Shown: one piece after another, positions 1 to 64,000 of the stretch | Layout of the letters: the number at the start of each line of letters is the position of its first letter | Position numbering within the stretch: position 1 is the stretch's first letter | IMG/VR virus record: IMGVR_UViG_3300037264_008423 | Coordinates: 62,001 to 126,000 of that record | Length of the DNA stretch: 64,000 nt | Direction: 5' to 3' (one strand) | The notes under the pieces: generated by a model | The model's database searches: none | The model's input: only the letters and a program-made list of their open reading frames with translations | What the model was told of the DNA's origin: nothing | Made by a program: the position numbers and the translations under genes

Positions 1-3000
1 CTGTCCGCAGCCGGGGTGCAAGTGGTGCAGGCAATGGAAGAAGTGCGCCCCGCGACCCGGCACCCGCGCACCGTGGGCGTGGGCTACCTGATGCGCGACC
101 AGGTGGGCTACGCGGACTATGTGGCCTTTGGCACGCTGTTTACGGCGGCTCCCGGTGTGGGAACCTACTGGGGCACGCTCAACGGCTATCCCTACCCGCC
201 CTACCAGGTGGAGTTCGAGCTGGAGCAGAGCTTCGGCGGCACCGTGGCAGTGTCCGAAATGCTGGCGGCGGAGGGGGATGTTCTGAATGCCGACCACCTG
301 CGCGTGGCCAGCGCCGCGCTCGATTTCCGGGGCACTTACGATTATCACAACTCCACTTGGATGATGGTCTTTCCAGGGGGATACGACCCCGCCTCGACGC
401 TGCGGGTTTACACCCACTACCAGCCGACTTCGACCGAGGTCGTGCGCGAGCAACCGCCGGTTTGGGCCGACCCGGTAACCATCGCGGTGAGCGGCGACGG
501 CGGCCTGCACAACGCCGCGCAACTGGCGGTGAATAACATGGTGAGCGGGTGGAACCCGGATGCCTACTTCTATACCGGTGATAACAGCTATTACGTGGGG
601 CTGCCCGGAGAGGTTTACACCAACTTTCTTTACGCGCGTCCTTTCATCGACGCCAAAAAGCTCTTTGTTTGCGCGGGAAACCACGACTTCTATAACCCGG
701 ATTCGCCCGTGGGCTACGAGCCGGTTCAGTCGGGCGAGATTCGGGACTACGGCCAGAATTACCAGGTGAAGCCCACCACACCGGGCGCGCACTACGTGGT
801 CTATAACGGCGGCACCTACCTCGGCAACCAGGAGTTTATCGGGGTGCGCGGGGTCACGGAATTTCTGGCCTATAACGGGGCTATCGTGCGCCGCCGCAGT
901 CGCGAGAACAACGGCTGGGACCTGTCCATCGAGACCAACTACCTCGATTACCTGCCCGGCAATGGCCGCTACTACCATGTGCGCGTCGGGCACGTGGAAT
1001 TGTTTGTGGTTAATGATGGTGTCAACCTGGTGGAAGATCCGGGGTTCCGCGACCAGAATAAGCCAGCGGAACCGGACGGAAATTGGTGCGAAGCGCCTTA
1101 TGCGCCGGTGGGAGCCGGAGTAAAATCACCTGCGGCTGGCAACCCCATCCTCGTGAGTCCAGGGATGACCTACACCGTGCATGCCTCGGAATCCTACGGC
1201 GACCTGGGCGAGCGATGGCGGCCCAACTACGTTGTCTATCAGAGTGGAACTTACCGTGATAATCAGAGCTTTACCGCTGGTCTTGGCACCACCCATGCCT
1301 TGATCTACGGGGAGCCTCGCCTGGACCCGGCTCCCAAGTGGGTGGTATTGCGCCAGGCGCGCCGTTACCGGGTGATCGCGAATCCCGGCAGCCACTATGT
1401 GACTTATAGCGGCACCAACTACTACGGAGGATCGGTGATCCAGTCCAGTTTTGATTCAGACATGAATGTGGCCACGACAACCGGGACCGTCCGGCTGGAC
1501 CGCCTCAACAGCGCCCAGGCCGCGCAGGTCAAAGATTGGCTGGCGCGTTCCACGGCTCCGTGGAAAGTGGTGATGTATCACCACCCCAACGAGCACACGG
1601 ACCAGTTTAACTCCGGTCATAAGTCGGGTCTGTATCCGCGCACCGATTGGCCGTGGCAAGAGTGGGGTGCGGATATCTTGCTTCACGGCCATGTTCACTC
1701 TTACGCGCGGATGCTGCGCAACGGGGTGACGGAAATTATTATCGGCATCGGCGGCGCGGGTAATAAGACCTTTAATACCGGTCCCGGCGCGTATCAAAGC
1801 CCTTACGTTCAATTTCAATACAACTATAGCCCGGTCAGCGAAGCGGCAGCGCCCACGAATTGGGGGGCGATGCTGTGGACTGTGACGCCCACGCGGCTCT
1901 ACGCGGAAGCTCGGATTCTTGGCAACGGTTTGATCGAAGCTTGGGAGCTGGCCAAGCCGGAACCCGTGCGTGCTTACCAGGCGCGACCGGAGGACGAGCT
2001 GGAGGGTGAACTGATGGACTTGTCCGACGAGTATGCCTGGCGGCGCGACCTGGTGCTGGGCGGGGAACTGGTGGATCATACCACTTATTATCCACCTACC
2101 CCTGACCTGCAAACGGTGAACTTGGGCCAGACTGTGGCGGTCTTCAGTCAGACGGGCGCTCAATACGATGTTACTTTGAGCAAGCCAGGGGCGGAGCCGC
2201 CCCGTTTTCAGTGGCAGGAGCGCCTCTTGTCCGACTACACGCCGGGCCAGATGGCGATTGCGTTCAGCGGGACGTTCCTGTCCCTGCCCGTGGTGGACCC
2301 CCGCCAGGAAAGCGTCCTGCCACGCCGCACGCTGGACCAGGAGGCGGTGAGCGGCGGCCTGTATGCGCGCAACCTGGGTGTCGATCATAATGCGGACGAT
2401 TTGGACTGGTCGATGCAGCCGGGCTGGCGGCTCTATCATTTCGGACTGGTTCAGGGCGTGCTGGTTGCCGATCCGGTGAAATTTTTCGGACCGCATCACC
2501 GCGATGGGCTGGTGGCCTGGTATCCGCTCAACGAGCATCCAAGAGAGGCTTTGATGTTGGCCGACCATTCGGCGGTCGGGGAGCAGACCGCTGTTCCCGC
2601 GCTGGACCCGGAGGATCGGCAGTATGATCCGCAGCGAGGTTGGTATTTGCGCCTGGCGGCGAACCGCGCGGTGAGCACGGTCAAGTCCCGGTCCATCTCC
2701 TCGGCGGTCAGCTTGGGGTTTTGGATTCGTCCCACGCAGACCGCAGCGCCGGAGTGCCTGCTGCGCCTGGGTCCGCTTTCACTTTACTTGGGCTTGATGG
2801 CCCTGCGCGTTTACGTCGAGCAGGCGGGAGTGGCGACCGATATTGTCGGGGCGGGGCTGAGTCCCGGCTGGAACTACGTGGCGATCACGGGCGATGCCGC
2901 GCGCCGCGTGTGGAACATCTACCGGGGTTATCCCGCCACGGCCCTGACCCTGGCCAACACGGTAACGGAGCAGGCGGATGCCTGGGGCGAGAGCGTGACC

Positions 3001-4599
3001 CTATCCTTGTTCGGAATGTCCGTGGGCTGCGACCTCCAGGATGTGCGTATTTGGAACACGGAAAAGACCCTGGCCGGGCTGGAACTGGCACGCTATCACG
3101 CTCCCCAGTCCACGGCGGTCCTCTACCGGCCTGCTTACCTTCAGGCGGTCAACGACTATGATCGCTACGGCGTGCGGGTCCTGGAAAGCGGCTGGGTGAC
3201 GCCGGAGCGCCTGCCTTCCACACTGGAAACGCCAGCGCAAGCCTGGGTGCTGCGCTACGCCTCGACCGGCGAGTATCAAGCGCAGTCCCGCTACCGGGAG
3301 ACGGGCCTGGGTTCCGGCAATACGCCCCCGGTAAAGCAATACCTGGGTTTGCAGTGGAACACCATGACGGGCGCGGGGACCACCGCCGTTTCCACCTGGA
3401 AGGGCGGGTTTATGGGCGTGAATGGCGCGTGGGATTTTGATAATCCGCCGCCGCTGGCGATGCAACTGCTCCAGTCGGGCAGCACGCGCTACGGCATCCT
3501 GCCCACCTGGATCAACACGGGCACCAGCGCCCCGTGGCCCAATCCGCTTCAGGCGACTAATCCGTGCCGGGATCGCATTTGGATCGAGGGCGATGATCGC
3601 TATCTTTACGAGGTTACGGTCGCGCGCAGTGGCACGGGCACGGTTCAGCTCCAGGCGGAGCGGCTGTTGCAGGTGCGCGCGGACGGTTCCCTGGTGCCCA
3701 CCTACACCGAGCAGCCCACCGGGGCGCAAGTGGCGCTGACCAGCGTCGTTCATGGCAACCAGCTTAGTGTCAGCACGCTCGGCCAGGTTTATGCCGCCCC
3801 TTACGCGGGAACGGTGACCTCGGCCCCGCTTTACCTGTATGGCAGCGAGGAGGTTAACGTGGACTTGTCGGGCGCGCACGCGTTTAACGCCTGGGTGGAG
3901 AAGAACAGCTACGGTATCGAGCGCGGGGCGGCCATTATTCAAGACAACGGCCAGATTGCTTTTGAGCTAGTCCAGGGCATGCCTGCGGGTTACTACCGCT
4001 TGGAGGTTACTTCCGGCAACGTGGGCCAGGCGGATGAGGACTTCGACGGCTTTCGGGTCTTGATCACCCTGGGCGACTACGCCTTCGAGGGCCGGTTGTG
4101 CCAGGGCCAGCGGGGCGCGGACTTTACCGCGACCGACACGTTTGAGTTTCTGCTGCCGCGCAGTTTGCCCGGCGCGCCAAGTTCCTGGCTGTTGACTTTT
4201 GGCTGGCTCAACGCCCTGCGGGATGAGCGCCACGGCACGGCGCGACGGCTCAAGATCAGCGCCGTGAAGGCGGTGCGGCTTTATACCCGGCTTTACGAGT
4301 TGGACTTGGCCGCAGGCGGCACTTCCCTGGTGGAATGGAGCACCAGCGGCACCGCGTTTCCGGTCACGCCAGGCGGCTGGCTGGTCACGATTACAAGCTG
4401 GGGCACGGCCCTGGCTCCCGTCCACGAGGCCACGGTCTATAGTAGCAACGACACGGTTCAGTCCCGGCAGCCGCTCGCGCACGTGCTGACCGCGACGACG
4501 GTGGAGCGCCGTGAGGATGTGATTTTGAACGGCTCCTTTGTGATTCCCGATCTACCCATTCCGGCTCTGCCAGCATACGGGGCCATCACCATCACATGA
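1..4599 (+). CDS. Large virion/baseplate-like protein with a calcineurin-like metallophosphoesterase domain and a LamG/ConA-like domain; probably 5'-partial
   Basis: Frame open from base 1 (first GTG at 16, 1527 aa). Metallophosphoesterase motifs occur in order: AVSGDGG, FYTGDNSY, CAGNHDF, MYHHP, LLHGHVHSY. LamG-like segment LVAWYPLNE...SLGFWIRP...WNYVAITGD...LQDVRIWN. Confidence 0.7.
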   Translation: MSAAGVQVVQAMEEVRPATRHPRTVGVGYLMRDQVGYADYVAFGTLFTAAPGVGTYWGTLNGYPYPPYQVEFELEQSFGGTVAVSEMLAAEGDVLNADHLRVASAALDFRGTYDYHNSTWMMVFPGGYDPASTLRVYTHYQPTSTEVVREQPPVWADPVTIAVSGDGGLHNAAQLAVNNMVSGWNPDAYFYTGDNSYYVGLPGEVYTNFLYARPFIDAKKLFVCAGNHDFYNPDSPVGYEPVQSGEIRDYGQNYQVKPTTPGAHYVVYNGGTYLGNQEFIGVRGVTEFLAYNGAIVRRRSRENNGWDLSIETNYLDYLPGNGRYYHVRVGHVELFVVNDGVNLVEDPGFRDQNKPAEPDGNWCEAPYAPVGAGVKSPAAGNPILVSPGMTYTVHASESYGDLGERWRPNYVVYQSGTYRDNQSFTAGLGTTHALIYGEPRLDPAPKWVVLRQARRYRVIANPGSHYVTYSGTNYYGGSVIQSSFDSDMNVATTTGTVRLDRLNSAQAAQVKDWLARSTAPWKVVMYHHPNEHTDQFNSGHKSGLYPRTDWPWQEWGADILLHGHVHSYARMLRNGVTEIIIGIGGAGNKTFNTGPGAYQSPYVQFQYNYSPVSEAAAPTNWGAMLWTVTPTRLYAEARILGNGLIEAWELAKPEPVRAYQARPEDELEGELMDLSDEYAWRRDLVLGGELVDHTTYYPPTPDLQTVNLGQTVAVFSQTGAQYDVTLSKPGAEPPRFQWQERLLSDYTPGQMAIAFSGTFLSLPVVDPRQESVLPRRTLDQEAVSGGLYARNLGVDHNADDLDWSMQPGWRLYHFGLVQGVLVADPVKFFGPHHRDGLVAWYPLNEHPREALMLADHSAVGEQTAVPALDPEDRQYDPQRGWYLRLAANRAVSTVKSRSISSAVSLGFWIRPTQTAAPECLLRLGPLSLYLGLMALRVYVEQAGVATDIVGAGLSPGWNYVAITGDAARRVWNIYRGYPATALTLANTVTEQADAWGESVTLSLFGMSVGCDLQDVRIWNTEKTLAGLELARYHAPQSTAVLYRPAYLQAVNDYDRYGVRVLESGWVTPERLPSTLETPAQAWVLRYASTGEYQAQSRYRETGLGSGNTPPVKQYLGLQWNTMTGAGTTAVSTWKGGFMGVNGAWDFDNPPPLAMQLLQSGSTRYGILPTWINTGTSAPWPNPLQATNPCRDRIWIEGDDRYLYEVTVARSGTGTVQLQAERLLQVRADGSLVPTYTEQPTGAQVALTSVVHGNQLSVSTLGQVYAAPYAGTVTSAPLYLYGSEEVNVDLSGAHAFNAWVEKNSYGIERGAAIIQDNGQIAFELVQGMPAGYYRLEVTSGNVGQADEDFDGFRVLITLGDYAFEGRLCQGQRGADFTATDTFEFLLPRSLPGAPSSWLLTFGWLNALRDERHGTARRLKISAVKAVRLYTRLYELDLAAGGTSLVEWSTSGTAFPVTPGGWLVTITSWGTALAPVHEATVYSSNDTVQSRQPLAHVLTATTVERREDVILNGSFVIPDLPIPALPAYGAITIT

Positions 4600-5036
4600 A
4601 TGAGCTTGTGGAACCAGTATCGGTGCTTTTACGCAGAAAGCGCCAGGCCAAGTGGAGGGAGCGCAATAAAGCTCAGATCGCGGCTAAGGACAGGCGCTAT
4701 AAGTTTGATAACCGTGATAAAATTCGAGCGCGCAATAAGCGGTGGTATGTTAACAATACGGCCAAATATAAGGCAACTATTGCGCGAAGGCGTTTGAAGC
4801 GCAGATACGGTATAACTCCAGAAGATCGTGCGGCGATGGCGATTGCACAGAAAAACCGTTGCGCTATTTGCGGGGACGAATTTACTGATACACCGTGTTT
4901 AGATCATGATCATTTAACCGGTAAATTGCGCGGTTTGCTCTGCCGGGGGTGCAATGTCGTGCTTGGTTTTATTAATGACGATATCGCTGTCCTTGAGGCG
5001 GCGATTAACTATCTCAAATCCGGTGGTGTCTTATGA
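4596..5036 (+). CDS. Endonuclease VII-family (His-Cys) homing endonuclease
   Basis: CAICG...LDHDHLTGKLRGLLCRGCN motif after a basic N-terminus. More AT-rich than its neighbours, with ATGA overlaps on both sides. Confidence 0.85.
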   Translation: MNELVEPVSVLLRRKRQAKWRERNKAQIAAKDRRYKFDNRDKIRARNKRWYVNNTAKYKATIARRRLKRRYGITPEDRAAMAIAQKNRCAICGDEFTDTPCLDHDHLTGKLRGLLCRGCNVVLGFINDDIAVLEAAINYLKSGGVL

Positions 5037-6244
5037 ATAATGTTGGTGATGCGAAAATTTTTAGTGTTCCGGGCGGCGCTGTCAACGGCAGCATCACTTA
5101 TGTGTGGTCGTTTTGGGACAATGACGTGAGGGCGACCCGCGAACCCTTCGTGGCTAAAAAGCTGAACGTGGGCGGAGCTGGCTTGCCGGTCTCTTGCGAA
5201 TACAGCGACGGGTTTGGCGTGAGCGGCCTCCTGAACACGACGATCACCGTGAACGCGCCCCCGGTGATCGTGGGCGCGCCCACCATCAGCGTGAACGACG
5301 CGCTCTTTCCATTCACGACCACCCTGACTTCCGTCACGTATGACCCGGAGGCGGCGGGGGCGCTGGCCTACGCCTGGTATGAGGGTGCGAGCGCGTTGGG
5401 CGCGGGGGTCACGGTGCTGCTGAGTCCGGGCACCTGGCAGAATAGCTTGACCCTGGCGGGAGTGTCCGCCAACCGCACCCTGACCCAGGAGATCACCGAC
5501 GCAGGAGCGGGAGTGACCCGGATGGATTACGCCGTGCGCGGCAGCGCCGCGACGGGCTTGATGGGCGGCGGGGCGGCGGTGGGCAGCACGATCACCCCCA
5601 CCGCGAGCAATCTGCCGGAAGTCATCATCGGCCCCGATCAGCGGGTGACCTTTACCGCTTACGCTCAGGACCGGGCGGCAGGCCAGTTGAGTTTTGCCTG
5701 GGAACTTAAGACCGAGGATGGTTGGGCCGCCGATTACAGCCTTACCGACGCGCCAGTCCAGTTGGCCAACGGCTCTTACCGCAGCCAGCTTTCCCGTCCG
5801 GTTTACGCTGAAACGCCCGGCCTTAAAGTAGCCCGTTGCACGGTCACCAACCTGGCGACCAGCCAGACGTTATTAATCCGCAATCCGGTCCGGCTTGTGG
5901 CCGCCCAGTATCCGGTGATCACGCATATTGCCACGGACGCGGGGTTGGTCGGCGGCAATTACCAGGTATTGCGTGACAGCTACGTGCATTTTACGGGCAC
6001 CGCCACGGATGCCAACCATCTGCTGTTGAACTACCGTTGGGACTTTATTCAGCCGCCAGGGCTGACGCTCTACGGTCGCTCCGTTATGCTTCGGCCCGAT
6101 CAGCACGCCTATTACGATCAATCCGCCCTGTTCGCCGGGCCGCTGCCCATCACCGGCGACTTGACGGTCACGGACCGCTTTGGGAAGAGCGCCACGGTCG
6201 CCATTCAAAGCTTTGTGACCGTTCAAGTGTGGGCCACGGCTTAG
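5033..6244 (+). CDS. Putative structural protein with Ig/PKD-like beta-sandwich repeats
   Basis: 403 aa, Thr/Gly/Ala-rich, with PKD-like motifs (LAYAWYEG, LSFAWEL, VHFTGTATDANHLLLNYRWDF, LTVTDRFG). Confidence 0.55.
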   Translation: MNNVGDAKIFSVPGGAVNGSITYVWSFWDNDVRATREPFVAKKLNVGGAGLPVSCEYSDGFGVSGLLNTTITVNAPPVIVGAPTISVNDALFPFTTTLTSVTYDPEAAGALAYAWYEGASALGAGVTVLLSPGTWQNSLTLAGVSANRTLTQEITDAGAGVTRMDYAVRGSAATGLMGGGAAVGSTITPTASNLPEVIIGPDQRVTFTAYAQDRAAGQLSFAWELKTEDGWAADYSLTDAPVQLANGSYRSQLSRPVYAETPGLKVARCTVTNLATSQTLLIRNPVRLVAAQYPVITHIATDAGLVGGNYQVLRDSYVHFTGTATDANHLLLNYRWDFIQPPGLTLYGRSVMLRPDQHAYYDQSALFAGPLPITGDLTVTDRFGKSATVAIQSFVTVQVWATA

Positions 6245-6282
6245 GGCCTTTCAAAATATTTTTACTTTTTACACTTTCCCTG

Positions 6283-6311
6283 TTGACACTTAAATTGATT
6301 TCGTTTACATT
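6283..6311 (+). promoter_or_regulatory. Sigma70-type (early) promoter
   Basis: TTGACA-N17-TACATT in an AT-rich intergenic gap just upstream of the ATG at 6321. Confidence 0.75.
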
Positions 6312-6320
6312 TTTCACACG

Positions 6321-7052
6321 ATGAAAAATGAAAAACAAAATTCAGTGGCAACCAGCCAGTTCAGCGGCCTGCTCGCCGACGTGTCCGCACGCGCTTACTG
6401 CTCCTTGCATCAGGACGGACCCTTAACCTGGAAAGCGGTGCAGGTTGACCTCAGCGTGCCCGTGGAGTATCGCGGGTGCCGCTGGCACGTGGACGGCAAG
6501 CCGGTCGCGCCGCGCGGTGACATGAGCTTGGCGAGCAACGTGGGAGAAACCCTGCGCATCGCCTTGCGCCAGCGCCGGGTGGAGTTGGTCGCGCAAGCGA
6601 TTCAGTGCGAGGCTAAGACACCTACCTGGAACCAAGGAACGACTTGGTATATCACCTGTCACAAGGACGAGGAAGCGGTGCTCCAGATCGATTTCGAGCA
6701 CGCTACGTGCCGCTTGGGTCGCAGTCGCAAGTATATCCACAACCTGAGCGTGGATAACCTGGCCAAGTTAGCCCGGCAGCGCATGCGGCGCATGCTGTCC
6801 GAAGCCCAGGAGCGGCAGCAGGACCGGGAAGAGCAGACTCAAGTGGCGACCAAGAAGCAGGGCCTTATCCTGCAACTGCGGGAGGCGGGGATTCGTTCGG
6901 ATGCCGCCCGGACGATTCACGTTCAGGAATGGAGCGCCAAGGAGGGTTTCGTTCTGTCTTACTTGCGCAAGGATCGCACCCTGAAGGCGTCATTTAACGT
7001 CAAAGACGCTCTGGCGGCGGCGCGCAAAATCCAGGCGTTGGACCAAGTTTAG
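6321..7052 (+). CDS. Hypothetical protein
   Basis: 243-aa ORF directly after a promoter; no motif recognised. Confidence 0.7.
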   Translation: MKNEKQNSVATSQFSGLLADVSARAYCSLHQDGPLTWKAVQVDLSVPVEYRGCRWHVDGKPVAPRGDMSLASNVGETLRIALRQRRVELVAQAIQCEAKTPTWNQGTTWYITCHKDEEAVLQIDFEHATCRLGRSRKYIHNLSVDNLAKLARQRMRRMLSEAQERQQDREEQTQVATKKQGLILQLREAGIRSDAARTIHVQEWSAKEGFVLSYLRKDRTLKASFNVKDALAAARKIQALDQV

Positions 7053-7065
7053 TGCACTTTTCATG

Positions 7066-7094
7066 TTGACGGCAAAATAGATATAGTTTACATT
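7066..7094 (+). promoter_or_regulatory. Sigma70-type (early) promoter
   Basis: TTGACG-N17-TACATT upstream of the ATG at 7103. Confidence 0.75.
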
Positions 7095-7102
7095 TTTAAG
7101 CT

Positions 7103-7588
7103 ATGAACAGCAAAATTGTAAGCATAGCCTTGTATGGCAAGCGTGGCGGCGCTGCTCTTGTGGACCGGGATATTTTTGAAAAAATTGGCCATTTTCATTG
7201 GCGTCTGAATAAAGGCGGATACGTGGTTCGCTCGGTGCTTATCGACGGAAAGCACACGATCAAATATCTCCACCACGAGGTTATGCAGCCGGGGGATGGC
7301 GCGGAAGTTGATCACCGTAATGGCTTGAGATCGGATAATACACGTAAAAATTTGCGTCTGGCTACTCGCGCTCAAAATAACGGCAATACCGAAAAGCACG
7401 GCATCCGGTCTTCCCGGTTTAAAGGAGTCAGTTGGGCAAAACACCGCAGCAAATGGAGCGCGCAGATTCATAACCATAACCGTAAGCAGCATTTGGGCTT
7501 GTTTGAAGACGAGGCGGACGCCGCACGAGCTTACGATGCCGCTGCTATTGAGTATTTTGGAGATTTTGCAAAAACTAATAACCCTTAG
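7103..7588 (+). CDS. HNH endonuclease with C-terminal AP2 domain
   Basis: YLHHEVM...VDHRNGLRSDNTRKNLR (HNH_3-like) followed by FKGVSWAKHRSKWSAQI...HLGLFEDEADAARAYDAAA (AP2). Confidence 0.9.
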   Translation: MNSKIVSIALYGKRGGAALVDRDIFEKIGHFHWRLNKGGYVVRSVLIDGKHTIKYLHHEVMQPGDGAEVDHRNGLRSDNTRKNLRLATRAQNNGNTEKHGIRSSRFKGVSWAKHRSKWSAQIHNHNRKQHLGLFEDEADAARAYDAAAIEYFGDFAKTNNP

Positions 7589-7602
7589 TCAAAAGACATA
7601 CT

Positions 7603-8286
7603 ATGAAGACTGTTAAAAAGAAAAATATACTGGAACCCCTGCGTATCAAAACGGTTCAAGCGCCCGTGAAAAAAGGTGATATTCCGCTAATCCATATTGA
7701 AAACGATTACCCGACCCGCTACAACGAGGCATCCGCGATCCTGAAGGACGCCGAACAGCTCATGAAGGACCTGAAACCCATCATGCTGCCGGACGCGCTG
7801 GCCGTGCTGTATCAGCATAACAGCAACAAGCCCTGGGACCCCATCGCCAGTGTGAAGCTCCAGGATGACAGCGGCGAGGCGACGCGGATCACGTTTAGCT
7901 CGGCCTACAACACGACGACCGTGGTGGCGGTGGAATTGCTCTTCGGGCAGATCAAAAAGAAGGATGGCCAGAAACCCGACATTAACACCTATTTGACGCG
8001 CACGATGAAGGCCAAGTTCGACGATAAGGTGTTCCTGACGCCGGAGGGCCGCTTTGACCAGGACAAATACGAGCAGATCGTCATGTCCCTGGGGCTGGTC
8101 TGCCAAGACCTGGGCATCCCCAATCCGTTGAGCGTGGAAGAGACGGTGGTGCCACTGCCGGACTTTCATTCCCGCCGCTGGATGGACTTTGACGCGGACA
8201 CCAACGCCCGGATCACCGAGGTGATGCCCAATACGATCAGTTTCACGCCCCTGCCGGTGAAGAAGAAGGACCAGGAAGAGGCTTAA
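7603..8286 (+). CDS. Hypothetical protein
   Basis: 227-aa ORF in operon context. Confidence 0.7.
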   Translation: MKTVKKKNILEPLRIKTVQAPVKKGDIPLIHIENDYPTRYNEASAILKDAEQLMKDLKPIMLPDALAVLYQHNSNKPWDPIASVKLQDDSGEATRITFSSAYNTTTVVAVELLFGQIKKKDGQKPDINTYLTRTMKAKFDDKVFLTPEGRFDQDKYEQIVMSLGLVCQDLGIPNPLSVEETVVPLPDFHSRRWMDFDADTNARITEVMPNTISFTPLPVKKKDQEEA

Positions 8287-8309
8287 AAACTTGCGGCGGT
8301 AAGGCTAAA

Positions 8310-8885
8310 ATGAGAAAAATACAGCACATCAGCGGTAAAGTTCAGGTTCAAATTGTGCAGGACTATAAGGAGAAACTCCCCAATGGCCTGCACCGCTACA
8401 CCTTAAAGGAGATCGCTCGCAAATACGAGGTTAGCCTGAGCACCGTGAACAACCTGGCGCGCACGGCGCGCTGCCAGGGACGCCCCCACGGGGGTCGCGA
8501 GCAGACCGTCCCCACGCCGCGCATCCTCAAGATTCTGCGGGATAGCACCGAGCCAGGGATCAGCCTGGACGAGGTTGGCCGTCGTAATCCGCGCTGCCTG
8601 GTGCGGCGCGGTAAGTCTGTGGCGGTGCCGCTCACCAAGCAGCGGGTGTCGGAGATCATCCGCACGTGGTCCAGGAAGCTGGATATGACTAAGATTCATG
8701 GCCGAGGTTTCAAACCGGGCGACCAGATCGAGTGGGCCGACCAGATTTACACGGTCCTGCGCTACGACAGCTCCCGGCAGGGCGCGGTGCGCGAGGGGAC
8801 TACGGACCAGGGCCAGGTCATCGATCCATTCCTGTGGGTGCATGGCGGCTGCCGTAGCAAGCGCCTGGATTACGAGGGTAGCTAG
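8310..8885 (+). CDS. Putative HTH DNA-binding protein
   Basis: YTLKEIARKYEVSLSTVNNL helix-turn-helix, plus a second sigma-r4-like SLDEVGR...LTKQRVSEII segment. Confidence 0.6.
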   Translation: MRKIQHISGKVQVQIVQDYKEKLPNGLHRYTLKEIARKYEVSLSTVNNLARTARCQGRPHGGREQTVPTPRILKILRDSTEPGISLDEVGRRNPRCLVRRGKSVAVPLTKQRVSEIIRTWSRKLDMTKIHGRGFKPGDQIEWADQIYTVLRYDSSRQGAVREGTTDQGQVIDPFLWVHGGCRSKRLDYEGS

Positions 8886-8888
8886 CGT

Positions 8889-9254
8889 GTGACGACGCGC
8901 CAAATGTTTGGCTGGCTGGCCGAGCGCCAGTTGGGTGACGCGACCCGCCTCAAGCGGGTCGTGGCGCTTTTCCAGCGGGAACTCGGTGACATCTTCGGCA
9001 ACGCGCGGGTGCGGCGGCGCAACCGGCGCTACGAGTTGGGCGTGGCGGTGTATGAGAAGCCGGTGCAGCGCACGGGCCAGGCTTACCGGATGACCGACCG
9101 TCAAATCCGGGTCTGGATCAAGCAGGCCGCTGACCGCGCCCACCCCCGGCTTTACCGGCGCATGCGGGTGCAGACCGGGCCGTGGCAGCAGGGCCGGGTA
9201 TCGCAGAAGCTCTACAGCCCGGTCACCATTAGGATCGACGCAAACCAAGATTAG
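8889..9254 (+). CDS. Hypothetical protein
   Basis: 121-aa ORF tightly packed after the previous gene. Confidence 0.55.
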   Translation: MTTRQMFGWLAERQLGDATRLKRVVALFQRELGDIFGNARVRRRNRRYELGVAVYEKPVQRTGQAYRMTDRQIRVWIKQAADRAHPRLYRRMRVQTGPWQQGRVSQKLYSPVTIRIDANQD

Positions 9255-9300
9255 ACTATATTATGTAAGTCTGCGAACTGCGGTTACGTTAAGTCAAAGT

Positions 9301-9329
9301 TTGACAAAGTTTAATTTGTAAACTATATT
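9301..9329 (+). promoter_or_regulatory. Sigma70-type promoter
   Basis: TTGACA-N17-TATATT upstream of the ATG at 9336. Confidence 0.7.
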
Positions 9330-9335
9330 AACTGC

Positions 9336-9602
9336 ATGACTAACAGGTTGACCGCCCCCGGTAGATTAGACGTAGTAGAGCAGGTGCTCGCCAGCGATCC
9401 TCTTTTCAGCTCTAAAATGACGAGATTCGGCGCGCAGACGATGCGGAATCGAAAAGGCGTGAAAAAGACGTATAGTAACATGACGGTGGGACTGGTCCAG
9501 CGCCTTGCGAAAAAAGGCGTGGATGCCGTGAATTTGCACCGGGACGAACTGATTGCCGAGGCTTTCATGTGTTACGAAATCGGGTCCAAAATCGTCGTAT
9601 GA
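9336..9602 (+). CDS. Hypothetical protein
   Basis: 88-aa ORF after a promoter, with an ATGA overlap with the next gene. Confidence 0.55.
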   Translation: MTNRLTAPGRLDVVEQVLASDPLFSSKMTRFGAQTMRNRKGVKKTYSNMTVGLVQRLAKKGVDAVNLHRDELIAEAFMCYEIGSKIVV

Positions 9603-10033
9603 TGAAAAGCGAGACTGTCAACAAGCAAGAGCGCCGCCAGGTGGATTTAGAGATCGCGCCCGAAGTCTGCGTCTATATGGCCTGCTATGGCCTCATTACG
9701 GAAATGATCGAGGTCAGGGCCGACCTGGCCCAGCATCGGATCACAAAGCGGTTTCATGCCTGGCGCTTTGTCAATCTCGTCAGCCAGTTTTGCGAGATTG
9801 CCAGCCTGACCTGGCGCTTTGACCTCGTGCTGCCCGTGTCGGACCGGGGTATCCCGTCGCCTTTCTTCTGGCGGTGGTATAACTGGTGGGAGGACTACCT
9901 CAAGTCCCTCACCCCGGCCCAGGTTCAGCACATGGAGAGGCTGGCGCTGGACCGCGCGCCGGAATTGAGCAGGCACCGGCCTCCCGGTGCCTGGGTGGAT
10001 CACCGGGCCGATCCCGCGTTTATTGTTAATTGA
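9599..10033 (+). CDS. Hypothetical protein
   Basis: About 144 aa from ATG 9599, Trp-rich. Confidence 0.6.
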   Translation: MMKSETVNKQERRQVDLEIAPEVCVYMACYGLITEMIEVRADLAQHRITKRFHAWRFVNLVSQFCEIASLTWRFDLVLPVSDRGIPSPFFWRWYNWWEDYLKSLTPAQVQHMERLALDRAPELSRHRPPGAWVDHRADPAFIVN

Positions 10034-10036
10034 ATT

Positions 10037-10221
10037 ACCCTGTCGGAGCGTTGTTTTGCGCCGAAACCAGACCCCGTGAGTCGGCATTTGCACTCTGCCG
10101 TGGCGTCTGGAGCGAGGCGGAAAGTGAAGTGGTTCGGGTCCAAAGTTTGTGCAGGCTATGCGAGTATGGACACCGGATACGTCCGCTGGTTCGGTTTACC
10201 CGCGCCCTGCCCCGACAGGGT
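10037..10221 (+). ncRNA. Putative structured RNA containing a delocalised CRISPR-repeat copy
   Basis: Bracketed by a 10-bp inverted repeat ACCCTGTCGG (10037-10046) / CCGACAGGGT (10212-10221), with internal stems. 10142-10164 AAAGTTTGTGCAGGCTATGCGAG matches the 3' 23 nt of the array repeat at 21/23. Confidence 0.6.
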
Positions 10222-10235
10222 TTTGTATTTACGGT

Positions 10236-13200
10236 GTGCAGTTGGAGAATTTAGACGATGACGTGAGCGTGAAGGATCTGGCGGACTATCCGCGCTACCT
10301 GATCCGCAACCCTCAAGGCGACTACTGGTCCAATGACTGGGGATGGGTGGACTACGCCAGCGCCGACATTTTCAGTCACCTGGAAAAAGAGCGGTTCGAC
10401 CTGCCTTCGGAGGGTCAATGGGTTCCCCTGGCCGAATCCCGTCCGGTTATTGGTTTCCCCGGCAATGACTTGAAGGCGCTCCTGGGAGAGGATTTTGTAA
10501 ACAAAGCGGACGCCTTCCTTCAGGAGCAGGGTATGCTGTGCCTCCTGGAGTGGCACCCGCAGGGCCGTCGGGTGGGCCAGGCCCAGGCGGCGGGTCAGGC
10601 GCTCACGGCGCGCTTGAGCCTGAACAGCGCCGACAGCCAGCTCTTGCGCCGCGAGGGGAGCCTGAAGCTTTTAGATCAGTTGCGGGAGAGCGTGCGCGGG
10701 TTTCTGCCCAAGAGCGCCGAGAGCCGGGTCCGGGTGGTTCCCCAGCGTCCCCAGTATGACCGCTGGAACGACCGCTGGAACCTGGAGCTGGTGGTCTTGG
10801 AGGCGTCCGAGGACGACTTGGAGTCCAAAGAGGTCTATTTTGACGATGATCCACCTGAATTTGCCGCTCCCCAGGGCCTTAGCCCGGAGGGAGAGCGCGC
10901 CCGGCAGATCATTGTCCAGGTGCTTCGGCGCAATGGCGATCTGGATTCACGCGGTCAAAAGCATGTTTTCTATACCCCCGAACAATGGGCGCTAAAGGCG
11001 GATGAGCATGTTAAGGACGGGGTATTAGTGGTCGTTCACGATGGCGGCAGCCACGCTCCTTACTTTCACATGTCCTACGCGGCTGAATTAATGCTGAGCC
11101 GGATGGACCTGGCCCTGCGCCGGGAGGGATTTCAAATTTACCCCTACGCCCCTCATTACTCGGTGATTGCTCCGGTGGAACATGACGAGGCTAACCAGTG
11201 GTTTGTGCGCCAGATCGAGGATTGGTTCCAGCGAAACCCGGACCCGGCTGCGGTGCCCGGCGAGGAGCCGCCGCCCCCGGCAGCCACAGGGAATGTCCCG
11301 GAGAGCTTGGAGGACGATGACGATGTAAACTGGAAGGACCTGCAACTGCCGCTGGACAAAGAGGCGGCGATCCGGCACGTGTTTCGGCAGGCGGGGCTGA
11401 AGATCACGTCGATTCAGGAAGTGCCTGAAGACCAGGACTGGGGTGAGCTGGGGCACGCCCAGCGCATCATCGTCACCCGTGTTCCGCCCAATCCCGATCA
11501 GCCCTGGACTACGGACATAAACGCGTGGGAGGCAGTCGATGAGTTTTGTTTACGAATCAAGTCGGCCCTCTATGAGATCCTGGACACGGATGACATCGAG
11601 TGGCTGAGAAACTGGGGCCTGGAGGACCAAGCGCCGGAGGGCCGCCATTGGTATATCTGGTGGTATATCGGCGACCCGGACATCAAGGAAGAGCGGGAAA
11701 TGAATGAATCGGACGAGGACGACTTCGACGTGAAGGACTACTCGGACGACATCCCGCAATCGGATGACTTCCAGGCTTACCTGCTTCAGCGCGGATTTCG
11801 CAAGCTTTCGGGTCAGATGGGAGACTACTTCAAGAAGCTGCCTGCTGCTTACGCGCGGGTTCGGGTTTATCAGTATCCCAACTATGTCAGCTACCTGCTG
11901 GGCCTGAAGGAGGGCAACCACTGGTTTAAGTTGAGCGAGATGACCAACGCCTACCGGGTCCTGTCGGTTTTGCAGCAGCGAGGGCTGTTCGACGTGCGGG
12001 AGGGCCTGGACGAGGAGTTTGGAGCCGATGACGACCCGGAGCTGTATCTCACGCCCACGCCGAACCTTCAGGAGCGGTGGAATCAGTTCGAGGCGGCCTG
12101 GCGCAGTCAGTGGGCGCTCATACAGCGCGGGGTTAATTTCGGCCAGCGCACCGCTTACCTGGAGGGGATCATGCCCTCGCACCTGCGATGGCGCGCCGCG
12201 TTCCAAGAGGTTCAACGGCTCGTTTACGAGCACTTGGGGGGCGGACGCATCGCCGATTTCAAGTATCACCGGGATGGCTACGTCCTGTTTCACATCTACG
12301 ACCTGGGCGGCGTGGTGGAGAGCGAGGCGGAGAGTGAGGCGGATGATGTGGACTGGAAGGAGATCTCTTCCTATCCCAAGCCCAGCGCGCGGGAGGTCCG
12401 GGAAGCCATGAAGCGCCGGGGGATCGTCTATAATCGCCTGGTGCGCGGCAAGGATGTGGTGACCTTCCTGGGCTGGTTTAAGCGGGGTCAACTCGAACTG
12501 GATGTGCTGGCCCTGTTGCGGGAAGCGGCGGCGGAAGCGGGTCTTGACCAGGAGCACGTCCAGTTTTTCTATATGCCCGGCGCGGGTGAGGTCGCGATCA
12601 TCGCGGCGCGGACGGGCCTGTTGGAAAGCGAGGAGGATGAGGACTTTGACACTAGAACCTTGAAGGATGTGTCTGAAACTGGCAAGTTAGTGCCGGAAAT
12701 TGTGGCGGCGATGATCAAAAATGGGGTCATCCATATGATGGTTCGCAGGCCGTGGCAGCCCCCGCCCCACGACTTGCTGCTTTTTATGGGCTTGTGGCAG
12801 GCAGGCAAGACGGACCAGGAGGCCGCCCAGGTTTGCGCGGCGATCCTAAGAGATTTGCGCATTCCCATTACTTCCAGCTTGGACGACTGGTTCAACTATA
12901 TGCCCGGCTCCGGCGATTTCGACCTGGCGCTGCCTGCTTACCTGGTCTTGGACTGGGAGAGGTATGTGGTGGAATCCCAGGCTGGCCTGGTCCAAAAGAT
13001 CATCGAGGCCCAAGGCACGGTTCTAAACGTGCAAGTGGCAGACCGAGAGGAACTTGTCACGATTCAAGGCGAATGGAAGCCCGGAGCCACGGTTCAAGCT
13101 CTTGCCGAGGCCATTAGCGTGGATGCCAATCGGATTCAGTATGACGCCAAAAATGGCGAATTTACGGTGCTGGCAACCCGGCAAGCCCTTGTGCAAGAGG

Positions 13201-14765
13201 ATCAGGCGGATGGCAAGGCCAGCGACACCAAACGGGTCGCCATTGTGGCGGTGTTTCGGCAGAAGCAGGACGATCCCGCCTACGAGTGCCTGGTCTGCAA
13301 GCGCGAGGGGCCGCCAGCGGAGGGCGAATGGGTGATCCCAGGTGGTCATGCCGAGGAGGGCGAGGAGATCAAAGTCGCCGCGCGGCGTGAGTTGCAGGAA
13401 GAGGCGCACGTGGACCTGGGCGACCTGACCTTTGTTAAGACCATGCCCAATGAGACGGGGGACTTGGAAGTCCATGTCTTTGGAGCGATCTTGCCGGAAG
13501 GGGAGAGGGCCAAGGCCGGGGATGACGCGGAAAAGGTGAAATGGCTGCCCCTGGACGATCTGCCCAAGCTGAGCCTGGATAATGACAATTTGATCCGGGA
13601 AGTGGCCGAGGCGATGGAACTGCAACGGCTGCCCTCGGTGGACGAGAGCCTGCCCCCGCGCCTGGCCGACCAGATTCGGTCAAAGATAGCGGCCCTGAAG
13701 CCGCGCCGCGCGAGCCGCGCCGGTATGAGCTTCGAGGTTCAACAGCCAGAGGGATTTGTGGATCGGCTCATCGAGGGGATTGAGCGGGAAGCGGAGCAGT
13801 TGCAAGCCGACGCTCAGCCCGAACTGCGTCTCATGGACCTGATCGAGGATGCCTACAGCCAGACGGGCACCTATTTGTTTCCAGACGACCAGCAGGACGT
13901 GGAGCGATTGGCGCGCGTGCTGGTTCCTTTATTCAAAAAACCAGCCGGACGGCGGATCAAGGAGAGCGCGGACGCTCCCCCGCGCTATGGCACCGTTACC
14001 GACGAGGTAGTGCCTGCCCTGGAACAAGCTCTGGTGGAGATCTTTGGCCAGCGTTATGACTGGCTGGTGCCCCACGTGATCCAGCACATGGACCCGGAGA
14101 TCTCTTTGATCGCGATGGAGGGTGATCGCGTGATCGGTTTCTACATCCTGGGCCGCCGTTCGATCTTGGACGGCGTTAAGAGCGAGCACCTGAAGCCCAC
14201 TGAGGATTTGAAGCCCTATCGGCAGCGCCAGGGCATTGAGGGGGTAGCCCTGGGCATTGTGCCGGATCGCCGGGGCACGGGCCTGGGCAGCCGGTTCAAA
14301 GACTATCCACAAACCCTGGGCGCGGATTATATGTGGGGTCTGCAAATGCATGATCTGGATAACCTGAGCCACTGGCTCAAGCGCCGCCGCATTGTGGCGC
14401 GCAACCCGGAGATGGTCGCGACCCTCCAGGACTTTAAACCGGGGGCGGTAGCGGAGGCCAGCGAAGAGGATTTCGAGGCCAAGGACTTGGAAGATGATTT
14501 GCTGAATGACGAGCATTTTCAAAAGTTTGCCCAGGAGCACGGCCTACTCTACCACCCTGGCGCTAAAATGGTGCGCGACGTGCTGGATAATGTTTATGGT
14601 TCCATTTGGTTTAAGACCGGCCCCTATTTAAATCGGGAGGCCACGGTCCGCCAGTGGACCCAGGTGTTTTCCGACTATTTCAAGATCGATCCCGCCCGGA
14701 TGAAAGTGGCCTATTACCCGCCCAGTGGCGACATTATGGTCATGGTCACGAATCTGGTTCTGTAG
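10236..14765 (+). CDS. Modular polyprotein-like protein with 7 acidic tag linkers; cargo includes Nudix and GNAT domains
   Basis: Likely start GTG 10236 (TATTTA-N4-GTG). Nudix box GGHAEEGEEIKVAARRELQEEAHV at about 13341. GNAT motif A VALGIVPDRRGTGLG at about 14245. Recurring E(S/A)-acidic-KD tags. Confidence 0.75.
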   Translation: MQLENLDDDVSVKDLADYPRYLIRNPQGDYWSNDWGWVDYASADIFSHLEKERFDLPSEGQWVPLAESRPVIGFPGNDLKALLGEDFVNKADAFLQEQGMLCLLEWHPQGRRVGQAQAAGQALTARLSLNSADSQLLRREGSLKLLDQLRESVRGFLPKSAESRVRVVPQRPQYDRWNDRWNLELVVLEASEDDLESKEVYFDDDPPEFAAPQGLSPEGERARQIIVQVLRRNGDLDSRGQKHVFYTPEQWALKADEHVKDGVLVVVHDGGSHAPYFHMSYAAELMLSRMDLALRREGFQIYPYAPHYSVIAPVEHDEANQWFVRQIEDWFQRNPDPAAVPGEEPPPPAATGNVPESLEDDDDVNWKDLQLPLDKEAAIRHVFRQAGLKITSIQEVPEDQDWGELGHAQRIIVTRVPPNPDQPWTTDINAWEAVDEFCLRIKSALYEILDTDDIEWLRNWGLEDQAPEGRHWYIWWYIGDPDIKEEREMNESDEDDFDVKDYSDDIPQSDDFQAYLLQRGFRKLSGQMGDYFKKLPAAYARVRVYQYPNYVSYLLGLKEGNHWFKLSEMTNAYRVLSVLQQRGLFDVREGLDEEFGADDDPELYLTPTPNLQERWNQFEAAWRSQWALIQRGVNFGQRTAYLEGIMPSHLRWRAAFQEVQRLVYEHLGGGRIADFKYHRDGYVLFHIYDLGGVVESEAESEADDVDWKEISSYPKPSAREVREAMKRRGIVYNRLVRGKDVVTFLGWFKRGQLELDVLALLREAAAEAGLDQEHVQFFYMPGAGEVAIIAARTGLLESEEDEDFDTRTLKDVSETGKLVPEIVAAMIKNGVIHMMVRRPWQPPPHDLLLFMGLWQAGKTDQEAAQVCAAILRDLRIPITSSLDDWFNYMPGSGDFDLALPAYLVLDWERYVVESQAGLVQKIIEAQGTVLNVQVADREELVTIQGEWKPGATVQALAEAISVDANRIQYDAKNGEFTVLATRQALVQEDQADGKASDTKRVAIVAVFRQKQDDPAYECLVCKREGPPAEGEWVIPGGHAEEGEEIKVAARRELQEEAHVDLGDLTFVKTMPNETGDLEVHVFGAILPEGERAKAGDDAEKVKWLPLDDLPKLSLDNDNLIREVAEAMELQRLPSVDESLPPRLADQIRSKIAALKPRRASRAGMSFEVQQPEGFVDRLIEGIEREAEQLQADAQPELRLMDLIEDAYSQTGTYLFPDDQQDVERLARVLVPLFKKPAGRRIKESADAPPRYGTVTDEVVPALEQALVEIFGQRYDWLVPHVIQHMDPEISLIAMEGDRVIGFYILGRRSILDGVKSEHLKPTEDLKPYRQRQGIEGVALGIVPDRRGTGLGSRFKDYPQTLGADYMWGLQMHDLDNLSHWLKRRRIVARNPEMVATLQDFKPGAVAEASEEDFEAKDLEDDLLNDEHFQKFAQEHGLLYHPGAKMVRDVLDNVYGSIWFKTGPYLNREATVRQWTQVFSDYFKIDPARMKVAYYPPSGDIMVMVTNLVL

Positions 14766-14770
14766 CCCGT

Positions 14771-14959
14771 ATGGCACACTATACGGACGCGGACTACGCG
14801 GATTTTTTAAAGGCCCTGAACGAGGCTGCCATCGAGGTTAGCGACTGGGAGGCTAAGTTCATCGAGTCCAACCTGGAGACCGAGATGTTCTCACCCCGGC
14901 AGGTGGTGAGTCTCAATGAGCTGATTGAGCGGTATGGCAAGCGCATTGGCTGGCTATGA
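14771..14959 (+). CDS. Hypothetical protein
   Basis: 62 aa from ATG 14771. Confidence 0.55.
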   Translation: MAHYTDADYADFLKALNEAAIEVSDWEAKFIESNLETEMFSPRQVVSLNELIERYGKRIGWL

Positions 14960-15234
14960 GGAAGGTGATTACAGGTTATCTTTACCGGGGCCAGCCCATC
15001 TACGAGGAGTGGAGCGATGATAAGCTGGAATTAAAGTGGTTCAGCCGCGACATCATGCCCCTGAAGGAGGGCTGGAAGTTTAAAGATTGGCACTTTCTGC
15101 ACGCGATCCGCTTTGAGCCTCACGAAAAAGAAGGTATGTCCGGCGACCCTGAAAAGACTTCCAGGGTCGTCGCGCGGGTGATGGAGGGCCGGGAGCGAGT
15201 TTGTCAGCTTACCGGAGTGGAAAAAGTGGTATAG
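14956..15234 (+). CDS. Hypothetical protein
   Basis: 92-aa ORF with an ATGA overlap. Confidence 0.55.
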   Translation: MRKVITGYLYRGQPIYEEWSDDKLELKWFSRDIMPLKEGWKFKDWHFLHAIRFEPHEKEGMSGDPEKTSRVVARVMEGRERVCQLTGVEKVV

Positions 15235-15293
15235 TAAAAAAAGTTTACTTTTTTGATTGCACTCTTTTCAGTCTTCGCTTAATCTCTTTTAAG

Positions 15294-16985
15294 ATGAATA
15301 CGGAAAGACAAGATCAGCCCTCTGTGAATCCCGCTCCGGCCAGCGTAGATGAAGCGCAAAGAGCCAAGCAGGAAGCCATCGCCCAGGCCAAAGCCAAAGC
15401 CCAGCGGAAGCAGGAGGAGAAAGAGGCAAAAGGTTTGCCCCGCTCGATTAAGCTTAAGCCCAAGCGCGTGCTGGAGTGGGAATGGGGTCCCTACCTGTAT
15501 AAGCAGCTTCGGGTGTGGGAGGCGACGACTTTTATGCGCCGCGAAATCTACCGTGGCCTTTTCAACGCGGACACTCCTCCCTATAAGACGGGGCACGACC
15601 GGTTGCAGCCTCACACCCAGGTATTCGGAGCCATCACCACTTACGCGAATCGGCTTTTAAAAGATTTTTCCGCTAAAGTCCAAATCCTGCCTGCCTACAT
15701 TACGGGGTTCATGACCAAAATTTATGCCGAAGACTATGCCGCTCGACGGGAACACATTTTGGTGACGGGCCTGGACTTTATTCCGATAGGCGGCTTTCCC
15801 GCGCAAGTGGAGATTCGGGCGGAGAACGTGGAGATTTTAGTTAACCCCGAAGATCCTCGTGGTTTTCTGATCCGGGTGCCTTTTTACCGCCACGATGTGC
15901 CGACCAAAAACGGCGGAACGAAATCAGAGGTCGTTTACGTGACCTACGTGATTGATCCCAAGGGGGACTGGCAGACGGGCAGCAGCCTTAAAAAACAGCA
16001 CCGCGCCAGCGCGTTTGACGGCACGCCTTTGCTGGAAAGACTGCGGACCGGCGAGCGCACGATGGGATCGTTGAAAATTTTGGGCAAGTTCCGATACGCT
16101 TCCTCCAGCGAGGCGAGGCTATTGCGGGAACAGGAGGACCGGGTGAGGGAAGCCAAAAAGAAAAACGATCCCTCGGTTGTAAAAATACCCTGGGAAATCA
16201 CTGATCCTTTCACGGTGGATGGCGTATTGCTGCCGCCCTATAAGCGCGACAAGTATAAGCGGCGCGTGGTTTACGAGCCGGTCCTGCAACTGTCTTACTA
16301 TCTGCCGCCGCTGCCCCCGGAGCGGGAACGGCGCGGCTTGGCCTTCTGCTACACCGATCCAGATCGGTTTATGGCGATCAAGATCCATCAAAATTTTGAG
16401 CGGGACCTGGACGACGAGCTGGTCCGTAGATCCTTGTTTATGTCGCAGAAGATCTATGAGCGCCACAAGCTGCTGGACCCCCACAACAAGATGTCGGTCA
16501 TGTCCCCGGAGCAAATCCGTGAGCTAGTTGAGCTTTCGGATCGGCGCTACACCGGTATTCGCCGAATGACGCGCTTGTTTGGGACGGGAGGCAACTCTAA
16601 AATGAAGGGCGTGAGCCAGAAAATCAAGGGGATTACCCTCCATTTTGACCATTCGGTAGTGAAAGCTTTCATGAACTTGGTCATCGAGCGCAACGCCGCC
16701 GAGTTTTACTATTTTGACGCGGACCGGCGCTACATGGAGCACTATCACTGGTTCATTCTCAGGGACTATTTTGCGCAGGCGTGCAAGGTGCTCCAGATCA
16801 AGTTCCATTACCTGGAGGGCTGGCAATTTAGCGATTGCCAGGCGGAGGAGAAAAAAGGCGGTAACTGGGACTTTAATAAGATTTACTTGCGGATACGCGG
16901 CGAAAAATCGAGGCGGACTCGTGCCGAGCACGAAAAATACAGTCAGGAACAGTATGAAAGGAGCTTAGCAGATGAAAAACCTTAG
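15294..16985 (+). CDS. TnpB/Cas12-like (type V-like) CRISPR effector, RuvC apparently inactivated
   Basis: 563 aa from ATG 15294, about 0.85 kb from the array. Segment order parallels TnpB/Cas12: N-terminal RSIKLKP strand; last WED strand VLQLSYYLP; RuvC-I-like strand RRGLAFCYTD (GID position reads AFC); basic bridge helix; FDHSVVKAFMNLVIERNAAEFYYFD (RuvC-II region); YHWFILRDYFAQACKVLQIKFHYLEG. No CxxC finger or RuvC-III. Confidence 0.7.
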   Translation: MNTERQDQPSVNPAPASVDEAQRAKQEAIAQAKAKAQRKQEEKEAKGLPRSIKLKPKRVLEWEWGPYLYKQLRVWEATTFMRREIYRGLFNADTPPYKTGHDRLQPHTQVFGAITTYANRLLKDFSAKVQILPAYITGFMTKIYAEDYAARREHILVTGLDFIPIGGFPAQVEIRAENVEILVNPEDPRGFLIRVPFYRHDVPTKNGGTKSEVVYVTYVIDPKGDWQTGSSLKKQHRASAFDGTPLLERLRTGERTMGSLKILGKFRYASSSEARLLREQEDRVREAKKKNDPSVVKIPWEITDPFTVDGVLLPPYKRDKYKRRVVYEPVLQLSYYLPPLPPERERRGLAFCYTDPDRFMAIKIHQNFERDLDDELVRRSLFMSQKIYERHKLLDPHNKMSVMSPEQIRELVELSDRRYTGIRRMTRLFGTGGNSKMKGVSQKIKGITLHFDHSVVKAFMNLVIERNAAEFYYFDADRRYMEHYHWFILRDYFAQACKVLQIKFHYLEGWQFSDCQAEEKKGGNWDFNKIYLRIRGEKSRRTRAEHEKYSQEQYERSLADEKP

Positions 16986-17655
16986 CAACAACAGCCAAGC
17001 GGTGGACCAGAACCTCGACCATCAGCTTGAGGCGCTATTCAAGAGCCAGTCGGCAAGCACGGAGAAAATTGCCTGGGTGATGATGGAAATGGTGGAGCGC
17101 CTGGATGGGGGATGGGTCCCGCGCAATGTCGCGGCGGTTACGGACCATATCCAGACCAAATATCGGCTCAGCAAGTTCATGATTGAAGGTTATTTTCGCG
17201 TGGCGAGAAAACTAACCTTGGTGGGGGTTTTTAGCGAGAAAAACGCCGCCGCCAGGGTGGTGCAGTTCTTCAGTATTGACGCCCAGCAGCAGGCGTTGGG
17301 CGGTATCCCTGTTTACCAGGGACCCGGTAAGAAAGCCAAGATCGAGAAGCTGCACCAGATTGAGGACCGGGAGGTCCCGATGATTTTTGACGAGCGCCTG
17401 CGCAAAATCCGTTCTGTGGAGGAGCAGGCGGCTTACACGGCGCTCGCCATGCGCCAGGTTGGACCGGTCAGCAAGTGCGCTGTGCGGTTTTGGCCTAATG
17501 GTGTGTATAAGCTGATTAAGAAAGCGAGCCGCGTGGATCAAGCTTACTGCTCTGACGCGCTGAAGAGACGGGGAGTGGAGTCCGTTCCTGATTACGCGCT
17601 AAGGGCGCAGATTGACCGGGACATCGAAAAAGAATTTGGCTCTGAAAAGGGCTGA
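16972..17655 (+). CDS. Hypothetical protein translationally coupled to the effector
   Basis: 227 aa, overlaps the effector stop by 14 bp, and is the last gene before the array. Confidence 0.75.
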   Translation: MKNLSNNSQAVDQNLDHQLEALFKSQSASTEKIAWVMMEMVERLDGGWVPRNVAAVTDHIQTKYRLSKFMIEGYFRVARKLTLVGVFSEKNAAARVVQFFSIDAQQQALGGIPVYQGPGKKAKIEKLHQIEDREVPMIFDERLRKIRSVEEQAAYTALAMRQVGPVSKCAVRFWPNGVYKLIKKASRVDQAYCSDALKRRGVESVPDYALRAQIDRDIEKEFGSEKG

Positions 17656-17657
17656 AA

Positions 17658-17834
17658 AATACACCGTATCGCAGCGGTGTTTAGCCAGGGGATCTGCGCC
17701 TGCGCCGATTCCTTGGGGAAGTCCTCCACACTGCGAGCGCCGTCGATTTTCGGCTTAACTTTAAGTTGGCCGTGCGGCGGCGCTCGCAAACTTGCTCTTT
17801 GACAATTGATGCTGAGTGACTTGCGGGGTGCGGG
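17658..17834 (+). ncRNA. Putative tracrRNA/scoutRNA-like structured leader region
   Basis: Hairpins 17661-17680, 17685-17716 and 17732-17788 (14-bp outer stem). CCTCCACA at 17723-17730 is complementary to repeat nt 20-27. Confidence 0.5.
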
Positions 17835-18405
17835 GTAGCACTGCTTAAAAGCTTGTGGAGGCTATGCGAGTCCACCTTTACTATATAGCTGACGGGTGAA
17901 AAGCGGGTATCACCGCTCAAAAGCTTGTGGAGGCTATGCGAGGCTGAGCTGGATAGGCACTCGGAAGCGGTCGTGCAAGTAGCACCGTTAAAAGCTTGTG
18001 GAGGCTATGCGAGCGCAGCTACCCCTAAGACCTTTTCCACCGGCGTTCTGTATCACTGCTTAAAAGCTTGTGGAGGCTATGCGAGATGACCATTGCGCCC
18101 ATGATGTGGCGCTGCGACTGGTATCACCGCTTAAAAGTCTGTGGAGGGCTATGCGAGAAGGTGGCTTACGGATACGCTGCTTAAAAGCCTGTGGAGGGCT
18201 GTGCGAGATGAGTGTCCCGAAAGCATTGAAGTATCACTGCTTAAAGGTTTGTGGAGGGCTATGCGAGAATAAAGTTTAGGAACGACGTGAAATTACTGAG
18301 GTATCACTGCTTTAAAGCTTGTGGAGGCTATGCGAGGATGATCTGGTCGTAACCATACGGCGCTTTGTAGTATCACTGCTTAAAAGCCTGTGGAGACTAT
18401 GCGAG
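17835..18405 (+). CRISPR. CRISPR array, 9 repeats / 8 spacers, consensus GTATCACTGCTTAAAAGCTTGTGGAGGCTATGCGAG (36 bp)
   Basis: Repeats start at 17835, 17907, 17979, 18050, 18121, ~18171, 18231, 18301 and 18370. Spacers are 36, 36, 36, 35, ~13, 23, 33 and 33 nt. Orientation inferred, not proven. Confidence 0.95.
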
Positions 18406-18430
18406 CACGTGGACAGTTCAGAGCAAAAAG

Positions 18431-18453
18431 CGCAATCTCCACAAGCTTTTAAG
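18431..18453. repeat. Anti-repeat (inverted copy of the CRISPR repeat core)
   Basis: CTCCACAAGCTTTTAAG (18437-18453) is the exact reverse complement of repeat nt 10-26. Pairing extends with bulges to CGCA at 18431. Confidence 0.85.
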
Positions 18454-18476
18454 TGTTAAAAATAGTTCTACCGGAC

Positions 18477-18893
18477 ATGGAACAGCTCATTGCCCATTTA
18501 GTCGGAGATTACGTGCTACAGAGCCAGTGGATGGCCAATAACAAAGACCGGGAGAACCTGCCCTGCCTGCTGCACTGCCTGCTCTACACGGCCTGCTTCC
18601 TGGCGCTTACCGGGTCCTGGAAGGCCCTGCTGGTGATCGGCGTGACCCACTTCCTGATCGACCGCTTCCGGCTGGTCCGTTACCTGATATGGGCTAAAAA
18701 CTGGCTGACGCCCCTGGGCTACTACCCGTGGAGCGCCTGCCAGAGCACCGGCTACCTGGATGTGGAACAGGACCCCATCGGGCTTAAGGAACCGTGGGAC
18801 CAGCGGCCCATCTGGCTGCGCGTGTGGCTCTTGATTATCACTGACAACACCCTGCACCTGGCTCTCAACTACGCGGCCCTCAAATATTTGTGA
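18477..18893 (+). CDS. DUF3307-family membrane protein
   Basis: LIAHLVGDYVLQSQWMA...K, LLHCLLY, THFLIDRF and DNTLH motifs. Confidence 0.8.
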   Translation: MEQLIAHLVGDYVLQSQWMANNKDRENLPCLLHCLLYTACFLALTGSWKALLVIGVTHFLIDRFRLVRYLIWAKNWLTPLGYYPWSACQSTGYLDVEQDPIGLKEPWDQRPIWLRVWLLIITDNTLHLALNYAALKYL

Positions 18894-18989
18894 AATACTT
18901 CCTGCTCGCCCTGTTCTCCCTGGCGGCCACGACTTTCAGCCTGGCCTGGGACTTATGGCGTCAACACCGTAAAGAAAGGAAAGGAACCC

Positions 18990-19199
18990 ATGACAGTCAA
19001 AGCGAAAAGTCTGACCAAAAACCCCGCGCCTAAAGCGCGCGAAGTGGATTACGTCTGCCCCCATACCGGCCACACGGTCTATGTGGCCCACGGGCACATC
19101 ACGATCCAGGCCCACGGGCACACCACCCGGCTCTCTATCGCGCAATGGGCCAAGCTGGGTCGCATCGCTCTTCAGGTCGGGGAGTTTTTTGACCTATAG
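18990..19199 (+). CDS. Hypothetical protein
   Basis: 69-aa ORF preceded by GGAAAGGA. Confidence 0.55.
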   Translation: MTVKAKSLTKNPAPKAREVDYVCPHTGHTVYVAHGHITIQAHGHTTRLSIAQWAKLGRIALQVGEFFDL

Positions 19200-19202
19200 C
19201 CT

Positions 19203-19646
19203 ATGAGACCCCAAAGACCCATTACCACCCTGCGTGTCTCCTTTGATATTGGAGGCGTGCTCACCAAGTATCCCGAAGTCTTCAAGCCGATCATCAAAGC
19301 CCTCCAGGCAGCCCAAGACGTGGAGGTCTATTTCCTGACCGACATGCCCAAGGTCAAAGACGCCCTGGCCATGCTGGAGATGAACGGCATCCAGACGCCC
19401 CCGGAGCGGATCATCTGCTCGCCCTTTAAGCGGCGCGGTGAATCCTGCAAGGCGGTGGACTGCCTGACCAAGGACATTCACCTGCACATTGATGACTTTC
19501 CCGCCTACGTGGCAGCCGGGGCGCGGGTGCGCCTGCTGCTCATGCCCGACCTGGGCCGCCCCTACTACGCCAAAGACTGGAAGACAGACGGCAAGGAAGG
19601 CCGCTTTGGCCACTGGGTAGAGGACGAGCCAGAAGCCGCTTCGTAG
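19203..19646 (+). CDS. HAD-superfamily-like phosphatase
   Basis: RVSFDIGGVL (motif I-like), YFLT, K, LHIDD. Confidence 0.6.
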   Translation: MRPQRPITTLRVSFDIGGVLTKYPEVFKPIIKALQAAQDVEVYFLTDMPKVKDALAMLEMNGIQTPPERIICSPFKRRGESCKAVDCLTKDIHLHIDDFPAYVAAGARVRLLLMPDLGRPYYAKDWKTDGKEGRFGHWVEDEPEAAS

Positions 19647-19742
19647 GGGTCCAGTAAAGGGTCGAAGTGTAAGCGTTATATTCTGGTCAAGAGTCGAGGT
19701 TCACGCGGATTGGGTGTTTACAGGCCGTCAATAGGGTTTGAT

Positions 19743-19770
19743 TTGACTTTTACTAAAAAATGTTTACATT
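19743..19770 (+). promoter_or_regulatory. Sigma70-type (early) promoter
   Basis: TTGACT-N16-TACATT with the same GTTTACATT extension as the other early promoters. Confidence 0.6.
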
Positions 19771-19885
19771 TTCCTTGCGAGCTAACGGGGTAGGGGTGTA
19801 AACTTTGAAAAATTTGGACGAAGTGGCGTACCGTGGAAGGGCGCGCGCTGAGTCCGGTTCTGCCTGATTACGGCGGTAATGTGCT

Positions 19886-21199
19886 ATGAATGAAGCAATA
19901 ACAACGGGTAAATATGTGGTGACGACCCTGCCCCTTGAGCACTGGATCAAGCCCATTGAGTGCGATTCGCGGCAGGAAGCGGAGGATGTCTGCGGGGCGC
20001 TGCGCCGAGTGTGTGGCTCGAAGTTCGGGGCCAGTTGCGGCTGGGAAGTGTTGGAGACGATCCGCGCGCGCCGGTCGGAAATACGGCAACATCGCGCCAT
20101 CATGCAGATGATGGGCGAGGCCGCGCGGAAAGTGGAAAAGCTGATTAAAGTGAAATCCAGGAAAAAGCCATGAACTCCGTAGAGTATGCCATCGGCGGAG
20201 AGCCGATTCAGCCTTACCCGGACGAGCCGCACCCTGACAACGAGGCAGACTGGAAGCAGTGGTGGGTGCGCAAGCACTATCAACCCGATAGGCCGCTCCT
20301 TCAGGGCGACCTGGTGTTCATGCACCGAACCTGACTGGAGACTCTGGCCCGTTGGCCGGTCTCTCCTAAAACTAAGTTATGAAATCTGGTGAATTAAAAT
20401 GCGGCGTGGCACGGACTTGCGAGTCGTGCCTGCACCTGCGGCTCAGGACGCTCCAGGATCGGAAGCACGAGGCAGGCTACCACCATGCCCGGCACTGGTG
20501 CGCCAAGAATGATTTTCCGACGCTGCCGGGCGCTTTGCGCTGCGGCGGGGATGACTATGAGCGTCTTCAGGCGCGCTAGCTAAGGTAAACTATGAAAATA
20601 ATCAAACAAGGAGCTGTGGCCGTTGCCGGCGTAAAGTGGTGGTTGGGTAAAAAGGTCATCTGTGGTGTCTGCGGTTGCGAGGCGGAGCTGGAAGCCACAG
20701 ACAACGTGGCCTCGTTGACGGGCCATGATACGCGCCGGGCGGAGATCGCCTGCTGCATGGGCGGCTGTCTCGGAGTGATGGTCTTTTCGATGAATTTAAA
20801 GGAACTCCAAACCAAGGTTGCTTATGAGCCCGCCGAACAGCGTGATCGGGAAACCCAAGAGCCTCTTGTGGGGATTTGAGGAGCGCGCCTGCACTCGCTG
20901 CGGCGAGGTCAAGGGTGGAAGTCCATATCGGCTGTGCCGGTGCCAGCGTGAGGAACGCGGCATCCGGGACGGCGCGCAGCCCCATTTTGATCATGCCCAG
21001 GAAAATCCAACCCAGTCCTGAGATTACCGCGTGGACCAAACGTCTTGACGCGCTGCTCAAAGAGTGCCCACCGGGCCATTGGCTCTTCGCGGCCAATGGC
21101 CATCTGGTGATCCTGCGCTACCAGCGGGGGCGGGAGCGCACCCTCACGCGCGATGGCGGCATGGACCCCAAGCCGTTCCACACTCCGCGCCAATTTTAA
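19886..21199 (+). other. Cluster of small hypothetical genes (19886-20173, 20379-20579, 20592-20879 and an ORF ending at 21199), several with CxxC motifs
   Basis: Tandem short ORFs downstream of a promoter, e.g. CESCLH, CGVCGC. Confidence 0.5.
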
Positions 21200-21305
21200 A
21201 ACCCGTTCTATCCTGTGGCGAGTGCGAGCGTTTGGCTGATTCCGTAAGGATGACAGTAAAAGGATCGTCAGTTAATCCTCACTCCAGCGGTCCTCACAGG
21301 CCGCT

Positions 21306-21917
21306 GTGGATCTGATTGTCGCCCACGCGTTCCGCTACTCTGATTGCGGCGCACTCGCCCTTTTTTCCTCTATGTGTGACTGCATTGAAAAAGTAAACGC
21401 CAAGCTCGCGAAGCGGCACCTGGAACTGAAGCTGCACGCTATCATTGACACCACGACTTACCAAACCGGGCGCGCGCTGGCCCTGGAGACCGTGCGCACT
21501 AAGAAAGGGGTCAAGCCCGTTCCGGTCTTCTTGGAGTTTTGTCCTTTCTGCGGCCAGCCTTTCAAGGGGTCGGACCAGAAGATGGACACGCAGGCGGAAG
21601 TCAATGATCCCGCGACCGAGCGGAGGTTGGTCCAAGCTCTGGCGGGAAAAGCACCGGACGAGGAGCTGGTGTTCGAGGAGCCAGACACGCTTCGGGATAA
21701 CCAGGCTCAATTGGACTGGTATCCAGTCCGCTGCGGTTCTCTTGCGCTCACGGTGGGCACCGATGTGACGACGGACGACTGCAACGGCGAGCTGGTCCCC
21801 TGCGGCTCCATTACGGGCGGCACCCTCAATTACGTGACCGGCGAAATGCGGGTGACGGGTGTGGCGGCGGACAGCGCCTTTACAGCAACCTACCGATATG
21901 TATGTCAGAATCCCTAG
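21306..21917 (+). CDS. Hypothetical protein: Cys-rich N-terminal domain fused to a virion-like beta domain (true start probably later, at MCDC)
   Basis: MCDCIEKVNAKL...FCPFCG followed by LALTVG...DDCNG...GTLNYVTG. Confidence 0.5.
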   Translation: MDLIVAHAFRYSDCGALALFSSMCDCIEKVNAKLAKRHLELKLHAIIDTTTYQTGRALALETVRTKKGVKPVPVFLEFCPFCGQPFKGSDQKMDTQAEVNDPATERRLVQALAGKAPDEELVFEEPDTLRDNQAQLDWYPVRCGSLALTVGTDVTTDDCNGELVPCGSITGGTLNYVTGEMRVTGVAADSAFTATYRYVCQNP

Positions 21918-22525
21918 TCTTTTGTGATGTTACCGATCTGGTGAACCTGCCCGTGCCGGGAGATCCCCCGCTGGCCCGGCTGGTCGGCCAGCCTAAACAG
22001 GTGCGCTGGGCGGAGACGATACGCACCAGCCAGACCATCGAGTGGCACCACGATTTGCCGGAATTAGTTTACAAAGCGGTCCTGACTATCGAGGATGCAA
22101 CCTGGTGGATCGCCAAGCGCGAAAATGACGCCAGCCACATTAAGTGGCCCGTGTCCTGGCTGTCCCACTCTAAACGTTTGAACATGTTCAAACCGACCAA
22201 TGGACCGCCGCCAGAGCCAACCCCCCAGGGCAAGACCCTGATGGAAGTGTTCGCGGAAGAGGACTCGAAGAGAAGCCGGACCGTGGCGGAGGCGGCGGAG
22301 GCGGCGGAGGCGCGCGTGAAATCCGAGCGGGAGAAGGTCGATGCCGACCAGTTTGAGTCCTTTGCGCGCAAGGTCGCCAACTCGCCCGAACTGGCCTACC
22401 TGACCATTCTGTCCCAAATGTTCCGCATCAGCCGCAATCCCCATATCCACATCCATTACGAGAAAGCCAGGGAGCGGGTGCTCGCCCACCTGAAGGCCAT
22501 TAAGGACCTGGCTGGCGCTCCTTAG
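21902..22525 (+). CDS. Hypothetical protein
   Basis: 207-aa ORF. Confidence 0.6.
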   Translation: MSESLVFCDVTDLVNLPVPGDPPLARLVGQPKQVRWAETIRTSQTIEWHHDLPELVYKAVLTIEDATWWIAKRENDASHIKWPVSWLSHSKRLNMFKPTNGPPPEPTPQGKTLMEVFAEEDSKRSRTVAEAAEAAEARVKSEREKVDADQFESFARKVANSPELAYLTILSQMFRISRNPHIHIHYEKARERVLAHLKAIKDLAGAP

Positions 22526-22560
22526 CGGGGGGCTAGGGCCGTCCGTCCGGTATTTAGGTG

Positions 22561-23010
22561 ATGACGGATAATATTCACATCTTTGGCACTCTGACCGCTG
22601 TGGCACTGCAAATGTATGCCATTATCCTGGCGCAGCCTTTTCGCCGGTTTATGCCGCGCCGGACCTGGCAGCTTTTCATGGCGCTCAACCTGTGCGTCCT
22701 CAGTCGCCTCGTCCTCAGCTTCATGGAAATTGTTTTTGACTGGCGCGGCAATGCCTACGAGAACCTGGCGGTTTTGGTGGGCCTGTTCGTGTCCAGCTTC
22801 ATGCTGCTAGCCGTGATCAGCTTGCGCGCTTACATCATGAGCGAGCGCAAAAGGTTGGTGGAGTTAGCCAGGGCCACGCTCGATCTGGCCCTGGAAACCA
22901 AGAAGGAGGATTCCGTGGCCTACCAACTGGCGCTTCACTTCATCGAGCTGAGAGAAACCCAGGACACGGCCATTGCCGACGCCAAGAACGGCTCGAAACT
23001 CCGTAGTTAA
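22561..23010 (+). CDS. Membrane protein (3 predicted hydrophobic helices, soluble C-terminus)
   Basis: Hydrophobic stretches; TATTTA-N4-ATG start. Confidence 0.6.
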   Translation: MTDNIHIFGTLTAVALQMYAIILAQPFRRFMPRRTWQLFMALNLCVLSRLVLSFMEIVFDWRGNAYENLAVLVGLFVSSFMLLAVISLRAYIMSERKRLVELARATLDLALETKKEDSVAYQLALHFIELRETQDTAIADAKNGSKLRS

Positions 23011-23013
23011 GGC

Positions 23014-23640
23014 GTGCTGGGCAGTCGTCATAGTTTTCGGGACATCAATGTCCGTCATCCGCAGTCCACGGCGTTTCGCGCCGGGGAGGAACGCTGGATT
23101 ACCCAAGCCTCGGCGGCTGTGGCGCTGGAAATTGTTTCGGCGGGGGCCTTCACCGACGCGCTGAGCCTGACCATCGTGGGCACGGGCAGTGTTTACATGC
23201 TTCAGACCGCCTACGACGTGGGCGCTGGCACGGACGCGCTGTCAATGGCGGCGAGTTTGGGCAACATCGGAGGCTATGACATCTACAATACCGTAAACAA
23301 CGGCAACATGGCCTTAGCGGTGTTTGGCACTCACTTCGAGGCGCTCTTGGACTTGCAAAGCGTGGGGACCAGCGCCCAGTCGATGGACCTCGCTTTGTTC
23401 GGCAGCTATCGTGAAGTGGTGTCGGCGGTGGATACCGGCACCGAGGCATGGCAGATGACGCTCTCCGTCATGGGCACTTACCTTCAGACGGTGACTTCAA
23501 CTGACGCTGGAACGGATACCAGCAGCCTGTCCCTGGGGGTGTTCGGCACCCATACGAGTGTCACGGTTCACGCCGGAACTTACGCGGAAAGCCAAAACAA
23601 CTTCATGGTGACTGTCTTTGGAACCTATCTCGCTATTTAA
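23014..23640 (+). CDS. Putative virion structural protein with internal ~30-aa repeats
   Basis: Repeated (V/F/M)GT...D.GT..L.L pattern. Confidence 0.5.
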   Translation: MLGSRHSFRDINVRHPQSTAFRAGEERWITQASAAVALEIVSAGAFTDALSLTIVGTGSVYMLQTAYDVGAGTDALSMAASLGNIGGYDIYNTVNNGNMALAVFGTHFEALLDLQSVGTSAQSMDLALFGSYREVVSAVDTGTEAWQMTLSVMGTYLQTVTSTDAGTDTSSLSLGVFGTHTSVTVHAGTYAESQNNFMVTVFGTYLAI

Positions 23641-23643
23641 GTT

Positions 23644-24867
23644 ATGAATTTGATTGCGTCAGTAGGCTATACTTTGCGCGGAGAGATCGAGGCCAGTATT
23701 GTGGAGCGCGGCCAGGTGGTGCGGCGGTTTCCGCGCCAGCGCAACTTGATTTTAAACCAGGGCTTGGATCAAATTGCCTCCCTCTACATCGCAAACTGTT
23801 TTCAATACGCGGCGATGGGTTCGGGCACCACGCCCACGGAGTCGGATAGCGGGGTGGAGACTGTGAATATCGTTTCCGGCACCGCTACGATCTCCACGAT
23901 TGGATTTTTGGCGGGTGACGCGACAGACGTGGGCAAGACCATCAAACTGGATACGTCAGGCAATACTTTCCTGGTTACGGGATTCACGAGCACCACCCAA
24001 TGCACGGTTAGCCCCAGTAGCACTATCGGGCCGGACACGTTCATCATTTACAACACCAACCAGACGGGTTTGACCACCGAGATTACCGGGGGCGGCGGCG
24101 CTTCACGGCGCACCAGCACTTATCTGACAGGCGCGCCTAATTGCCAGACCGTGACCACGGGCGCGGTGACCGTCCTGACCCGCACCTTTGATTTTTCCGT
24201 GGAGACGGGTCCCAATTCGTGTAATGAAGTGGGATTTGCCAGCACGTCCACGGTCGGTTCCAACCTGTTTTCCCGCATCAAGCTGCCCTCCACCGCCTCG
24301 CTCACAGCCGGACAGCAGCTACGGGTGAAGTATAGCGTGTCGGTTACGGTCTCTCCCATTACGCCGCAGACTATCGGCTCCTCACCCGTGGTGGGCTGGC
24401 CAGCCGCGACCGGCACCCTTCAGTGCGAGGAAATTCCCGTCGCTTTCATTCAGACCAATGGTTTTGTAGTCAGCACCAAAGCCTTCAACTCGGTCGATAG
24501 CAAATACTACTGCGGTTTCGGCGAGCCATCGACCACCGGCGACAACTTTACGACGATTTCCATGTCTTCCACGGCTCCGGCGCACGGCACCTACGGCGCG
24601 GCCAGATCGGCTTCGGCCTGGCTCACCCAGGAGGGGTATCGGCCCACGCTGAGCACCTACACGGTGGGCACCTATACGCGGGATCAGCTTTATACTTTTC
24701 TGGTCGGCCAGGCGAATCGAAGCGACTGGCGCGCGCTGTATTTGATGGATGCGGGTTCCGCCAGCAACGACGTGGTGTTCCTATACGTGTTTGACACGAT
24801 TCAGCAGAAGCTCAGCACACACACGCTGACCGTGGGCTTCCGGCACACCTGGGGCCGCGTTCTATAA
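23644..24867 (+). CDS. Putative baseplate/tail-fibre-associated structural protein
   Basis: RNLILNQGLD, AMGSGTTP and NEVGF...LFSRI motifs typical of phage tail-fibre/baseplate adaptor proteins; Thr-rich. Confidence 0.6.
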   Translation: MNLIASVGYTLRGEIEASIVERGQVVRRFPRQRNLILNQGLDQIASLYIANCFQYAAMGSGTTPTESDSGVETVNIVSGTATISTIGFLAGDATDVGKTIKLDTSGNTFLVTGFTSTTQCTVSPSSTIGPDTFIIYNTNQTGLTTEITGGGGASRRTSTYLTGAPNCQTVTTGAVTVLTRTFDFSVETGPNSCNEVGFASTSTVGSNLFSRIKLPSTASLTAGQQLRVKYSVSVTVSPITPQTIGSSPVVGWPAATGTLQCEEIPVAFIQTNGFVVSTKAFNSVDSKYYCGFGEPSTTGDNFTTISMSSTAPAHGTYGAARSASAWLTQEGYRPTLSTYTVGTYTRDQLYTFLVGQANRSDWRALYLMDAGSASNDVVFLYVFDTIQQKLSTHTLTVGFRHTWGRVL

Positions 24868-24870
24868 AGC

Positions 24871-25080
24871 GTGCTGGAGATACTTAAGTTTACATTTTCA
24901 AGCTTTTGGATCTGGCTGGGGACCTGCGCGCTGATTTTCTGCGTGACCTCGGCGTTCGCTTCCATGATCGGGTTTTTCCGGGCGCTCCTCCGCGAGCACC
25001 GCTGCTGCCACTGTGAACATAAGAGTATCGAACGTATTAATCGCCAATCGGGCAACGATCAACGGCAACATTTATCCTAG
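24871..25080 (+). CDS. Small membrane protein
   Basis: MLEILKFTFSSFWIWLG...; hydrophobic. Confidence 0.55.
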   Translation: MLEILKFTFSSFWIWLGTCALIFCVTSAFASMIGFFRALLREHRCCHCEHKSIERINRQSGNDQRQHLS

Positions 25081-25399
25081 AGAGGTAGTGCGCAAAGCCG
25101 CCGCGCTCGCCCAGGAAAAGGTCAAGCAGCGCAAGCTCCTGGTCCATGCTGGAGATCCGCCGACGCTGCGCAACGCGGTGGGGATCGTTACCCGGCTCGA
25201 CGAAGATGGCGGCCAGGTTTCCATGTCCGTGGAAATGCTGCCCGTCATGGAAGCGCAAGCCGTGGCCCAGGAAATCAAAACGGGCAGATTGAAGCTGGCT
25301 CCACGAGGGACGGGAACCGTGGTGGACGGGGGGGTGATCCAGGACGATTTTCAACTGGAGTCCTGGGACCTGGCGTTCCCCAAAAAGGAAACGCCATGA
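25013..25399 (+). CDS. T4 gp21-like prohead core protease paralogue, probably catalytically dead
   Basis: NGNIYPREVV, RGTGTV and VIQDDFQLESWDL resemble the S80 protease motifs (N.N.R.YP, SSRG.G, V.DDF.L..FD). The catalytic-Ser motif reads LAPRG. Confidence 0.65.
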   Translation: MNIRVSNVLIANRATINGNIYPREVVRKAAALAQEKVKQRKLLVHAGDPPTLRNAVGIVTRLDEDGGQVSMSVEMLPVMEAQAVAQEIKTGRLKLAPRGTGTVVDGGVIQDDFQLESWDLAFPKKETP

Positions 25400-25572
25400 C
25401 TAAGCCTATTAAAGAACCCAAGATTAGCACTCGCCTGCTGGCACCCGCCACGCGCACGGTCATTCAGATTGATTTGGGCGGCCTGACGGCGCGCGAAAAG
25501 TGGCTGAAGGTGGACGCTTGGCTCGAAAAGCTGCGCTCTAAGTTGGCGCTGTCCAAATCCGGTAGTTAGGGC

Positions 25573-28500
25573 GTGACGCGCGCCGAGCAAGCCATACGTA
25601 GTTTGGTTGAGGACGAGGACTTCGAGCTGAAGGACCTGGTGTCGGACTATGACGGGAATCCCATCCTGAAGCTGCCCCGTGGCCGGGAAGAGGTATTGGT
25701 CGAGTTAGGGGGTGAACTATACACAGGCACCGCCCAAACCTTATGGGACTGGCTGCACGATCCGTATATCTGGCGTTTTGTGATATGGGTGGACGGTCAC
25801 CTGGTTACCGGAATGCGAGGCAATGTCACTGACATCAACGATGCTGGTCTTTCCATCAAGCTCCTCGATCAGCAGGGGAACTACCTGCGCAAGACGGTTC
25901 AGAAATCTGAACCGGTTATCGGTCTTAATTCCCGCACGGAGAGGGGGCAGCGTCCGCCTGATGCGGTCGCGCTGGAGTTTCTCCCAGCGGGTTTTAGACT
26001 GAGCGAGTCCGAGGAAGAGGACTTTGACACCAAGGATCTGGTTGGAGAAGCGGTGTTGATGCCGGATACGGCGCAGGCAGCCGAGCTAACGGCGGAAGCT
26101 TTGGACGGGATCACGAAGGCCATCGAGGCGGGACCTAAGCTGGACTGGACTAAAAAGGAGTCAAAGGGTTTGTGGCTCAAGGAGTGGCCAGGACTACTGC
26201 ATAAGTTTAGCACGGACAGGGTAAAGCTGCGCTATTCGCCAGCGGGAACGTTTCATGCGGCTTATCAGTATGGTGGTTTGATTGTTATCTTTGTGCCGCC
26301 TTTGACCGAGATGGGGCCGGGCTACCGGCTGGACTTAACTCGGCGCACCTTGGAAAAACTTGTCCATCATGAGCTGGTGCATCACGCGCAATGGCAGCGC
26401 CATCAAGGCAAAAACAAGGGAACAATCAGCCGTAAAGGAGTTGCTCAAGACCCGGCTGCTTATTTTAACACAAAATCGGAGCTTATGGCCAGGGCGCACG
26501 ATTATGTCTTGGGTCTGGCGGGGCGCGTGGGTGGCTACAGCAACGGGAAGATCCTTTCCCGCTCGGAGGTCATCTACCGCATTCGGCAGCCCGGAGACGA
26601 GCGTGGGAGCCTTAACTTGAAGTATTTGACCCCCAAATCCAGACGACGTTTTTTCAAGTATGCTTACCAGTATGCTCAGCAGTTACCAGAGTCGGTCGAG
26701 GACGATTTCGAGACCAAGGACCTGGAGACCCAGGACCCGACCCGCCTGCGTATGCCGGTTGCTTTTGCCAACGTGCCGGAGGGGTTTGAGTTTAAAAAGG
26801 ACGATGGACAGGCCGTGCGCAAGCAGGGCACGGGCTACACGGTGGGCGGCGAGTTTCATAACCTGGGCAATCCAAAATACTGGTGCTACCCCGTGGACTG
26901 GGATCTGCCGACGATCAGTTCCTTTGGCCGGAAATGGTATCGCACGCGCCAACCGTTGCCCCCGCTGTCCAGGGCGCTGGAGTCAGTCGAGGACGATTTC
27001 GAGATCAAAGACCTGGAGCTGTCCGAGGAGGAATTGGATCTGCTGGCGGCTACGGAGGTCGCCGACCGGCTGAATCGGGCCGGGTTCAAGTTCACCATCG
27101 ATAAAAATCTGCACTTCATGCTGGATGACCGGATGCACGGTCGGGAAATCCGGTTGGGGCCAACGGTTCAGTTTATCTTGGAGCCGCGCAAGACCAATGC
27201 TGACCGGGGTGAGTCCTGGGTTAAAATGTGGACGCGCATTCAGTATATTCCCGATTACGGCGAATTTTATACTGTCTGGAAGAATCACTTGCAGCAGGTG
27301 GTGGGGGCAGAGAACCCCATTTGGATCTTTGGCAACAATGCCTATGAAATTACGATTCCCGTAGGCCCGTCCACGCAACAGAAGATGGTGGAGCGCCTGG
27401 CTGAGAAGATCCAGGAGTCCCAGCCTGCGGACCGGGAGCGGCTTGAAAAGGTTTACGATAAAATCTACAAGTTGGCGGAAGCGCACGGCCAGGAGTCCGA
27501 GGAGGATGATTTCGAGACTAAGGACCTGGAAACCAGCTCGGATGAAAGCCTGATCGTAGGCCACGCGACCGAGGGTCAGAGTCCCCATGATTTGGCGCTG
27601 CGCGTGAGCATGTATGGCTGGCAAAACCCGGTGTTGTCCGAGCCTGGCCCGGACGATCCCAGTTGGGAAGTGCGCTTTAATTATCCGCGCGGCGCGATCC
27701 CGGACAACGATCCCGCGCAAGTGGACCAGGCGGCCTGGCACGTGATCGAGCTGGCGGCGGCCATGTCCTTTCGGGGCCACATTCGGGTGACACGTGTCCA
27801 GGATGCCGACTATGACTTTGTTTTCCGCGTCGAGCCGCTGGTCCAGGAAAGCGAGGACGACGATGATGTGGACATGAAGGCGCTCTTCGACGATCCGCCC
27901 TCCGAGTGGCGCTACGTGGGAACGGTCCAGGTGGACCAGGACCAGGGTATCGAGCGCTTTGTATTTCGCAGACACGGCATAATTGATGAGACTTTGGAGA
28001 TGCATCTGCATGAGCAGGCCCCAGGGCGGTGGATCGTCAATTTTTACGTTCAGGGCGTGGGATTCCTGAGCCGCACGGAAATTCATGTCAACGGCTTGAC
28101 TCAGGCGTCGCACATCGCCCGGCAGCAGGCGACCGACTTTTTTACGGAAAACGGCTATCTGACTCCGATCACGGAGAGCCAGGAGCGGGAGACGCGCCGA
28201 TACAAGGTCACGGCGGACCCTGAGCACCTGGATCAGATCGAGCAGCTTTTCTGGTGGGTGAACAGCACGCATTCGGGCCACAGTGGCAGCGCCAAGATCT
28301 ACGTGGATGGCGACGGCGCGGCGCGGGTGGGGATCGAGAAAGAGGAGGGCGAGCTAAAGCGACCGGAGGAAGAGGTCCATTCCCGGTGCGACGGCGAGGC
28401 CGAGTTCTCGGTGTGCCTGGAGGATGAGGAGGACGACTTCGAGGTTAAAGACCTGGTGCCCGACCCGGCTTATATTCAGTGGGACCTGGTGGGGACCGCG

Positions 28501-29010
28501 CGTCATCCACAGCGGGTCACTCGTTACTATGAGCACGTCTCTGGCAATACGATGGCGCGGTTTAAGCTGTTCAAGGAACACATCAGTGACTACACGATCC
28601 TTTACACGCTGCCGCACCGTAACGTTTTAGGCGAGGATCGGTTCCAGGCTGATTCTTTTGAAGAGGCCGAGCAGATCGCCAAGAATAAGGCGTCGGAGTT
28701 CTTTTTGCACTACTGGGCGAATAAGGGCATACCCTTCGAGTCTAAAGCGGAGAGTCCGCCTGCCGTCAAAGCTTTGGCGGAATCCGATGACGGCCAGCTC
28801 CGGGTGGAGTTTGACGCCGGTCCCTGGCTGCAAGCCGCGACCGTGGACCAGGTGAAGGCGGCGCTGGAGAGCGCGGATGCCGTGGCCCTGGACCAGCGGA
28901 ACCATGCCGATCTGGACCGGTTTTTCGGCCAGGTGAGCGGGGGGTTTAAAGTTTACATTGATCCGCAAGAAATTGCCCATGCTCGCCCCGATGTCGTCAT
29001 CCCGGCGTAG
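25573..29010 (+). CDS. Modular polyprotein-like protein with 7 acidic tags; includes an HExxH zincin-like domain
   Basis: 1145 aa. HELVH at about 26368. Tags such as ESVEDDFETKDL, ESVEDDFEIKDL and ESEEDDFETKDL. Confidence 0.75.
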   Translation: MTRAEQAIRSLVEDEDFELKDLVSDYDGNPILKLPRGREEVLVELGGELYTGTAQTLWDWLHDPYIWRFVIWVDGHLVTGMRGNVTDINDAGLSIKLLDQQGNYLRKTVQKSEPVIGLNSRTERGQRPPDAVALEFLPAGFRLSESEEEDFDTKDLVGEAVLMPDTAQAAELTAEALDGITKAIEAGPKLDWTKKESKGLWLKEWPGLLHKFSTDRVKLRYSPAGTFHAAYQYGGLIVIFVPPLTEMGPGYRLDLTRRTLEKLVHHELVHHAQWQRHQGKNKGTISRKGVAQDPAAYFNTKSELMARAHDYVLGLAGRVGGYSNGKILSRSEVIYRIRQPGDERGSLNLKYLTPKSRRRFFKYAYQYAQQLPESVEDDFETKDLETQDPTRLRMPVAFANVPEGFEFKKDDGQAVRKQGTGYTVGGEFHNLGNPKYWCYPVDWDLPTISSFGRKWYRTRQPLPPLSRALESVEDDFEIKDLELSEEELDLLAATEVADRLNRAGFKFTIDKNLHFMLDDRMHGREIRLGPTVQFILEPRKTNADRGESWVKMWTRIQYIPDYGEFYTVWKNHLQQVVGAENPIWIFGNNAYEITIPVGPSTQQKMVERLAEKIQESQPADRERLEKVYDKIYKLAEAHGQESEEDDFETKDLETSSDESLIVGHATEGQSPHDLALRVSMYGWQNPVLSEPGPDDPSWEVRFNYPRGAIPDNDPAQVDQAAWHVIELAAAMSFRGHIRVTRVQDADYDFVFRVEPLVQESEDDDDVDMKALFDDPPSEWRYVGTVQVDQDQGIERFVFRRHGIIDETLEMHLHEQAPGRWIVNFYVQGVGFLSRTEIHVNGLTQASHIARQQATDFFTENGYLTPITESQERETRRYKVTADPEHLDQIEQLFWWVNSTHSGHSGSAKIYVDGDGAARVGIEKEEGELKRPEEEVHSRCDGEAEFSVCLEDEEDDFEVKDLVPDPAYIQWDLVGTARHPQRVTRYYEHVSGNTMARFKLFKEHISDYTILYTLPHRNVLGEDRFQADSFEEAEQIAKNKASEFFLHYWANKGIPFESKAESPPAVKALAESDDGQLRVEFDAGPWLQAATVDQVKAALESADAVALDQRNHADLDRFFGQVSGGFKVYIDPQEIAHARPDVVIPA

Positions 29011-29021
29011 TTATAGGCAGC

Positions 29022-30473
29022 GTGATCAGTGACACCAATATTTATCATCCGCAAGCGCGCGCCAGTCTCGCCTCTGAGCGCAACTGGATCACTTTTGTAG
29101 CCGCAGCGATTATGAGCGAAGCCCAAATTACCGCCGAGGCGGCCCTGCTCCTGGCCCAGCAAGCCTGGACCTTGGCCATTGCCGGAACCAACATCGGTCA
29201 AAATGCCTATAACCTGGCCAAGCTGGCTTGGGACTTGGCCAATGTCGGCACCAACGTGGGCACCAACGCCCTCAACGCGGCGGCAACCGCCCAGTCCACG
29301 GCGGAGCTGGCCCTGTCTCAGGGCGGGGGCGGCACCACCGTGTATGAGATCGCCGTGGCTGGCACCACGGTCGCCAACCATGCCTATGATATCGCCATCG
29401 CTGGCACGAGCGTGGCTAATCACGCCTACAACATCGCCATTGCGGGGACTCAGCGCGCCGACGAGGCGTATGATCTGGCGGCCATCGGCACCAACGTGGG
29501 CACTAACGCCCTGGTCCTGGCCCAAAGCGCCTACGATCTGGCCCTGGCGGGAGGCGGGGGCGGCGGGACCAGCACGGTTATTGCTACGGAAGCTTACAAC
29601 ATCGCGGTCAACGGCACGACCGTGGCCAATCATGCTTACAGCATCGCGGTTAGCGGCACGACCCTGGCCAATAGCGCCTACGTCCTGGCGACCACAGGCA
29701 CGAATGTGGCCAATCACGCCTACGTGATCGCGCAGGCCGGGACGAACCTGGCCCAGGCTTCATATAACATCGCGGTCAACGGGACCAACACCGCCAATTC
29801 GGCCCTGACCGTGGCCAACCAGTCCTGGACCTTGGCCAACACCGGCACGGCCCTGGCGCAGCGCGCTTACAATCTGGCGGCTATCGGCACCAACGTGGGC
29901 ACCAACGCCCTGGGCCTCGCCAACGCGGCGGGGGCTTTGGCGACCACGGGCAGCAACCTGGCCTGGCAGGCGTTTACCATTGCCAGCATATCGGGCGGCA
30001 ATGCCAGCCTGATGCTGCCGGTTCAAAGCGCCAAGCTGCCGACCACCGCCAACGCGACCATTGATGGGGCCAATACCCTCTGGCGTTTGCATTTTTCGCA
30101 GAACACGTCCGCCGCCTACCAGTTGATGATGCCCACCGATTTTGGCACCGGTTTGCACCTGCACGTGATGCTGGCCCTGGATGACGCGGTAGTCGGGCCT
30201 GCCAATGGTAATTTCAATGTCTATGTGGCCCGGACCGTGGATGGGGCGTTCGCCCCCGTTTATGACACGGCTAACGCGTTTACGTGGGCGCTGGGCGCGG
30301 CGGCTTTCGGGGCTAATGTCACGCAAAGCTTCAATGTGCCGCTGGCCAATGACGCGAGCGTGGTTGCGGGAGATTTCGTGGCGGTCAAAGTCGAGCGGGT
30401 CACCGACACCATTCACCCCGTGGGCATCAGCATGATCGCGGCGACCCTGGAATGGACTCGTCAAGTGTTTTAG
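29022..30473 (+). CDS. Repetitive fibre-like structural protein
   Basis: About 14-aa repeats A..AY.IA..GT; DNA repeat GGCACCAACGTGGGCAC(C/T)AACGCCCT at about 29247, 29487 and 29886; C-terminal beta domain. Confidence 0.65.
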   Translation: MISDTNIYHPQARASLASERNWITFVAAAIMSEAQITAEAALLLAQQAWTLAIAGTNIGQNAYNLAKLAWDLANVGTNVGTNALNAAATAQSTAELALSQGGGGTTVYEIAVAGTTVANHAYDIAIAGTSVANHAYNIAIAGTQRADEAYDLAAIGTNVGTNALVLAQSAYDLALAGGGGGGTSTVIATEAYNIAVNGTTVANHAYSIAVSGTTLANSAYVLATTGTNVANHAYVIAQAGTNLAQASYNIAVNGTNTANSALTVANQSWTLANTGTALAQRAYNLAAIGTNVGTNALGLANAAGALATTGSNLAWQAFTIASISGGNASLMLPVQSAKLPTTANATIDGANTLWRLHFSQNTSAAYQLMMPTDFGTGLHLHVMLALDDAVVGPANGNFNVYVARTVDGAFAPVYDTANAFTWALGAAAFGANVTQSFNVPLANDASVVAGDFVAVKVERVTDTIHPVGISMIAATLEWTRQVF

Positions 30474-30476
30474 TAT

Positions 30477-31220
30477 ATGGCTATCTCCTTCGCAGGCACC
30501 GGCAGTTGGGAGGTCACGGACACCACCCTGACCTGGGCGGCCATCTCCGTGTGGGTCAAGCCCCACTTGGTGGTGGGCGTCGATGGCACCCGGTCGATGA
30601 ACATCATCTGCCTGTCCGATCCAGGGCGCACGCGCTACACCTTTCAGTTGGCTGTCTGGCAGAATTTCCCGCTGAGCGCCTGCTTCTTCTCCATTTACTT
30701 CCAGCAGTCGGCAGGCAGCTTTTTCGTCAAGAAGGGAGACACGCAGCTTATCACGGACACCTGGTATCACATCATGCTGACCATTCCCGTGGATGACAGC
30801 CGGTTTCAAATCCTGGTGAACGGCAACGATGACGATCTGTTTAACAACATTTTCCCCACCTGGTCCACAGGGTGGGGTGTGACCGTGGCTACGGACTGGA
30901 TTATTAGCGGAGCGGTCAGCACTGATACCACCTACAACGCTTTCAACGGCCAAATGTCCGACGTGGCCGTGTGGAACGACCGCTGGAACCAGCGCATTCT
31001 TTACTCCTACCGGGGTGTGACCAAGCTCTATTCCACGCCTTCCATTGCCTACTATCCGCTCCAAATCGATCCCGGCAGCCTGCGCTTCTATCTGCCCATG
31101 AACGAGGCCACGGACGGCGCGGCGGTCACGAGTCTGCGGGATCACGGACCCAACCTATTGACGCCCGTTTTGACCGGTTCCTGCACGGGAGTCACCAACC
31201 CGGTGGTCGCCTATCCTTGA
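30477..31220 (+). CDS. LamG/concanavalin-like domain protein
   Basis: ISVWVK, DTWYHIML, FNGQMSDVAVWN and LRFYLPMNE motifs. Confidence 0.75.
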   Translation: MAISFAGTGSWEVTDTTLTWAAISVWVKPHLVVGVDGTRSMNIICLSDPGRTRYTFQLAVWQNFPLSACFFSIYFQQSAGSFFVKKGDTQLITDTWYHIMLTIPVDDSRFQILVNGNDDDLFNNIFPTWSTGWGVTVATDWIISGAVSTDTTYNAFNGQMSDVAVWNDRWNQRILYSYRGVTKLYSTPSIAYYPLQIDPGSLRFYLPMNEATDGAAVTSLRDHGPNLLTPVLTGSCTGVTNPVVAYP

Positions 31221-31299
31221 CCGGGCTGTCAAGAGTCGATGATTTTTAAACCGCGCGGCCCCTGGAGGGGCTGGCTTTGCACTTTCAGTTCTGTGGATC

Positions 31300-31728
31300 A
31301 TGCATCAAGAAACATTGCAGCGGTTAACGGAACAATGCCTGGAGCGAATCAAGGACCAATACGGGGAGCGCATCCAGTCCATTAAAGACCCTTCCCAGGT
31401 CGTCGCCGAGGTGGTCGCGGCGCTCCTGCCCCTGATCGCGCTGGATCACCCCAGGGAATTATTCAGCAAGACGCTCTGCTTGTTCCGGGACGCTCAGCAC
31501 CAGCAGCCCTACCTTTACTTTGAGCTGGCTTTTACCCGAACAACGGATTGGATGTGCTTTCTGATTGATAAGAGCCAAAGAGGGACGAGTCGCGACAATA
31601 CCAGCACAGAGGGACATTTGGTGCTGGCCCAGGGCCAGGCGGATAATCCCTACGAGGCGACCGTCCCGGTGACCTGGAAGCTGGAGCAGATGTTCATGCC
31701 GGATAAAAAATCGAATGAGCGAGCCTGA
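31300..31728 (+). CDS. Hypothetical protein
   Basis: 142-aa ORF. Confidence 0.55.
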   Translation: MHQETLQRLTEQCLERIKDQYGERIQSIKDPSQVVAEVVAALLPLIALDHPRELFSKTLCLFRDAQHQQPYLYFELAFTRTTDWMCFLIDKSQRGTSRDNTSTEGHLVLAQGQADNPYEATVPVTWKLEQMFMPDKKSNERA

Positions 31729-31945
31729 AAAGATTTACTGTCCTGAGTGCCACGCGTGCCTGTTCTTGAACGATGACTGGGACTGGGAGAGCGGCCAGTG
31801 CCTAGGCATGTGGTGGGAGTGCCCGAACACGGACTGCGGCTACCGACAGGCTATTTCCCTGCGTCCCGCGACCTCAACCTTAACCCTCCATGAAAATGAC
31901 CAAACTCAAACCCATCCAAGTGACGAAACCCACCCAGCCGGTTGA
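31715..31945 (+). CDS. Small zinc-ribbon protein
   Basis: CPECH...CPNTDCG. Confidence 0.5.
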   Translation: MSEPEKIYCPECHACLFLNDDWDWESGQCLGMWWECPNTDCGYRQAISLRPATSTLTLHENDQTQTHPSDETHPAG

Positions 31946-32513
31946 GCCGAAAGCCTCCGGCTGGATTAAAGCGACGGTGCATCTGAAGCGCGCGGCAGGC
32001 CCCTTGACGGTGCTCAGCCAGCGCCACACGGCGGCGTTCGAGAAGCACTTTAAGATCAAGAGCCTTTATTTTGCCCGATACTCGGACCTGAGCCAGCACC
32101 AGTTCGAGGTTTCGGCCAAGACCCAGGCGACCTTCCGACAGATCAAAGACTTTTTCAGGAAGTGCCTGGGCGTATCGCGCGTGGAAGTGGAGTGGCGCGG
32201 CACGGGATCGGAGGCGCACGCCTGCGCGTATCAAGCGGTCAAGCGCCTGCCGGGCCACTACGAGGATGCGGCGCAGGACCGCGAGTTTGTGGACGTAATC
32301 CACTGGATGTGCAACATGCGCGGCTTGGACTATGCGCGCGAGCTTCGTTTCTACGGTTACGCCACGCTGGTCGTCGCCCAGGTAGTGATCAGCGCCAGCG
32401 AAGCCAATTTGGTCGCTATGGAAGCGGACCGGCTGGTGAATAAGAAATCTCAGCCGGAGAAAAGCCAGCGCCAGCGGAAAGCCGAGCGCAACCAGAAGCA
32501 TCCCGGTATTTAA
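31890..32513 (+). CDS. Hypothetical protein
   Basis: 207-aa ORF. Confidence 0.55.
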   Translation: MKMTKLKPIQVTKPTQPVEPKASGWIKATVHLKRAAGPLTVLSQRHTAAFEKHFKIKSLYFARYSDLSQHQFEVSAKTQATFRQIKDFFRKCLGVSRVEVEWRGTGSEAHACAYQAVKRLPGHYEDAAQDREFVDVIHWMCNMRGLDYARELRFYGYATLVVAQVVISASEANLVAMEADRLVNKKSQPEKSQRQRKAERNQKHPGI

Positions 32514-32535
32514 GGTCGTATAGATTAAGGACCTT

Positions 32536-32988
32536 ATGCAAGCGACCCATGTTCCCAATCCCACGGGCACGGATGACACGGTGCGCCAGCCTGCCGTGAC
32601 GCCGACCACCTACGGAACCATCGAGCTGACTGCCGCCGCCGATCAGACCGGCAAGGAAGGTTACTTTGTGGAGATCGACGCCAATCAGGCCGCGTCCGTA
32701 TGTAATAACCTGTTTGATTTTCCATTCGGGGTCATCCTCACGGGCGCGGCAGAGGGAGGCGCAAGCTTGGTCGCTATCTGCGCCGGGGGATTCGCAGGCA
32801 CCGTGCGGGTGAAGCTCAATGCCACGCCCGGCACGGTTAAAATTGGCACGCATCTTCAACTGGCGGCGGACGGGACAGCCAAGGCCGACGCGGGAGCCGG
32901 GTCCCGCAACCTGGTCGCCCAAGCTCTGGAGGCGGGAGGAGCGAACGCTCTTATTTTAGCCGCTCTTTACCGGCCCATTTCCCTGTAG
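32536..32988 (+). CDS. Capsid cement/decoration-like protein (DUF2190-like)
   Basis: GYFVEI...PFGVILTGA..G...V...G.V.VKL...VKIGTHLQLAADG pattern. Confidence 0.6.
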   Translation: MQATHVPNPTGTDDTVRQPAVTPTTYGTIELTAAADQTGKEGYFVEIDANQAASVCNNLFDFPFGVILTGAAEGGASLVAICAGGFAGTVRVKLNATPGTVKIGTHLQLAADGTAKADAGAGSRNLVAQALEAGGANALILAALYRPISL

Positions 32989-33017
32989 TTGACCGCAGAA
33001 TATATTTTGTTTACATT
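32989..33017 (+). promoter_or_regulatory. Sigma70-type promoter pointing into a convergent gene block
   Basis: TTGACC-N17-TACATT with the GTTTACATT extension. Confidence 0.6.
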
Positions 33018-33058
33018 CGCCAGATGACGCGAAAAACAGCAAAGAAAAAGCAAGCGCG

Positions 33059-33385
33059 TCAAGCCCCGCCCCCACCCGGATAAATGCCGATGGAGGTCTG
33101 GTCGCGCGCGGATTTCTCGGTGATTGTGGCGCGCCGGAGGCGCTCGCGCTGCCAGGCGTAGAGGGCGGCTTTGGCGGGATCGCTGGCGCGGGTCATCAGG
33201 TCTTCAATGACTTCCAGGGCGTGCTGGCGGTCCTTCTCCGTCTTGAACTTCAGGGAGTCCAATTCCAACACTTCGGCGACGATGGTTTTCATGCTGGCTT
33301 GCTTGTAGCAGGCGGGGCACTGGGCCGTGACCGGCACACCCTCGGCAGGCCAGGCTTTAACCCTGAAGTTGGTGGATCTAGGCAT
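33059..33385 (-). CDS. Hypothetical protein with CxxC
   Basis: 108 aa, CPAC. Confidence 0.5.
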   Translation of the reverse strand: MPRSTNFRVKAWPAEGVPVTAQCPACYKQASMKTIVAEVLELDSLKFKTEKDRQHALEVIEDLMTRASDPAKAALYAWQRERLRRATITEKSARDQTSIGIYPGGGGA

Positions 33386-33893
33386 GGGTGCTGACTGGAC
33401 TGGTCCGCTTCCAGGTGCCGTCGATCAAAATCTCGTAGGCGGGTTCCGGTTTGGCTCCGCTGGCACGGGCGTCATAGACTGCTTTTTCCGTGCCGTCCAC
33501 CCCAATGCGATCAGCGCGCGCCGACCGCTTTGCGGCATCGCGGTAGATCTGCGCGATGGCCGTTCGGAAATGCCGGGTTAAGAGGCGGCGTGGCTGCTTG
33601 CAGACGATGAAAGCGTAGGGGTTGGGACCGGGATAGATGATAAAGTATTGGGGCTGGTCCCAGTAGGCCGGATTCTTGGCGCGGCGAGTCACATACCATA
33701 CGCCGCCGAGTCTTTCAAATCGGCGTGACCCGCTGTTGAAGGCGATGTCACCTTTAACAGGTCCACCAAAGGCCCGGTTATAGCTGTTCTCGACGCGTGC
33801 CTGGTTACGCACGCGAGTCGCGGTCTCCAGATACGTGTCCGGCTCCTCATCTTCCAGCAGGTGCTTGATGATGGCGGGGGTGATGTTAGGCAT
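33378..33893 (-). CDS. Hypothetical protein with an LLE-acidic N-terminus (putative head-internal protein)
   Basis: Start ATG 33893; IIKHLLEDEEPD. Confidence 0.55.
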   Translation of the reverse strand: MPNITPAIIKHLLEDEEPDTYLETATRVRNQARVENSYNRAFGGPVKGDIAFNSGSRRFERLGGVWYVTRRAKNPAYWDQPQYFIIYPGPNPYAFIVCKQPRRLLTRHFRTAIAQIYRDAAKRSARADRIGVDGTEKAVYDARASGAKPEPAYEILIDGTWKRTSPVSTHA

Positions 33894-33894
33894 A

Positions 33895-34218
33895 TTAAAG
33901 ATCCCAGGTATTGACCAGGCGCAGCCGGTTCGGCTCCACGGCCAGCTTGGACCGGTAGGAGCCAGCGATCTCCGGGTCCGGTTCCAACTGGTCGTTGGGA
34001 ATTTCAACCTCAAAGACAGCGGCGGTTGTTTCGGAGGGCGGCCATTCGTCCGCTAGCCAGTTTACCACGCCATCCTCCGCCGTGGCCAGATCCTCGAAAA
34101 AGTAGATGGCCGGTTCGCGGTCTCCGGCGTAGAAACCCCGCTTAAACGCTTTGGGTTGCAGGCCGGTCAACTGAATGATCTCCGATTTACTACCAGGGGC
34201 TATGTGGTAAACTTTCAT
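33895..34218 (-). CDS. ADP-ribosyltransferase-fold (Tpt1/KptA-like) small protein
   Basis: MKVYH...II.LTGL.P...IYFFED...A...AVFEVEIP. Confidence 0.55.
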   Translation of the reverse strand: MKVYHIAPGSKSEIIQLTGLQPKAFKRGFYAGDREPAIYFFEDLATAEDGVVNWLADEWPPSETTAAVFEVEIPNDQLEPDPEIAGSYRSKLAVEPNRLRLVNTWDL

Positions 34219-34612
34219 TGGTCTCCAAATTCCAGCCAGTCCTCGTGTTCCTCGGCGGCCTGGCACTCCGGGCACGGCGGCATGTCCGGGGGACAGCGGT
34301 GGGGCGCGAAGTGGCCGACACCGAGCAGATACTCCCGGTGTAGTTCCTCGCCGCGCGCCTCTTGCTGCGCTTGTAACTCCGCGTCCGCGTCATACATAGT
34401 TAGCTACTTCAGGCACTCAATGCCACGCTGGACCATCTTGTTGAGCAAGGCGACCGCTACCGCGTCGGCACCTTTGCGCCAGCCCTCCTGAATATCCGGC
34501 TTCACCTGCTCCCAGGGCGGCAGCGGTTTGCCATCAAACGATTTCCAGTCGCGGGTGTCGCAGTAGGCGTTGTAGTTGACTTGGCCCAGGTCGGTTGGGC
34601 CTGGTCCAATTT
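34215..34612 (-). other. Two small hypothetical genes (34215-34397 and an ORF ending at 34404)
   Basis: Short packed ORFs; CPPDMPPCPEC. Confidence 0.4.
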
Positions 34613-34617
34613 CGATC

Positions 34618-35646
34618 TTAGTGAGCATAGGGGTAGTATTGAGATTTGCCGTTGATAAAAGAAGTAAACGTAAAGTTACAGGGATTTTCCGAGGCATAGA
34701 CCAGGCCTTGGTAGCTTGGCCGGATCTTTTGGTCCAGCCACGGGGCGCGGTCCGCCGCGTCGAGGTAATCCAGGTGAGTCACCATAATTTGGTCGGGCAC
34801 AGCCAATTTAAGGCTATAGTCAAAATCGGCATTGGACCAGGTGAAGACGCGGCGTTCTCGACCGGTTACCGTGCCGTGTTCCGGGGGGCGCTTGAGCAGG
34901 GACCACGAGATCTCGGTGCCGCCCGTGGGACCGCTGTTGCCGCCCACGCGGATGGGGAACGTCCGGTAAACGCCCACGTAGTGCCATTGCAGCCGGGCCA
35001 GGCCGTTGCGCGCCACGGCGGCCTGGGGCAGGGTGGACCGGCTGGTCACGTAAGGGTAGTGGCCAAAATTGGTGTCCAGCAGAAGACCTTGGCCGCACTC
35101 GAAGACGCACGTATCGAAGTTACCGGGCAGGTCCTCAATCAAGTCCATATACTCCCGTGGCGCGAGCGCGCACCAGTCCGGGTTAACTTTTTTGATCCGG
35201 TGTCCGATGACGCACTCTTCCTGGCGAAAGACATGCTTGCGGTAGCGAGCCGCGCCGCCGCCTGTGCAGGTGCTCGCGATGCGCTCTCTTAGTTGAATGT
35301 CTTGTTCGGTCTGGACGCAGTTTTCGTCGCAATGAGCGGCGTTGACATGGATATACAACCGCGCGGGAGCTATTCCGTGGGCCGCGCGGTAGTCGCAAAC
35401 AGTGGACCAGTCCTCCGTCAGGACTTCCAAGTCAATGACGGCATCCGGTCCCAGGATCACCGCGTCGGCGAAAAAAGCTCCGGCAGGCAGGGCACGCAGG
35501 GAACCGGCGCGGCAGGTATGGCCGCTGTTGGGGGCGTTCTCTCCAATCACCACGGACCGGCCTTTGTGCTGTTGGAGCAGGGCTTCGGCCACGCAGCCTT
35601 TTCCCTCCAAGCCGTATTGTCCGCCGTAAACACAATAGCATCTCAT
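34618..35646 (-). CDS. Adenylosuccinate synthetase family (PurZ/PurZ0-like) protein
   Basis: GGQYGLEGKG P-loop, APNSGHT, FECGQGLLLD, HYPYVTS, FPIRVGGNSGP, GTVTGRERR, VTHLDY. The 342-aa length is typical of the short archaeal-PurA/PurZ0 type. Confidence 0.8.
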   Translation of the reverse strand: MRCYCVYGGQYGLEGKGCVAEALLQQHKGRSVVIGENAPNSGHTCRAGSLRALPAGAFFADAVILGPDAVIDLEVLTEDWSTVCDYRAAHGIAPARLYIHVNAAHCDENCVQTEQDIQLRERIASTCTGGGAARYRKHVFRQEECVIGHRIKKVNPDWCALAPREYMDLIEDLPGNFDTCVFECGQGLLLDTNFGHYPYVTSRSTLPQAAVARNGLARLQWHYVGVYRTFPIRVGGNSGPTGGTEISWSLLKRPPEHGTVTGRERRVFTWSNADFDYSLKLAVPDQIMVTHLDYLDAADRAPWLDQKIRPSYQGLVYASENPCNFTFTSFINGKSQYYPYAH

Positions 35647-35649
35647 AAT

Positions 35650-37332
35650 TTAGTCTTCAGGGTCACAGTCATCGTCCGGGTCAGGGACATCCCAGTTGAT
35701 ATCTTCCTGCGTGAGCAGGTCGCCTTTCTTACGCCTGCCGGTGGGCAGGGTGAGGACCGAGTAGCGGTCCAGGTTGATACGGTCATGGGCCGCATCAACG
35801 CGCTTTCTGACCGTGTGGAAGCTGCCTTTAATGGGCAGATCCGTTCCCGCCACGGTATCGACGATGTTGGTCTCCATATTGTAGATCAGAACATCATAGC
35901 GCGCGTCCGGGCTGTCAGCGGGTTGTTTCGCGGGGGCTTGGGGTTTGGGTGGGGTGTTCATTGGGGTATTAGTTGCCATAAAATCCTGAGTTCTCGCCCA
36001 AGTCCTGGGACGGTTCGTAGTCGCGATGGAGCGCGATGACGTTCTGGCCGAACTCAAGCTTATCCGCCATACTACGCAGGATGGCGGCCATTTCGGCCAT
36101 GTTCAGCTCGATCTTAGGCTTGGCGGCAGTGAGCAGCTCCATCAGGTGATGACGGTTGATCAGCACCGGGACAGCAGTCTCCGCATCCGTTTGGCGCACG
36201 ACATTGAACAGGGTGTCTTCTACTTGTTTGGGTGACATCGTAGAGTAAGCGACCACTGGGCGCGTTTGTCCGAGCAGGGCTGGAGCTGGTCGCATAGCTC
36301 CTGGGTCAGCGCGTAGGCTTCCCGCTCCCGGCTTTCTTTATTGACCAATTCAAGGCGCTGCCGGACGGCCATGACTCGCACCACGGTCAGGACTGCTTCC
36401 TCGCGGTCGCAGCGCACCAGGACCTTAGCGCCCTGGAGCCGCAGCATGCCTTCGGGTTTAGTAATGTCCAAGTTCATTTTTTAAGTTTACTTTCGGCGCT
36501 GTGGATATACTCCAAGATTTGGCGGCGTTCCTGCTCCACCTTATCGAGGTCGATCTCATAGAACTGAGCTAGCAGTTTTTCCGGGCGCTCGCGCTTTTCG
36601 ATCAGGATGTTGTTTTGATAGCAGCACAGGACAATCCCCCGCGTGCCCAGCCATTCCAGGAACTCGCCAATATGTTGCGAGCGCGGGGCGGCGGCTTTCA
36701 GTTTTTCAAGTTCGGGGGTCGCGGGATAAGCGGTGTCAATACTCATGGTGTTTAGGCGTTGGAGTTGGTAAAGGTAAATTTCGTGTGGCACAAGGGGCAG
36801 TGCCAGGTTTCTTTCCAGGTCACGACCTCCATGCCAAGGATCTTGCTTTCGTGCTCGTCCACCGTGGCCGGGGTGTGGTGGAGGCGATGCTGGGCGCGCT
36901 CGGTCGGATCTTTGGTGGTAATGAACTTGATGCCACTCATAGGGGTAATTCTTCGATTTTGATGGTCTGGGTATAGTTTTCGCGCCGGGCCAGGTCCTCG
37001 GCGGTGCGGACAGCCTCGTGGTGGTCGCTCGTGCCGCCCAGGTCGTGGGTGGATTCGTCCGCTCGTTGAACGATGACATGGTATTTTCGGCGCTGGTCGA
37101 TCCCGCGCCGGATCACGCTCATTTTGGTGATGGCGGGGGTTTGGCCGCTGGGATAGGCCACGTAAATGTAGCGGGAAGACCATTCCGGGCGGAACTCCTC
37201 GTCATAGGCCATGCCGCTGGTGCTGATGATCACGCCCACGGGACGCTTGCGGATGTCGGCAAGGTCCTGGGCTTTCATCTTGGTTTCTAAATTGATGGCA
37301 TAGGAGCCGGGTTGGGGAAGTTTCATGGGCAC
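35650..37332 (-). other. Cluster of small hypothetical genes (ORFs ending at 35650, 35969, 36220, 36474, 36752 and 36937)
   Basis: Tightly packed short ORFs on the minus strand. Confidence 0.5.
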
Positions 37333-37955
37333 TTAATTTCCAGGCGGGTGACCCGGTGGACGTAGTGGGGGGTGATGTTGAGGCTGACGTTGTGCTCGCC
37401 GTGAGGATTCAGGTCGTCCCCGTAGGCGGCTGAAAAGTGGCACATGCAGACGAACTGGGCGACTTCGTTCCAGAATCGCTGCCTAAACACCCTGGGGCAG
37501 TCCCGCGCGGCAGCCACTTCTTGCTGCCAGGTGTCGGTGATTCCCGTCACGGCGTTTTCCTGGATGATCCGGTGCGCTTCCGGGTCCTGTTGCCGCTCCA
37601 GGAGCAGGGCGACACCGGCGACGCTTTCCACGACGAAAGCGACCCGGTTTTTAAAGCCGATCTCATATTCAGTGTCGGTGGTTTTCACTTTCGCCGCTGT
37701 CAGAGCTTGCCAGTCTTTCAGGGCGGCTTCCGCGTCCACCACCACCAGGCGCGCGTCATTGATCAGGTTGCCCAGGTTTTTGTATTCGCGCTGGTTGTTC
37801 TCGATGAAGGCCCGGCTGACAAACTGATAGTAAAGCTGGCGCAGGGTCAGGTCGAAGCCCTGCTGCTGATACTCGGCGATGATGACGTTGGCCTTTTCGA
37901 TTTTCTCCAGGCTGTCCGGCTCGAACTTCTTCTTGCGATATTTAATTTTAGGCAT
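37323..37955 (-). CDS. Probable chimeric gene: N-terminus of a widespread phage TLRQLYY protein fused to unrelated sequence
   Basis: MPKIKY...TLRQLYYQFVSR..IEN.QREYKNLG.LINDARL, then an abrupt change at about 37745. Confidence 0.5.
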   Translation of the reverse strand: MPKIKYRKKKFEPDSLEKIEKANVIIAEYQQQGFDLTLRQLYYQFVSRAFIENNQREYKNLGNLINDARLVVVDAEAALKDWQALTAAKVKTTDTEYEIGFKNRVAFVVESVAGVALLLERQQDPEAHRIIQENAVTGITDTWQQEVAAARDCPRVFRQRFWNEVAQFVCMCHFSAAYGDDLNPHGEHNVSLNITPHYVHRVTRLEIKCP

Positions 37956-37956
37956 A

Positions 37957-38460
37957 TTAGTGTGAGCATTTCCCGCAGGTCACTTCGATGTTGCGCAGAT
38001 CTCCCAGGCGCTTGCCGCGCGAGTCATAGGCGTAGGCAAACCCACCCAAATGAACGCCGGGTTTGGCGTAGAGAGTCATGCGCCTTCCGCACCGGCAACG
38101 GGGCTTGAGCCGGATGGCGGCGGAACCGTCCTTCAGGAGCGCAATGACGCCGATGCCTAGAACGTGGTGAACTTTGCGGCCCACGTAGTATTCGATCTCG
38201 CGCAAGTTACCCTTTTTGTGGCCCAAGGCGTCGAAGCTGATCTGCCGGTCGCCCGTCAGGTGCCAAATCGTGTCCAGGGACCGGAGATCCAGGATCGGGT
38301 CCTCTTCGGCCAGGCGCGTGCGCACGAGGGCTTTGATCCGGTCCTCGACCGTGAGGATAACGGAGTTGAGGTAATCGGTGTCCGTCATCTGGTTAATCAG
38401 AGGGACGATCCGCGCCTTGGCGGACTCGGACGGGAGCCGGTCGGTATAGTCAAGTTTCAT
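37957..38460 (-). CDS. Hypothetical protein with Cys motifs
   Basis: Start ATG 38460; CRCG and TCGKC. Confidence 0.55.
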   Translation of the reverse strand: MKLDYTDRLPSESAKARIVPLINQMTDTDYLNSVILTVEDRIKALVRTRLAEEDPILDLRSLDTIWHLTGDRQISFDALGHKKGNLREIEYYVGRKVHHVLGIGVIALLKDGSAAIRLKPRCRCGRRMTLYAKPGVHLGGFAYAYDSRGKRLGDLRNIEVTCGKCSH

Positions 38461-38462
38461 AG

Positions 38463-39389
38463 CTATTTCACTTGAAGGTTGGGCGGAGGGCAGCCGTTGC
38501 AGGAAATTTGAGTAGTGATGGTCAGCCCCCATGCGGCAGCCTGCACTTTGCACGTCTCAAGAACTTCTGAATCAGGCTTGGAGATTGAGACCGCTGCGAG
38601 GCCGTGGGTCCTAGTTTCCTTTGTGCCATCGCCAATCCAGAGGCCGAAGAAGTAGGGATCAACTTCCGGGTTTGGACGTGTTGGAAAATTGACCATCGCT
38701 GGTTTGAACAACTTCCAGTTCATGTCGGGGCGATTCTGGTTTCGTGTTTCACTCAGAAGTTGATTCAGCGCGACATCACGGACTATGCCCTTGCGGTGGT
38801 TTGTTCCAGCTAAGGTCAAGACGTGAACATTGTTGCAGGTCCATGCCGCACCTTTGATGGGAACGATTTTGAACATCGGAGCTTTGCCCTGAGTTGTTGA
38901 GAGCACCCGCCGTGGTGATCCGTCTGGTCCCATCAAAAGGTCACCTGTCACGATGTCGGCGTTTCGTTTAATGGTGCCATCGTGCAGCAGGATAGGGACA
39001 TCGAGGCCAAGACACTTGCCGGTCCCCGCGCGAGCGCGCACCACGAGCGATCCGGTGCCGGAGTGGAACCATTTGAAGATGGCAATTTGCTCGTCGGACC
39101 AGGGATACTTGGTTTCGGGCAGCACGAACGAACGGGTGGTTTCGGCGGTTACAGCGGCTTGGTTCGGTTCCTGATACCAATTGACGGTCCAGGAGCCATT
39201 GATCAGTTTGGGACTGATGCCCAAGTCGTGGAGTTGGGGCTTGTGCGCGCGCCACAGGGACCAGAATGCGCCGTGCGGGATAGCTGTGCGCACTTGGCGC
39301 AGTCCGCGCGCGGTCTTGGCCAGGCGAGGCTGATTCCAGGCTAGCATCGCTTCCAGAGTTTCGTTCGTAATTTCGTTGGTCGTATTCAT
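38463..39389 (-). pseudogene. Truncated UvrD/Rep-like SF1 helicase interrupted by an incomplete intein
   Basis: WSDEQIAIF (Q motif), LVVRARAGTGK (Walker A), then immediately CLGLD...GDLLMGPDG.PRRV...CNNVHVL (intein blocks A/B) and PYFFGLWIGDG (LAGLIDADG block C). The stop at 38463 comes before any C-terminal HN or helicase motif II. Confidence 0.8.
38466..39014 (-). mobile_element. Intein N-terminal part (Hint-N plus first LAGLIDADG motif), truncated
   Basis: Cys1 codon at 39014-39012 directly after GTGK. Confidence 0.8.
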
Positions 39390-39399
39390 TCTGGTGATA

Positions 39400-39428
39400 A
39401 ATGTAAACGATTCTGATTTAGCCGTCAA
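39400..39428 (-). promoter_or_regulatory. Sigma70-type (early) promoter
   Basis: TTGACG-N17-TACATT on the minus strand. Upstream CACTTTCCCTGTTGAC is identical (16 bp) to the promoter at 6283. Confidence 0.75.
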
Positions 39429-39458
39429 CAGGGAAAGTGCAAATAAACGAAAAAAAAA

Positions 39459-40094
39459 TTAGAGGGTCCGGGCGGCGAGAATGCGCTGGACCCGATCCGC
39501 GCGCGAGCACTTCGCTTTGCCATAGAGCGAACCGTTGCTGAAGTGGACCAGGGGCGCGGTTTCCCAGCCCGGCTCGCCGTAGTTGCGACTGAGATCCACC
39601 CACGGCACGGCGGCGCTGAGGAAGATCATGTCTGACCAGTGAACCTGCCCCTCGACGGGCCAGCAAGGCACGCGGGTTTGGTGCCAGCGCGCGAACTCGT
39701 AGCACAGCCAGCCGTAAAAATACTGGGTCCCGTAAGGACCGGAGCCACGTTGCAGGGTGTAGTTGGGTTCCGGGGGCAGGTGCTCCGGTTTGAACCCATA
39801 GTTGATCACGTCCAGGTCCACCATCAGTCCGCCGCCCACCTGGAGCATGGCCAGGTAGCGCACGAACGACACCTGCTTATATTCGCTCCAGTGCAGGCTG
39901 GGAATGTGGGAAATAGCTTCGGCATAGGTGCAGTAGTCCCGGTTGGCCGTGGCATCGTCCAGGCCAAGCGCGCGCACCTGCCAGCCTTGGCGTTCCCAGG
40001 ATTCCTGGAAAAGCTTCAGCAGCTCGGCATAGCCGTTGTCCACGATTTGGTCGTATTCGTCCTTCAGTTGTTGGTAGTAGGTGTGAACAATCAT
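39459..40094 (-). CDS. Glycosyltransferase-like (DxD) protein
   Basis: FVRYLAMLQVGGGLMVDLDVINY; WSDM. Confidence 0.6.
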   Translation of the reverse strand: MIVHTYYQQLKDEYDQIVDNGYAELLKLFQESWERQGWQVRALGLDDATANRDYCTYAEAISHIPSLHWSEYKQVSFVRYLAMLQVGGGLMVDLDVINYGFKPEHLPPEPNYTLQRGSGPYGTQYFYGWLCYEFARWHQTRVPCWPVEGQVHWSDMIFLSAAVPWVDLSRNYGEPGWETAPLVHFSNGSLYGKAKCSRADRVQRILAARTL

Positions 40095-40435
40095 GCGGCA
40101 GTCTCCACTCTTTTCTGGAAGTAGGTTTCGGGCAGCGGTTCCACCCGAAACCGCTCCAGGTTGCCGAATACGGCGGCGACAATGCCCAGGGTCAGGTTGT
40201 CGTCGCCCGTGTCGCTCTTGACGGCGAAGGTGTCCTCGGCCAGCTCCAGGTAGAGCACGATCTGGTAAGCGTCTCTCTCCACGCCCGGCTGGCGAGTCGC
40301 GCCCCGGCCCATCTGCGCCACGATCCAGGATTCCAGGATCTCCTCCAGGCCGTCCCGGTTGGCGTTGGTGCGGATCACGGACTGAGACTGGTCCTTGATA
40401 TTGAAGTTAATCTCGACAATTAAGTCAGGTTTCAT
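40091..40435 (-). CDS. Hypothetical protein
   Basis: Start ATG 40435. Confidence 0.5.
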   Translation of the reverse strand: MKPDLIVEINFNIKDQSQSVIRTNANRDGLEEILESWIVAQMGRGATRQPGVERDAYQIVLYLELAEDTFAVKSDTGDDNLTLGIVAAVFGNLERFRVEPLPETYFQKRVETAA

Positions 40436-40436
40436 T

Positions 40437-41087
40437 TTAATTGACTTTCTGGAGGATACATTGCATGGGCCAAAAATGGATGAAGGCTGTGTCGCCTTGC
40501 AGTTTGTCCATGATGGCAATTCGCGCCAGCAGGGCGGCGTCAAAACGAGAGCGGTCGTTACAGAAATCGGTGGTGGGGGGATTGAGACTAAGGCCGGGCC
40601 GCACCTGGACATAGGGCGTGAGGTCGTAGTAGGTGTTGGCCAAATCCTCGATGGTGTAGAGACCGCCCGGTTTCAAGTGGCCCCAGGCGGCATCCAGGCT
40701 CCCCAGCATGTGCTCCACCAGGTGACTGCCGTCATCGATAATAATGTCAAAGGCGGTGTCGGCGGCGGCGGCGGCGGCGGCGCGCGCCCGGTGAAGAACT
40801 TGCGGGTCGCACTGATGGCCCAGGATCACGGAGATGCGCTCCCCGTAAAACTGGTTGGCCTGCGGGTCCTGGTCAATGCCGATCACACTGGCGTTGCGGA
40901 AATAGTCGCGCCAGACTTTCAGAGAGGAACCCCGATACACTCCCAGTTCCAGCACGCCGCGCACTTGATCCCGGATGGGCGCGAAATAAGTTTCGTAAAC
41001 ATCCAGGTAAGATCGGCCACAAAAGGTGTGGTAGCGGTCCGCCTTGTCGGTTTGGTGCCGGAGGCCCAGTGATTGGAGCGGGTTCAT
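40437..41087 (-). CDS. Class I SAM-dependent O-methyltransferase
   Basis: VLELGVYRGSSL, VIGIDQD, FDIIIDDGSH, LKPGGLYTIED. Confidence 0.85.
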   Translation of the reverse strand: MNPLQSLGLRHQTDKADRYHTFCGRSYLDVYETYFAPIRDQVRGVLELGVYRGSSLKVWRDYFRNASVIGIDQDPQANQFYGERISVILGHQCDPQVLHRARAAAAAAADTAFDIIIDDGSHLVEHMLGSLDAAWGHLKPGGLYTIEDLANTYYDLTPYVQVRPGLSLNPPTTDFCNDRSRFDAALLARIAIMDKLQGDTAFIHFWPMQCILQKVN

Positions 41088-41719
41088 ACTTTGCAGAAAA
41101 TGGCCTGTTTGGACCAGAAGTGCAGAAAGCGAATGTCCCCCTGGTGGAGATCCATGATCTTTAGCTGGTCGGCGAAAAAGCGGTCCAGCTTAGATCGGTC
41201 CAGCTTAAAGTCGGTGGTCTCTGGCGGATTGTGCTTCTGCCCCGGCCATTCCCTCCAGGAATTGGAGATGTCACCCCAGTGAGACACTTGCAGGTCCTCG
41301 ATAATGTAAAAGCCGCCCGGTTTAACGCGCGGCCAGAGCAACAAGTAGCTGGCAATCTGGTGGTCGATGACGTGGCTGGCGTCGTCAATGACGACATCAA
41401 AAAGTTGATCCGGGGCGACCAGGCTCAAAGCATTGGGATCAATTTGGCTGCCCGTGACTACCTGGATGCGCGGTCCATAGTCGGCCTTGGCCTGCGGGTC
41501 CAGGTCCAGCCCCCATATTTGCGCGTTGGGAAAGTAATCGCGCCAGACTTGCAGGGAGCGACCCTTGAAGACGCCCAGCTCCAGCAGGCAGCGGACATCG
41601 CAACGGATGCCGCGAAAGTAGATTTGATAAACGTCCAGGTAGCTGAGGTCGCGGAACGTGTGGAGGTTGTCCACTTTATCCGTGCCGTATTGAGTGCCGA
41701 GCAGGTGTAATTTTCTCAT
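41084..41719 (-). CDS. Class I SAM-dependent O-methyltransferase (paralogue of the adjacent gene)
   Basis: LLELGVFKGRSL, IWGLDLD, FDVVIDDASH, VKPGGFYIIED. Confidence 0.85.
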   Translation of the reverse strand: MRKLHLLGTQYGTDKVDNLHTFRDLSYLDVYQIYFRGIRCDVRCLLELGVFKGRSLQVWRDYFPNAQIWGLDLDPQAKADYGPRIQVVTGSQIDPNALSLVAPDQLFDVVIDDASHVIDHQIASYLLLWPRVKPGGFYIIEDLQVSHWGDISNSWREWPGQKHNPPETTDFKLDRSKLDRFFADQLKIMDLHQGDIRFLHFWSKQAIFCKV

Positions 41720-41720
41720 G

Positions 41721-43564
41721 TCAGGCTTTTTCAGGCGGAGCTGCGTCCAGGGTTGAGGTTAGTTTATCTTTCAGGTCACACAGCTTGTGAATGACAGGGA
41801 TCTCATGCCGCGCGAAATAGTGAGCGGCATGCGGCGCAGGCTGGGCCGAGGCCCTGACGATGCACCAAAGGATGAAGTCAATCTCGTAGCGAGTCAGGGC
41901 CTCGCTACTCGGTGAGGGTTTGGACATTGGGACTCCTTTCGGCTACGGCCACGTTGGCGCTGACGCGTTTGCAGACTTTGCAGGCGATAATGAGAATGCC
42001 CTCATTGCGGCAAAAGCCCACCACCGTGCCTTTTCCGGGATGGCACTGCTGGATCAAGGTCATGTGATCGTGCTGAGCGTGGGGTCCTTTGCACTCAGGA
42101 TCGCTACAGCCCTTCTCCATGAGTTTCAGCAAGTCTTCTTTGTAAATGATGGACATAGATGAATTGTAGTTTTTTCTCCAGGGGCACGTCGTCTAAAGTA
42201 GCGGACACGCTATCGAGCACCCGGAGCAGGGCTTCTTTTTGCGCGTCGGTCCACGGTTTGTCCTGGTGCTCCTGGCGCAGGTCTTCCAACGGGTTTCCCA
42301 GGTTGAGCTGGAGCGCCTGGGCGATCAAGTCCCGCAAGTGGACAGCGGCGTCGGCATACTCTCGATTGAGTCCGACCGTGACGAATTGGTAACCCGTCTC
42401 GTGGGACCAGGTGACCAGCACGGTCACGTCCGGTCCGAAGTCATGAATGAATTGGCGCAGTTCTTCCACGGTGACCGGGTGGGGCGGTTTGTTAAAGATG
42501 TAAATCATGGCTGCGGAGTAATCGAGGGTTCATCCAGAGACAAAGGGGCGTAGGGCCGGGGTGTCTCCGCCTGGTCGCCCGGTTCGTCAGGCGCGCAGGG
42601 GTGCGATTCCGGCACCACAAAAGCCTCCAGCCGGATGCCGCTGGTGATGTGATTGGCGATGGCCATCGAGCGCACGGTGCGGAACCAGTCTTGAATGAAA
42701 GGTTCGGCTTCCTTCGCCTTCAGTCTCTCGACGCGGCGCGCCAGGGTGATTGCCATCAGGTGCTCGGAAAGGGCGCAGCGCCGCTCGAACTCCAGGATTT
42801 GGTCGTCCGTGGCATACAATTCAACGCGTGTTTGCAGGGGTAGCATAAGCTTAATTTTTAATGGTCTTTTGATCCGCTGGAGCATGGTCCTCCACCAGCG
42901 TTTTGTCAAATTCCGCGAACAATCTGTCAATTTCCCGGCTGCGGTGCCGGGACCAGCACACCAGCGCCGCCCGGCCTTTCCCCGCGACCGCGTTACAGGC
43001 CAGCGAGCCGCTGAGGTAGCCGATCAAGAAGCCCAACTGGGTCTCAGGTTTGGCCTGCTGGTAATTCGTCACCGCCATCGCTTGGCGGATCGTCACAGGA
43101 AACTTGGCCTTTGTGTTCATTCGTATCGGTTGGTAGAACGGAATCGAGCGGGGTGCCACTGACCACCAGGTTTTGGATTTTCTGGCAGCGGAGCACGCAG
43201 CGGCCATCCACATTTACCCACAAGGCCCGGTGATCGGCGCTGATTTCAATCTCCACGGCTTGGGCTGAGGCGAGGTCGGTCATGGCTTGGGCTGGTGCAG
43301 GGCGTTGGAGAGTCGCAGCTCAATGCCGCGAAGCACCACCAGCTCATTGCTGTTGGTGCTCCGGGCAAGGTCCAGGCGCACCTGGCCCAGCGCGTTGGAA
43401 ACCGCCGCCCAACCGCGCGCGGGGTCTCGGACCGGCGTCGGCGGGGGCGTGTTGGTCAGCGTGTTGGAGGCCGGGCCAGGCGCTTTCCCTGGAAAATACT
43501 CCAGAATAAAAAACATAAGCACAGACAAGAGGGCGACGAGGATAATAACTTTCATAGTTTTCAC
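41721..43564 (-). other. Cluster of small hypothetical genes (41721-41927, 41905-42156, 42104-42508, 42505-~42870, ORFs ending at 42851 and 43044, and the 43280-43564 membrane protein)
   Basis: Packed short ORFs; CKVCK in 41905-42156; N-terminal TM helix in 43280-43564. Confidence 0.5.
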
Positions 43565-43585
43565 AGGTTCAGGCTCAGGCGAGCA

Positions 43586-43960
43586 TTAGTGGGGTAAATT
43601 TAATTGGTCCACCCGCCACACTTCCGCCTGGCCGTTAGAGAAGAGCCAGTCGCTTGCGCCGACATAGCGGCCCTGCTCGTCGTAGCCCGTAACGACCACC
43701 GGGGTGCGGTGGACCCAGGCGGACCCGCGCACCGGCACCGCTTGGCCGGGGGTGAGGTTGGTATAGAGCAGCACGCTGTCCACCGTCACGTTGAGCCGGT
43801 AGCGCGTGTTGTTGTTGACGACCGTCATGGCCCCGGACGCTACCGGCGTGGCCATCGGCCCGGAGGGCAGGGTGTAGTATTTGGTCGCGCATCCGCACGC
43901 CAAGCACAGCGCCATTCCGCATAGTTTTATTCGTAGCATGATTCCAGTTTCCCACACCAA
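43586..43960 (-). CDS. Putative lipoprotein
   Basis: Hydrophobic signal ending LACGC. Confidence 0.55.
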   Translation of the reverse strand: MVWETGIMLRIKLCGMALCLACGCATKYYTLPSGPMATPVASGAMTVVNNNTRYRLNVTVDSVLLYTNLTPGQAVPVRGSAWVHRTPVVVTGYDEQGRYVGASDWLFSNGQAEVWRVDQLNLPH

Positions 43961-44195
43961 ATATAAATTGTAAACAAAAAAATGATGCTATATGCCGTTC
44001 TGTTAAACTGCCGTATGAAGTATATGAATCATACAGATGCGCCGCCGTCAAAAAATCAGCGAGAATACGCCTCCTGGTGGAGAAAAAACACCGTTAGAGG
44101 CAGGCGCATGGCTTTCCAGAAGGATTTCAAGTTCTATGCTATAACTGTAACTTTGGAAAACGTAACGGAAAAGTCTGTCCACACAAACTACAAAA

Positions 44196-44486
44196 ATGAT
44201 AACAAAAGAACAAAAAATTACGCGAACGTCCTTCAAACAGCAGGCCGATGTGATTGCGGCGCTTCTGCGCACCAATCCCATGATTAACGACTCCGATAAG
44301 CTGTCGATGAACGAAACGGTGGGGGTGCTGATCTGGTTGAACCAGTTGCAGCTCCAATGGGAGGCGGAGTCTAAACCGGGTTCCAACGATGAGGCGCACC
44401 AGGCCAACCAGGCGCGCTTGGACTCGATCTACGATAAGATTTTTTCAGGGAGAAAACCCGCGAAGGCCAGTCCGCCTCCGGTTTAG
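44196..44486 (+). CDS. Hypothetical protein (lone plus-strand gene)
   Basis: 96-aa ORF after an AT-rich gap. Confidence 0.5.
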   Translation: MITKEQKITRTSFKQQADVIAALLRTNPMINDSDKLSMNETVGVLIWLNQLQLQWEAESKPGSNDEAHQANQARLDSIYDKIFSGRKPAKASPPPV

Positions 44487-44989
44487 CTTTCCAGGCGGGG
44501 CAAGAGGCGGTCCGCCGCGCTCTGGACCCACAAGGCTTCTTCCTGGCCCATTGATCGCTGTAGCTCGGCTTTGAGCCGGGCGATGGCCGCCTCATTGCGT
44601 TGATGAGGCGGCTTGGCCTCCTCGGCGCGCAGGGCTTGAATCACTTGCTGATAGTCCGCTGTGGTCGCGGGGGGTCCCAGGTTCGGCGCTCCCAGCGCGC
44701 CGGGATCGAAACGCTGCGGACGGCTGGGGCGTTGGTAGATGGGCACCGTTTGCGCCGCTTCGGGCGACGCGTTGACCGGAATATCCTGCGGGTCATCCAG
44801 CAGCGTATCCGCCGCCGTGGGAATGTCCTCGCCAGGCGACTGTCCGCCCAGGGCGGCTTCCTCGTCCGGGTGGAGCCGGGGATTGCCGTGGGGCTTCCAC
44901 TGCATCCGGTTCTGCCAGCGGTTGCGCTGAGGGCCTCCAGGGTCGGCGGGAACATTGCCCAAGCTGATCTCGTTAATAGTCCGTTTCAC
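44483..44989 (-). CDS. Hypothetical Pro-rich protein
   Basis: 168 aa; TATTTA-N4-GTG start; INE near the N-terminus. Confidence 0.55.
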   Translation of the reverse strand: MKRTINEISLGNVPADPGGPQRNRWQNRMQWKPHGNPRLHPDEEAALGGQSPGEDIPTAADTLLDDPQDIPVNASPEAAQTVPIYQRPSRPQRFDPGALGAPNLGPPATTADYQQVIQALRAEEAKPPHQRNEAAIARLKAELQRSMGQEEALWVQSAADRLLPRLES

Positions 44990-44992
44990 AGC

Positions 44993-45798
44993 TTAAATAC
45001 TCCGCTTCATGTCTTGAAGGATTTTGTCCAGCGCGTAAACGTTTACTCCCGGCAGGCGCACCGGCCCCGCTTGATACTCCTGGGGTAGCGGACCGGCTAC
45101 GGCGTAGGCCGGGTCAAACTGCTGGCCTTCGATGGACAGCCAGGCGTGGGGCACCGCGTCGCCGTCCTGGCGCACGGTGCCTTGAAGCAAATGGGCGCTT
45201 AGACCGCGCGACTTTAGAAAGCTGAACACCAGGCGCGATACGGCATGCGGTTCCCTGGTGAAGAGGTTCCGATGGCGTTGGTAGAGCCAGCGTGTGGCCG
45301 TGTGCGCCAGCTCCAGACTCGTGGAGTGGACTTCGAGCAGATAGTTTACAATCTCACGCGCTTCGCCCAGGTAATCGACCTCCACCGGCTCCAGGGATTC
45401 CGGGAACAGGATCATGATGTCCGCGCCGCCTTCCTCCCGATAGTTGTTGGGAATGAACCAGCCATCGTAGCCTTCGCGCTGGACCCAATCCGCCACGGCT
45501 TCCACGTCGTACTCTCTGCCAAAACCTCGCTCGTGATTTCGTCGAAGGTCGGCTTGTCCGGGATCAGCAGCAAGCGCAGGGGGGTCGTGACCCGGTAAGT
45601 GACGACGCGCGCGTGCGCTCCCAGCTTTTGGCCGTAGGGAACGGGATCTGACTCGCCGTGCCAGTTGACAAACCAGCGCGCCACGCGCGGCTTCTCGCTG
45701 AAGAAGGCCGGTCCCTGGATCTCGGCGTCCGCAAACTCGGCGTTGGTGCCGTGGTAGAGCCGGTAACCGGGCCTGAGAGTTTTAGTCCTGAGCCTCAC
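44993..45798 (-). pseudogene. Frameshifted ADP-ribosyltransferase-like gene (two ORF halves, 45412-45798 and 44993-45505)
   Basis: YRLYHGTNAEF...PAFFS...EVLAE in one frame continues as YDVEAVADWVQREGYDGW...GADIMIL in another frame, at the GAGAG at 45512-45516. Confidence 0.65.
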
Positions 45799-45802
45799 AC
45801 CG

Positions 45803-46444
45803 TTAACTACCCCCTACTTTGCGGTGGATTTCCCGCATGGCTTCCAGGCCCCGGATGAAATGGCCGACCATGTGCTGGGCGGTCATATTTTGAAATGACC
45901 AGGGTGCGATCAGCGGTTCGTTTTTGATGCGGATGCCCGGCAGGGCGTGAACGATCTTGCCGACAAACCAGTCCTCATCGTGGCGATCCAGGGGCAGTTG
46001 GTCGGCCACAGCCTGGGCGCAGGCGCGTGACAGGGAGTAGCCGCCGCCGTGAGGCTTTTGCACGCCGTCCTGGGCCAGGTAGATGCAGCCCACCACATCC
46101 GCCTGCTCGAAGGGATAGGTGTTGAATAGCCGGGGGTTGAGGTAGCTGTCGTCGTCGCACTTGAAAAGGTAGGGACTGTCGAAAGCGGTCAAAAACCACT
46201 GGCAGAACCGTTTGACCTTGGTGGTCAGGCTGCCCAGGGTGTCGTCGCACCGAACGCGCAAGAAAGGGGGATCATAGGTGTAGTCTTCCAACAACGCGGT
46301 TTCGCCAATGAGAAATACTGGCTGGAATTTGCTGCGGTCAAGCAGAGGCACCCAGGTTTGCAGGCACCCCTGGCGGCGATCCGCGTGGGCGGACCGGATT
46401 TGGCAGGTTTGGATGCCAACCGGGATCAAGTTTTTGGCGACCAT
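45803..46444 (-). CDS. GT31/galactosyltransferase-like glycosyltransferase
   Basis: DDTLGSLTTKVKRFCQW, YLFKCDDDSYL, HGGGYSLSR, DEDWFVG. Confidence 0.75.
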   Translation of the reverse strand: MVAKNLIPVGIQTCQIRSAHADRRQGCLQTWVPLLDRSKFQPVFLIGETALLEDYTYDPPFLRVRCDDTLGSLTTKVKRFCQWFLTAFDSPYLFKCDDDSYLNPRLFNTYPFEQADVVGCIYLAQDGVQKPHGGGYSLSRACAQAVADQLPLDRHDEDWFVGKIVHALPGIRIKNEPLIAPWSFQNMTAQHMVGHFIRGLEAMREIHRKVGGS

Positions 46445-47115
46445 TAAAACTGGGGCATGACGGTGATCACCTGGTGGAAGGACCGCACGCCCAGCGGCGG
46501 CAAGGGCGGCACGCTGTAGCGGATCTCCGTGGTGTAGCCGCCTTCCCGGCCTGTGGTGGACACGGCTCTGGCTGTAAACCAGTAGTTACTATAAGTCAAT
46601 AGATTACTAATGGTCACCGACCGGGCATCGGGGGGGAGCCTGAGCAGGTTGGTGGTCAACCTCGCCTGGGTGTTGGTGTTGATGAAACCCCAGTAAACGC
46701 GGTATTCGTTGAGCGGAACATTGGTTACGCTCAACCATTGCAGCCCCAGGATATTGGGTTTTCGGCCCTGCCATAAGGTCAGGTATTGAAAGCCCGGCAC
46801 GCGATCCGGTTCCGGGAAGGGCACCTGGTAGCTAACTTCATTGGAAAAGTCGCTCTCCAGGCCGCTGGTATTAAAGGCGGTTACCGCAAAGTAATAAGTG
46901 ACCCCCTCGCTGAGTCCTGAAACGGCGGTGTTCGTTACCAGGCCCAAGACATTGGTGTGAGTATAGACCCCGCTGGCGGTGCCGTAGTAGAGCTTATAGC
47001 CAGCCAGGTCCGGTTCGGAGTTGGGGTCCCAGGCGAGCGAGACGGAACGGAGTTGCGCGCCTACCGTGGCGCAGAGGCACCCGAGGAGAGTTAATGTAAA
47101 CAGGAGTCTTTTCAT
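46444..47115 (-). CDS. Signal-peptide protein with two fibronectin type III domains
   Basis: SVSLAWDPNSEPDLAGYKLYYG...YYFAVTAFN.SG.ES; second FN3 domain with YWFTARAV. Confidence 0.8.
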   Translation of the reverse strand: MKRLLFTLTLLGCLCATVGAQLRSVSLAWDPNSEPDLAGYKLYYGTASGVYTHTNVLGLVTNTAVSGLSEGVTYYFAVTAFNTSGLESDFSNEVSYQVPFPEPDRVPGFQYLTLWQGRKPNILGLQWLSVTNVPLNEYRVYWGFINTNTQARLTTNLLRLPPDARSVTISNLLTYSNYWFTARAVSTTGREGGYTTEIRYSVPPLPPLGVRSFHQVITVMPQF

Positions 47116-47122
47116 GGTATTT

Positions 47123-49813
47123 TCAGGGGTTTAAGGCGCTGGGCGACCAAAAGTCAGGCTGCGCCGCATGGATTCCCGCCTCCACCATCCACGGCTGAAT
47201 CGTTTGGTGGGTCGGATAAGACGCGTAGGACGCATACCAACCGGCCACAGTCCCCGCTGACAGCACAAATTCCAACCCCGCAGGCACCAGCCCCGGCTGG
47301 CCCACGTCACCCGGCAGGGCCAGGCGATAGGCCCCGGTCTGTGTGACCGTGGCTCCGCCAAGGGCGAGATACTCGGTGAGATCCTGCGCGCCGGTGAATT
47401 TTTGGTTTAACGTGTAGGTCCCGGCGTCATAAACCACGGACCCGGCTGTTTGCACCAGGTAAACGTGGTCGGGCATGATGTTGCCGCTCTCCACCAGGGT
47501 AATCTCTTGCAGGCGCGGGTTGAACGGGTCTTGAAAGCGCATCCAGGAGCCGGTGGACGCGAGGCTCCAGATCGAGCAAAAATCGCGGAACTCTGGATAC
47601 TCCGTGCCCACCGCCCGGACCGCCGCGCGATAGGCGTCCTGATCGGCGCGCAAAGCCCGTTCCAGCATGTCCTGGCGAAACCCGGCAAAGCCGATGAGGG
47701 CGGGAGTCAATAGCGTGGGCACCCACCGCTGGAGCTGGATCTGCTCCACCAGGAGGGGAATTTGCGGCTCCGTGGCCTGGGCGATCCAGTGCGCGTTGCT
47801 GCCAGGGGGCAAGGCTCCCGCCTCGATCAAGTCGTCCGCCTCCCAGTAGGTGGACTGGTAGAGCACTTGGTCGCCCGGCAGGTAGCGTTGGCCGGGGGAG
47901 TAGTTGCCGCCTGTGGCGGCCAGCCAGGAAAGCTCCACGCGCGGATCGGCCAGCGCCGTGGCCAGGTAGAAGGAAAACGGCATGACATCCGGCACGTTCC
48001 GCTGCCCGACCACATCCAGCCGGGACGTGTAGTCCTGGTTGATGAGCGCGCCCTTCCAAACCGCCTCCATAATGTAATGGCTTGTGGCGTTGTCGTCGGA
48101 GACCAGCAGGAGCTTGCGGATGTGAAAGACACCCTGGCCGTTGGTCCAGGTGATGCCCAAGGTTTGGGCGTCTCCGGTGGAAGTTAGATCCACCGCGCCG
48201 CTCGTCAAAACCGTTCCTTTCGGCAAGGCCGCGCCCGTGCTGTCGGTGTAGTAGAGCGGAAAAGTGTCCGAGAGAACCGTGGTGCTGCCCAGGGTGACCA
48301 GGATGCCGAAACCTGTGCTGTCCACCGGCGAGGTTTCATCGTTGGCAAACTCCAGGTAGAGCTTCCAGGCCCCGGCAGGCAGCGACAAGGGATACTGTAG
48401 GGTGGTGTTGAGCGCGGTGAAATTGACGCCATTGTTGGCAGGCACGCCGGTGCCGCCATCGAGGTCGATTCCCGCGATTTGCAGGTTGGACGTGGGGCGC
48501 ACCAGCGCGGTCAGGGTGTAGCTGCCCGGCTGGCAGGTAATGCCGGTAAAGTGAACCGTGCCCTTGCTGGGCGACGTGTAAGTCAGGGAGCGGCTGTCCT
48601 GGTAGAAGGTATCGTTGTTGCCATCGGTCAGCGCGCCGCCCGTGGGGCGAATCAGGTAAAGGTTCTGCCAGGTGCCATCGGCCAGGGAGATCCGGGCCGC
48701 CTTTTGGCGGTAGAACTCGGCGTCTTTTGGCTCCGGGACCAGAGGCACGGTCGCCAGGATTTGCTCCGGCAGCACGCCCGGCACGTAGAGGCCGACGATT
48801 TGGGGCACATGCACGGTGTCGGAAGTTTCGCGATACCACTGAAGCGTCTTGGCCTCGATATTGTAAACAATTCTGTTCCGGTTGCTGAGCGCGGGTTCGG
48901 CCAGGAAGGGGCGCAAATTAGGGGCGGCGATGGCCGTCCACTCCGCGCCGCCTGGCGTCGTGCCGGTGGTGTAGTTGGCCCGATACCATTGGGACTGGTA
49001 AAGCACTTCCTCGCCCGTGGCATAGGTGGTGCCCACGCTAAACACCGGGTGGGTCAGAACGTAAGTCTCCGTTTCACGCGCCTGCGCTCCCTGGACCGCC
49101 ACATAGAGGCGCGTGGCAAAGGCGAAGGGATTTTTAAGCGCCTGCGCAATCCGAGCCACGTAGGCGGCAACCTGGTTGTCGCGCTCCGCCAGGTATTTGT
49201 CCGGGTCGCCCAGGAGCCGGGCGCTCATCGGTTCCGCCGCGTTGGGCACGCCGGGCCGATTGGTGCCTTCCGCCGTCGCCCAAATGCGGGTGTTGCCCAC
49301 CGTGGCGTCGGTCGGATCAGCGCGTTGCAGCGGCGGGGTGCCGGGGAAAATAGCGGCGGCGCGCGCCAGCGTCTCGTAAAGGAGCGCGTCCCGCGCGTAG
49401 AGACCCTTGTCCGTGACCTGGATGGCGTCGTAAGGCACGCTGCTGTTGCCCACGTGATAGACGCGGGTGCTGCTGGCAGGCAGGGGTGAGCCAAACTCCT
49501 GGGGGTCCAGGGCCAGAAAGACGTTGGTGCCCGTGGCATCCGTGACTCCGGCGACGCCCTGCAAGACCGGAGTGACCACCGAGCCGTTCCAGACCGTTTG
49601 GGCATGAACGGACACTTTCATGACCGCCGCCGCGTTAATCAGGTCCCGGTGCTGGAACTCGCGGTCGCGCCGGGCATATTCCAGCACATCAAACGCGGTG
49701 CCGGGATTGACTTGCGTTAGGCGACCCGACAGCGTGGGCGCGGTTAGGGCGGCGCTCCACGGAACGGTTTCCGCGAGAGTAAGAACCAGGGCCGATTCAA
49801 GTTGGCTGCTCAT
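47123..49813 (-). CDS. Large structural protein with carbohydrate-binding (CBM5/12-like) repeats
   Basis: 896 aa; FSVGTTYATGEEVLYQSQWYRA and YSPGQRYLPGDQVLYQSTYWEA. Confidence 0.6.
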   Translation of the reverse strand: MSSQLESALVLTLAETVPWSAALTAPTLSGRLTQVNPGTAFDVLEYARRDREFQHRDLINAAAVMKVSVHAQTVWNGSVVTPVLQGVAGVTDATGTNVFLALDPQEFGSPLPASSTRVYHVGNSSVPYDAIQVTDKGLYARDALLYETLARAAAIFPGTPPLQRADPTDATVGNTRIWATAEGTNRPGVPNAAEPMSARLLGDPDKYLAERDNQVAAYVARIAQALKNPFAFATRLYVAVQGAQARETETYVLTHPVFSVGTTYATGEEVLYQSQWYRANYTTGTTPGGAEWTAIAAPNLRPFLAEPALSNRNRIVYNIEAKTLQWYRETSDTVHVPQIVGLYVPGVLPEQILATVPLVPEPKDAEFYRQKAARISLADGTWQNLYLIRPTGGALTDGNNDTFYQDSRSLTYTSPSKGTVHFTGITCQPGSYTLTALVRPTSNLQIAGIDLDGGTGVPANNGVNFTALNTTLQYPLSLPAGAWKLYLEFANDETSPVDSTGFGILVTLGSTTVLSDTFPLYYTDSTGAALPKGTVLTSGAVDLTSTGDAQTLGITWTNGQGVFHIRKLLLVSDDNATSHYIMEAVWKGALINQDYTSRLDVVGQRNVPDVMPFSFYLATALADPRVELSWLAATGGNYSPGQRYLPGDQVLYQSTYWEADDLIEAGALPPGSNAHWIAQATEPQIPLLVEQIQLQRWVPTLLTPALIGFAGFRQDMLERALRADQDAYRAAVRAVGTEYPEFRDFCSIWSLASTGSWMRFQDPFNPRLQEITLVESGNIMPDHVYLVQTAGSVVYDAGTYTLNQKFTGAQDLTEYLALGGATVTQTGAYRLALPGDVGQPGLVPAGLEFVLSAGTVAGWYASYASYPTHQTIQPWMVEAGIHAAQPDFWSPSALNP

Positions 49814-49828
49814 AGTGGTAGTAAGAAC

Positions 49829-50254
49829 TCAACCAAAATTCAGCACTTTCACGACGCCGGTCAGGACCACGCTGACATCCACGTTGGAGGTATTGTTGCT
49901 CACCAGGAAGTAGTAGATACCCGGCGTGGCAAACTCGCGGACCGCGTAGCGGCCCAGGCTAACGACTCCGGGCGAGGAGCTGGAAACCAGGCAGGGCGAG
50001 GAGCACATCATGGGGGTCGTGTAGATTCCGGCGCTGATCACGCCCAGGGCCGTGCTGAAAATTTGCGGCGTGGCGGAAGCGGTTAAGATGCTCACCAAGT
50101 GCAGGTCCAGCAGGCGCACGCGCATGGCCTGGCCCAGGGTGAGCTGGATCTGGCCGCAGTTGAGATAGCGTCCCCGCCGCAGCTCGGTCTGCGGGAGCTG
50201 GAGCGGCACGTCGAAGTTGGTGCTGAACCGGGTGGGGGTTAAATAACCGTTCAT
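49829..50254 (-). CDS. Putative structural protein (paralogue of 53820-54302)
   Basis: YLT...D.P..LP.TE...G pattern shared with 53820-54302. Confidence 0.55.
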   Translation of the reverse strand: MNGYLTPTRFSTNFDVPLQLPQTELRRGRYLNCGQIQLTLGQAMRVRLLDLHLVSILTASATPQIFSTALGVISAGIYTTPMMCSSPCLVSSSSPGVVSLGRYAVREFATPGIYYFLVSNNTSNVDVSVVLTGVVKVLNFG

Positions 50255-53200
50255 AGCTGCTGATCAAGGTATTGGTAAGCGTATTTCAAGAGACGGGGCC
50301 AGGCTTCACGGGGAATGTGAAGCGCGGCGGCTCCTTTTGATCTGAGATAATTCAAAATTCGATCCCGATCCCAACCTTTGCGAAAACAAATTTGAACCAG
50401 CATGTGGGCGTGAGCCATAGCCTCTTTAGGGTCCTGGTAGTAATCTTTGCCAGGCATTGTTCCTGGAGCCGGTGGTTTATACCCCGGAGTAAGGGCCACG
50501 GGTGATCGGCGCGCCTGTTCTTTGTGGGTCAGCTCGTGGCTGAGAATTTGGGCGGCCCACTGTCTTAATTCTTCAGGCTTATTCACCATTGTGTCTGGAA
50601 TGAGAAGCAAAACTTTATCCAATTTAGGAGCATAGCCGCCTTTGAGCGTGCTGAAGAAACCGCCCAGTCTCAAAAGCGTTCCCTTTGGACTGTGTTTTTT
50701 TAGCTGTTTATCCAAATCAGACCACCAGAGTTGCGCGTCCATACTGTCAAAATCGGGCATGGACCGCAGGGAACTTTGGACCGATTTTACGATTTTGTCG
50801 GCCAGGACGTTGACTTGTTCGGCGGAGGGTCCTACGGCTCCTTCTGTAATCCGGGCGGCGGTTTGGCGCATTTCGCGCATCCAGTCCCACACGGTGTGCC
50901 ACTGCCGGGGATCGTAGTAGCCCGTTTTTTTAAACTGGCGGATCTGCGCCTGGGCGAGCAGGCGCAGATCATTGTTTTTGGTGCGCTTGGGGAAAGTGTG
51001 GCCGCCCACGCAGGGTCCGGGGATGCGGTATTGCACTTCCGAGGCTTGATCTTCCGGGTCTTCGGACACAAAGTAATTCAGCGATTTGCAGGTCGGCCAC
51101 TCCTCGATCTTGAACAGCCAGTGCTGCGCGGAGGTGGTTTGGGCCAGATCTTTGACCTCAAAATCGTCTTCGTCCACCGCGCCGCCCCAAGTGCCCCACG
51201 TGTGCGGTTGGAGCACCTGGTCCGACCGCTTAGGCAGCAAAATGCGCCGGGTGTCCCGCGCCGCGATGATACAGCCTGCGGCTTGTTCGCCCCAAAAACC
51301 CGTGGTGCGCAGCGCGTCCCCGTGGCTCAGCGCCTCCTGCACATTGTTTTTGTAAACAATGTCACCCGGTTGATCGACGGGTCCCTGGGCCTCGGTCCAG
51401 TCCTTGATGAGCTGGGTCGGCGGCTTGCCGTAATGGACGATCATCTGGCTGCGATACTCCTGGGTGCTGGAGCGGCCAATTTCAATAATGCACAGGATTT
51501 TGTTGCTGCCGCTAAAGCCCACGGGTGAAAGCAGCCTGCCGTTGACATTGAGCGACCAGTGTCCCACCTTCGAGGGCCGGGCGGTGTCCTTGAGCGCGCG
51601 GCTGAGCTGGTCGCTGAAGGCTAGCAGCTTGGCCTCGGCGACTGCCGGGTCGGGTTTCGGCGGCGCGTCCTCGTAAGTGCCGAAGCCGTGGGACCACTCC
51701 CGCCTGTAGCTGCTCATGTCCCAGTCACCGGTGTAGGACACCATGCGCTCCAGCATGAGGGGAAAGCCTTTCTGAAAGAGCAGGTCTTTGACACGTTGTT
51801 CCAGGGCGGGATGCGTGGCTGTGTCTTTGAATTTGTAGAGCAGTTGTTTAGCCGCCGCGTCCACCCACTCTCGTTTTTGCTTAGCCGCCCCTTCCCGGTA
51901 GTGGTCATAATCGGGGCCGAGCCGGTCGCCGTAGAACTCCATGAAGTAGGGCCAGATATGCGAGTAAACGTGATCGCTCAGGTGCGAGGCCAGCGCCAGG
52001 ATGCCATATTTAACCGAGTCCTCGTCAGCGACCAGCGAGCGGGGTTGCAGGGACATGACCACCACCGCTTGGTTTACTTTGTCCCGTTGGGCCACGCGCA
52101 GGGCCGCGCCCGTGGCGGTGGACAGGCTGGTGGTCACGTAGATGCCTTCCAAGCTCTTACGCGTGGGTTGGACCAGGCCACTATGGGGATCGTCCTGCCA
52201 CGACCGCTGTTTGGGGTCGGGCACCAGGCCCTCGGAGAGAATCTTGGGAACGAGCTGGGCGGACGTGCCGTGGTAAAAAATGGCGCGTTCCCGGCTGGCC
52301 CCCGTGCGGCGTTCGACAAGCCGGGATTCGTTGACATCCTCTTCGGCCCAGGGATTGTCCTCAACGGGCCTGGGCTTGAAATTGTAAACAGGTTTGACGT
52401 AGTAGGGGTCCAGGGCACCATTGCCGTTCCTTCTCGGATCGGAATAAACGGGCACTATTTCCAAGGTGCTGTAGGACTGGGCGGTGCTTAGGCGCTTATA
52501 GACTTTGGCGTCGCCGATGTAGCGGCGGAAATTGCCGCAAGAGTTGCCGGTATCGGACCATCGGGTATGAAACCAGGGGAAGGTGCTGTTGGGCACTTTG
52601 CTCTTGAGGACGTAGCCCACCGGGCTAACCGGGCCAAAGGCCAGGTCTTTGGTGTCAACATCCTCATCCTCTGATTCTCCGAGCTGTTCGCGATTTTGTT
52701 CAGGAAACTCCAGCGGGTCGGGAAAGTGGAAGTATTTGGCAAAGTCAATTGACGTGGCGGTGAAGGAGGCTCCGTCGCCCTGGCTCCAGAAACCAGTCCA
52801 ATTGATTTCCACCCCGTAAAAACCCTTCTGGTCGAGCAGCCACTTCCACTCCGCGACCACCGGCTCCGACCAGTAATTGTCGTCCGCACCCGCTTCTCTC
52901 CACCAATTTCGAGCGCGTTCCTTGGCGTCGTCGTCCAGTTGCTCATAGGTGATGCCTGTGCCATCTTCTCGGCGGCCTTCAGCATTGAACTCGTAGCCAT
53001 TGGCTTCGATGTTTTCTGCTACTTGTTCATCCGAGTTGTGATCGTCGTAGGCAGCTTCCAGCTCCCGATACATTTCGTGGTTCCAGCCCACCATGCGCTC
53101 GTTAATGTCCGCCTCCAGGTTCCTGATATCCCCGATCAGGCGCTCGTCTTCCGCGTCGCATTGCTCGTCGGGCATGTCATCCGGCCAGTCGAAACTGCCT

Positions 53201-53823
53201 TCCAGGTCGCAGGTGGTGCTGCGCTCATGGACGTAGCGATGGCTCACCCGCGTCACTCTGCCGGAGAGTGACAGAACGCCCCAGTCAACCAACTGGGCCA
53301 ACTCGGTAAAGCCGTCCTCATCATAGAAAACGTCTTTGGCGTCGAAATCGTCCTCGTCCGCTTCCAGCAGGTTGGCCGCGCCGCCGTGTGCTGACTCCAC
53401 GTAGGAAAGATCCCGGCTAAGGTCGCTCAGCCAGGGTATGGTTTGGGTGCTGCAAAAGCGGTTGGGACTTTTGATGGGATGGCGCTCCATCGCGCTGATG
53501 ACGATTTTAAGCCACTCGTCCCAATTGTATCCCGGCTTTAGTGTAACCATGTTGGTTGCGCCTGACCAACCAGGTTTCCAGCGCCACTTTCCATTCTTAG
53601 CTGGATGAAGCTGGGGAGAGCGGTAGTAAAGGCTGACAATGCGCGAGCCATCGGGGTAGTCGTGCCAGTTCAGCTTATAGCCCTCGTATTCGATCTCCGT
53701 GCCATACTTTGCGCCCTTGGGGTGAGGGCGCGGGTCAGGGACGGCGGTGTAAACCACGTCCTTCCAATCCGGGTCTTCCTCCGTCTCCAGAAGCAATCGA
53801 AGAATGGTGTCGGCGGTTTTCAC
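50251..53823 (-). CDS. Modular polyprotein-like protein: 4 acidic tags, ART-like domain, truncated Nudix, HExxH zincin-like domain
   Basis: IFYHGTS..LV.KIL.EGL at about 52280; FWG..AAGCII.A.DT.RILL..RS...WGTWGGAVD; HELTH at about 50530. Confidence 0.75.
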   Translation of the reverse strand: MKTADTILRLLLETEEDPDWKDVVYTAVPDPRPHPKGAKYGTEIEYEGYKLNWHDYPDGSRIVSLYYRSPQLHPAKNGKWRWKPGWSGATNMVTLKPGYNWDEWLKIVISAMERHPIKSPNRFCSTQTIPWLSDLSRDLSYVESAHGGAANLLEADEDDFDAKDVFYDEDGFTELAQLVDWGVLSLSGRVTRVSHRYVHERSTTCDLEGSFDWPDDMPDEQCDAEDERLIGDIRNLEADINERMVGWNHEMYRELEAAYDDHNSDEQVAENIEANGYEFNAEGRREDGTGITYEQLDDDAKERARNWWREAGADDNYWSEPVVAEWKWLLDQKGFYGVEINWTGFWSQGDGASFTATSIDFAKYFHFPDPLEFPEQNREQLGESEDEDVDTKDLAFGPVSPVGYVLKSKVPNSTFPWFHTRWSDTGNSCGNFRRYIGDAKVYKRLSTAQSYSTLEIVPVYSDPRRNGNGALDPYYVKPVYNFKPRPVEDNPWAEEDVNESRLVERRTGASRERAIFYHGTSAQLVPKILSEGLVPDPKQRSWQDDPHSGLVQPTRKSLEGIYVTTSLSTATGAALRVAQRDKVNQAVVVMSLQPRSLVADEDSVKYGILALASHLSDHVYSHIWPYFMEFYGDRLGPDYDHYREGAAKQKREWVDAAAKQLLYKFKDTATHPALEQRVKDLLFQKGFPLMLERMVSYTGDWDMSSYRREWSHGFGTYEDAPPKPDPAVAEAKLLAFSDQLSRALKDTARPSKVGHWSLNVNGRLLSPVGFSGSNKILCIIEIGRSSTQEYRSQMIVHYGKPPTQLIKDWTEAQGPVDQPGDIVYKNNVQEALSHGDALRTTGFWGEQAAGCIIAARDTRRILLPKRSDQVLQPHTWGTWGGAVDEDDFEVKDLAQTTSAQHWLFKIEEWPTCKSLNYFVSEDPEDQASEVQYRIPGPCVGGHTFPKRTKNNDLRLLAQAQIRQFKKTGYYDPRQWHTVWDWMREMRQTAARITEGAVGPSAEQVNVLADKIVKSVQSSLRSMPDFDSMDAQLWWSDLDKQLKKHSPKGTLLRLGGFFSTLKGGYAPKLDKVLLLIPDTMVNKPEELRQWAAQILSHELTHKEQARRSPVALTPGYKPPAPGTMPGKDYYQDPKEAMAHAHMLVQICFRKGWDRDRILNYLRSKGAAALHIPREAWPRLLKYAYQYLDQQL

Positions 53824-54302
53824 GTCTGGTCAAGCTCCATGCGACACTGGCCAGTGATGCACATTCTAAAGTCGGCGCTGTCCTGGATCGTGAGCAGGGC
53901 GTTTTGGTCGCTCCACTGGATATTGTTGACGGCGATCCAGGAGTAAGTTCCCGGCTCGGTGCGCACGATGGCGCTGCTGGTGCGTGTGGTCAAGCCAAGG
54001 GTGTTGGTCTTTACGATGTCCAGGGCGCTCAGCGACCCCGGATCGCCGGAGGAGTAGTTGAAGTAAAGACCCGTGTAGCAGAAAGAGCCGTTGGCGTTAA
54101 TGCGATTCTGCGCTCGAATCTTGTCCAGACCGAAGGTGGAGCTGATGAAATTCAAGTGGAGCATCCGAAAGGTCAAGCGGGAAGGCGCGCTGAGGCGGAT
54201 CGTGGCAATGACCACCCAGTCTCCCATTTTAATTTCCGTCGCCGGAAGGTTGATGGGCAGGTCCAGCGTGTTGTCTAGTTTGCGCTCGGTTAAAAAAGCC
54301 AT
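53820..54302 (-). CDS. Putative structural protein (paralogue of 49829-50254)
   Basis: AFLTERKLDNTLDLPINLPATEIKMG. Confidence 0.55.
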   Translation of the reverse strand: MAFLTERKLDNTLDLPINLPATEIKMGDWVVIATIRLSAPSRLTFRMLHLNFISSTFGLDKIRAQNRINANGSFCYTGLYFNYSSGDPGSLSALDIVKTNTLGLTTRTSSAIVRTEPGTYSWIAVNNIQWSDQNALLTIQDSADFRMCITGQCRMELDQT

Positions 54303-54317
54303 AATAAATTAAGTAGT

Positions 54318-55580
54318 TTAAGCGGCTCCTGGCTGAGGCGGGGCCATTAAGTGCCGATCTAAGTAGTATTCCCCCACCCGCTGCTCTGGACTGAGCAGGT
54401 GCCGGTTCTTCCTCCACCAGCCCAGGGCCGGTCCCGTGCCGTAAACATTTCCAGGACCATAGTCTCCACTAGGGTTAAAAGGCGTAGTTTGGCTGAGGAA
54501 GGACATTTCTTCGCGGACCCGGTGCGCGGCTTCCTCGTCACTTTCGGTCCAGAAATTACCCACTTTCTGACCATTGTAAACCACATCGTAATGGCCGCCA
54601 AAGGCGGGGATGACTTTCCACAGGTTGGGATCTTCCTCGATGCGCTTGCGAATCAGGATCTCGGCGGTCTGGCCGGTGCGGTGTCCCCGGTAGTGGCTCT
54701 GCCGCAGTTTAACAAAGGGGGCCAGGGCTTCAAAAGCGCGTTTAGCGCCGTTAATGTAAGCACTGGCGGTGGGGGTGGGCCAGGTGAAGCGGATAATCAT
54801 CTCGTCGCCCTCGCGGCGCGCTTCCTCCACTTTGAAACCGGCGTCTTCCAGCACCCAGCGCGCCTGCGCCACGGGATCGTAATTGTATTCTTTGGTGCTG
54901 AGTTCGTCGTCATCCAGCATTTCACCCAAGACCCGGCTGGCCTTGGTCATCATGTCGTGCGTTGCAAAAAGATCTCGCGCTCCCGTGTGATCCGCCATGA
55001 CGGCATGAACGGCGGCCTGGAGCGTGGGAAAGGCAATGTGCTGCTTCAGGCTGTGAATCCCCCGCTTGCGAGTGTATTGGACCACGAACTTGTCCGGGGC
55101 ATACTGGTGGATCACTCCCACGTTTTCGCCACAGGTCTGGTCCGGGAGCTGGGCATAAACATACGTGCGGTTAGGGGTCTTTCCCCGGCCTTTAACCGTG
55201 GCCGTTTCCCAGTGGATTACGGGAGCCGTATCCAGTTCCTTCAGGTCGCTATCATCCGCCTCTTCCTGAGCTTCCTGAAAGTAGTCATACCAGAGCCACA
55301 CGCTCTGATGCACCGGGTTAAAGGGGTGGACGATCTGTTTTTGGTTGAATTTGGCCAGCCAGTTTTTGGCGATTTTACGGGCTTTCTCTTCGCTCTCCAC
55401 GGTGCGCGTCATGCCGTAGTCCTTGCCGTCCAGCGTGAAAAATGCCGCCCAGCCCCGATCCACTTCGTCCCATTCCACACGGGCTTCCCACATACCGGCG
55501 ACGTTATCGCTGAGATCTTTTAGATCTTTTAGATCCAGGTCCGATACGTCGTCTTCCAAGATGGCGTCAAGGCTATACAT
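54318..55580 (-). CDS. Modular protein with 3 acidic tags
   Basis: Start ATG 55580; ILEDDVSDLDLKDL, EEADDSDLKEL, EMLDDDELSTKEY. Confidence 0.65.
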   Translation of the reverse strand: MYSLDAILEDDVSDLDLKDLKDLSDNVAGMWEARVEWDEVDRGWAAFFTLDGKDYGMTRTVESEEKARKIAKNWLAKFNQKQIVHPFNPVHQSVWLWYDYFQEAQEEADDSDLKELDTAPVIHWETATVKGRGKTPNRTYVYAQLPDQTCGENVGVIHQYAPDKFVVQYTRKRGIHSLKQHIAFPTLQAAVHAVMADHTGARDLFATHDMMTKASRVLGEMLDDDELSTKEYNYDPVAQARWVLEDAGFKVEEARREGDEMIIRFTWPTPTASAYINGAKRAFEALAPFVKLRQSHYRGHRTGQTAEILIRKRIEEDPNLWKVIPAFGGHYDVVYNGQKVGNFWTESDEEAAHRVREEMSFLSQTTPFNPSGDYGPGNVYGTGPALGWWRKNRHLLSPEQRVGEYYLDRHLMAPPQPGAA

Positions 55581-55929
55581 TGATGATCCCAAGGCTGGCC
55601 AGGCGGACCCGCGTGGGCACCTGGACCACATCGGAGGTTTGCGGTCCAATCATCGGGTCCATTTCCGGGTTGCACTGGGCGATGGCCCACCAGAGTTCCG
55701 GCGTGCCGAAGAACTTATGTGCAATCAGGTCCAGGCGGCCAGCGCCGCCAGGGGGCACGGTGAACAGGAGATCGGAGGGGTCCGGGACCACGGCGGCGTT
55801 GAGCAGCCCGAAAACGACCACAGACTCCGAACCGCTTTCGAGTTCGGCTTTGACCTGATAGGCGGGAGTGGCCGCCCACATGCTGTAGGGGACTAGCTCC
55901 ACGCGCACTGCTGGTTCTTGATCCGTCAT
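55573..55929 (-). CDS. Baseplate wedge/LysM-like (gp53/tail-X-like) protein
   Basis: RLDLIAHKFFGTPELWWAIAQCN..DP. Confidence 0.75.
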   Translation of the reverse strand: MTDQEPAVRVELVPYSMWAATPAYQVKAELESGSESVVVFGLLNAAVVPDPSDLLFTVPPGGAGRLDLIAHKFFGTPELWWAIAQCNPEMDPMIGPQTSDVVQVPTRVRLASLGIINV

Positions 55930-56353
55930 GCTCTAAATACGCCAAAGGTTAGAGTTGCCGCTTGGAATAGGCGGGTTAGCGTGGTCGTGCAAAAGTATAG
56001 GACCGCGCCAAAGTGTGATTGCAAGAGCTACCTGGCAGCCCCCTCCTTACGGAACACCCTTCGGCGCAGTCTGGCGGCACTATCCACTATCCGGTTTTAT
56101 TTGTAAACAATATTTTTCATCACGCGGGTAAGAGGCTTTAAAGCTTTAAAGTCAGGTTCCGGTTCTTCCGTTGACCCCATGACATACTCCAGCATCGTGG
56201 TTTCGATGTGCTGACTAAGAGAGGACATGCGTTTGAACAGCCAGTCGCACTGATCCCGGTAAAAGCGCACGACCTCAACCAGCTCTTTCGGGCTGGCTTG
56301 GCACATGTCCTCCGAAATATCGTTGCTGATCTGGAGGATGCGCTCCTCGCTGA

Positions 56354-56842
56354 TCAGATATTTTCGCCGCTCTGGCTTGTGGCTCCCTCCGGGGGCGCGA
56401 CGAAAACGCCGACCTGCCTGTGGGTGATTCCGTGGCACGCGAACAGCGTGGCGGCGAGCAGGTTGTTTACGGCCATTGTTTGCTCTTTTCCTTCGGGCAC
56501 GATCTGAACGAGGACTTGGGCGACTTGTTGGCATAGGTTTTGAACGAGTCGGCACTTTTCGGTTTGGGACTGGTCCGGGGGCGGGTGAAAAGTGAACGTT
56601 TCATCGACCTCCATTAAGGCGGCACTGATATCAATGGGTTCGCGCACGACAGCTTCATCTTGTTTAGTCATGCCTTCCAGAACGGAATGCGCCGCTTCCC
56701 GCACACCGGTAATTTGGCGGGTGAGCAGGCAGTCTTTGCCGTTCGCAATGATCAGGTGGTAGGATTCACAGTCGCCTTGGCCGATTCGGGTAAAATAGGC
56801 CGAGACGGAGCCGAGTAATTTAACTTTTCCGAGCATTTTCAT
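56354..56842 (-). CDS. Hypothetical protein with a C-terminal Acb2/Tad1-like helical-hairpin domain
   Basis: FTFHPP...VPEGKEQTMAVNNLLAATLFA resembles the FTYHPP...SRE.SLA.T.LEEA.MWA family. Confidence 0.4.
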   Translation of the reverse strand: MKMLGKVKLLGSVSAYFTRIGQGDCESYHLIIANGKDCLLTRQITGVREAAHSVLEGMTKQDEAVVREPIDISAALMEVDETFTFHPPPDQSQTEKCRLVQNLCQQVAQVLVQIVPEGKEQTMAVNNLLAATLFACHGITHRQVGVFVAPPEGATSQSGENI

Positions 56843-58902
56843 ACTTTAAAGCTTTTAACCCGCGTGTAGCCGGGAGGCAATGGAATGTCCACCAGGGGCG
56901 CTTCCTGGACGAAGCCCTCCAGGTTGTGCGTGGTGTGGATGCGCGGGTTATTCGGTGAGAGCATGGTGACTTTTTCGTCGGAGTTGATGGCGTTATTATA
57001 GGACCCGGCGCAGGCATCCGTGGTGTCCTTGCTCCCGTTGGGCGGGTGGTCCACCTTTTTGTCGGTATCCAGGAGATTTTCCGCCTCGTGCATCAGGTGA
57101 CGGTGCCGGTAGGGGCGCAGGCGCAATTCTTCCGCCGCCATGCGCCAGTTGGTGTAGGCGTCTTTGTTCCGGTCGATGCTCTGCTTGTCCACTTTAAAGC
57201 CACGAGCTTCCAGCATTTGGAGCGACATTTCACTCTGAAACTGGTCAAAGGTAACCAGTCCGAAGTTGTAGCCGCACTTGGTATTGAGCCAGAGCAAAAA
57301 GTTTTGGATCTTTTCGAGCGAGATGGGCTTGACCTGACCGGCCACGATGGTCAGGATGAAGTCATACTCCACGATCAGCCGGTATTCGGAAAAAGGGATG
57401 CCTTTGCTGAGCAGGTTTTCAATGAGGGTTGCCCCCACCAGGTGACAGATCGATAGCCCGGCCATGTTTTGCGTGGCCAGGTCGATGTGGGCGTAGCGCA
57501 GCGAGTAGGGATGGCGCTTGGGAATAATTTGCGACTGGACCATCGTGCAAAACACCCGGTGATCCAGGTAATCCCACAGGTTCATGGAGTCCTCCATTGA
57601 AAGCGGCAGCATTTCCTGGCCGCCTTTGACCGGGCAGACCACGCCGTCGCGCTCGGCCAGCTCCACGCAGCGTTCAAAGTCCACCATCGTGGCAAACCAG
57701 CGGTTGACGCCGCCCGTGGAGATGCCGCACACGTCCCGCAGGGCGTTCAGGGGACGGCGCTTAAATTCCTGGAAATACATCTCCGGCACGAGTTCCGTGC
57801 GCGCCCCGGAAGCGGGGGTCTCGTGAATTTCGGTGCCGGTCTCCCGGCCATCCTCGTCATACCACCCCGACAGGATCATGGGCGGAATGTTTTTCAGGCC
57901 GTAGGCGACGCGGAACCAGCGTGGACCCAGTTGCAGCGTGTGCCGCTTAATTTTGTAAACACTATTGCGATAGACCCGCTGGGTGCCGGGGTCGTTGACC
58001 GCCTCGATTTCCTTGATGATGACTTCCGTAAACGAGGATTCGTCTTTAGCTGACGAGGCCAGGATGGAAATGGCAGGCAGGAATCCGGCGACTTTCCGAA
58101 AGCGGTTGTTAATACGGTTGCGAACTTCGTTGTAAAGCTCGTAGGCTTTCGTGTCCGGCTCGGCTTCTAAGCGCCAGTTTCCCTCGTCCAGCCCCACTCC
58201 GATCACATTGCGTCCGATCAAGTGCTGGCCTTTGGAACCAGCGGTGAGCCAGATGGCGTTTTTGAGCGGAATGCGAAAGTTGGTATAGCTGTTGTCCGGG
58301 CTATACTGGCACTCCTCCGTAAAATAAGGCGAATTGGCCATGAAGTTCATGGCGTCTCCAAAAGCGGTTTCAATGACCGCCGCTTTGGTCACCGACAGAA
58401 GATTGAAGATGATTTTGGTGCCTTTGGTCAGGCCAAAGAAGTTGTGCGGGTTGCGCAGCAGCGTGGCGATTAAGACCCGGTAGAGCAAGATCGTCACCAT
58501 GACGAAGGTTTTGCCGATTCCCAGGGAGCCGGTGATGACGCAGTTGTGGATGGCGCTGTCGTAGTTGAAGTCCCGGCACAGGATCTCTTTCCAGGAGGGG
58601 AAGAGGCCCTCCGAGTCTTGACTCTTGACCATGAGCGCGCCCAGGTAGTAGGGGTCCTCCAGGAAATCCTGCATGGAAGGGGGCTTTTCCGCGTAGTCGG
58701 CCACGTTAAGCTGTTGGAGCAACTCCGAGTCCCCGGACTGCCGGAACTGGCTGAGCATGTCCTCCCATACCTGTCGGCCATAGGGGGACAGGGACTTTAG
58801 CATGGCGTCGATATTTTCGCTCTGCAATCCCTGGGTGAGCACGTCTTCAACCTGCTCTGTCAGAGTCTTTTTGTTTACGTTAGCGTTGTCTATCACCGGC
58901 AT
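56839..58902 (-). CDS. terL: Terminase large subunit
   Basis: Walker A ITGSLGIGKT, Walker B VGLDE, nuclease AHIDLA, VTFDQFQS, C-terminal VDHPPNGSKDTTDA. 687 aa from ATG 58902. Confidence 0.9.
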   Translation of the reverse strand: MPVIDNANVNKKTLTEQVEDVLTQGLQSENIDAMLKSLSPYGRQVWEDMLSQFRQSGDSELLQQLNVADYAEKPPSMQDFLEDPYYLGALMVKSQDSEGLFPSWKEILCRDFNYDSAIHNCVITGSLGIGKTFVMVTILLYRVLIATLLRNPHNFFGLTKGTKIIFNLLSVTKAAVIETAFGDAMNFMANSPYFTEECQYSPDNSYTNFRIPLKNAIWLTAGSKGQHLIGRNVIGVGLDEGNWRLEAEPDTKAYELYNEVRNRINNRFRKVAGFLPAISILASSAKDESSFTEVIIKEIEAVNDPGTQRVYRNSVYKIKRHTLQLGPRWFRVAYGLKNIPPMILSGWYDEDGRETGTEIHETPASGARTELVPEMYFQEFKRRPLNALRDVCGISTGGVNRWFATMVDFERCVELAERDGVVCPVKGGQEMLPLSMEDSMNLWDYLDHRVFCTMVQSQIIPKRHPYSLRYAHIDLATQNMAGLSICHLVGATLIENLLSKGIPFSEYRLIVEYDFILTIVAGQVKPISLEKIQNFLLWLNTKCGYNFGLVTFDQFQSEMSLQMLEARGFKVDKQSIDRNKDAYTNWRMAAEELRLRPYRHRHLMHEAENLLDTDKKVDHPPNGSKDTTDACAGSYNNAINSDEKVTMLSPNNPRIHTTHNLEGFVQEAPLVDIPLPPGYTRVKSFKV

Positions 58903-58923
58903 ATGTAGCTTAAGAACAGAGCT

Positions 58924-59307
58924 ATGAAAGCGACTTTGGCTATTCTTAAGCACCTTTTAGAGGACGACGAAGAAGATTTTGACCTGAAAGACCTGGCGGA
59001 CACCCCGCCGTGCCCTGTGTTTGCGCTCGTCGATGGACTTACCGGCTTTGCTGACCCCATCGGCAGCGCCATTTACCGCAATTGGAAGATTTATTACGAC
59101 AGCCGTCCCAATGATGCTTACGAAATCGACTGGATTCGCTACAACCACACCCCCAATAAGACCTACAGTCGGCGGAGCCAGCGCCGGTTTGAGCAGGCGG
59201 TCCTGGACCGGGGCGGGGGAGGCCGCCTTGAAATCAAAGTGCTGGACGGCACCCTGGGGCCGCACCGGTGGAGTGTGCGCGTGCAGAGTTCCGGTTCTTG
59301 CGCGTGA
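58924..59307 (+). CDS. Small protein with an N-terminal acidic tag
   Basis: ILKHLLEDDEEDFDLKDL. Confidence 0.65.
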   Translation: MKATLAILKHLLEDDEEDFDLKDLADTPPCPVFALVDGLTGFADPIGSAIYRNWKIYYDSRPNDAYEIDWIRYNHTPNKTYSRRSQRRFEQAVLDRGGGGRLEIKVLDGTLGPHRWSVRVQSSGSCA

Positions 59308-59822
59308 TGGCAAAGTCAGAAAAAAAGCGTAAGAGCCGCAAGAGCCGCGCCGGGCAGGAGAAGTGTGCGACGAAGTGGTGCCGCAACCGGCGCGCCGCCA
59401 AAGTGACCCGCTACGTGAGCGCCTCCGGCAAGACCAAGGTTTACCATAATTTTCTGCGCCACTGCTGGAAGTGCCGCTCGCGCATGTTGAGGGAGAGCCA
59501 ACCGGCCACATACGTCCTTAATGCCATCCGAAACCGGGCCAGGCAACGGGGGCTGCCTTTTACGATTACCCTCCCGGAGTTCAGGAAATTTTGCGCCGAA
59601 ACAAACTATTTGGAGTTGCGTGGACGCAAGCCGGATAGCTTGTCCATCGACCGGAAAAATCACGACCAGGGCTACCATATTTGGAACATCCGGGTGTCTC
59701 CCTTTAATCTAAACTGCACCAACGGGCATACCGTGTCCGGTCGCGTGTGCGCCCAAAATGAGCGCGTGCCCGAGGAGTGTGACTACGCCGTGCCTACCGA
59801 TCCCGACACCGAACCTTTTTAA
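59307..59822 (+). CDS. HNH-like nuclease-domain protein
   Basis: CATKWC and CWKC zinc sites; SLSIDRKNHDQGYHIWNIRV. Confidence 0.55.
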   Translation: MAKSEKKRKSRKSRAGQEKCATKWCRNRRAAKVTRYVSASGKTKVYHNFLRHCWKCRSRMLRESQPATYVLNAIRNRARQRGLPFTITLPEFRKFCAETNYLELRGRKPDSLSIDRKNHDQGYHIWNIRVSPFNLNCTNGHTVSGRVCAQNERVPEECDYAVPTDPDTEPF

Positions 59823-60175
59823 GCCAGATCCGGCCCGAAAGGCTTTTCCACCGGGTGGAGCGCCAGCAGGTGATACGGCGGTTAAGCGGGGCTGAGTGGC
59901 GCGCGGCTAAGACGGGCGGCAAGGTGAATCGGTGCTTGTGCAGACAGGCCGCAATGCCGTCCAGGCTGGGCTGCTGGTTGACCATGCGCAAGAAGTCACG
60001 TTCCCACTCGTTCAGATACTTCTGGTAGGCTTTCGTCAATAGACGAGCATTGTGAACAGGCTCTAGCTGGATAGGGTCGCTGTCCCTGTCGCTGAGCGTG
60101 GAATCGTAGTTGGCGGTGATGTAGTGGACTGACGTGTAAGTAGTGAGTTTCGGTGAGATTCCAGATACCATAAGA

Positions 60176-61018
60176 CTATTGACTTGCGCCAGGAGTGTCC
60201 TCTTGCTGAACCAGTTCAACGGTTTCGGTGGTAGTGCGCGTGACTTTGGCGACCATCTGCTGGACTTTGTAGCCCAGCTTGCGCAAGATTTCGCGCTCTT
60301 GCGGAGCCGCATCCGCGAATTTGTGTTGCAGTTCCTTGCGGTGGAGCTGGGTCGGCAAATTGCTCTTGCTGACCAACTCATGGGGTTCACGGCTTACCGC
60401 GTCCACCGCGCCCCTCTTGCCACGGCGGCCAAATAGCTTGTCCAGCTCACTATTGAAGTAAGCCTGGATGGCCATACCCTCGGTCACCGTTACGTCGGAC
60501 CGGCGCTGGCAGCTATGCAGGAAATCCTCGAATTTAGCGCGGCTCTTGAACATTTCCAGCATGCGCTCATCGTCCAGGACATCGGTTAGAGCCGACATAA
60601 GTTCGCGGCGGTCCTCCCTGCCGGTCAGGTGGACCGTGACATCCGCCATATGGGGTGTTACGTCCTGGCCGGTTCTAAAGCCCTCCGACAAGTTGGACAT
60701 GACCCTAAGCGCCCCGTTGCTGGTATCAGGTTGAGCGCCCTTCATATCGGCTAACTGCCGGAGCATGACGGTCAAAACGTGCGGGTTGGAGGATGCCAGC
60801 AGTTCCAGCGGACTGATGGGCTGGAAGGGCAGAGGCACGGGCACCCGGCTGCCATTTTCAATCAGCTCCAGGTCAGCGGCCAGGGGTTGAGCCGGGGGCG
60901 GCGGAGGCGGTGGGGCGGGTTCTTCGATATCCGAGGGCGGGACAATAGGCTTAGCTGGCGGCTGGGGTTTGGTCCAGGCCGCTTGCAGCACCGGCGCTTC
61001 GATTGGCAGCTTGGTCAT
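60176..61018 (-). CDS. Hypothetical protein (Pro-rich N-terminus, helical core)
   Basis: 280-aa ORF. Confidence 0.65.
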   Translation of the reverse strand: MTKLPIEAPVLQAAWTKPQPPAKPIVPPSDIEEPAPPPPPPPAQPLAADLELIENGSRVPVPLPFQPISPLELLASSNPHVLTVMLRQLADMKGAQPDTSNGALRVMSNLSEGFRTGQDVTPHMADVTVHLTGREDRRELMSALTDVLDDERMLEMFKSRAKFEDFLHSCQRRSDVTVTEGMAIQAYFNSELDKLFGRRGKRGAVDAVSREPHELVSKSNLPTQLHRKELQHKFADAAPQEREILRKLGYKVQQMVAKVTRTTTETVELVQQEDTPGASQ

Positions 61019-61680
61019 GGCTGAGTTCCGTTTGGTCTTACGCCGTGGAGCTTTTGAGCCATGTCGTCATACGCTTTTAAGGCGACATTTAAATCGGTTG
61101 AAGTGCAGATGAGTTTACTTCTTCCATTTACAGTTATACACGCTCGCCATCGGTCAGTTTTGCCCGGATGGTGCTTATGGGACCATTTTGATATGCCTCT
61201 GTAAACAATTCCATCCCTAGTTTTTGGAAACCAGCCATTTGGCATTGGTTTCCGGCCAAAATTTCTCCGTTTGGACCGGTTAGCATAGAGTCCATCACGC
61301 CATGCGGACCTCACTCTATCTGATACTCTCTGTTTCGACTCAGGTTTCAGAGTTCTGCCCAAAAAAGCGTGCGATGCTATGTTAAACAAGTTGCTGAGAC
61401 CGTATTTGTTAATTGTTTCACTTTCAACTTTAAACGCGACATCTTCCTCGCTAGTTTCAAATATTATTCGCGGATAAAAGTCTTTTCCGTCTATGAGCAG
61501 TTGGCGGAGTTTGGTCCACAAGTGCCGAGGATACCCGGTTGTTGGGCGCAAAAAAGCTCTGCGCCTATGCTCATAGGCTCTTCTGCCTTTGCCCTTGCCA
61601 ACGTAGCAGACTTTTTCGTCCGGCGTGACTACAAGTTCGTAAGCATAGAACACACCGTCACCCCAGTAGGTTTTTAACAA
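61015..61680 (-). CDS. GIY-YIG homing endonuclease with C-terminal AP2-like domain
   Basis: FYAYEL...CYVGKG.G.RAYEH...E...I...G..NLFN; C-terminal YRGIS...WRACITVNG...ALKAYD. Confidence 0.8.
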   Translation of the reverse strand: MLKTYWGDGVFYAYELVVTPDEKVCYVGKGKGRRAYEHRRRAFLRPTTGYPRHLWTKLRQLLIDGKDFYPRIIFETSEEDVAFKVESETINKYGLSNLFNIASHAFLGRTLKPESKQRVSDRVRSAWRDGLYANRSKRRNFGRKPMPNGWFPKTRDGIVYRGISKWSHKHHPGKTDRWRACITVNGRSKLICTSTDLNVALKAYDDMAQKLHGVRPNGTQP

Positions 61681-61858
61681 CCTTGGCTGGCTGAGTCGCT
61701 GGCTTACCGGATTCAGTCACAGGGCGTTTTTGGTTGACCTGATCCGCTTCTTTTTGAGCGTCTTCTAGCTTTTCGTGAAGCTGACCGGATACGCGCTTGC
61801 CGTCCTGGACTACTACGTTTTTTCCGTCGTCCTTATGCATATTAATCATGAACCGCAT
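61658..61858 (-). CDS. Small hypothetical protein
   Basis: 66 aa ending KNLLG. Confidence 0.55.
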   Translation of the reverse strand: MRFMINMHKDDGKNVVVQDGKRVSGQLHEKLEDAQKEADQVNQKRPVTESGKPATQPAKVVKNLLG

Positions 61859-61865
61859 TACCGCT

Positions 61866-62900
61866 TTAGAACAAATACTGTAGAACAGAAGCGGGTAGCT
61901 CGCTTGAAACTTTATTTTGTTTACTTAACTCATTCCACCGTCGCAGATAAGTGTCCTTCGCGGGTGAAGGCTCCTTAGTGTAAATGGACAAAAGATGGCG
62001 CGCCGCTTCATATTGCGTTCGGTGCCGCGCCAGTGACTTATTCGAGGAGCTGCGCGCAATCCACGGAAATTCCGCGTGCAGTTGGCGCAGGACTTCAACT
62101 CGCGGGGCGTTTTCGGGCGCTTCCCGCCGGATGTCACCCAAGAAATGGCCGTCCGTCGTGCCCACCAGGTAGTAGCCTACCCAGTCGGGATCGGGCTGGT
62201 AAAGAACGAAAGGGTCGTCCATGTCTTTGGGTTCAAAGTCCTCCTCCGCCTCGCGGAGGCCAGCGCGGGTGCGCGGGTCCCAGGAAACCTTGGAATAGCG
62301 ACCGGCTTGGGACTGGTTGAGCAGCTTGCGCAGCTTTTCGTGCTTGGCCTTAAGCCGGTCCACCTGTTTATAGTCCGGCAAACCTACCGCTGTGCCGGTA
62401 TCCGCAGTCGAGGGGGCCGGGGCGGAAGGTTCGCCATTGGTGCCGTCCGAAAAGTCGGAAGTGCTGTTACTGAGATACTCGGTGACCCGGCGCTTGCGCC
62501 GTTTATTGCCGTGGTAAGTCCAGCCGGGAAACTGGCGGTGAAACGCGATTCGGCGGTCCATTTCCTCCCGGTCCTCAGCCCTTCTGCGTCGCAGGTAAGC
62601 TTTGCGGCGGACTTCCTGCGCCCAGTAGGTCAAGGGTCTGCCCACCCGCACTCGTCCCCAGCGATCTTTGTAGATGGGCATGCTATCCGCTTCCCACCGG
62701 TTTTTCTCCGCCCCCTGCTTGCCGAAAATTCCAGAATAGCTTTGACGGTCGTGGTGTTCAAGGGTGTCAAAGATCCAGGCGCGCGCTTCTGACTCGGACG
62801 CGAAGTTTCGGCTACGGGCGTAGCGCGACCACCACTTCACCGTGTCCTCCGGGAGAATCGAATCCGGGTAAATTTCTTTAAAATCGTCTAGTTCGTCCAT
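61866..62900 (-). CDS. Modular protein with acidic tags
   Basis: MDELDDFKEI and GLREAEEDFEPKDM. Confidence 0.65.
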   Translation of the reverse strand: MDELDDFKEIYPDSILPEDTVKWWSRYARSRNFASESEARAWIFDTLEHHDRQSYSGIFGKQGAEKNRWEADSMPIYKDRWGRVRVGRPLTYWAQEVRRKAYLRRRRAEDREEMDRRIAFHRQFPGWTYHGNKRRKRRVTEYLSNSTSDFSDGTNGEPSAPAPSTADTGTAVGLPDYKQVDRLKAKHEKLRKLLNQSQAGRYSKVSWDPRTRAGLREAEEDFEPKDMDDPFVLYQPDPDWVGYYLVGTTDGHFLGDIRREAPENAPRVEVLRQLHAEFPWIARSSSNKSLARHRTQYEAARHLLSIYTKEPSPAKDTYLRRWNELSKQNKVSSELPASVLQYLF

Positions 62901-63607
62901 TATCCGGGTGGGTTAGGGGGTAGTTGCGGAATCTGCGGCGCTCGGCCCAGGTCGGGCACGGTTCCGCCGCCGCCAGGGGTGTCGGTAAAAGGACGGGCCG
63001 AGGCCAGTTCGTTGATATTGTCGATGGCACCCTGGACCTCATTACGCTTGTTGCGCATGGCACTATTGAGGACTTGGGTGTTGCTGCCGACCACGTTGCG
63101 GGTATAGTCGTCGAACTCCTTCTTGAAGTCGGTATCCGCGATTTCAGCCACAAAGTTCACCGCCTGCTCGGCGGAGCGACAGGCTTGCTGCAAGCATTGA
63201 AAATACTGCTCCCCCTGCGCCAAAATGTCGTTGACCCGACCCTGCACTTTATCGAGCTGCGCTTGGAGCTTGCCCATCCGCACCCAGGGGTGCTTTAAGA
63301 GTTGGTCGGTGAGCCGGGTGTAGGCGGCGGCAACCTGGGCCTGCAATCTCACAATGTCCTCGGTGGAGGGATTTTTGGGCAGGTTCAAAAACGGACACGC
63401 GCTGACTAAATTAGTATAGGCATCCAAGTTAACGAGGTATAGTGGAACTAAAGCGCCAATATCGGGAATAAATCCGCTCAGGTCGCCGATTTGCTCTAGC
63501 AGTTCAGCTAATCGACGCAGGGCATTAAACTTGCGGTTGATGAGCTTGACCGCTTCGTAGTAGTTATTGGCCAGGAAGTTGGTTAAAGCGCAGGGATTAA
63601 GAGCCAT
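62900..63607 (-). CDS. Hypothetical helical protein
   Basis: 235-aa ORF. Confidence 0.65.
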   Translation of the reverse strand: MALNPCALTNFLANNYYEAVKLINRKFNALRRLAELLEQIGDLSGFIPDIGALVPLYLVNLDAYTNLVSACPFLNLPKNPSTEDIVRLQAQVAAAYTRLTDQLLKHPWVRMGKLQAQLDKVQGRVNDILAQGEQYFQCLQQACRSAEQAVNFVAEIADTDFKKEFDDYTRNVVGSNTQVLNSAMRNKRNEVQGAIDNINELASARPFTDTPGGGGTVPDLGRAPQIPQLPPNPPG

Positions 63608-63706
63608 AGGATAAATCGGCGAGCGCGGAATTAAGCCTATTCCAAGTTAGTAGCGGCATGCCCTTTTCTGCTTCAACGGGGCCGCGCTCGCCTAAATGTT
63701 TACAGT

Positions 63707-64000
63707 TTATTGCCATGTTCCTGGGTTTGTCAACACCATGCGATCAATGTAGGCCGTGACTGTGGCTGCGTCCGCGTCGATGGCATACTGCTCCAGGTAG
63801 GCTTGCATCCGGGACTCGGCCAGCCCTTGCTGGCGTAGCGTCCACCAGTTTTTGACCCAATCAAAGCGGCCTAGCTCGTTTTCGATGAAGTCATAGGCGA
63901 TGTCTTGCAGATCTTCCGGGTCGTCATCCTCCAGCAGGACTTCCACCAGGGATTGCGCCGCCTCCCGTATTGTCCGCGCCTCGGCGGCGCGGCGCATACG
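63707..64000 (-). CDS. Hypothetical protein with an LLE-acidic motif; may start beyond the window
   Basis: EVLLEDDDPEDLQDI; frame open to the window edge. Confidence 0.55.
   Translation of the reverse strand, partial: RMRRAAEARTIREAAQSLVEVLLEDDDPEDLQDIAYDFIENELGRFDWVKNWWTLRQQGLAESRMQAYLEQYAIDADAATVTAYIDRMVLTNPGTWQ

Follow-up and report, generated by a model that had tools for sequence, protein, structure and literature searches.

Comparative analysis of a phage CRISPR locus suggests that positions 17656-17795 (+ strand) probably encode a tracrRNA-like scaffold RNA of approximately 130 to 140 nt, belonging to a phage-borne, effector-only type V system with a divergent Cas12f/TnpB-like effector. 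The window, which is the whole stretch of 64,000 nucleotides that was analyzed, comprises bases 62001 to 126000 of a 238,436-bp IMG/VR virus record (G000) that originates from a sediment metagenome and is 96% complete as judged by CheckV. An earlier note on this DNA had proposed a scaffold RNA in the interval 17658-17834, which fills the entire gap between the stop codon of the upstream gene (17655) and the first CRISPR repeat (17835). That proposal is supported by the fold of the effector, the conserved structure of the region, covariation in trans with the repeat in 7/7 lineages, a copy of the element in the relative L022, and the unstructured nature of the repeats. The features of the locus, in window coordinates, are as follows.

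15294-16985, + strand: effector gene (P0004, 563 aa), most likely for a Cas12f/TnpB-like protein that is very divergent and lacks a zinc ribbon
16972-17655, + strand: partner gene (P0002, 227 aa), the 5' part of which overlaps the end of the effector gene
17661-17680, + strand: hairpin 1, present in the minimum free energy (MFE) fold, with a covarying stem
17685-17716, + strand: hairpin 2, corresponding to helix P2 of the family, present in the MFE fold
17717-17730, + strand: single-stranded linker, supported by cofolding and by trans covariation with the repeat
17732-17788, + strand: hairpin 3, supported by the MFE fold and by covariation
17789-17834, + strand: array leader, with a conserved box and then a G-rich segment that ends in TGCGGG
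17835-18405, + strand: CRISPR array of nine repeats
18434-18450, + strand: inverted partial repeat of 17 nt, a perfect complement of repeat nt 10-26
10139-10164, + strand: solitary repeat-like unit (nhmmer E value of 2.6e-4)

Upstream of the array, the same strand carries open reading frames (ORFs) of 1538 aa (with a NUDIX domain), 92 aa, 594 aa (the effector) and 227 aa (the partner). The repeats of the array are 36 to 37 nt long, with the consensus GTATCACTGCTTAAAAGCTTGTGGAGGCTATGCGAG, and are separated by spacers of, in order, 36, 35, 36, 35, 13, 23, 33 and 33 nt. As the earlier note had remarked, the repeat has almost no stable hairpin: it folds no better than its shuffles (z score of +0.46), and related repeats have z scores of -0.4 to +0.9. 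A search of the 238-kb genome for cas1 did not find the gene. Comparison of two near-identical phage variants, L016 (6189-6359) and L017 (6208-6700), showed that the scaffold and the distal spacers are common to both and that the leader-proximal spacers differ, which indicates recent gain or loss of spacers. Since the spacers that turn over are those next to the structured region, the leader lies on the scaffold side of the array.

The middle of the array (18121-18267) is irregular, in that repeats 5 to 7 carry an extra G (37 nt) along with other changes and spacers 5 and 6 measure only 13 and 23 nt, which suggests decay or recombination within the array. When the phage's own genome was searched for spacer targets, none was found except for a 19-nt partial match of spacer 4 (18086-18120), with one mismatch, in a 1145-aa ORF at 27584-27602 (blastn-short E value of 0.005). 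This match spans spacer positions 13 to 31, outside the 5' end of the spacer, and is probably due to chance. Three spacers searched against viral contigs had zero targets, and a motif scan of viral contigs with the repeat returned only one chance match, inside a coding region (L009). A blastn search of a phage database with the locus matched only the gene that follows the array (18453-18893), which encodes a DUF3307/phrog_6676 membrane protein; no other part of the locus is similar in its DNA to catalogued phages, the similarity being 69% to the Mycobacterium phages Phrappuccino and Settecandela.

Some further observations concern the surroundings of the system. The solitary unit at 10139-10164 retains two thirds of a repeat, from its 3' side, and lies directly against the ATG at 10166 of the 1538-aa ORF (10149-14765), in which a NUDIX hydrolase domain at residues 1029 to 1149 is the only recognised domain. 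In L011, a separate 171-aa NUDIX gene is located downstream of the related system. A second solitary unit, outside the window at G000 59083-59118 (L007 1489-1524), is a full 36-nt copy of the repeat approximately 30 nt 5' of a gene. When the would-be guides of both solitary units were searched for in the genome, a second match was not found. Finally, a 191-aa ORF at 8310-8885, located 1.3 kb upstream of the solitary unit in the window, has a sub-threshold Sigma70_r4/HTH match (E value of 4e-5, 23.4 bits against a cut-off of 24.1) and may encode a phage transcription factor.

The effector ORF is 594 aa long, and its real start is probably Met32, giving a protein of 563 aa. Searches of this sequence against Pfam, NCBIfam, PADLOC, PHROGs and PDB sequences gave zero matches, and a word-indexed homolog search returned only the effector itself. 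When 1.84 billion representatives were searched exhaustively with HMMER, only seven relatives were recovered, and the family amounts to only about 8 protein clusters there; a search of viral contigs with alignment A3 found no related loci. Structure was modeled with AF2 on the homolog P0005, for which an 11-sequence alignment was used, the single-sequence model of P0004 having a pLDDT of only 36. The P0005 model (pLDDT 78.9, pTM 0.62) matched AsCas12f in a Foldseek search with an E value of 2e-16 and TM scores of 0.55/0.60. Alignment of the same model with VIA-align gave Z scores of 22.4 for dCas12f (9n9c), 20.6 for AsCas12f, 16.6 for Un1Cas12f and 15.5 for TnpB, with the larger Cas12 types scoring below these; leads from the ESM Atlas agree with a Cas12f-like fold.

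Inspection of the family alignment showed that an HTD motif on the first RuvC strand is invariant and that the aspartate of an FD(Y/F) motif at the start of the C-terminal helix is nearly invariant. The RuvC-II position is ambiguous, being D/E or, in one clade, HSS. CxxC pairs were sought in the family and were absent, and the zinc ribbon (TNB) is missing. Of the features by which membership of Cas12f is judged, a clear RuvC D-E-D triad, the TNB zinc ribbon and a match to Cas12f/TnpB profile HMMs were not found, and the fold alone is shared. A survey of TnpB and Cas12 proteins has described virus-enriched clades with rearranged catalytic sites in which zinc fingers are lost (PMC10691335), and for this reason we call the effector neither dead nor active. 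Taken from the homolog model, the effector is most likely a very divergent, zinc-ribbon-less Cas12f/TnpB-like protein.

In every locus fetched, the effector gene is followed by an overlapping gene for a P0002 homolog of 210 to 237 aa. Searches with the partner against Pfam and the PDB gave zero matches, and neither a sigma-factor domain nor any other Pfam domain was detected even at a lenient cut-off. The related loci fall into the groups L010/L013, L011, L012/L014/L016/L017/L019, L015, L018, L020/L021 and L022/L023. In the relatives, effector and partner are followed by a structured intergenic region and then by an array with a related repeat, of the shared form ...AAAANTTTGTGG-N4-5-(A)TGCGGG. 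In most relatives, the end of the partner gene, with its last codons and the stop codon, extends into hairpin 1 and the 5' arm of P2.

All three hairpins that had been described for the region from the window are present in its MFE structure, with the linker left open. Hairpin 1 (17661-17680) has the arms ACACCG(T)/(G)CGGTGT. Hairpin 2 (17685-17716; arms CCAGGGGATC/GATTCCTTGG) has a stem of 10 bp, two of them G-U, that encloses a small capped hairpin. Hairpin 3 (17732-17788; arms TGCGAGCGCCGTCG/CGGCGGCGCTCGCA) has a GC-rich outer stem of 14 bp, GAGCGCCGNCG/CGNCGGCGCUC, that is nearly invariant in the family, and an inner hairpin (17752-17771) that varies among relatives. The + strand folds at -81.7 kcal/mol, compared with -63.3 +/- 4.2 kcal/mol for 200 shuffles (z score of -4.4; 0/200 as good), and the fold of the - strand is weaker (z score of -2.45). 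The G-U pairs in P2 and hairpin 3, together with the stronger fold of the + strand, point to the + strand for the RNA. A comparison of positions 14000-20000 with Rfam, including tracrRNA (RF02348), gave no relevant match at an E value of 1 or below.

Independent MFE folds of seven loci showed the same order of elements, namely, hairpin 1, P2 with its capped hairpin, the sequence GGGGA, an open linker and hairpin 3; GGGGA is single stranded and invariant in the family. RNAalifold applied to a plain MAFFT alignment returned 30 pairs, 17 of which have compensatory changes, and 93.6% of cells in the pair count are paired. When alignment columns were shuffled, 0/500 shuffles reached any of five measures (compensatory pairs, 17 against 6.9 +/- 1.9), and sliding the partners by 1 to 3 columns reduced the compensatory pairs to 3 to 7; these statistics come from about seven lineages, which are few and related. 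Compensatory changes were seen in all helices of the scaffold RNA: the stem of hairpin 1 covaries (helices 1 and 2 of the pair count), P2 (helix 3) has compensatory changes in 5/7 pairs, and in hairpin 3, helix 4 is 97% paired and helix 5 has compensatory changes in 4/6 pairs. Searched with a covariance model of the family (R1), the 238-kb genome has a single copy, at 17656-17795 of the window (+ strand), with a score of 84.4 bits.

The linker RNA reads GGAAGU followed by the anti-repeat CCUCCACA (17723-17730). The complementarity reported previously is exact, CCTCCACA (17723-17730) being the complement of repeat nt 20-27 (TGTGGAGG). When only the window is considered, the best duplex between the region and the repeat (-25 kcal/mol) ranks 719th of 25,336 windows, and a complementarity of 8 nt is within chance. 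As such a match is unremarkable in a single locus, the case is decided by comparison with relatives, and the significance of the complementarity comes from covariation across related loci and from cofolding. In each of 7/7 lineages, the linker contains its own stretch of 6 to 12 nt that is complementary to the repeat of the same locus, as listed here (linker, then repeat).

Window: CCTCCACA, TGTGGAGG
L010: CACCACC, GGTGGTG
L011: TACCGCC, GGCGGTA
L012/L015: GACCACA, TGTGGTC
L018: TACCAC, GTGGTA
L021: CACCAAC, GTTGGTG
L022: ATTCACCAAGAA, TTCTTGGTGAAT

The match ends 4 to 9 nt from the 3' end of the repeat in every lineage. The assignment of each linker to its cognate repeat is the single best of 5040 permutations, both by match length and by duplex energy. 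Cofolding with the repeat had been named in the earlier note as a check on its proposal; when a repeat-spacer unit was cofolded with the scaffold, positions 17720-17730 paired with repeat nt 20-29, all scaffold hairpins were kept, and the contact comprised 10 bp with a bulge (8 nt perfect). The ddG of this cofold is -7.8 kcal/mol, compared with -2.8 +/- 2.4 kcal/mol for shuffled repeats, 6/200 of which do as well. The comparison of lineages shows that the linker covaries in trans with the repeat, and the cofold reproduces the linker contact.

A second contact had been proposed between CTCGCA (17783-88) and the end of the repeat. CTCGCA is indeed complementary to the last six bases of the repeat; as a repeat contact, it has no covariation support. 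We demoted this candidate for three reasons: CTCGCA is paired at the base of hairpin 3, in its conserved 14-bp stem; it remains CUCGC(A) in loci with a repeat ending in GCGGG; and it is disrupted in L011 and L015. In hairpin 1, the loop comprises 8 nt (17667-17674) with the consensus NWYCGCAN, including AUCGCA at 17668-17673 in the window. Its third base is U where the repeat ends in GCGAG (window, UAUCGCAG; L021, GCUCGCAC) and C where the repeat ends in GCGGG (L010, L011, L012 and L018). This association is perfect but two-state, with 36/720 permutations doing as well. A guide-adjacent pseudoknot is present in published structures of omega-RNAs and Cas12f guide RNAs. We infer from the base changes that the hairpin 1 loop (UCGCA, 17669-73) is a better candidate than CTCGCA for pairing with the last bases of the repeat (UGCGA).

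The locus L022 (on the NCBI GCA_040384185.1 contig) provided a case in which the scaffold RNA gene, at 4926-5088, lies upstream of the effector and away from the array. The annotated start of the L022 effector (5001) probably runs through the scaffold, the likely start being the ATG at 5089. The 160 nt upstream of this likely start have the same architecture (z score of -6.7), and their linker, AUUCACCAAGAA, is perfectly complementary to the L022 repeat over 12 nt. An R1 model built without L022 finds the full-length element upstream of the L022 effector with 25.3 bits and an E value of 5.6e-5. The L022 array leader keeps a degenerate copy resembling hairpin 3 (7311-7372), which scores weakly with R1 (12.7 bits). 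As this element stays in the leader though the scaffold has moved, part of the interval upstream of the window's array may be a leader element.

These results refine the extent of the scaffold. The probable scaffold is placed at 17656-17795, and the last approximately 40 nt of the interval proposed earlier (17796-17834) are array leader, outside the conserved RNA. The leader contains a box, AAACTTGCTCTTTGACAATT, at 17789-17807, which includes a -35-like TTGACA and lies outside the covariance model match. This box hardly varies among L011, L012, L015, L018, L021 and L022, reading AAACTGTTCTTTGACAAT or TGTTCTTTGACAAT in the relatives. A sigma-70 promoter scan of the leader called none, because there is no -10 element at the right distance (16 to 18 nt) after TTGACA; the box looks like a leader or promoter element and may serve as a promoter specific to the phage or as a site of protein binding. 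Pairing of the box with the repeat was considered and dropped, since the repeats differ among loci and the box does not. In the window, hairpin 3 is followed by AAACUUGCUCUUU, in which a clean U-run is absent, and T-rich tails follow hairpin 3 in L011, L018, L012 and L021. A terminator scan of the window calls only an inner site of the hairpin, at 17742-17754. Hairpin 3 is probably the 3' terminal or terminator hairpin of the scaffold, and it may double as a terminator of the operon or of the scaffold.

The same features could mean that the region comprises no more than the operon's intrinsic terminator and the leader and promoter of the array, with cis-acting hairpins and no RNA that pairs with the repeat. 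Such a reading would fit the GC-rich hairpin 3 with T-rich tracts after it in the four relatives, the terminator-like site called within it, the conserved -35-like box that comes next, and the hairpin-3-like element retained in the L022 leader. However, terminators do not need three compensatory helices and an invariant single-stranded GGGGA, and a terminator gives no cause for the linker to track the repeat in 7/7 lineages. In L022, moreover, the copy is not situated between operon and array, yet both the architecture and a 12-nt anti-repeat are kept. We therefore consider this explanation improbable. A structured RNA might also be real but act outside the guide ribonucleoprotein (RNP), as a cis-regulatory 3' untranslated region or as a protein-binding element, for instance, one bound by the partner or used in autoregulation of the operon. 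The overlap of hairpin 1 and the 5' P2 arm with the end of the partner gene in most relatives is compatible with this, as is a partner without known function; covariation in trans with the repeat is unexpected for a purely cis-acting element, and in L022 the copy lies apart from the partner gene, which makes this possibility quite improbable.

It is also conceivable that the functional anti-repeat is located elsewhere, at 18434-18450, as part of a tracrRNA or of the pre-crRNA 3' end, where it would form long processing duplexes, and that the upstream structure has another role. This 17-nt element begins 28 nt after the last repeat, is a perfect inverted copy of repeat nt 10-26, and is the only significant minus-strand match to the repeat in the 238-kb genome (E value of 0.001). 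At -35.4 kcal/mol, its duplex with the repeat is one of the strongest in the window, compared with -25 kcal/mol for the region upstream of the array. However, 18434-18450 has no local structure around it (z score of -0.23) and abuts the next gene, sitting 3 to 19 nt before its start; no equivalent was seen where the arrays of L010, L017/L019 and L022 end; and the element may be a relic of rearrangement. Because a functional anti-repeat at this site would also leave the conserved, covarying upstream RNA unexplained, we regard it as very improbable. The inverted repeat could form a long hairpin with repeat 9 at the end of the pre-crRNA, and it is possibly an auxiliary anti-repeat.

We therefore favor a scaffold RNA encoded at 17656-17795, for which the following mechanism can be envisaged. 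The effector-partner operon would yield the RNA at its 3' end, unless the RNA has a start of its own there; in both cases it would end at or just past the GC-rich hairpin 3. The array would be transcribed from the leader directly downstream of the scaffold. Each repeat, unstructured alone, would then dock on the scaffold via two short contacts. In the first, repeat nt 20-27(29) would pair with the linker at 17720/23-17730; in the second, UGCGA before the spacer may pair with the hairpin 1 loop UCGCA (17669-73) in a pseudoknot-like manner. The Cas12f-like protein would bind this dual RNA, with the spacer at the 3' end as the guide, and the partner of approximately 230 aa may act together with the effector in the guide RNP.

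Comparison with known systems places the locus nearest to type V-F. Bipartite contacts with a guide-adjacent pseudoknot are known from published structures of Cas12f and TnpB, and a similar arrangement is predicted here. Cas12f nucleases use tracrRNAs, and dCas12f uses a single guide RNA and no tracrRNA (PMC13472631); the combination of a Cas12f-like fold with the use of tracrRNAs by Cas12f nucleases supports the scaffold RNA reading, and the guide of dCas12f, the closest structural neighbor, speaks against it. As in type V-F Cas12f systems, the locus has a miniature effector with a Cas12f fold, a structured RNA region of approximately 130 to 140 nt beside the array, apparently on the same strand as the crRNA (judged by G-U pairs and fold energies), and an unstructured repeat that pairs via its 3' half and carries the spacer at its 3' end. 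Unlike in type V-F, the effector has no detectable sequence similarity to any Cas12f, the zinc ribbon (TNB) is missing and the RuvC-II residue is ambiguous, the anti-repeat is short (6 to 12 nt), a partner gene is conserved, and the loci look phage borne, with no cas1 found in G000. The scoutRNAs of Cas12c/d also present a short complementarity to the repeat in a single-stranded part of a structured RNA beside the array. However, our effector model has a Z score of 6.7 to Cas12c1, compared with 20 to 22 to Cas12f/dCas12f, and the complementarity here is longer and bipartite.

The nuclease-dead TnpB/Cas12f derivatives dCas12f-sigmaE and TldR (PMC13472631, 10.1101/2023.11.30.569447) offer another comparison. 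dCas12f is the best structural match of the effector model (9n9c, Z score of 22.4), both proteins having a compact C-terminus without a zinc ribbon, and the solitary repeat-like units beside genes recall the dispersed guide RNAs of these systems. In contrast, dCas12f-sigmaE and TldR use single chimeric guide RNAs, mostly without arrays and with no tracrRNA found, whereas the system described here has a true array with spacer turnover and a separate scaffold, a partner without a sigma-factor match, and an effector that retains the RuvC-I and RuvC-III-like aspartates. Cas12j/CasPhi, CasLambda and Cas12r resemble it in that large phage genomes carry them as arrays with an effector only and no adaptation module. 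They differ in that Cas12r works with crRNA alone, as do Cas12j and CasLambda according to a review text, and in that their structural matches are much weaker (Z scores of 8 to 11).

A literature search of incomplete coverage did not find a published description of the effector family; a V-U or rearranged clade without a name in the 2023 survey may include it. The scaffold RNA is apparently a rare and uncatalogued variant of known RNA-guided machinery. A more far-reaching idea, which we regard as unlikely though conceivable, is that the locus is no ordinary interference system but a type V subtype new among phages. Its effector, Cas12f-like and devoid of a zinc ribbon, would have a weakened or rearranged RuvC and act as an RNA-guided binder of DNA (or RNA), together with the dual guide and the partner. 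The solitary repeats directly 5' of phage genes (10139-10164; genome 59083-59118) would then be used to control the expression of the phage's own genes or those of a competitor.

If the scaffold RNA reading is correct, it would define the guide-RNA architecture of a very rare, phage-borne, miniature Cas12f-like system that has been missed by sequence profiles. The scaffold, its two repeat contacts and the polarity of the array are what reconstitution of the RNP and the design of a single guide would require, and the same elements would be needed to ask whether a zinc-ribbon-less effector of 460 to 560 aa cuts its target or only binds it. The finding would also point to an unstudied accessory protein that is strictly linked to the effector. 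For the path from omega-RNA to tracrRNA/crRNA, the short, bipartite, covarying anti-repeat would provide an additional data point, and a scaffold gene that can move within its locus would provide a further one.

What the first reader, a model, noticed from the sequence alone, without database searches (positions are those of the whole stretch)
18370..18453. Anti-repeat just downstream of the last repeat, matched to that repeat's private variant
Seen: an exact 17-nt reverse complement of repeat nt 10-26 at 18437-18453 (chance about 7e-6 per 128 kb), 31 nt after the last repeat. The last repeat uniquely reads GGAGA instead of GGAGG, and the anti-repeat has the complementary T (18436), so the two can form a long hairpin. 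Inference: either a cis fold-back that processes or terminates the pre-crRNA, or the anti-repeat end of a second tracrRNA. It also bears on the true array orientation.
Basis: partly seen in the sequence, partly recalled or inferred. Interest (0 to 1): 0.7.

Follow-up and report, generated by a model that had tools for sequence, protein, structure and literature searches.

The report
Inverted repeat fragment after phage CRISPR array
A jumbo-phage CRISPR array ends with a real, non-random inverted copy of the repeat core that can fold back on the last repeat, but seven related loci lack it; they keep their guide-partner RNA upstream of the array, so this looks like a lineage-specific end-of-array hairpin rather than a second tracrRNA.

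Summary
Window 18437-18453 is an exact 17-nt reverse complement of the repeat core, and T18436 complements the A of the last repeat.

The "private match" is overstated:
- The last repeat's other variant (C18388) is mismatched.
- Repeats 1 and 4 pair better with the element than repeat 9 does.
- A solitary repeat elsewhere in the genome also reads GGAGA.

The array belongs to a rare phage module that I could not match to any named family:
- a 563-aa protein with a Cas12f fold and no Pfam or PADLOC hit;
- a conserved ~230-aa partner gene;
- a structured non-coding RNA;
- the array itself.

Seven related metagenomic lineages share this module. In six of the seven lineages compared (the window and five relatives), the upstream RNA carries a 6-8-nt anti-repeat that co-varies with the repeat core (1 of 5040 permutations does as well). 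That RNA is the conserved tracr-like partner. Family comparison sets the array orientation as +.

None of the three relatives whose array end is present (L011/L018, L016, L021) has the downstream anti-repeat. No RNA data, promoter or terminator supports a separate transcript.

Ranking:
- cis fold-back that sequesters the terminal repeat and marks the 3' end of the pre-crRNA: about 0.4;
- neutral inverted duplication: about 0.3;
- second trans-acting anti-repeat RNA: about 0.15.

The parts
15294..16985 (+). Gene for a 563-aa Cas12f/TnpB-fold protein (P0001), the presumed effector of the array
   Evidence: - No Pfam or PADLOC hit.
- AF2 model: pLDDT 70, pTM 0.60.
- Foldseek against PDB: top hits are all Cas12f, best E = 1e-15.
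- VIA Z-scores: 17-18.5 to Cas12f, 15 to dCas12f, 12 to Cas12k, 11.5 to TnpB.
- Only 7 distant homologues among 1.8 billion representatives.
16972..17655 (+). Conserved partner gene (227 aa, function unknown) that overlaps the end of the effector gene
   Evidence: A homologue sits directly downstream of every homologue of the effector (alignment A3). It has no Pfam hit, and the Atlas gives only weak leads.
17684..17790 (+). Conserved structured non-coding RNA (tracr-like leader). Stem 1 is 17685-17693 with 17708-17716. The linker holds an 8-nt anti-repeat, CCTCCACA, at 17723-17730. The long hairpin is 17732-17745 with 17775-17788.
   Evidence: - Alignment of 8 loci (A4).
- The RNAalifold consensus has 24 pairs, 12 of them with compensatory changes, and G-U pairs that work only on the + strand.
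- The linker anti-repeat co-varies with each locus's own repeat core; only 1 of 5040 permutations reaches the observed total.
17835..18405 (+). CRISPR array: nine 35-37-nt repeats and eight spacers of 13-36 nt. Repeats 5-7 carry a 1-nt insertion and flank short spacers.
   Evidence: No spacer matches the phage's own genome. The 238-kb genome has no Cas1 and no Cas9.
18370..18405 (+). Terminal repeat (repeat 9), with variants C18388 and A18396
   Evidence: Its pairing with the upstream anti-repeat is the weakest of all nine repeats, -18.4 against -21.3 to -24.9 kcal/mol.
18406..18430 (+). Trailer segment that forms the loop of the fold-back. It would be the guide of a spurious crRNA made from the terminal repeat.
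   Evidence: structure. The role as a spurious guide is inferred from the repeat-then-guide configuration.
18431..18454 (+). The downstream anti-repeat, an inverted partial repeat copy. It covers repeat nt 10-34 with two 1-nt gaps; the core 18436-18453 is 17 of 18 complementary to repeat 9 and 17 of 17 to repeats 1 and 4.
18477..18893 (+). Next gene, a DUF3307 protein. Its likely start is ATG 18477, 23 nt after the anti-repeat.
   Evidence: The Pfam PF11750 match begins at profile position 4, at the residue after that Met. ORF list.
10131..10164 (+). Solitary repeat-like unit (3' two-thirds of a repeat) that ends 1 nt before ATG 10166 of the giant NUDIX-domain ORF

Best explanation
The element is a lineage-specific, cis-acting trailer anti-repeat.

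Shown or supported by comparison:
- The array is read on the + strand, like all its neighbours, and in the type V repeat-then-guide configuration.
- In that configuration the last repeat has no spacer behind it.

Inferred:
- When RNA polymerase passes 18431-18454, the new RNA folds back on the nearest free repeat core, which is repeat 9. This gives a 22-bp interrupted duplex with a ~27-nt loop made of the would-be guide.
- The duplex hides the same repeat segment (TGTGGAG...) that the conserved upstream tracr-like RNA must pair with.
- The spare repeat therefore cannot be loaded into the Cas12f-like protein as a useless 'extraneous' crRNA.
- The long duplex also gives the pre-crRNA a protected 3' boundary that RNase III could cut, ahead of the DUF3307 mRNA.
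For: - The complementarity is exact and non-random.
- The hairpin is predicted at -33.3 kcal/mol, z = -2.8.
- The element is on the same strand as the array, and no terminator-like site lies between repeat 9 and the element.
- The + orientation and repeat-then-guide logic rest on three points:
  - the effector has a Cas12f fold;
  - in all relatives the 3' part of the repeat is conserved and the 5' part is variable;
  - in L021 the ten perfect repeats lie next to the genes and the decayed ones at the far end.
- The element covers the segment bound by the conserved, co-varying upstream anti-repeat and binds it far more strongly, -30 to -35 against -18 to -25 kcal/mol.
- Decay is uneven. The 18-nt core is perfect, as good as the best array repeats, while the adjoining part has two indels and repeat nt 1-9 are unrecognisable. 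This fits selection on the pairing core.
- Repeat 9 is the weakest partner of the upstream anti-repeat.
- There is precedent. Flank-repeat hairpins block extraneous crRNAs in type II-A and VI-B systems, and most systems derive the extraneous crRNA from the last repeat (PMC13187072, PMC12080349).
Against: - No relative with a complete array end (L011/L018, L016, L021) has such an element, and none has a same-strand complement of its repeat of 11 nt or more anywhere in the locus.
- No RNA run could be listed, so transcription is unproven.
- The element is not specific for repeat 9. Repeats 1 and 4 pair better, and equilibrium folds choose repeat 1 or repeat 7. The model therefore needs kinetic, co-transcriptional folding.
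- The helix is better on the - strand, where the C-A mismatch becomes G-U: -37.7 kcal/mol, z = -4.2.
- The A/T 'compensation' could come from common descent or template-switch correction within a quasi-palindrome, without selection.
Confidence: 0.4

Rival explanations
1. The element is a neutral by-product. A partial repeat was duplicated in inverted orientation, by fold-back or template-switch replication or by recombination in a decaying array, and it has no selected role.
For: - It is absent from every relative.
- This array is visibly rearranged: repeats carry indels, and two spacers are 13 and 23 nt long.
- The genome has no Cas1.
- The 71 nt from the last repeat to the next start codon equal one repeat-spacer unit.
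- Descent from a GGAGA-type repeat explains the matching T without selection. Another GGAGA unit exists in the genome.
Against: - The 18-nt core is perfect while its flanks have decayed.
- The array's own repeats differ from the consensus at 0-2 positions in the same core segment.
- A recent duplication would not have two indels right next to a perfect core, and an old neutral one would not keep a perfect core.
Confidence: 0.3
2. The element belongs to a second, trans-acting anti-repeat RNA, on either strand. This would be a second tracrRNA, or a high-affinity competitor that pairs with all repeats and modulates crRNA maturation.
For: - It pairs with all nine repeats at -30 to -35 kcal/mol, more strongly than the conserved upstream anti-repeat does.
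- Cas12f-type effectors use tracrRNAs with a long repeat:anti-repeat duplex (established knowledge; fold match).
- The helix is more stable on the - strand.
Against: - All related loci already hold a conserved, structured, co-varying tracr-like RNA upstream of the array, and they function without any long anti-repeat.
- Only 23 nt separate the element from the DUF3307 start codon, and the last repeat lies 30 nt upstream, so there is no room for a scaffold.
- The region has no promoter-like site and no terminator-like site next to the element.
- Rfam has no match.
Confidence: 0.15
3. The element acts at the DNA level. Together with repeat 1 it forms exact 17-bp inverted repeats that bracket the whole array. 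These could be a protein-binding or recombination site, or a relic of the subterminal palindromes of the TnpB-type ancestor.
For: The exact inverted pair 17844-17860 / 18437-18453 flanks the array (pair I1). The effector is TnpB-related.
Against: Relatives show no such bracket. No recombinase is encoded nearby. Seventeen base pairs is short for homologous inversion.
Confidence: 0.05

Closest known systems
Leader-repeat hairpins that block extraneous crRNA (type II-A, Liao et al. 2022; type VI-B and others, PMC13187072). [quoted passage not shown] 2019, cited there).
   Same: Transcribed sequence flanking the array pairs with the one repeat that lacks a spacer. It competes with the structure or partner that the effector needs.
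   Different: - Here the hairpin is at the trailer and last repeat of a repeat-then-guide, tracr-type type V-like system. The known cases are at the leader and first repeat.
- It is not conserved among relatives, whereas the known hairpins are.
- It has no experimental support.
tracrRNA anti-repeats of type V-F (Cas12f), V-B, V-E and type II systems
   Same: A stretch complementary to the repeat lies next to the array of a Cas12f-fold effector.
   Different: It has no scaffold, no transcription signals of its own and no conservation. The family's conserved anti-repeat is a 6-8-nt segment inside a structured RNA upstream of the array.
Type V-F CRISPR-Cas (Cas12f/Cas14) and other miniature phage Cas12 families (Cas12p 'hacker', bioRxiv 10.1101/2025.01.20.633832; Cas-lambda)
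   Same: The effector is small and TnpB-like. It sits next to an array with a tracr-like RNA, it is phage-borne, and the locus has no adaptation genes.
   Different: - No sequence-level match to any Cas12 model.
- No TNB zinc-ribbon match.
- Only one clearly invariant RuvC-like acidic residue.
- It is always coupled to a ~230-aa partner gene.
- Structurally it is nearer to Cas12f (Z 18) than to Cas12p or Cas-lambda (Z about 10).
RNase III processing hairpins between genes of phage polycistronic transcripts (for example T7)
   Same: A long, nearly perfect duplex lies in an intergenic position within a same-strand gene block.
   Different: The T7 sites are not built from CRISPR repeats. RNase III cleavage here is only inferred.

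Membership tests
tracrRNA (trans-activating CRISPR RNA) | Anti-repeat complementary to the CRISPR repeat | tested here: met
   17 of 17 exact to repeats 1 and 4, and 17 of 18 to repeat 9. Duplex energies are -30 to -35 kcal/mol with all repeats.
tracrRNA (trans-activating CRISPR RNA) | A separate RNA with its own scaffold and transcription signals | tested here: not met
   No promoter-like or terminator-like site lies at the element. The last repeat lies 30 nt upstream and the DUF3307 start codon 23 nt downstream. Rfam has no match.
tracrRNA (trans-activating CRISPR RNA) | Conserved position and co-variation with the repeat across related loci | tested here: not met
   The element is absent after the arrays of L011/L018, L016 and L021, and no same-strand complement of 11 nt or more occurs in any related locus. 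The upstream RNA does meet this criterion.
tracrRNA (trans-activating CRISPR RNA) | Expressed, bound by the effector, and required for crRNA maturation or interference | not testable with these tools
   No RNA run could be listed.
Flank-repeat hairpin that suppresses extraneous crRNA | Predicted hairpin between transcribed flank and a repeat, more stable than chance | tested here: met
   -33.3 kcal/mol, z = -2.8, 2 of 200 shuffles as good.
Flank-repeat hairpin that suppresses extraneous crRNA | The paired repeat is the one lacking a spacer, given the crRNA configuration | tested here: inconclusive
   The + orientation and repeat-then-guide configuration are supported, so the last repeat is the spare one and the nearest. 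Equilibrium folds nevertheless prefer repeat 1 or repeat 7.
Flank-repeat hairpin that suppresses extraneous crRNA | Recurs across related systems | tested here: not met
Flank-repeat hairpin that suppresses extraneous crRNA | Blocks processing or loading of the spare repeat | not testable with these tools
   This needs RNA-seq or Northern blots of wild type against hairpin mutants.
Intrinsic (Rho-independent) terminator | G+C-rich stem with a short loop, followed by a U-run | tested here: not met
   The loop is about 27 nt, the stem is followed by GUGUUAAAAAUAG, and the scan did not call it.
Type V-F (Cas12f) CRISPR-Cas locus | Effector with a Cas12f/TnpB fold next to an array | tested here: met
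   fold; array.
Type V-F (Cas12f) CRISPR-Cas locus | Intact RuvC triad and TNB zinc ribbon | tested here: inconclusive
   - PF07282 has no match in the genome.
- Among six homologues only the HTDP aspartate (D355) is an invariant acidic residue in the RuvC region.
- A weak profile match to TnpB (E = 0.086) places a Tyr at the RuvC-II Glu, but this depends on the alignment.
Type V-F (Cas12f) CRISPR-Cas locus | tracrRNA that pairs with the repeat | tested here: met
   Met in silico only: a structured upstream RNA with compensatory pairs and a co-varying 6-8-nt anti-repeat.

The most novel reading that the evidence does not exclude
The downstream element is a high-affinity anti-repeat that this phage uses as a switch. 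By out-competing the short upstream tracr-like anti-repeat for the repeat core, in cis or in trans, it would tune or shut off maturation of the phage's own crRNAs. It would do so within an undescribed phage type V lineage: a Cas12f-fold protein that may be nuclease-inactive, an obligate ~230-aa partner, and a leader-embedded tracr-like RNA.
Probability: 0.12. Interest if true: 0.75.

Novelty: new variant of a known kind. Interest (0 to 1): 0.5.

Why it matters
If the fold-back is functional, it would be the mirror image of the leader-repeat hairpins known from type II-A and VI-B systems. It would show that repeat-then-guide type V arrays can silence their spare terminal repeat through RNA structure as well as through mutation.

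The surrounding locus matters more broadly. It is a rare phage-borne Cas12f-fold system with a conserved partner protein and a co-varying tracr-like RNA. It matches no current Cas model by sequence, it is small (460-560 aa), and its guide-RNA architecture can now be drawn from comparative data.

Tried and rejected
Searches that found nothing useful:
- Known cas genes. Pfam and PADLOC on neighbouring and large ORFs gave no hit. Whole-genome searches found no TNB domain, no Cas1, and for Cas9 only HNH-domain matches.
- Word-indexed protein searches returned only the protein itself.
- IMG/VR, four scans:
  - the repeat 20-mer found nothing;
  - the family protein profile found nothing;
  - the leader-hairpin pattern returned 120 GC-rich hits, none with an array or the GGGGA context;
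  - the 17-mer gave 4 single chance matches with no flanking similarity.
- The family profile found nothing in genome contigs.
- Rfam gave no relevant match.
- RNA evidence. One DNA run, probably the source sample, holds the region. No RNA run could be listed.
- Spacers have no match in the phage's own genome.

Ideas considered and set aside:
- Array on the - strand. In favour were a repeat 3' end like ...GTGATAC, a - strand terminator-like hairpin at 17680-17661 and a better - strand helix. I rejected it as the main reading because the family data point the other way: the 3' part of the repeat is conserved, L021 shows a decay gradient away from the genes, and the upstream RNA has G-U pairs that work only on the + strand.
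- A Cas9-type sgRNA-like reading of repeat-loop-anti-repeat. Rejected because the genome has no Cas9.
- Intrinsic terminator. Rejected because no U-run follows the stem.
- The conserved TTGACA-like box upstream of repeat 1 as a sigma-70 promoter. No -10 element lies at a proper spacing in any locus.

Full report
**1. The observation**

The window is bases 62001-126000 of a 238-kb IMG/VR virus record, CheckV 96% complete, so a jumbo phage. It probably comes from a sediment metagenome.

At 17835-18405 there are nine 35-37-nt repeats with eight spacers. The 17-mer at 18437-18453 is an exact reverse complement of repeat nt 10-26 as found in repeats 1 and 4. It is the only opposite-strand copy among 11 matches in the window, against 0.15 expected by chance.

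T18436 complements A18396 of the last repeat. The pairing resumes after a small internal loop, with 18400-18403 pairing 18431-18434. The result is a 22-bp interrupted helix with a loop of about 27 nt, at -33.3 kcal/mol and z = -2.8 on the + strand.

An alignment of the reverse-complemented trailer with repeat 9 covers repeat nt 10-34 with two 1-nt gaps. Nothing of repeat nt 1-9 remains.

A Logan contig built independently from the source run crosses 18056-18804 without a difference, so the junction does not depend on the IMG/VR assembly alone.

**2. Limits of the "private variant" argument**

- Repeat 9 has two variants. A18396 is complemented, but C18388 meets A18444 as a C-A mismatch.
- Duplex energies with the element are -35.4 kcal/mol for repeats 1 and 4, -32.1 for repeat 9, and -30 to -34 for the rest.
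- A partition-function fold of the whole array plus trailer pairs the element with repeat 1 (probability 0.985).
- A fold of repeats 7-9 plus trailer pairs it with repeat 7.
- Any preference for repeat 9 therefore has to come from proximity during transcription, not from sequence.
- GGAGA also occurs in a solitary repeat unit at genome position 59087-59122.

**3. What the array belongs to**

The ORF just upstream, 563 aa from 15294, has no Pfam or PADLOC hit. A language-model and structure look-up pointed to TnpB/Cas12f.

Exhaustive HMMER found seven distant homologues. An AF2 model built on six sequences reached pLDDT 70 and pTM 0.60. Its matches in the PDB:

| Match | Score |
|---|---|
| Cas12f (Foldseek) | E = 1e-15 |
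| Cas12f (VIA) | Z 17-18.5 |
| dCas12f | Z 15 |
| Cas12k | Z 12 |
| TnpB, Cas12m | Z 11.5 |
| Cas12p, Cas-lambda | Z about 10 |

The genome has no Cas1, no Cas9 and no TNB zinc-ribbon match. Only one RuvC-like acidic residue (D355, in the HTDP motif) is invariant in the family alignment. Nuclease activity is therefore uncertain.

**4. The family module**

Every homologue sits in the same arrangement:
- the effector gene;
- an overlapping or abutting ~210-237-aa gene (alignment A3);
- a non-coding stretch;
- an array of ~36-nt repeats, wherever the contig reaches that far (L014 ends before it and L015 at what looks like the first repeat). The 3' part of the repeats is conserved within and between loci (TTGTGG...TGCGGG-like). 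The 5' part varies even within one array.

In L021, on a 70-kb contig, the ten repeats next to the genes are identical and the distal ones are decayed.

Together with the Cas12f fold, this fixes the orientation as +. It also fixes the crRNA as repeat-handle followed by guide. The last repeat is therefore the one without a spacer.

**5. The conserved partner RNA lies upstream**

The stretch between the partner gene and the first repeat aligns across eight loci (A4). It folds into a consensus of a short stem and a long bipartite hairpin.
- The consensus has 24 pairs, 12 of them with compensatory changes.
- Several G-U pairs would be C-A mismatches on the other strand.

In the single-stranded linker between the stems, six of the seven lineages compared carry a 6-8-nt complement of their own repeat core:

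| Locus | Linker anti-repeat | Repeat core |
|---|---|---|
| Window | CCTCCACA | TGTGGAGG |
| L011 | CACCACC | GGTGGTG |
| L012 | TACCGCC | GGCGGTA |
| L013/L019/L021 | GACCACA | TGTGGTC |
| L015 | CACCAAC | GTTGGTG |
| L022 | TACCAC | GTGGTA |

The cognate assignment is the best of all 5040 permutations. This upstream RNA is the family's tracr-like RNA.

**6. The downstream element is not conserved**

No same-strand complement of the repeat of 11 nt or more occurs anywhere in L011, L012, L016, L019, L021 or L022. The sequences after the complete arrays of L011/L018, L016 and L021 show nothing comparable. The element is therefore specific to this phage lineage.

**7. Mechanism**

The element is on the same strand as the array. 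No terminator-like site lies between it and repeat 9, and no promoter-like site lies anywhere in 17400-19000. It covers the repeat segment that the upstream anti-repeat binds, and it binds that segment about 10 kcal/mol more strongly. Repeat 9 is also the weakest partner of the upstream anti-repeat, at -18.4 kcal/mol.

The 18-nt core is as intact as the best repeats, while its flanks are decayed. This argues for selection on pairing.

The most likely role is a cis fold-back with two effects:
- It keeps the spare terminal repeat from pairing with the tracr-like RNA and loading the effector. This is the trailer-side counterpart of the leader-repeat hairpins described for type II-A and VI-B systems (PMC13187072, PMC12080349).
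- It gives the pre-crRNA a double-stranded 3' boundary that RNase III could cut, ahead of the DUF3307 gene. That gene starts at 18477.

All of this is inference from sequence. No RNA data could be found.

**8. Rivals**

- **Neutral inverted duplication.** This is a serious alternative. The element has no conservation, the array is visibly rearranged with 13-nt and 23-nt spacers and repeat indels, and common descent explains the A/T match.
- **Second trans-acting anti-repeat RNA.** This is possible because the element pairs strongly with all repeats, and the helix is better on the - strand (-37.7 kcal/mol, z = -4.2). However, it lacks room for a scaffold, transcription signals and conservation.
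- **DNA-level role.** The 17-bp inverted pair that brackets the array could act as DNA, but nothing else supports this.
- **Intrinsic terminator.** This is excluded because no U-run follows the stem.

**9. Comparison and novelty**

The hairpin, if functional, is a new variant of a known kind of extraneous-crRNA control. The locus itself is a rare, apparently undescribed Cas12f-fold lineage of phages. It is nearer to Cas12f than to Cas12p in structure (Cas12p is described in bioRxiv 10.1101/2025.01.20.633832). No named family matched it by sequence.

**10. Verdict**

The claim of a private match is weakened.
The cis fold-back is plausible, and the second tracrRNA is unlikely.
- The orientation is resolved as +.
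- Interest is moderate for the element itself and higher for the surrounding system.

Noticed in passing
window 10131-10164; also G000:C1:59087-59122 (L007:1493-1528): Two solitary repeat-like units lie on the + strand outside the array.
- One ends 1 nt before ATG 10166, the likely start of the 1538-aa NUDIX-domain ORF.
- The other is a full 36-nt unit with the GGAGA variant. It lies between a 2H/2'-5' RNA-ligase-superfamily ORF and a 276-aa ORF.
- Relative L012 also has handle-like units just before a NUDIX gene.
These may be crRNA-like or effector-binding sites in 5' UTRs.
   Followed up: partly
window 15294-17655 and loci L011-L022: A Cas12f-fold protein is always paired with a ~230-aa protein of unknown function. 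The family has no TNB zinc-ribbon match and only one invariant RuvC-like acidic residue, so it may be a binding-only effector with an obligate partner.
   Followed up: partly
window 17795-17806 and the equivalent place in L012, L013, L015, L016, L019, L022: A conserved TTCTTTGACA-like box (TTGACA, TTGTCA, TTGGCA, TTGATA or TTGAAA) lies between the tracr-like hairpin and the first repeat. No matching -10 element was seen. It may be part of a degenerate 'repeat 0'.
   Followed up: partly
window 17661-17680: A hairpin lies just after the stop codon of the partner gene. The T-run is better on the - strand (ATTTTTC) than on the + strand. It could stop antisense transcription coming out of the array, or act in both directions.
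   Followed up: no
window 18121-18267: Repeats 5-7 share a 1-nt insertion (GGAGGG) and flank spacers of only 13 and 23 nt. This points to internal deletion or recombination within the array. The related arrays L011 and L016 also contain truncated units made only of the 3' handle.
   Followed up: partly
window 10149-14765: A giant 1538-aa ORF has a single recognisable NUDIX domain (residues 1029-1149) that also matches the PADLOC candidate PDC-S07. The rest of the protein is unannotated.
   Followed up: no
L016:6025-6034 and L021:3752-3761: Ten-nt exact complements of the local repeat core lie at the 5' end of the effector gene (L016) and 249 nt upstream of it (L021). Each is expected about 0.2-0.35 times by chance, so they are probably noise, but their positions are suggestive.
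   Followed up: no

What the first reader, a model, noticed from the sequence alone, without database searches (positions are those of the whole stretch)
25013..25399. Catalytically altered prohead-protease paralogue right upstream of a tagged polyprotein
Seen: gp21/S80-like motifs are retained, but the catalytic-Ser segment reads LAPRG rather than SSRG, the His loop is shortened, and the protein is only 128 aa. It lies 173 bp before the 7-tag ORF. Inference: a dead protease fold could serve as a tag-binding adaptor or an inhibitor that regulates cargo loading or cleavage. It also supports a Glu-specific maturation protease elsewhere in the genome.
Basis: partly seen in the sequence, partly recalled or inferred. 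Interest (0 to 1): 0.6.

Follow-up and report, generated by a model that had tools for sequence, protein, structure and literature searches.

The report
Dead prohead-protease paralogue in jumbo phage
A 128-residue gene in a 238-kb uncultivated jumbo phage encodes a trimmed copy of the T4-type capsid-maturation protease that has lost its catalytic serine and histidine; it belongs to a large, almost undescribed family of such "pseudoproteases" in big phages, and what they do is still unknown.

Summary
ORF 25013-25399 (+) encodes 128 aa with the T4 gp21 (Peptidase_S77) fold. With a 70-sequence alignment the AlphaFold2 model reaches pLDDT 95.8. It matches PDB 5JBL at Z 14.2, rmsd 2.2 A, over 124 residues.

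Four independent alignments put Ala96 (motif LAPRG) at the catalytic Ser140. They put Asp48, not His45, at the catalytic His85. So both dyad residues are gone.

The active enzyme sits 147 kb away in the same genome. It is a 538-aa protease-scaffold fusion (LEHP and VSSRG motifs) just upstream of a gp23-like capsid gene.

The 128-aa protein is not a recent decayed copy. It belongs to an all-viral family of about 117-170-aa proteins. Among 73 short members, His is kept in 1 and Ser in 13. Among 24 canonical proteases the counts are 23 and 24. The fold motifs (Tyr21, G-x-G) are kept throughout.

Two other large phages examined also carry one canonical and one non-catalytic copy. Short protease paralogues in giant phages were noted once before (SPN3US gp117, 2017), with no function assigned.

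The proposed adaptor or inhibitor role is untested. The complex prediction gave no verdict. Adjacency to a tagged giant protein holds only in the closest relatives. The acidic tag occurs at 19 sites in about 10 ORFs across the genome.

The parts
25013..25399 (+). Gene for the 128-aa non-catalytic gp21-like protein (pseudoprotease)
   Evidence: ORF. Codon-position GC is 0.65/0.40/0.70, like the neighbouring genes. PHROG 207 at E 5.6e-5. 100 relatives at E<1e-3. AF2 model pLDDT 95.8. 5JBL match at Z 14.2.
25061..25078 (+). NGNIYP motif (residues 17-22), a fold signature shared with active proteases
   Evidence: Tyr21 is invariant in 73/73 short and 24/24 canonical sequences. Asn17 is kept in 55/73 and 24/24. 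This motif lies upstream of the public gene call's start at 25088.
25145..25156 (+). HAGD (residues 45-48): Asp48 occupies the catalytic-His column; His45 lies three residues upstream
   Evidence: hhalign against the own protease and against T4 gp21. L-INS-i alignment. His column: canonical 23/24 His, short family 1/73. Column 45 alternates Y (15) and H (14).
25295..25315 (+). LAPRGTG (residues 95-101): Ala96 replaces the catalytic Ser; the G-x-G strand is kept
   Evidence: Ser column: canonical 24/24, short family 13/73. Gly99 65/73 and Gly101 69/73.
25367..25369 (+). Asp119 (in WDL), in the conserved-Asp column that may be the third triad residue
   Evidence: Asp column: canonical 24/24, short family 19/73. 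A His-Ser-Asp triad for gp21-type enzymes is taken from PMC5694885 section 17. That paper does not number the T4 Asp, so assigning this column to the triad is my inference.
25396..25569 (+). 57-codon ORF filling the gap between the pseudoprotease and the polyprotein; status uncertain
   Evidence: Its start overlaps the stop codon in ATGA. GC3 is 0.69. No family match. Small ORFs of 62, 66 and 38 aa, plus one running off the contig end (45 aa or more), follow relatives P0003, P0009, P0008 and P0013. Their homology was not tested.
25573..29010 (+). 1145-aa polyprotein with 7 acidic tags, the downstream neighbour
   Evidence: Tags start at window positions 25612, 26014, 26698, 26989, 27502, 27859 and 28429. 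The N-terminal tag is conserved in the giant proteins downstream of relatives P0004 and P0002. No Pfam domain in any of the 7 modules.

Best explanation
Shown: the gene encodes a folded, non-catalytic paralogue of the T4-type (MEROPS S77) prohead protease.
- It covers the core of the fold, corresponding to gp21 residues 37-173.
- It lacks gp21's first ~36 residues, and the scaffold-like tail that this genome's own active protease carries.
- It has Ala at the catalytic Ser and Asp at the catalytic His.
- It belongs to an old, fast-evolving, all-viral family of about 117-170-aa pseudoproteases. In the three large-phage genomes I examined, a family member coexists with one canonical protease.

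Inferred: the catalytic columns are free to vary across the family, while the fold motifs and the G-x-G strand next to the former nucleophile are among its most conserved features. The protein therefore most likely works by binding rather than cutting.

My preferred mechanism, at about 0.3: it binds the same Glu-containing linear sites (L-x-E followed by the acidic tag) that the active protease recognises on packaged cargo. In this phage that would shield or escort the adjacent tagged polyprotein until it is inside the prohead.

Almost as likely, at about 0.25: it binds the active protease itself. See the rival explanations.
For: Identity:
- (31 of 70 family members hit PF03420).

Loss of catalysis:
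-.
- triad columns in 24 canonical sequences are His 23, Ser 24, Arg 24, Asp 24. In 73 short sequences they are His 1, Ser 13, Arg 15, Asp 19. Only 1 of 73 short sequences keeps both His and Ser.

Selection on the fold:
- Tyr21 is kept in 73/73, Gly99 in 65/73, Gly101 in 69/73 and Asp112 in 63/73.
- The alignment alone raises the AF2 model from pLDDT 34 to 95.8.

Not a recent duplicate:
- In the tree, the genome's own 538-aa protease sits in the canonical clade (SH-aLRT 94). The query sits in an all-short group of 37 (SH-aLRT 93).

Coexistence with an active copy:
- This genome.
- The 595-kb phage LR756511.
- Serratia phage BF.

Link to cargo:
- In the three nearest relatives with context, a giant protein follows within 0-2 genes (2054 aa; 1642 aa).
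- Where DNA was available, that protein starts with the same helix-plus-acidic-tag sequence.
- The sites have the form L-x-E then [S/D]-x-[E/D]-D-D-F-[E/D]-x-K-D-L, and they occur at 19 places in about 10 ORFs. This fits the Glu-specific cleavage known for T4 and phiKZ-type proteases (PMC5694885).
Against: - There is no direct evidence of binding. The complex prediction with the N-terminal tag scored 0.00, which the tool says is uninformative.
- Adjacency to a tagged protein is not a family-wide feature. In the close relatives it can be explained by shared ancestry.
- The pseudoprotease carries no tag of its own, so nothing shows that it enters the prohead.
- Cleavage at the tags is itself only inferred. 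The polyprotein has an HELVH motif, so a self-processing metallopeptidase, as proposed for polyvalent proteins (PMC5512222), could cut it instead.
- I could not inspect the model coordinates, so I have not confirmed that a substrate groove is retained.
Confidence: 0.5

Rival explanations
1. Regulator of the active protease. The dead copy keeps the oligomerisation surface of gp21-type proteases and co-assembles with the 538-aa enzyme, as cFLIP does with caspase-8. This would hold the enzyme inactive in the cytoplasm or tune its activation in the prohead.
For: - A canonical protease is the only partner that co-occurs in all three genomes examined.
- T4 gp21 is described as pentameric, with activation linked to assembly (PMC9958956).
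- Herpesvirus homologues of the fold are solved as both monomers and dimers (PDB titles).
- Variable gene neighbourhoods across the family fit a partner that is always present better than a clade-specific cargo.
Against:
- The 128-aa protein lacks the N-terminal about 36 residues and the C-terminal tail. If these carry the assembly contacts, it could not co-assemble.
- Pairwise identity to the genome's own protease is low: 33% over 61 residues.
Confidence: 0.25
2. Anti-defence decoy. The non-cutting protease look-alike binds host immune sensors that detect prohead-protease activity or the protease itself. It would mask their bait loops without triggering them.
For: - Prohead proteases are reported to activate CBASS by cutting a CD-NTase loop (bioRxiv 10.64898/2026.03.04.709575).
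- Distant family members lie among accessory or NAD-metabolism genes (Nudix, NAMPT, Sir2 in Serratia phage BF), beside a JAB / E1 gene set with an intervening 95-aa ORF ending in Gly, or beside an RlaP nucleotidyltransferase.
- Here the gene sits next to a multi-module giant protein that resembles a polyvalent protein.
Against: - The case is purely circumstantial.
- The host is unknown, and no defence system is linked.
- In this phage the gene lies in a block with tail-fibre-like and virion-type genes.
Confidence: 0.12
3. Non-functional relic of a duplicated protease gene.
For: - The catalytic residues are lost and both ends are truncated.
- There is no recognisable Shine-DalgarRené-type ribosome-binding sequence before the GTG start, although the neighbouring genes lack one too.
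Against: - The family has at least 70 clusters at 50% identity, with full-length conservation and an invariant Tyr.
- The model is very confident.
- Codon-position GC is typical of real genes.
- The reading frame is intact.
- The tree shows an old split, not recent decay.
Confidence: 0.06
4. Still an active peptidase that uses non-canonical residues, for example His45 with a nearby Thr.
For: - His45 is conserved in 9 of the 10 closest relatives.
- Thr100 and Thr102 flank the G-x-G strand.
- Some family members keep Ser: Serratia phage BF gp116 has LSSRG, and 13 of 73 short sequences have Ser.
Against: - Column 45 alternates His and Tyr across the family, which suggests a structural role.
- Only 1 of 73 members has both His and Ser in the catalytic columns.
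- Ala at the nucleophile position is the same change used to inactivate gp21 for crystallography (5JBL).
Confidence: 0.04

Closest known systems
T4 gp21 prohead protease (Peptidase_S77, PDB 5JBL)
   Same: - Same fold: VIA Z 14.2, rmsd 2.2 A, 124 of 128 residues aligned to gp21 residues 37-173; Foldseek E 2e-7.
- Shared motifs: N-G-R-x-Y-P, G-x-G and D-D-Y/F.
- The family profile matches 5JBL at E 1e-14.
   Different: - Catalytic Ser140 is Ala96 and catalytic His85 is Asp48.
- The N-terminal about 36 residues and the C-terminal tail are missing.
- The gene is not next to portal, scaffold or capsid genes.
- A separate, intact S77 protease already fills that role in this genome.
SPN3US gp117 and the short prohead-protease paralogues of giant phages (201phi2-1 gp206, 145 aa; PhiPA3 gp143, 136 aa), described by Ali et al. 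2017 (PMC5694885, section 17)
   Same: - A second, short, diverged copy of the prohead protease in a genome of at least 200 kb that also has the real enzyme.
- The catalytic His does not align.
- Function unknown.
- A 124-aa protein of the phiKZ-like phage Phabio is a structural match to the model (BFVD E 2.5e-5).
   Different: - Those proteins branch from the S80 (phiKZ gp175) side and are reported to keep Ser and Asp. This one is S77-like and has lost Ser too.
- Sequence kinship to gp117 was not shown: hhalign E 0.11.
Serratia phage BF gp116 (154 aa, annotated 'capsid maturation protease') and the 144-aa uncharacterised protein of Yersinia phage fHe-Yen9-04
   Same: - Cultured-phage members of the same short family. 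The family profile matches BF gp116 at E 5e-28.
- The Yersinia phage protein is the best BFVD match, at E 3e-12 and 28% identity.
- BF also has a canonical protease next to its portal, scaffold and capsid genes.
   Different: - BF gp116 keeps the SSRG serine but has no His.
- It lies among PhoH, Nudix, Sir2 and NAMPT genes, not next to a tagged giant protein.
T4 capsid-targeting sequences and gp21 cleavage sites; phiKZ/SPN3US propeptides
   Same: Short N-terminal or internal sites ending in Glu mark proteins that are packaged into the head and cut there. The L-x-E plus acidic tag sites found here resemble such sites.
   Different: - The conserved 9-residue acidic extension after the Glu has no described counterpart.
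- Seven sites in one 1145-aa chain is unusual.
- Cleavage has not been shown here.

Membership tests
Peptidase_S77 (T4 gp21) as an active prohead protease | gp21 / herpesvirus-protease fold | tested here: met
   AF2 model pLDDT 95.8. 5JBL match at Foldseek E 2e-7 and TM 0.78. VIA Z 14.2, against about 7 for herpesvirus proteases.
Peptidase_S77 (T4 gp21) as an active prohead protease | Significant match to the family's sequence model | tested here: inconclusive
   The protein alone gives no Pfam hit at E<=1 and PHROG 207 at E 5.6e-5. The profile of its 70-member family hits 5JBL at E 1e-14 and T4 gp21 at E 2e-12. 31 of 70 members hit PF03420.
Peptidase_S77 (T4 gp21) as an active prohead protease | Catalytic serine (Ser140, first S of VSSRG) | tested here: not met
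   Ala96 occupies this column in every alignment.
Peptidase_S77 (T4 gp21) as an active prohead protease | Catalytic histidine (His85, in the H-P motif) | tested here: not met
   Asp48 is in the column. His45 lies 3 residues upstream.
Peptidase_S77 (T4 gp21) as an active prohead protease | Conserved aspartate (W-D-V/L), candidate third triad residue | tested here: met
   Asp119 aligns with the column that is Asp in 24/24 canonical sequences. A His-Ser-Asp triad is taken from PMC5694885; assigning this particular column to the triad is my inference.
Peptidase_S77 (T4 gp21) as an active prohead protease | Gene in the head module, next to scaffold and capsid genes, and/or fused to a scaffold or targeting extension | tested here: not met
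   The neighbours are a tail-fibre-like gene and the polyprotein. There are no terminal extensions. The head-module slot is filled by the 538-aa paralogue.
Short prohead-protease paralogues of giant phages (SPN3US gp117 type) | Second, shorter copy in a genome that also has a validated-type prohead protease | tested here: met
   Two matches in the 238-kb genome: 128 aa and 538 aa.
Short prohead-protease paralogues of giant phages (SPN3US gp117 type) | Catalytic His not aligned, while Ser and Asp are retained | tested here: not met
   His is absent and Asp is present, but Ser is replaced by Ala96.
Short prohead-protease paralogues of giant phages (SPN3US gp117 type) | Detectable sequence kinship to gp117 | tested here: inconclusive
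   hhalign of the family profile against the single gp117 sequence gives E 0.11. The alignment is co-linear but not significant. There is a structural match to a short Phabio protein.
T4 Inh (protein inhibitor of gp21) and T4 gp68 (prohead core protein) | Sequence similarity | tested here: not met
   hhalign E 0.34 for Inh and E 0.2 for gp68.

The most novel reading that the evidence does not exclude
The short S77-like pseudoproteases are a dedicated class of 'cleavage-site readers'. They have lost catalysis but kept the peptide groove, and they recognise the Glu-type motifs of the maturation protease. In other lineages it would mask the same motifs from, or decoy, host immune sensors that monitor prohead-protease activity.
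Probability: 0.15. Interest if true: 0.75.

Novelty: new member of a known kind. Interest (0 to 1): 0.42.

Why it matters
Jumbo phages pack dozens of proteins into their heads and cut them with a Glu-specific protease. How cargo is chosen, and how the protease is kept quiet before assembly, is poorly understood.

- **A widespread family.** A conserved, catalytically dead copy of that protease appears in many large phages. Cultivable examples include Serratia phage BF and Yersinia phage fHe-Yen9-04.
- **A testable candidate.** This makes it a concrete candidate regulator or reader of the maturation system.
- **An annotation warning.** Such genes are currently labelled "capsid maturation protease" or called with a truncated start.
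- **A separate lead.** The genome-wide acidic tag found alongside it is a candidate packaging or cleavage signal in its own right.

Tried and rejected
- **Single-sequence AF2.** The fold was useless (pLDDT 34). It was replaced by the alignment-based model.
- **phmmer of the protein against PDB.** It gave only a chance hit to an esterase (E 1.5).
- **Word-index protein search.** It found only the protein itself.
- **The search for related loci.** The single protein found no relative in IMG/VR.
- **Relatives of the active protease in IMG/VR.** They exist only as fragments of at most 23 kb, so no complete sister genome was available to test synteny.
- **Complex prediction.** The pseudoprotease with polyprotein residues 1-40 scored ipSAE 0.00. 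This is no verdict and is not evidence either way.
- **T4 gp68 and T4 Inh.** Tested as possible known counterparts; both are unrelated.
- **SPN3US gp117.** Not significantly similar by hhalign.
- **Four large tandem-repeat hits in the big search.** P0006 (2074 aa), P0012 (3767 aa), P0039 (1547 aa) and P0058 (455 aa) score by summing many weak per-repeat matches. I treated them as spurious.
- **Pfam on the seven polyprotein modules.** Nothing was found. The HELVH motif therefore remains an unconfirmed hint of a metallopeptidase.
- **Promoter and terminator scan.** Nothing above the shuffled background near the gene.
- **tblastn of family members against cultured phages.** It mostly returned canonical proteases. 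Short members in cultured phages were reached only through the profile and through structure.
Full report
**Setting.** The window is bases 62001-126000 of a 238,436-bp IMG/VR virus record judged 96% complete, so this is an uncultivated jumbo phage. GC content is about 58%. Most of its proteins match no described family.

**The observation.**
- ORF 25013-25399 (+) starts with GTG and encodes 128 aa.
- Its codon-position GC (0.65/0.40/0.70) equals that of the neighbouring long genes.
- The public gene call begins at 25088 and gives 103 aa. That start removes the N-G-x-I-Y-P motif, which every homologue has about 10-20 residues from its N-terminus.
- In the sequence, an in-frame TGA lies at 24965-24967, and GTG 25013 is the only canonical start between it and the motif. 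So 25013 is the real start.
- The next long ORF begins 173 nt downstream and carries seven acidic tags. The gap between them holds a 57-codon ORF.

**Homology and fold.**
- Alone, the protein matches no Pfam model. It matches PHROG 207, "head maturation protease", at E 5.6e-5.
- An exhaustive phmmer search of 1.84 billion cluster representatives gave 100 hits at E<1e-3.
  - About 70 are proteins of 117-170 aa that align over the whole query.
  - About 25 are canonical proteases of 250-560 aa.
  - Four are tandem-repeat proteins that score by summing weak repeats; I treated them as spurious.
- A profile of the 70 short proteins (alignment A1) matches T4 gp21 in PDB 5JBL at E 1e-14 and T4 gp21 by hhalign at E 2e-12. 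31 of the 70 members reach PF03420.
- With A1 as the alignment, AlphaFold2 gives pLDDT 95.8 and pTM 0.86. Without it the model scores pLDDT 34.
- The model's best PDB match is 5JBL. Foldseek gives E 2e-7 and TM 0.78. VIA-align gives Z 14.2, rmsd 2.2 A, with 124 residues aligned to gp21 residues 37-173. Herpesvirus proteases follow at Z of about 6-8.

**Catalytic residues.**
- 5JBL is the H85A/S140A mutant. In its sequence the first S of VSSRG and the H of NHP are Ala.
- Ala96 falls on Ser140 in BLASTP against the genome's own protease, in the profile alignment to 5JBL, in hhalign and in a 97-sequence L-INS-i alignment.
- The same alignments put Asp48, followed by Pro49, on the H-P motif. His45 falls three residues upstream, in a column that alternates Tyr (15) and His (14) across the family.
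- So the second refutation criterion, "an intact Ser-His dyad on proper alignment", is also not met.
- The segment after the His position is about 7 residues shorter than in canonical enzymes.
- Asp119 is retained, in a column that is Asp in all canonical sequences.

**A family, not an accident.** Counts from the 97-sequence alignment:

| Column | Canonical proteases (n=24) | Short proteins (n=73) |
|---|---|---|
| His | 23 | 1 |
| Ser | 24 | 13 |
| Arg | 24 | 15 |
| Asp | 24 | 19 |
| Tyr21 | 24 | 73 |
| Gly99 | 24 | 65 |
| Gly101 | 24 | 69 |
| Asp112 | 23 | 63 |

- Only one short protein keeps both His and Ser.
- The residue after the former nucleophile is Pro in 39 of 73 short proteins, against Ser in 19 of 24 canonical ones. 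This is a signature of the short family.
- In a maximum-likelihood tree the canonical enzymes, including this genome's own, form one group (SH-aLRT 94). The query lies in an all-short group of 37 (SH-aLRT 93). A single origin of the short form is not excluded. With only 135 columns, most deeper forks are unresolved.
- ESM Atlas neighbours are all-viral clusters of 114-143 aa.

**The active paralogue.**
- The genome has exactly two matches to PHROG 207 and to A1.
- The second match, at G000:C1:234235-235851, is a 538-aa protein with LEHP and VSSRG motifs. It matches PF03420 at E 1e-15, has a long Ala/Pro-rich and coiled C-terminal half, and lies directly upstream of a gp23-like capsid gene.
- Its protease domain resembles gp21 of hundreds of T4-like and other large phages at 30-38% identity.

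**Other genomes.**
- The 595-kb uncultured phage LR756511 has a 222-aa canonical protease (DHP and MSSRG motifs) followed by a scaffold. It also has a 297-aa protein whose protease-like domain has Met and Arg in the His and Ser columns.
- Serratia phage BF (357 kb) has gp253, a canonical protease between its portal and its scaffold and capsid genes. It also has gp116, 154 aa, annotated "capsid maturation protease". gp116 has no His but keeps SSRG, and it lies among PhoH, Nudix, Sir2, NAMPT and RNA-ligase genes.
- The best BFVD structural match to the model is a 144-aa uncharacterised protein of Yersinia phage fHe-Yen9-04 (E 3e-12). A 124-aa protein of the phiKZ-like phage Phabio also matches.

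**Neighbourhood.** For the three nearest relatives a context was recovered.

| Relative | Identity to query | Gene order downstream |
|---|---|---|
| P0004 | 36% | 121 aa, then directly a 1642-aa protein |
| P0003 | 41% | 118 aa, 62 aa, 291 aa, then 2054 aa |
| P0002 | 40% | 127 aa, 156 aa, then a protein cut by the contig end |

- These orders come; the identities are.
- Where DNA was available, the giant protein begins with the same short helix plus acidic tag as the 1145-aa polyprotein here.
- The gene upstream of P0004 is homologous by eye to window ORF 22558-23010. These are therefore related phages, and the synteny may simply be inherited.
- More distant members sit elsewhere. One lies between a JAB peptidase, a 95-aa ORF ending in Gly, and a ThiF/E1 gene. 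Another follows an RlaP-type nucleotidyltransferase.

**The tag.**
- A relaxed pattern finds 19 sites in about 10 ORFs across the genome.
  - Seven are in the polyprotein.
  - Three are in a 1538-aa protein with a Nudix domain.
  - Three are in a 1190-aa protein on the minus strand.
  - The rest are single sites, mostly within the first 20-160 residues of smaller proteins.
- Nearly all sites read L/A/V-x-E, then S/D/A, then an acidic run, then F-[D/E]-x-K-D-L.
- The Glu with Leu at P3 matches the T4 gp21 cleavage rule and resembles the A/S/G-x-E rule of phiKZ-type proteases. Cleavage just before the acidic block by the 538-aa enzyme is therefore a reasonable inference, but it is not shown.
- The polyprotein also has an HELVH motif. 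Polyvalent proteins of phages are proposed to self-process with a zincin domain (PMC5512222). No Pfam model supports such a domain here.

**Mechanism.**
- Shown: the fold, the loss of the dyad, conservation across the family, coexistence with an active copy, and clade-specific adjacency to tagged cargo.
- Inferred: a binding role. I rank the options as follows.
  - Binder of Glu/tag sites on cargo: about 0.3.
  - Regulator of the active protease through co-assembly: about 0.25.
  - Anti-defence decoy: about 0.12. This is prompted by the report that prohead proteases trigger CBASS and by the accessory-gene neighbourhoods.
  - Non-functional relic: about 0.06.
  - Cryptic active enzyme: about 0.04.
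  - The remainder is unassigned.
- The one complex prediction allowed returned no verdict.

**Comparison with what is known.**
- Ali et al. 2017 (PMC5694885, section 17) reported that SPN3US gp117 and short proteins of 201phi2-1 and PhiPA3 (145 and 136 aa) are diverged paralogues of the prohead protease. They called this unprecedented and assigned no function. In those proteins Ser and Asp align but His does not.
- The present protein is the same kind of thing on the S77 branch, with Ser lost as well. Direct sequence kinship to gp117 was not demonstrable.
- T4 Inh, the known protein inhibitor of gp21, and the T4 core protein gp68 are unrelated.
- I found no paper describing the short S77-like family or its systematic loss of the triad. 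This reflects the held library only.

**Verdict.** I classify the protein as a new member of a known but barely studied kind. Interest is moderate.

Noticed in passing
Window 10809, 11316, 14463 (+); 25612-28429 (+, seven sites); 51171, 52668, 53355 (-); 58969 (+); 62246 (-). Outside the window: genome positions 150541, 152490, 153266, 153524.: The acidic tag (L-x-E, then S/D, an acidic run, F-[D/E]-x-K-D-L) is a genome-wide motif, with 19 sites in about 10 ORFs. It often lies within the first 20-160 residues (stop-to-stop frame), after a short amphipathic helix. It looks like a packaging and/or cleavage signal for head cargo.
   Followed up: partly
Window 58924-59307 (+) versus 58957-59511 (-): A 127-aa plus-strand ORF carries a perfect N-terminal tag (residue 20). 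It overlaps a longer minus-strand ORF in a minus-strand gene block. The tag suggests that the plus-strand ORF is the real gene.
   Followed up: no
Window 10149-14765 (+): A 1538-aa protein has three tag sites and a Nudix hydrolase domain at residues about 1044-1148 (PHROG 1198, E 2e-17). It is a second multi-module, tagged giant protein.
   Followed up: no
Window 26386-26400 (polyprotein residues 272-276): The second module of the polyprotein has an HELVH (HExxH) motif with a Glu about 40 residues downstream, reminiscent of the zincin peptidase modules of polyvalent proteins. No Pfam model matched.
   Followed up: partly
Window 24871-25080 (+): A 69-codon ORF with a hydrophobic, membrane-like N-terminal half overlaps the first 68 nt of the pseudoprotease gene in another frame. 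GC3 of its non-overlapping part is 0.79, so it may be a real small membrane protein.
   Followed up: no
Window, gene starts at 23644, 24871, 25573, 29022: None of these starts, nor 25013, has a recognisable Shine-Dalgarno sequence. Several are preceded within about 10 nt by TAA or TAG. The host may not use Shine-Dalgarno-led initiation.
   Followed up: no
Window 29022-30473 (+): A 483-aa protein is built of many repeats of an A-Y-N/D-L/I-A ... G-T-N-V/L-type unit and has no family match. It may be a fibre or decoration protein. A long antisense ORF overlaps it.
   Followed up: no
L005:897-2532 (JGI metagenome contig): A distant short family member (P0005) sits in the gene set JAB peptidase, 95-aa ORF ending in Gly (possibly ubiquitin-like; no family match was sought), pseudoprotease, ThiF/E1-like enzyme. 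This could be a phage-borne ubiquitin-like conjugation set.
   Followed up: no
L022:11881-12774 (phage LR756511, 595 kb): The non-catalytic paralogue of this huge phage is 297 aa. It has a hydrophobic, signal-like N-terminus with an RR pair and a Cys-rich C-terminal extension of about 120 aa, unlike the bare 128-aa form here.
   Followed up: no
Window 22558-23010 (+) and L004:78-551: A 150-aa predicted membrane protein is conserved between this phage and the relative that carries P0004. In the relative it lies directly upstream of the pseudoprotease gene. Here, two tail-fibre-like genes (23014-24867) lie in between.
   Followed up: no
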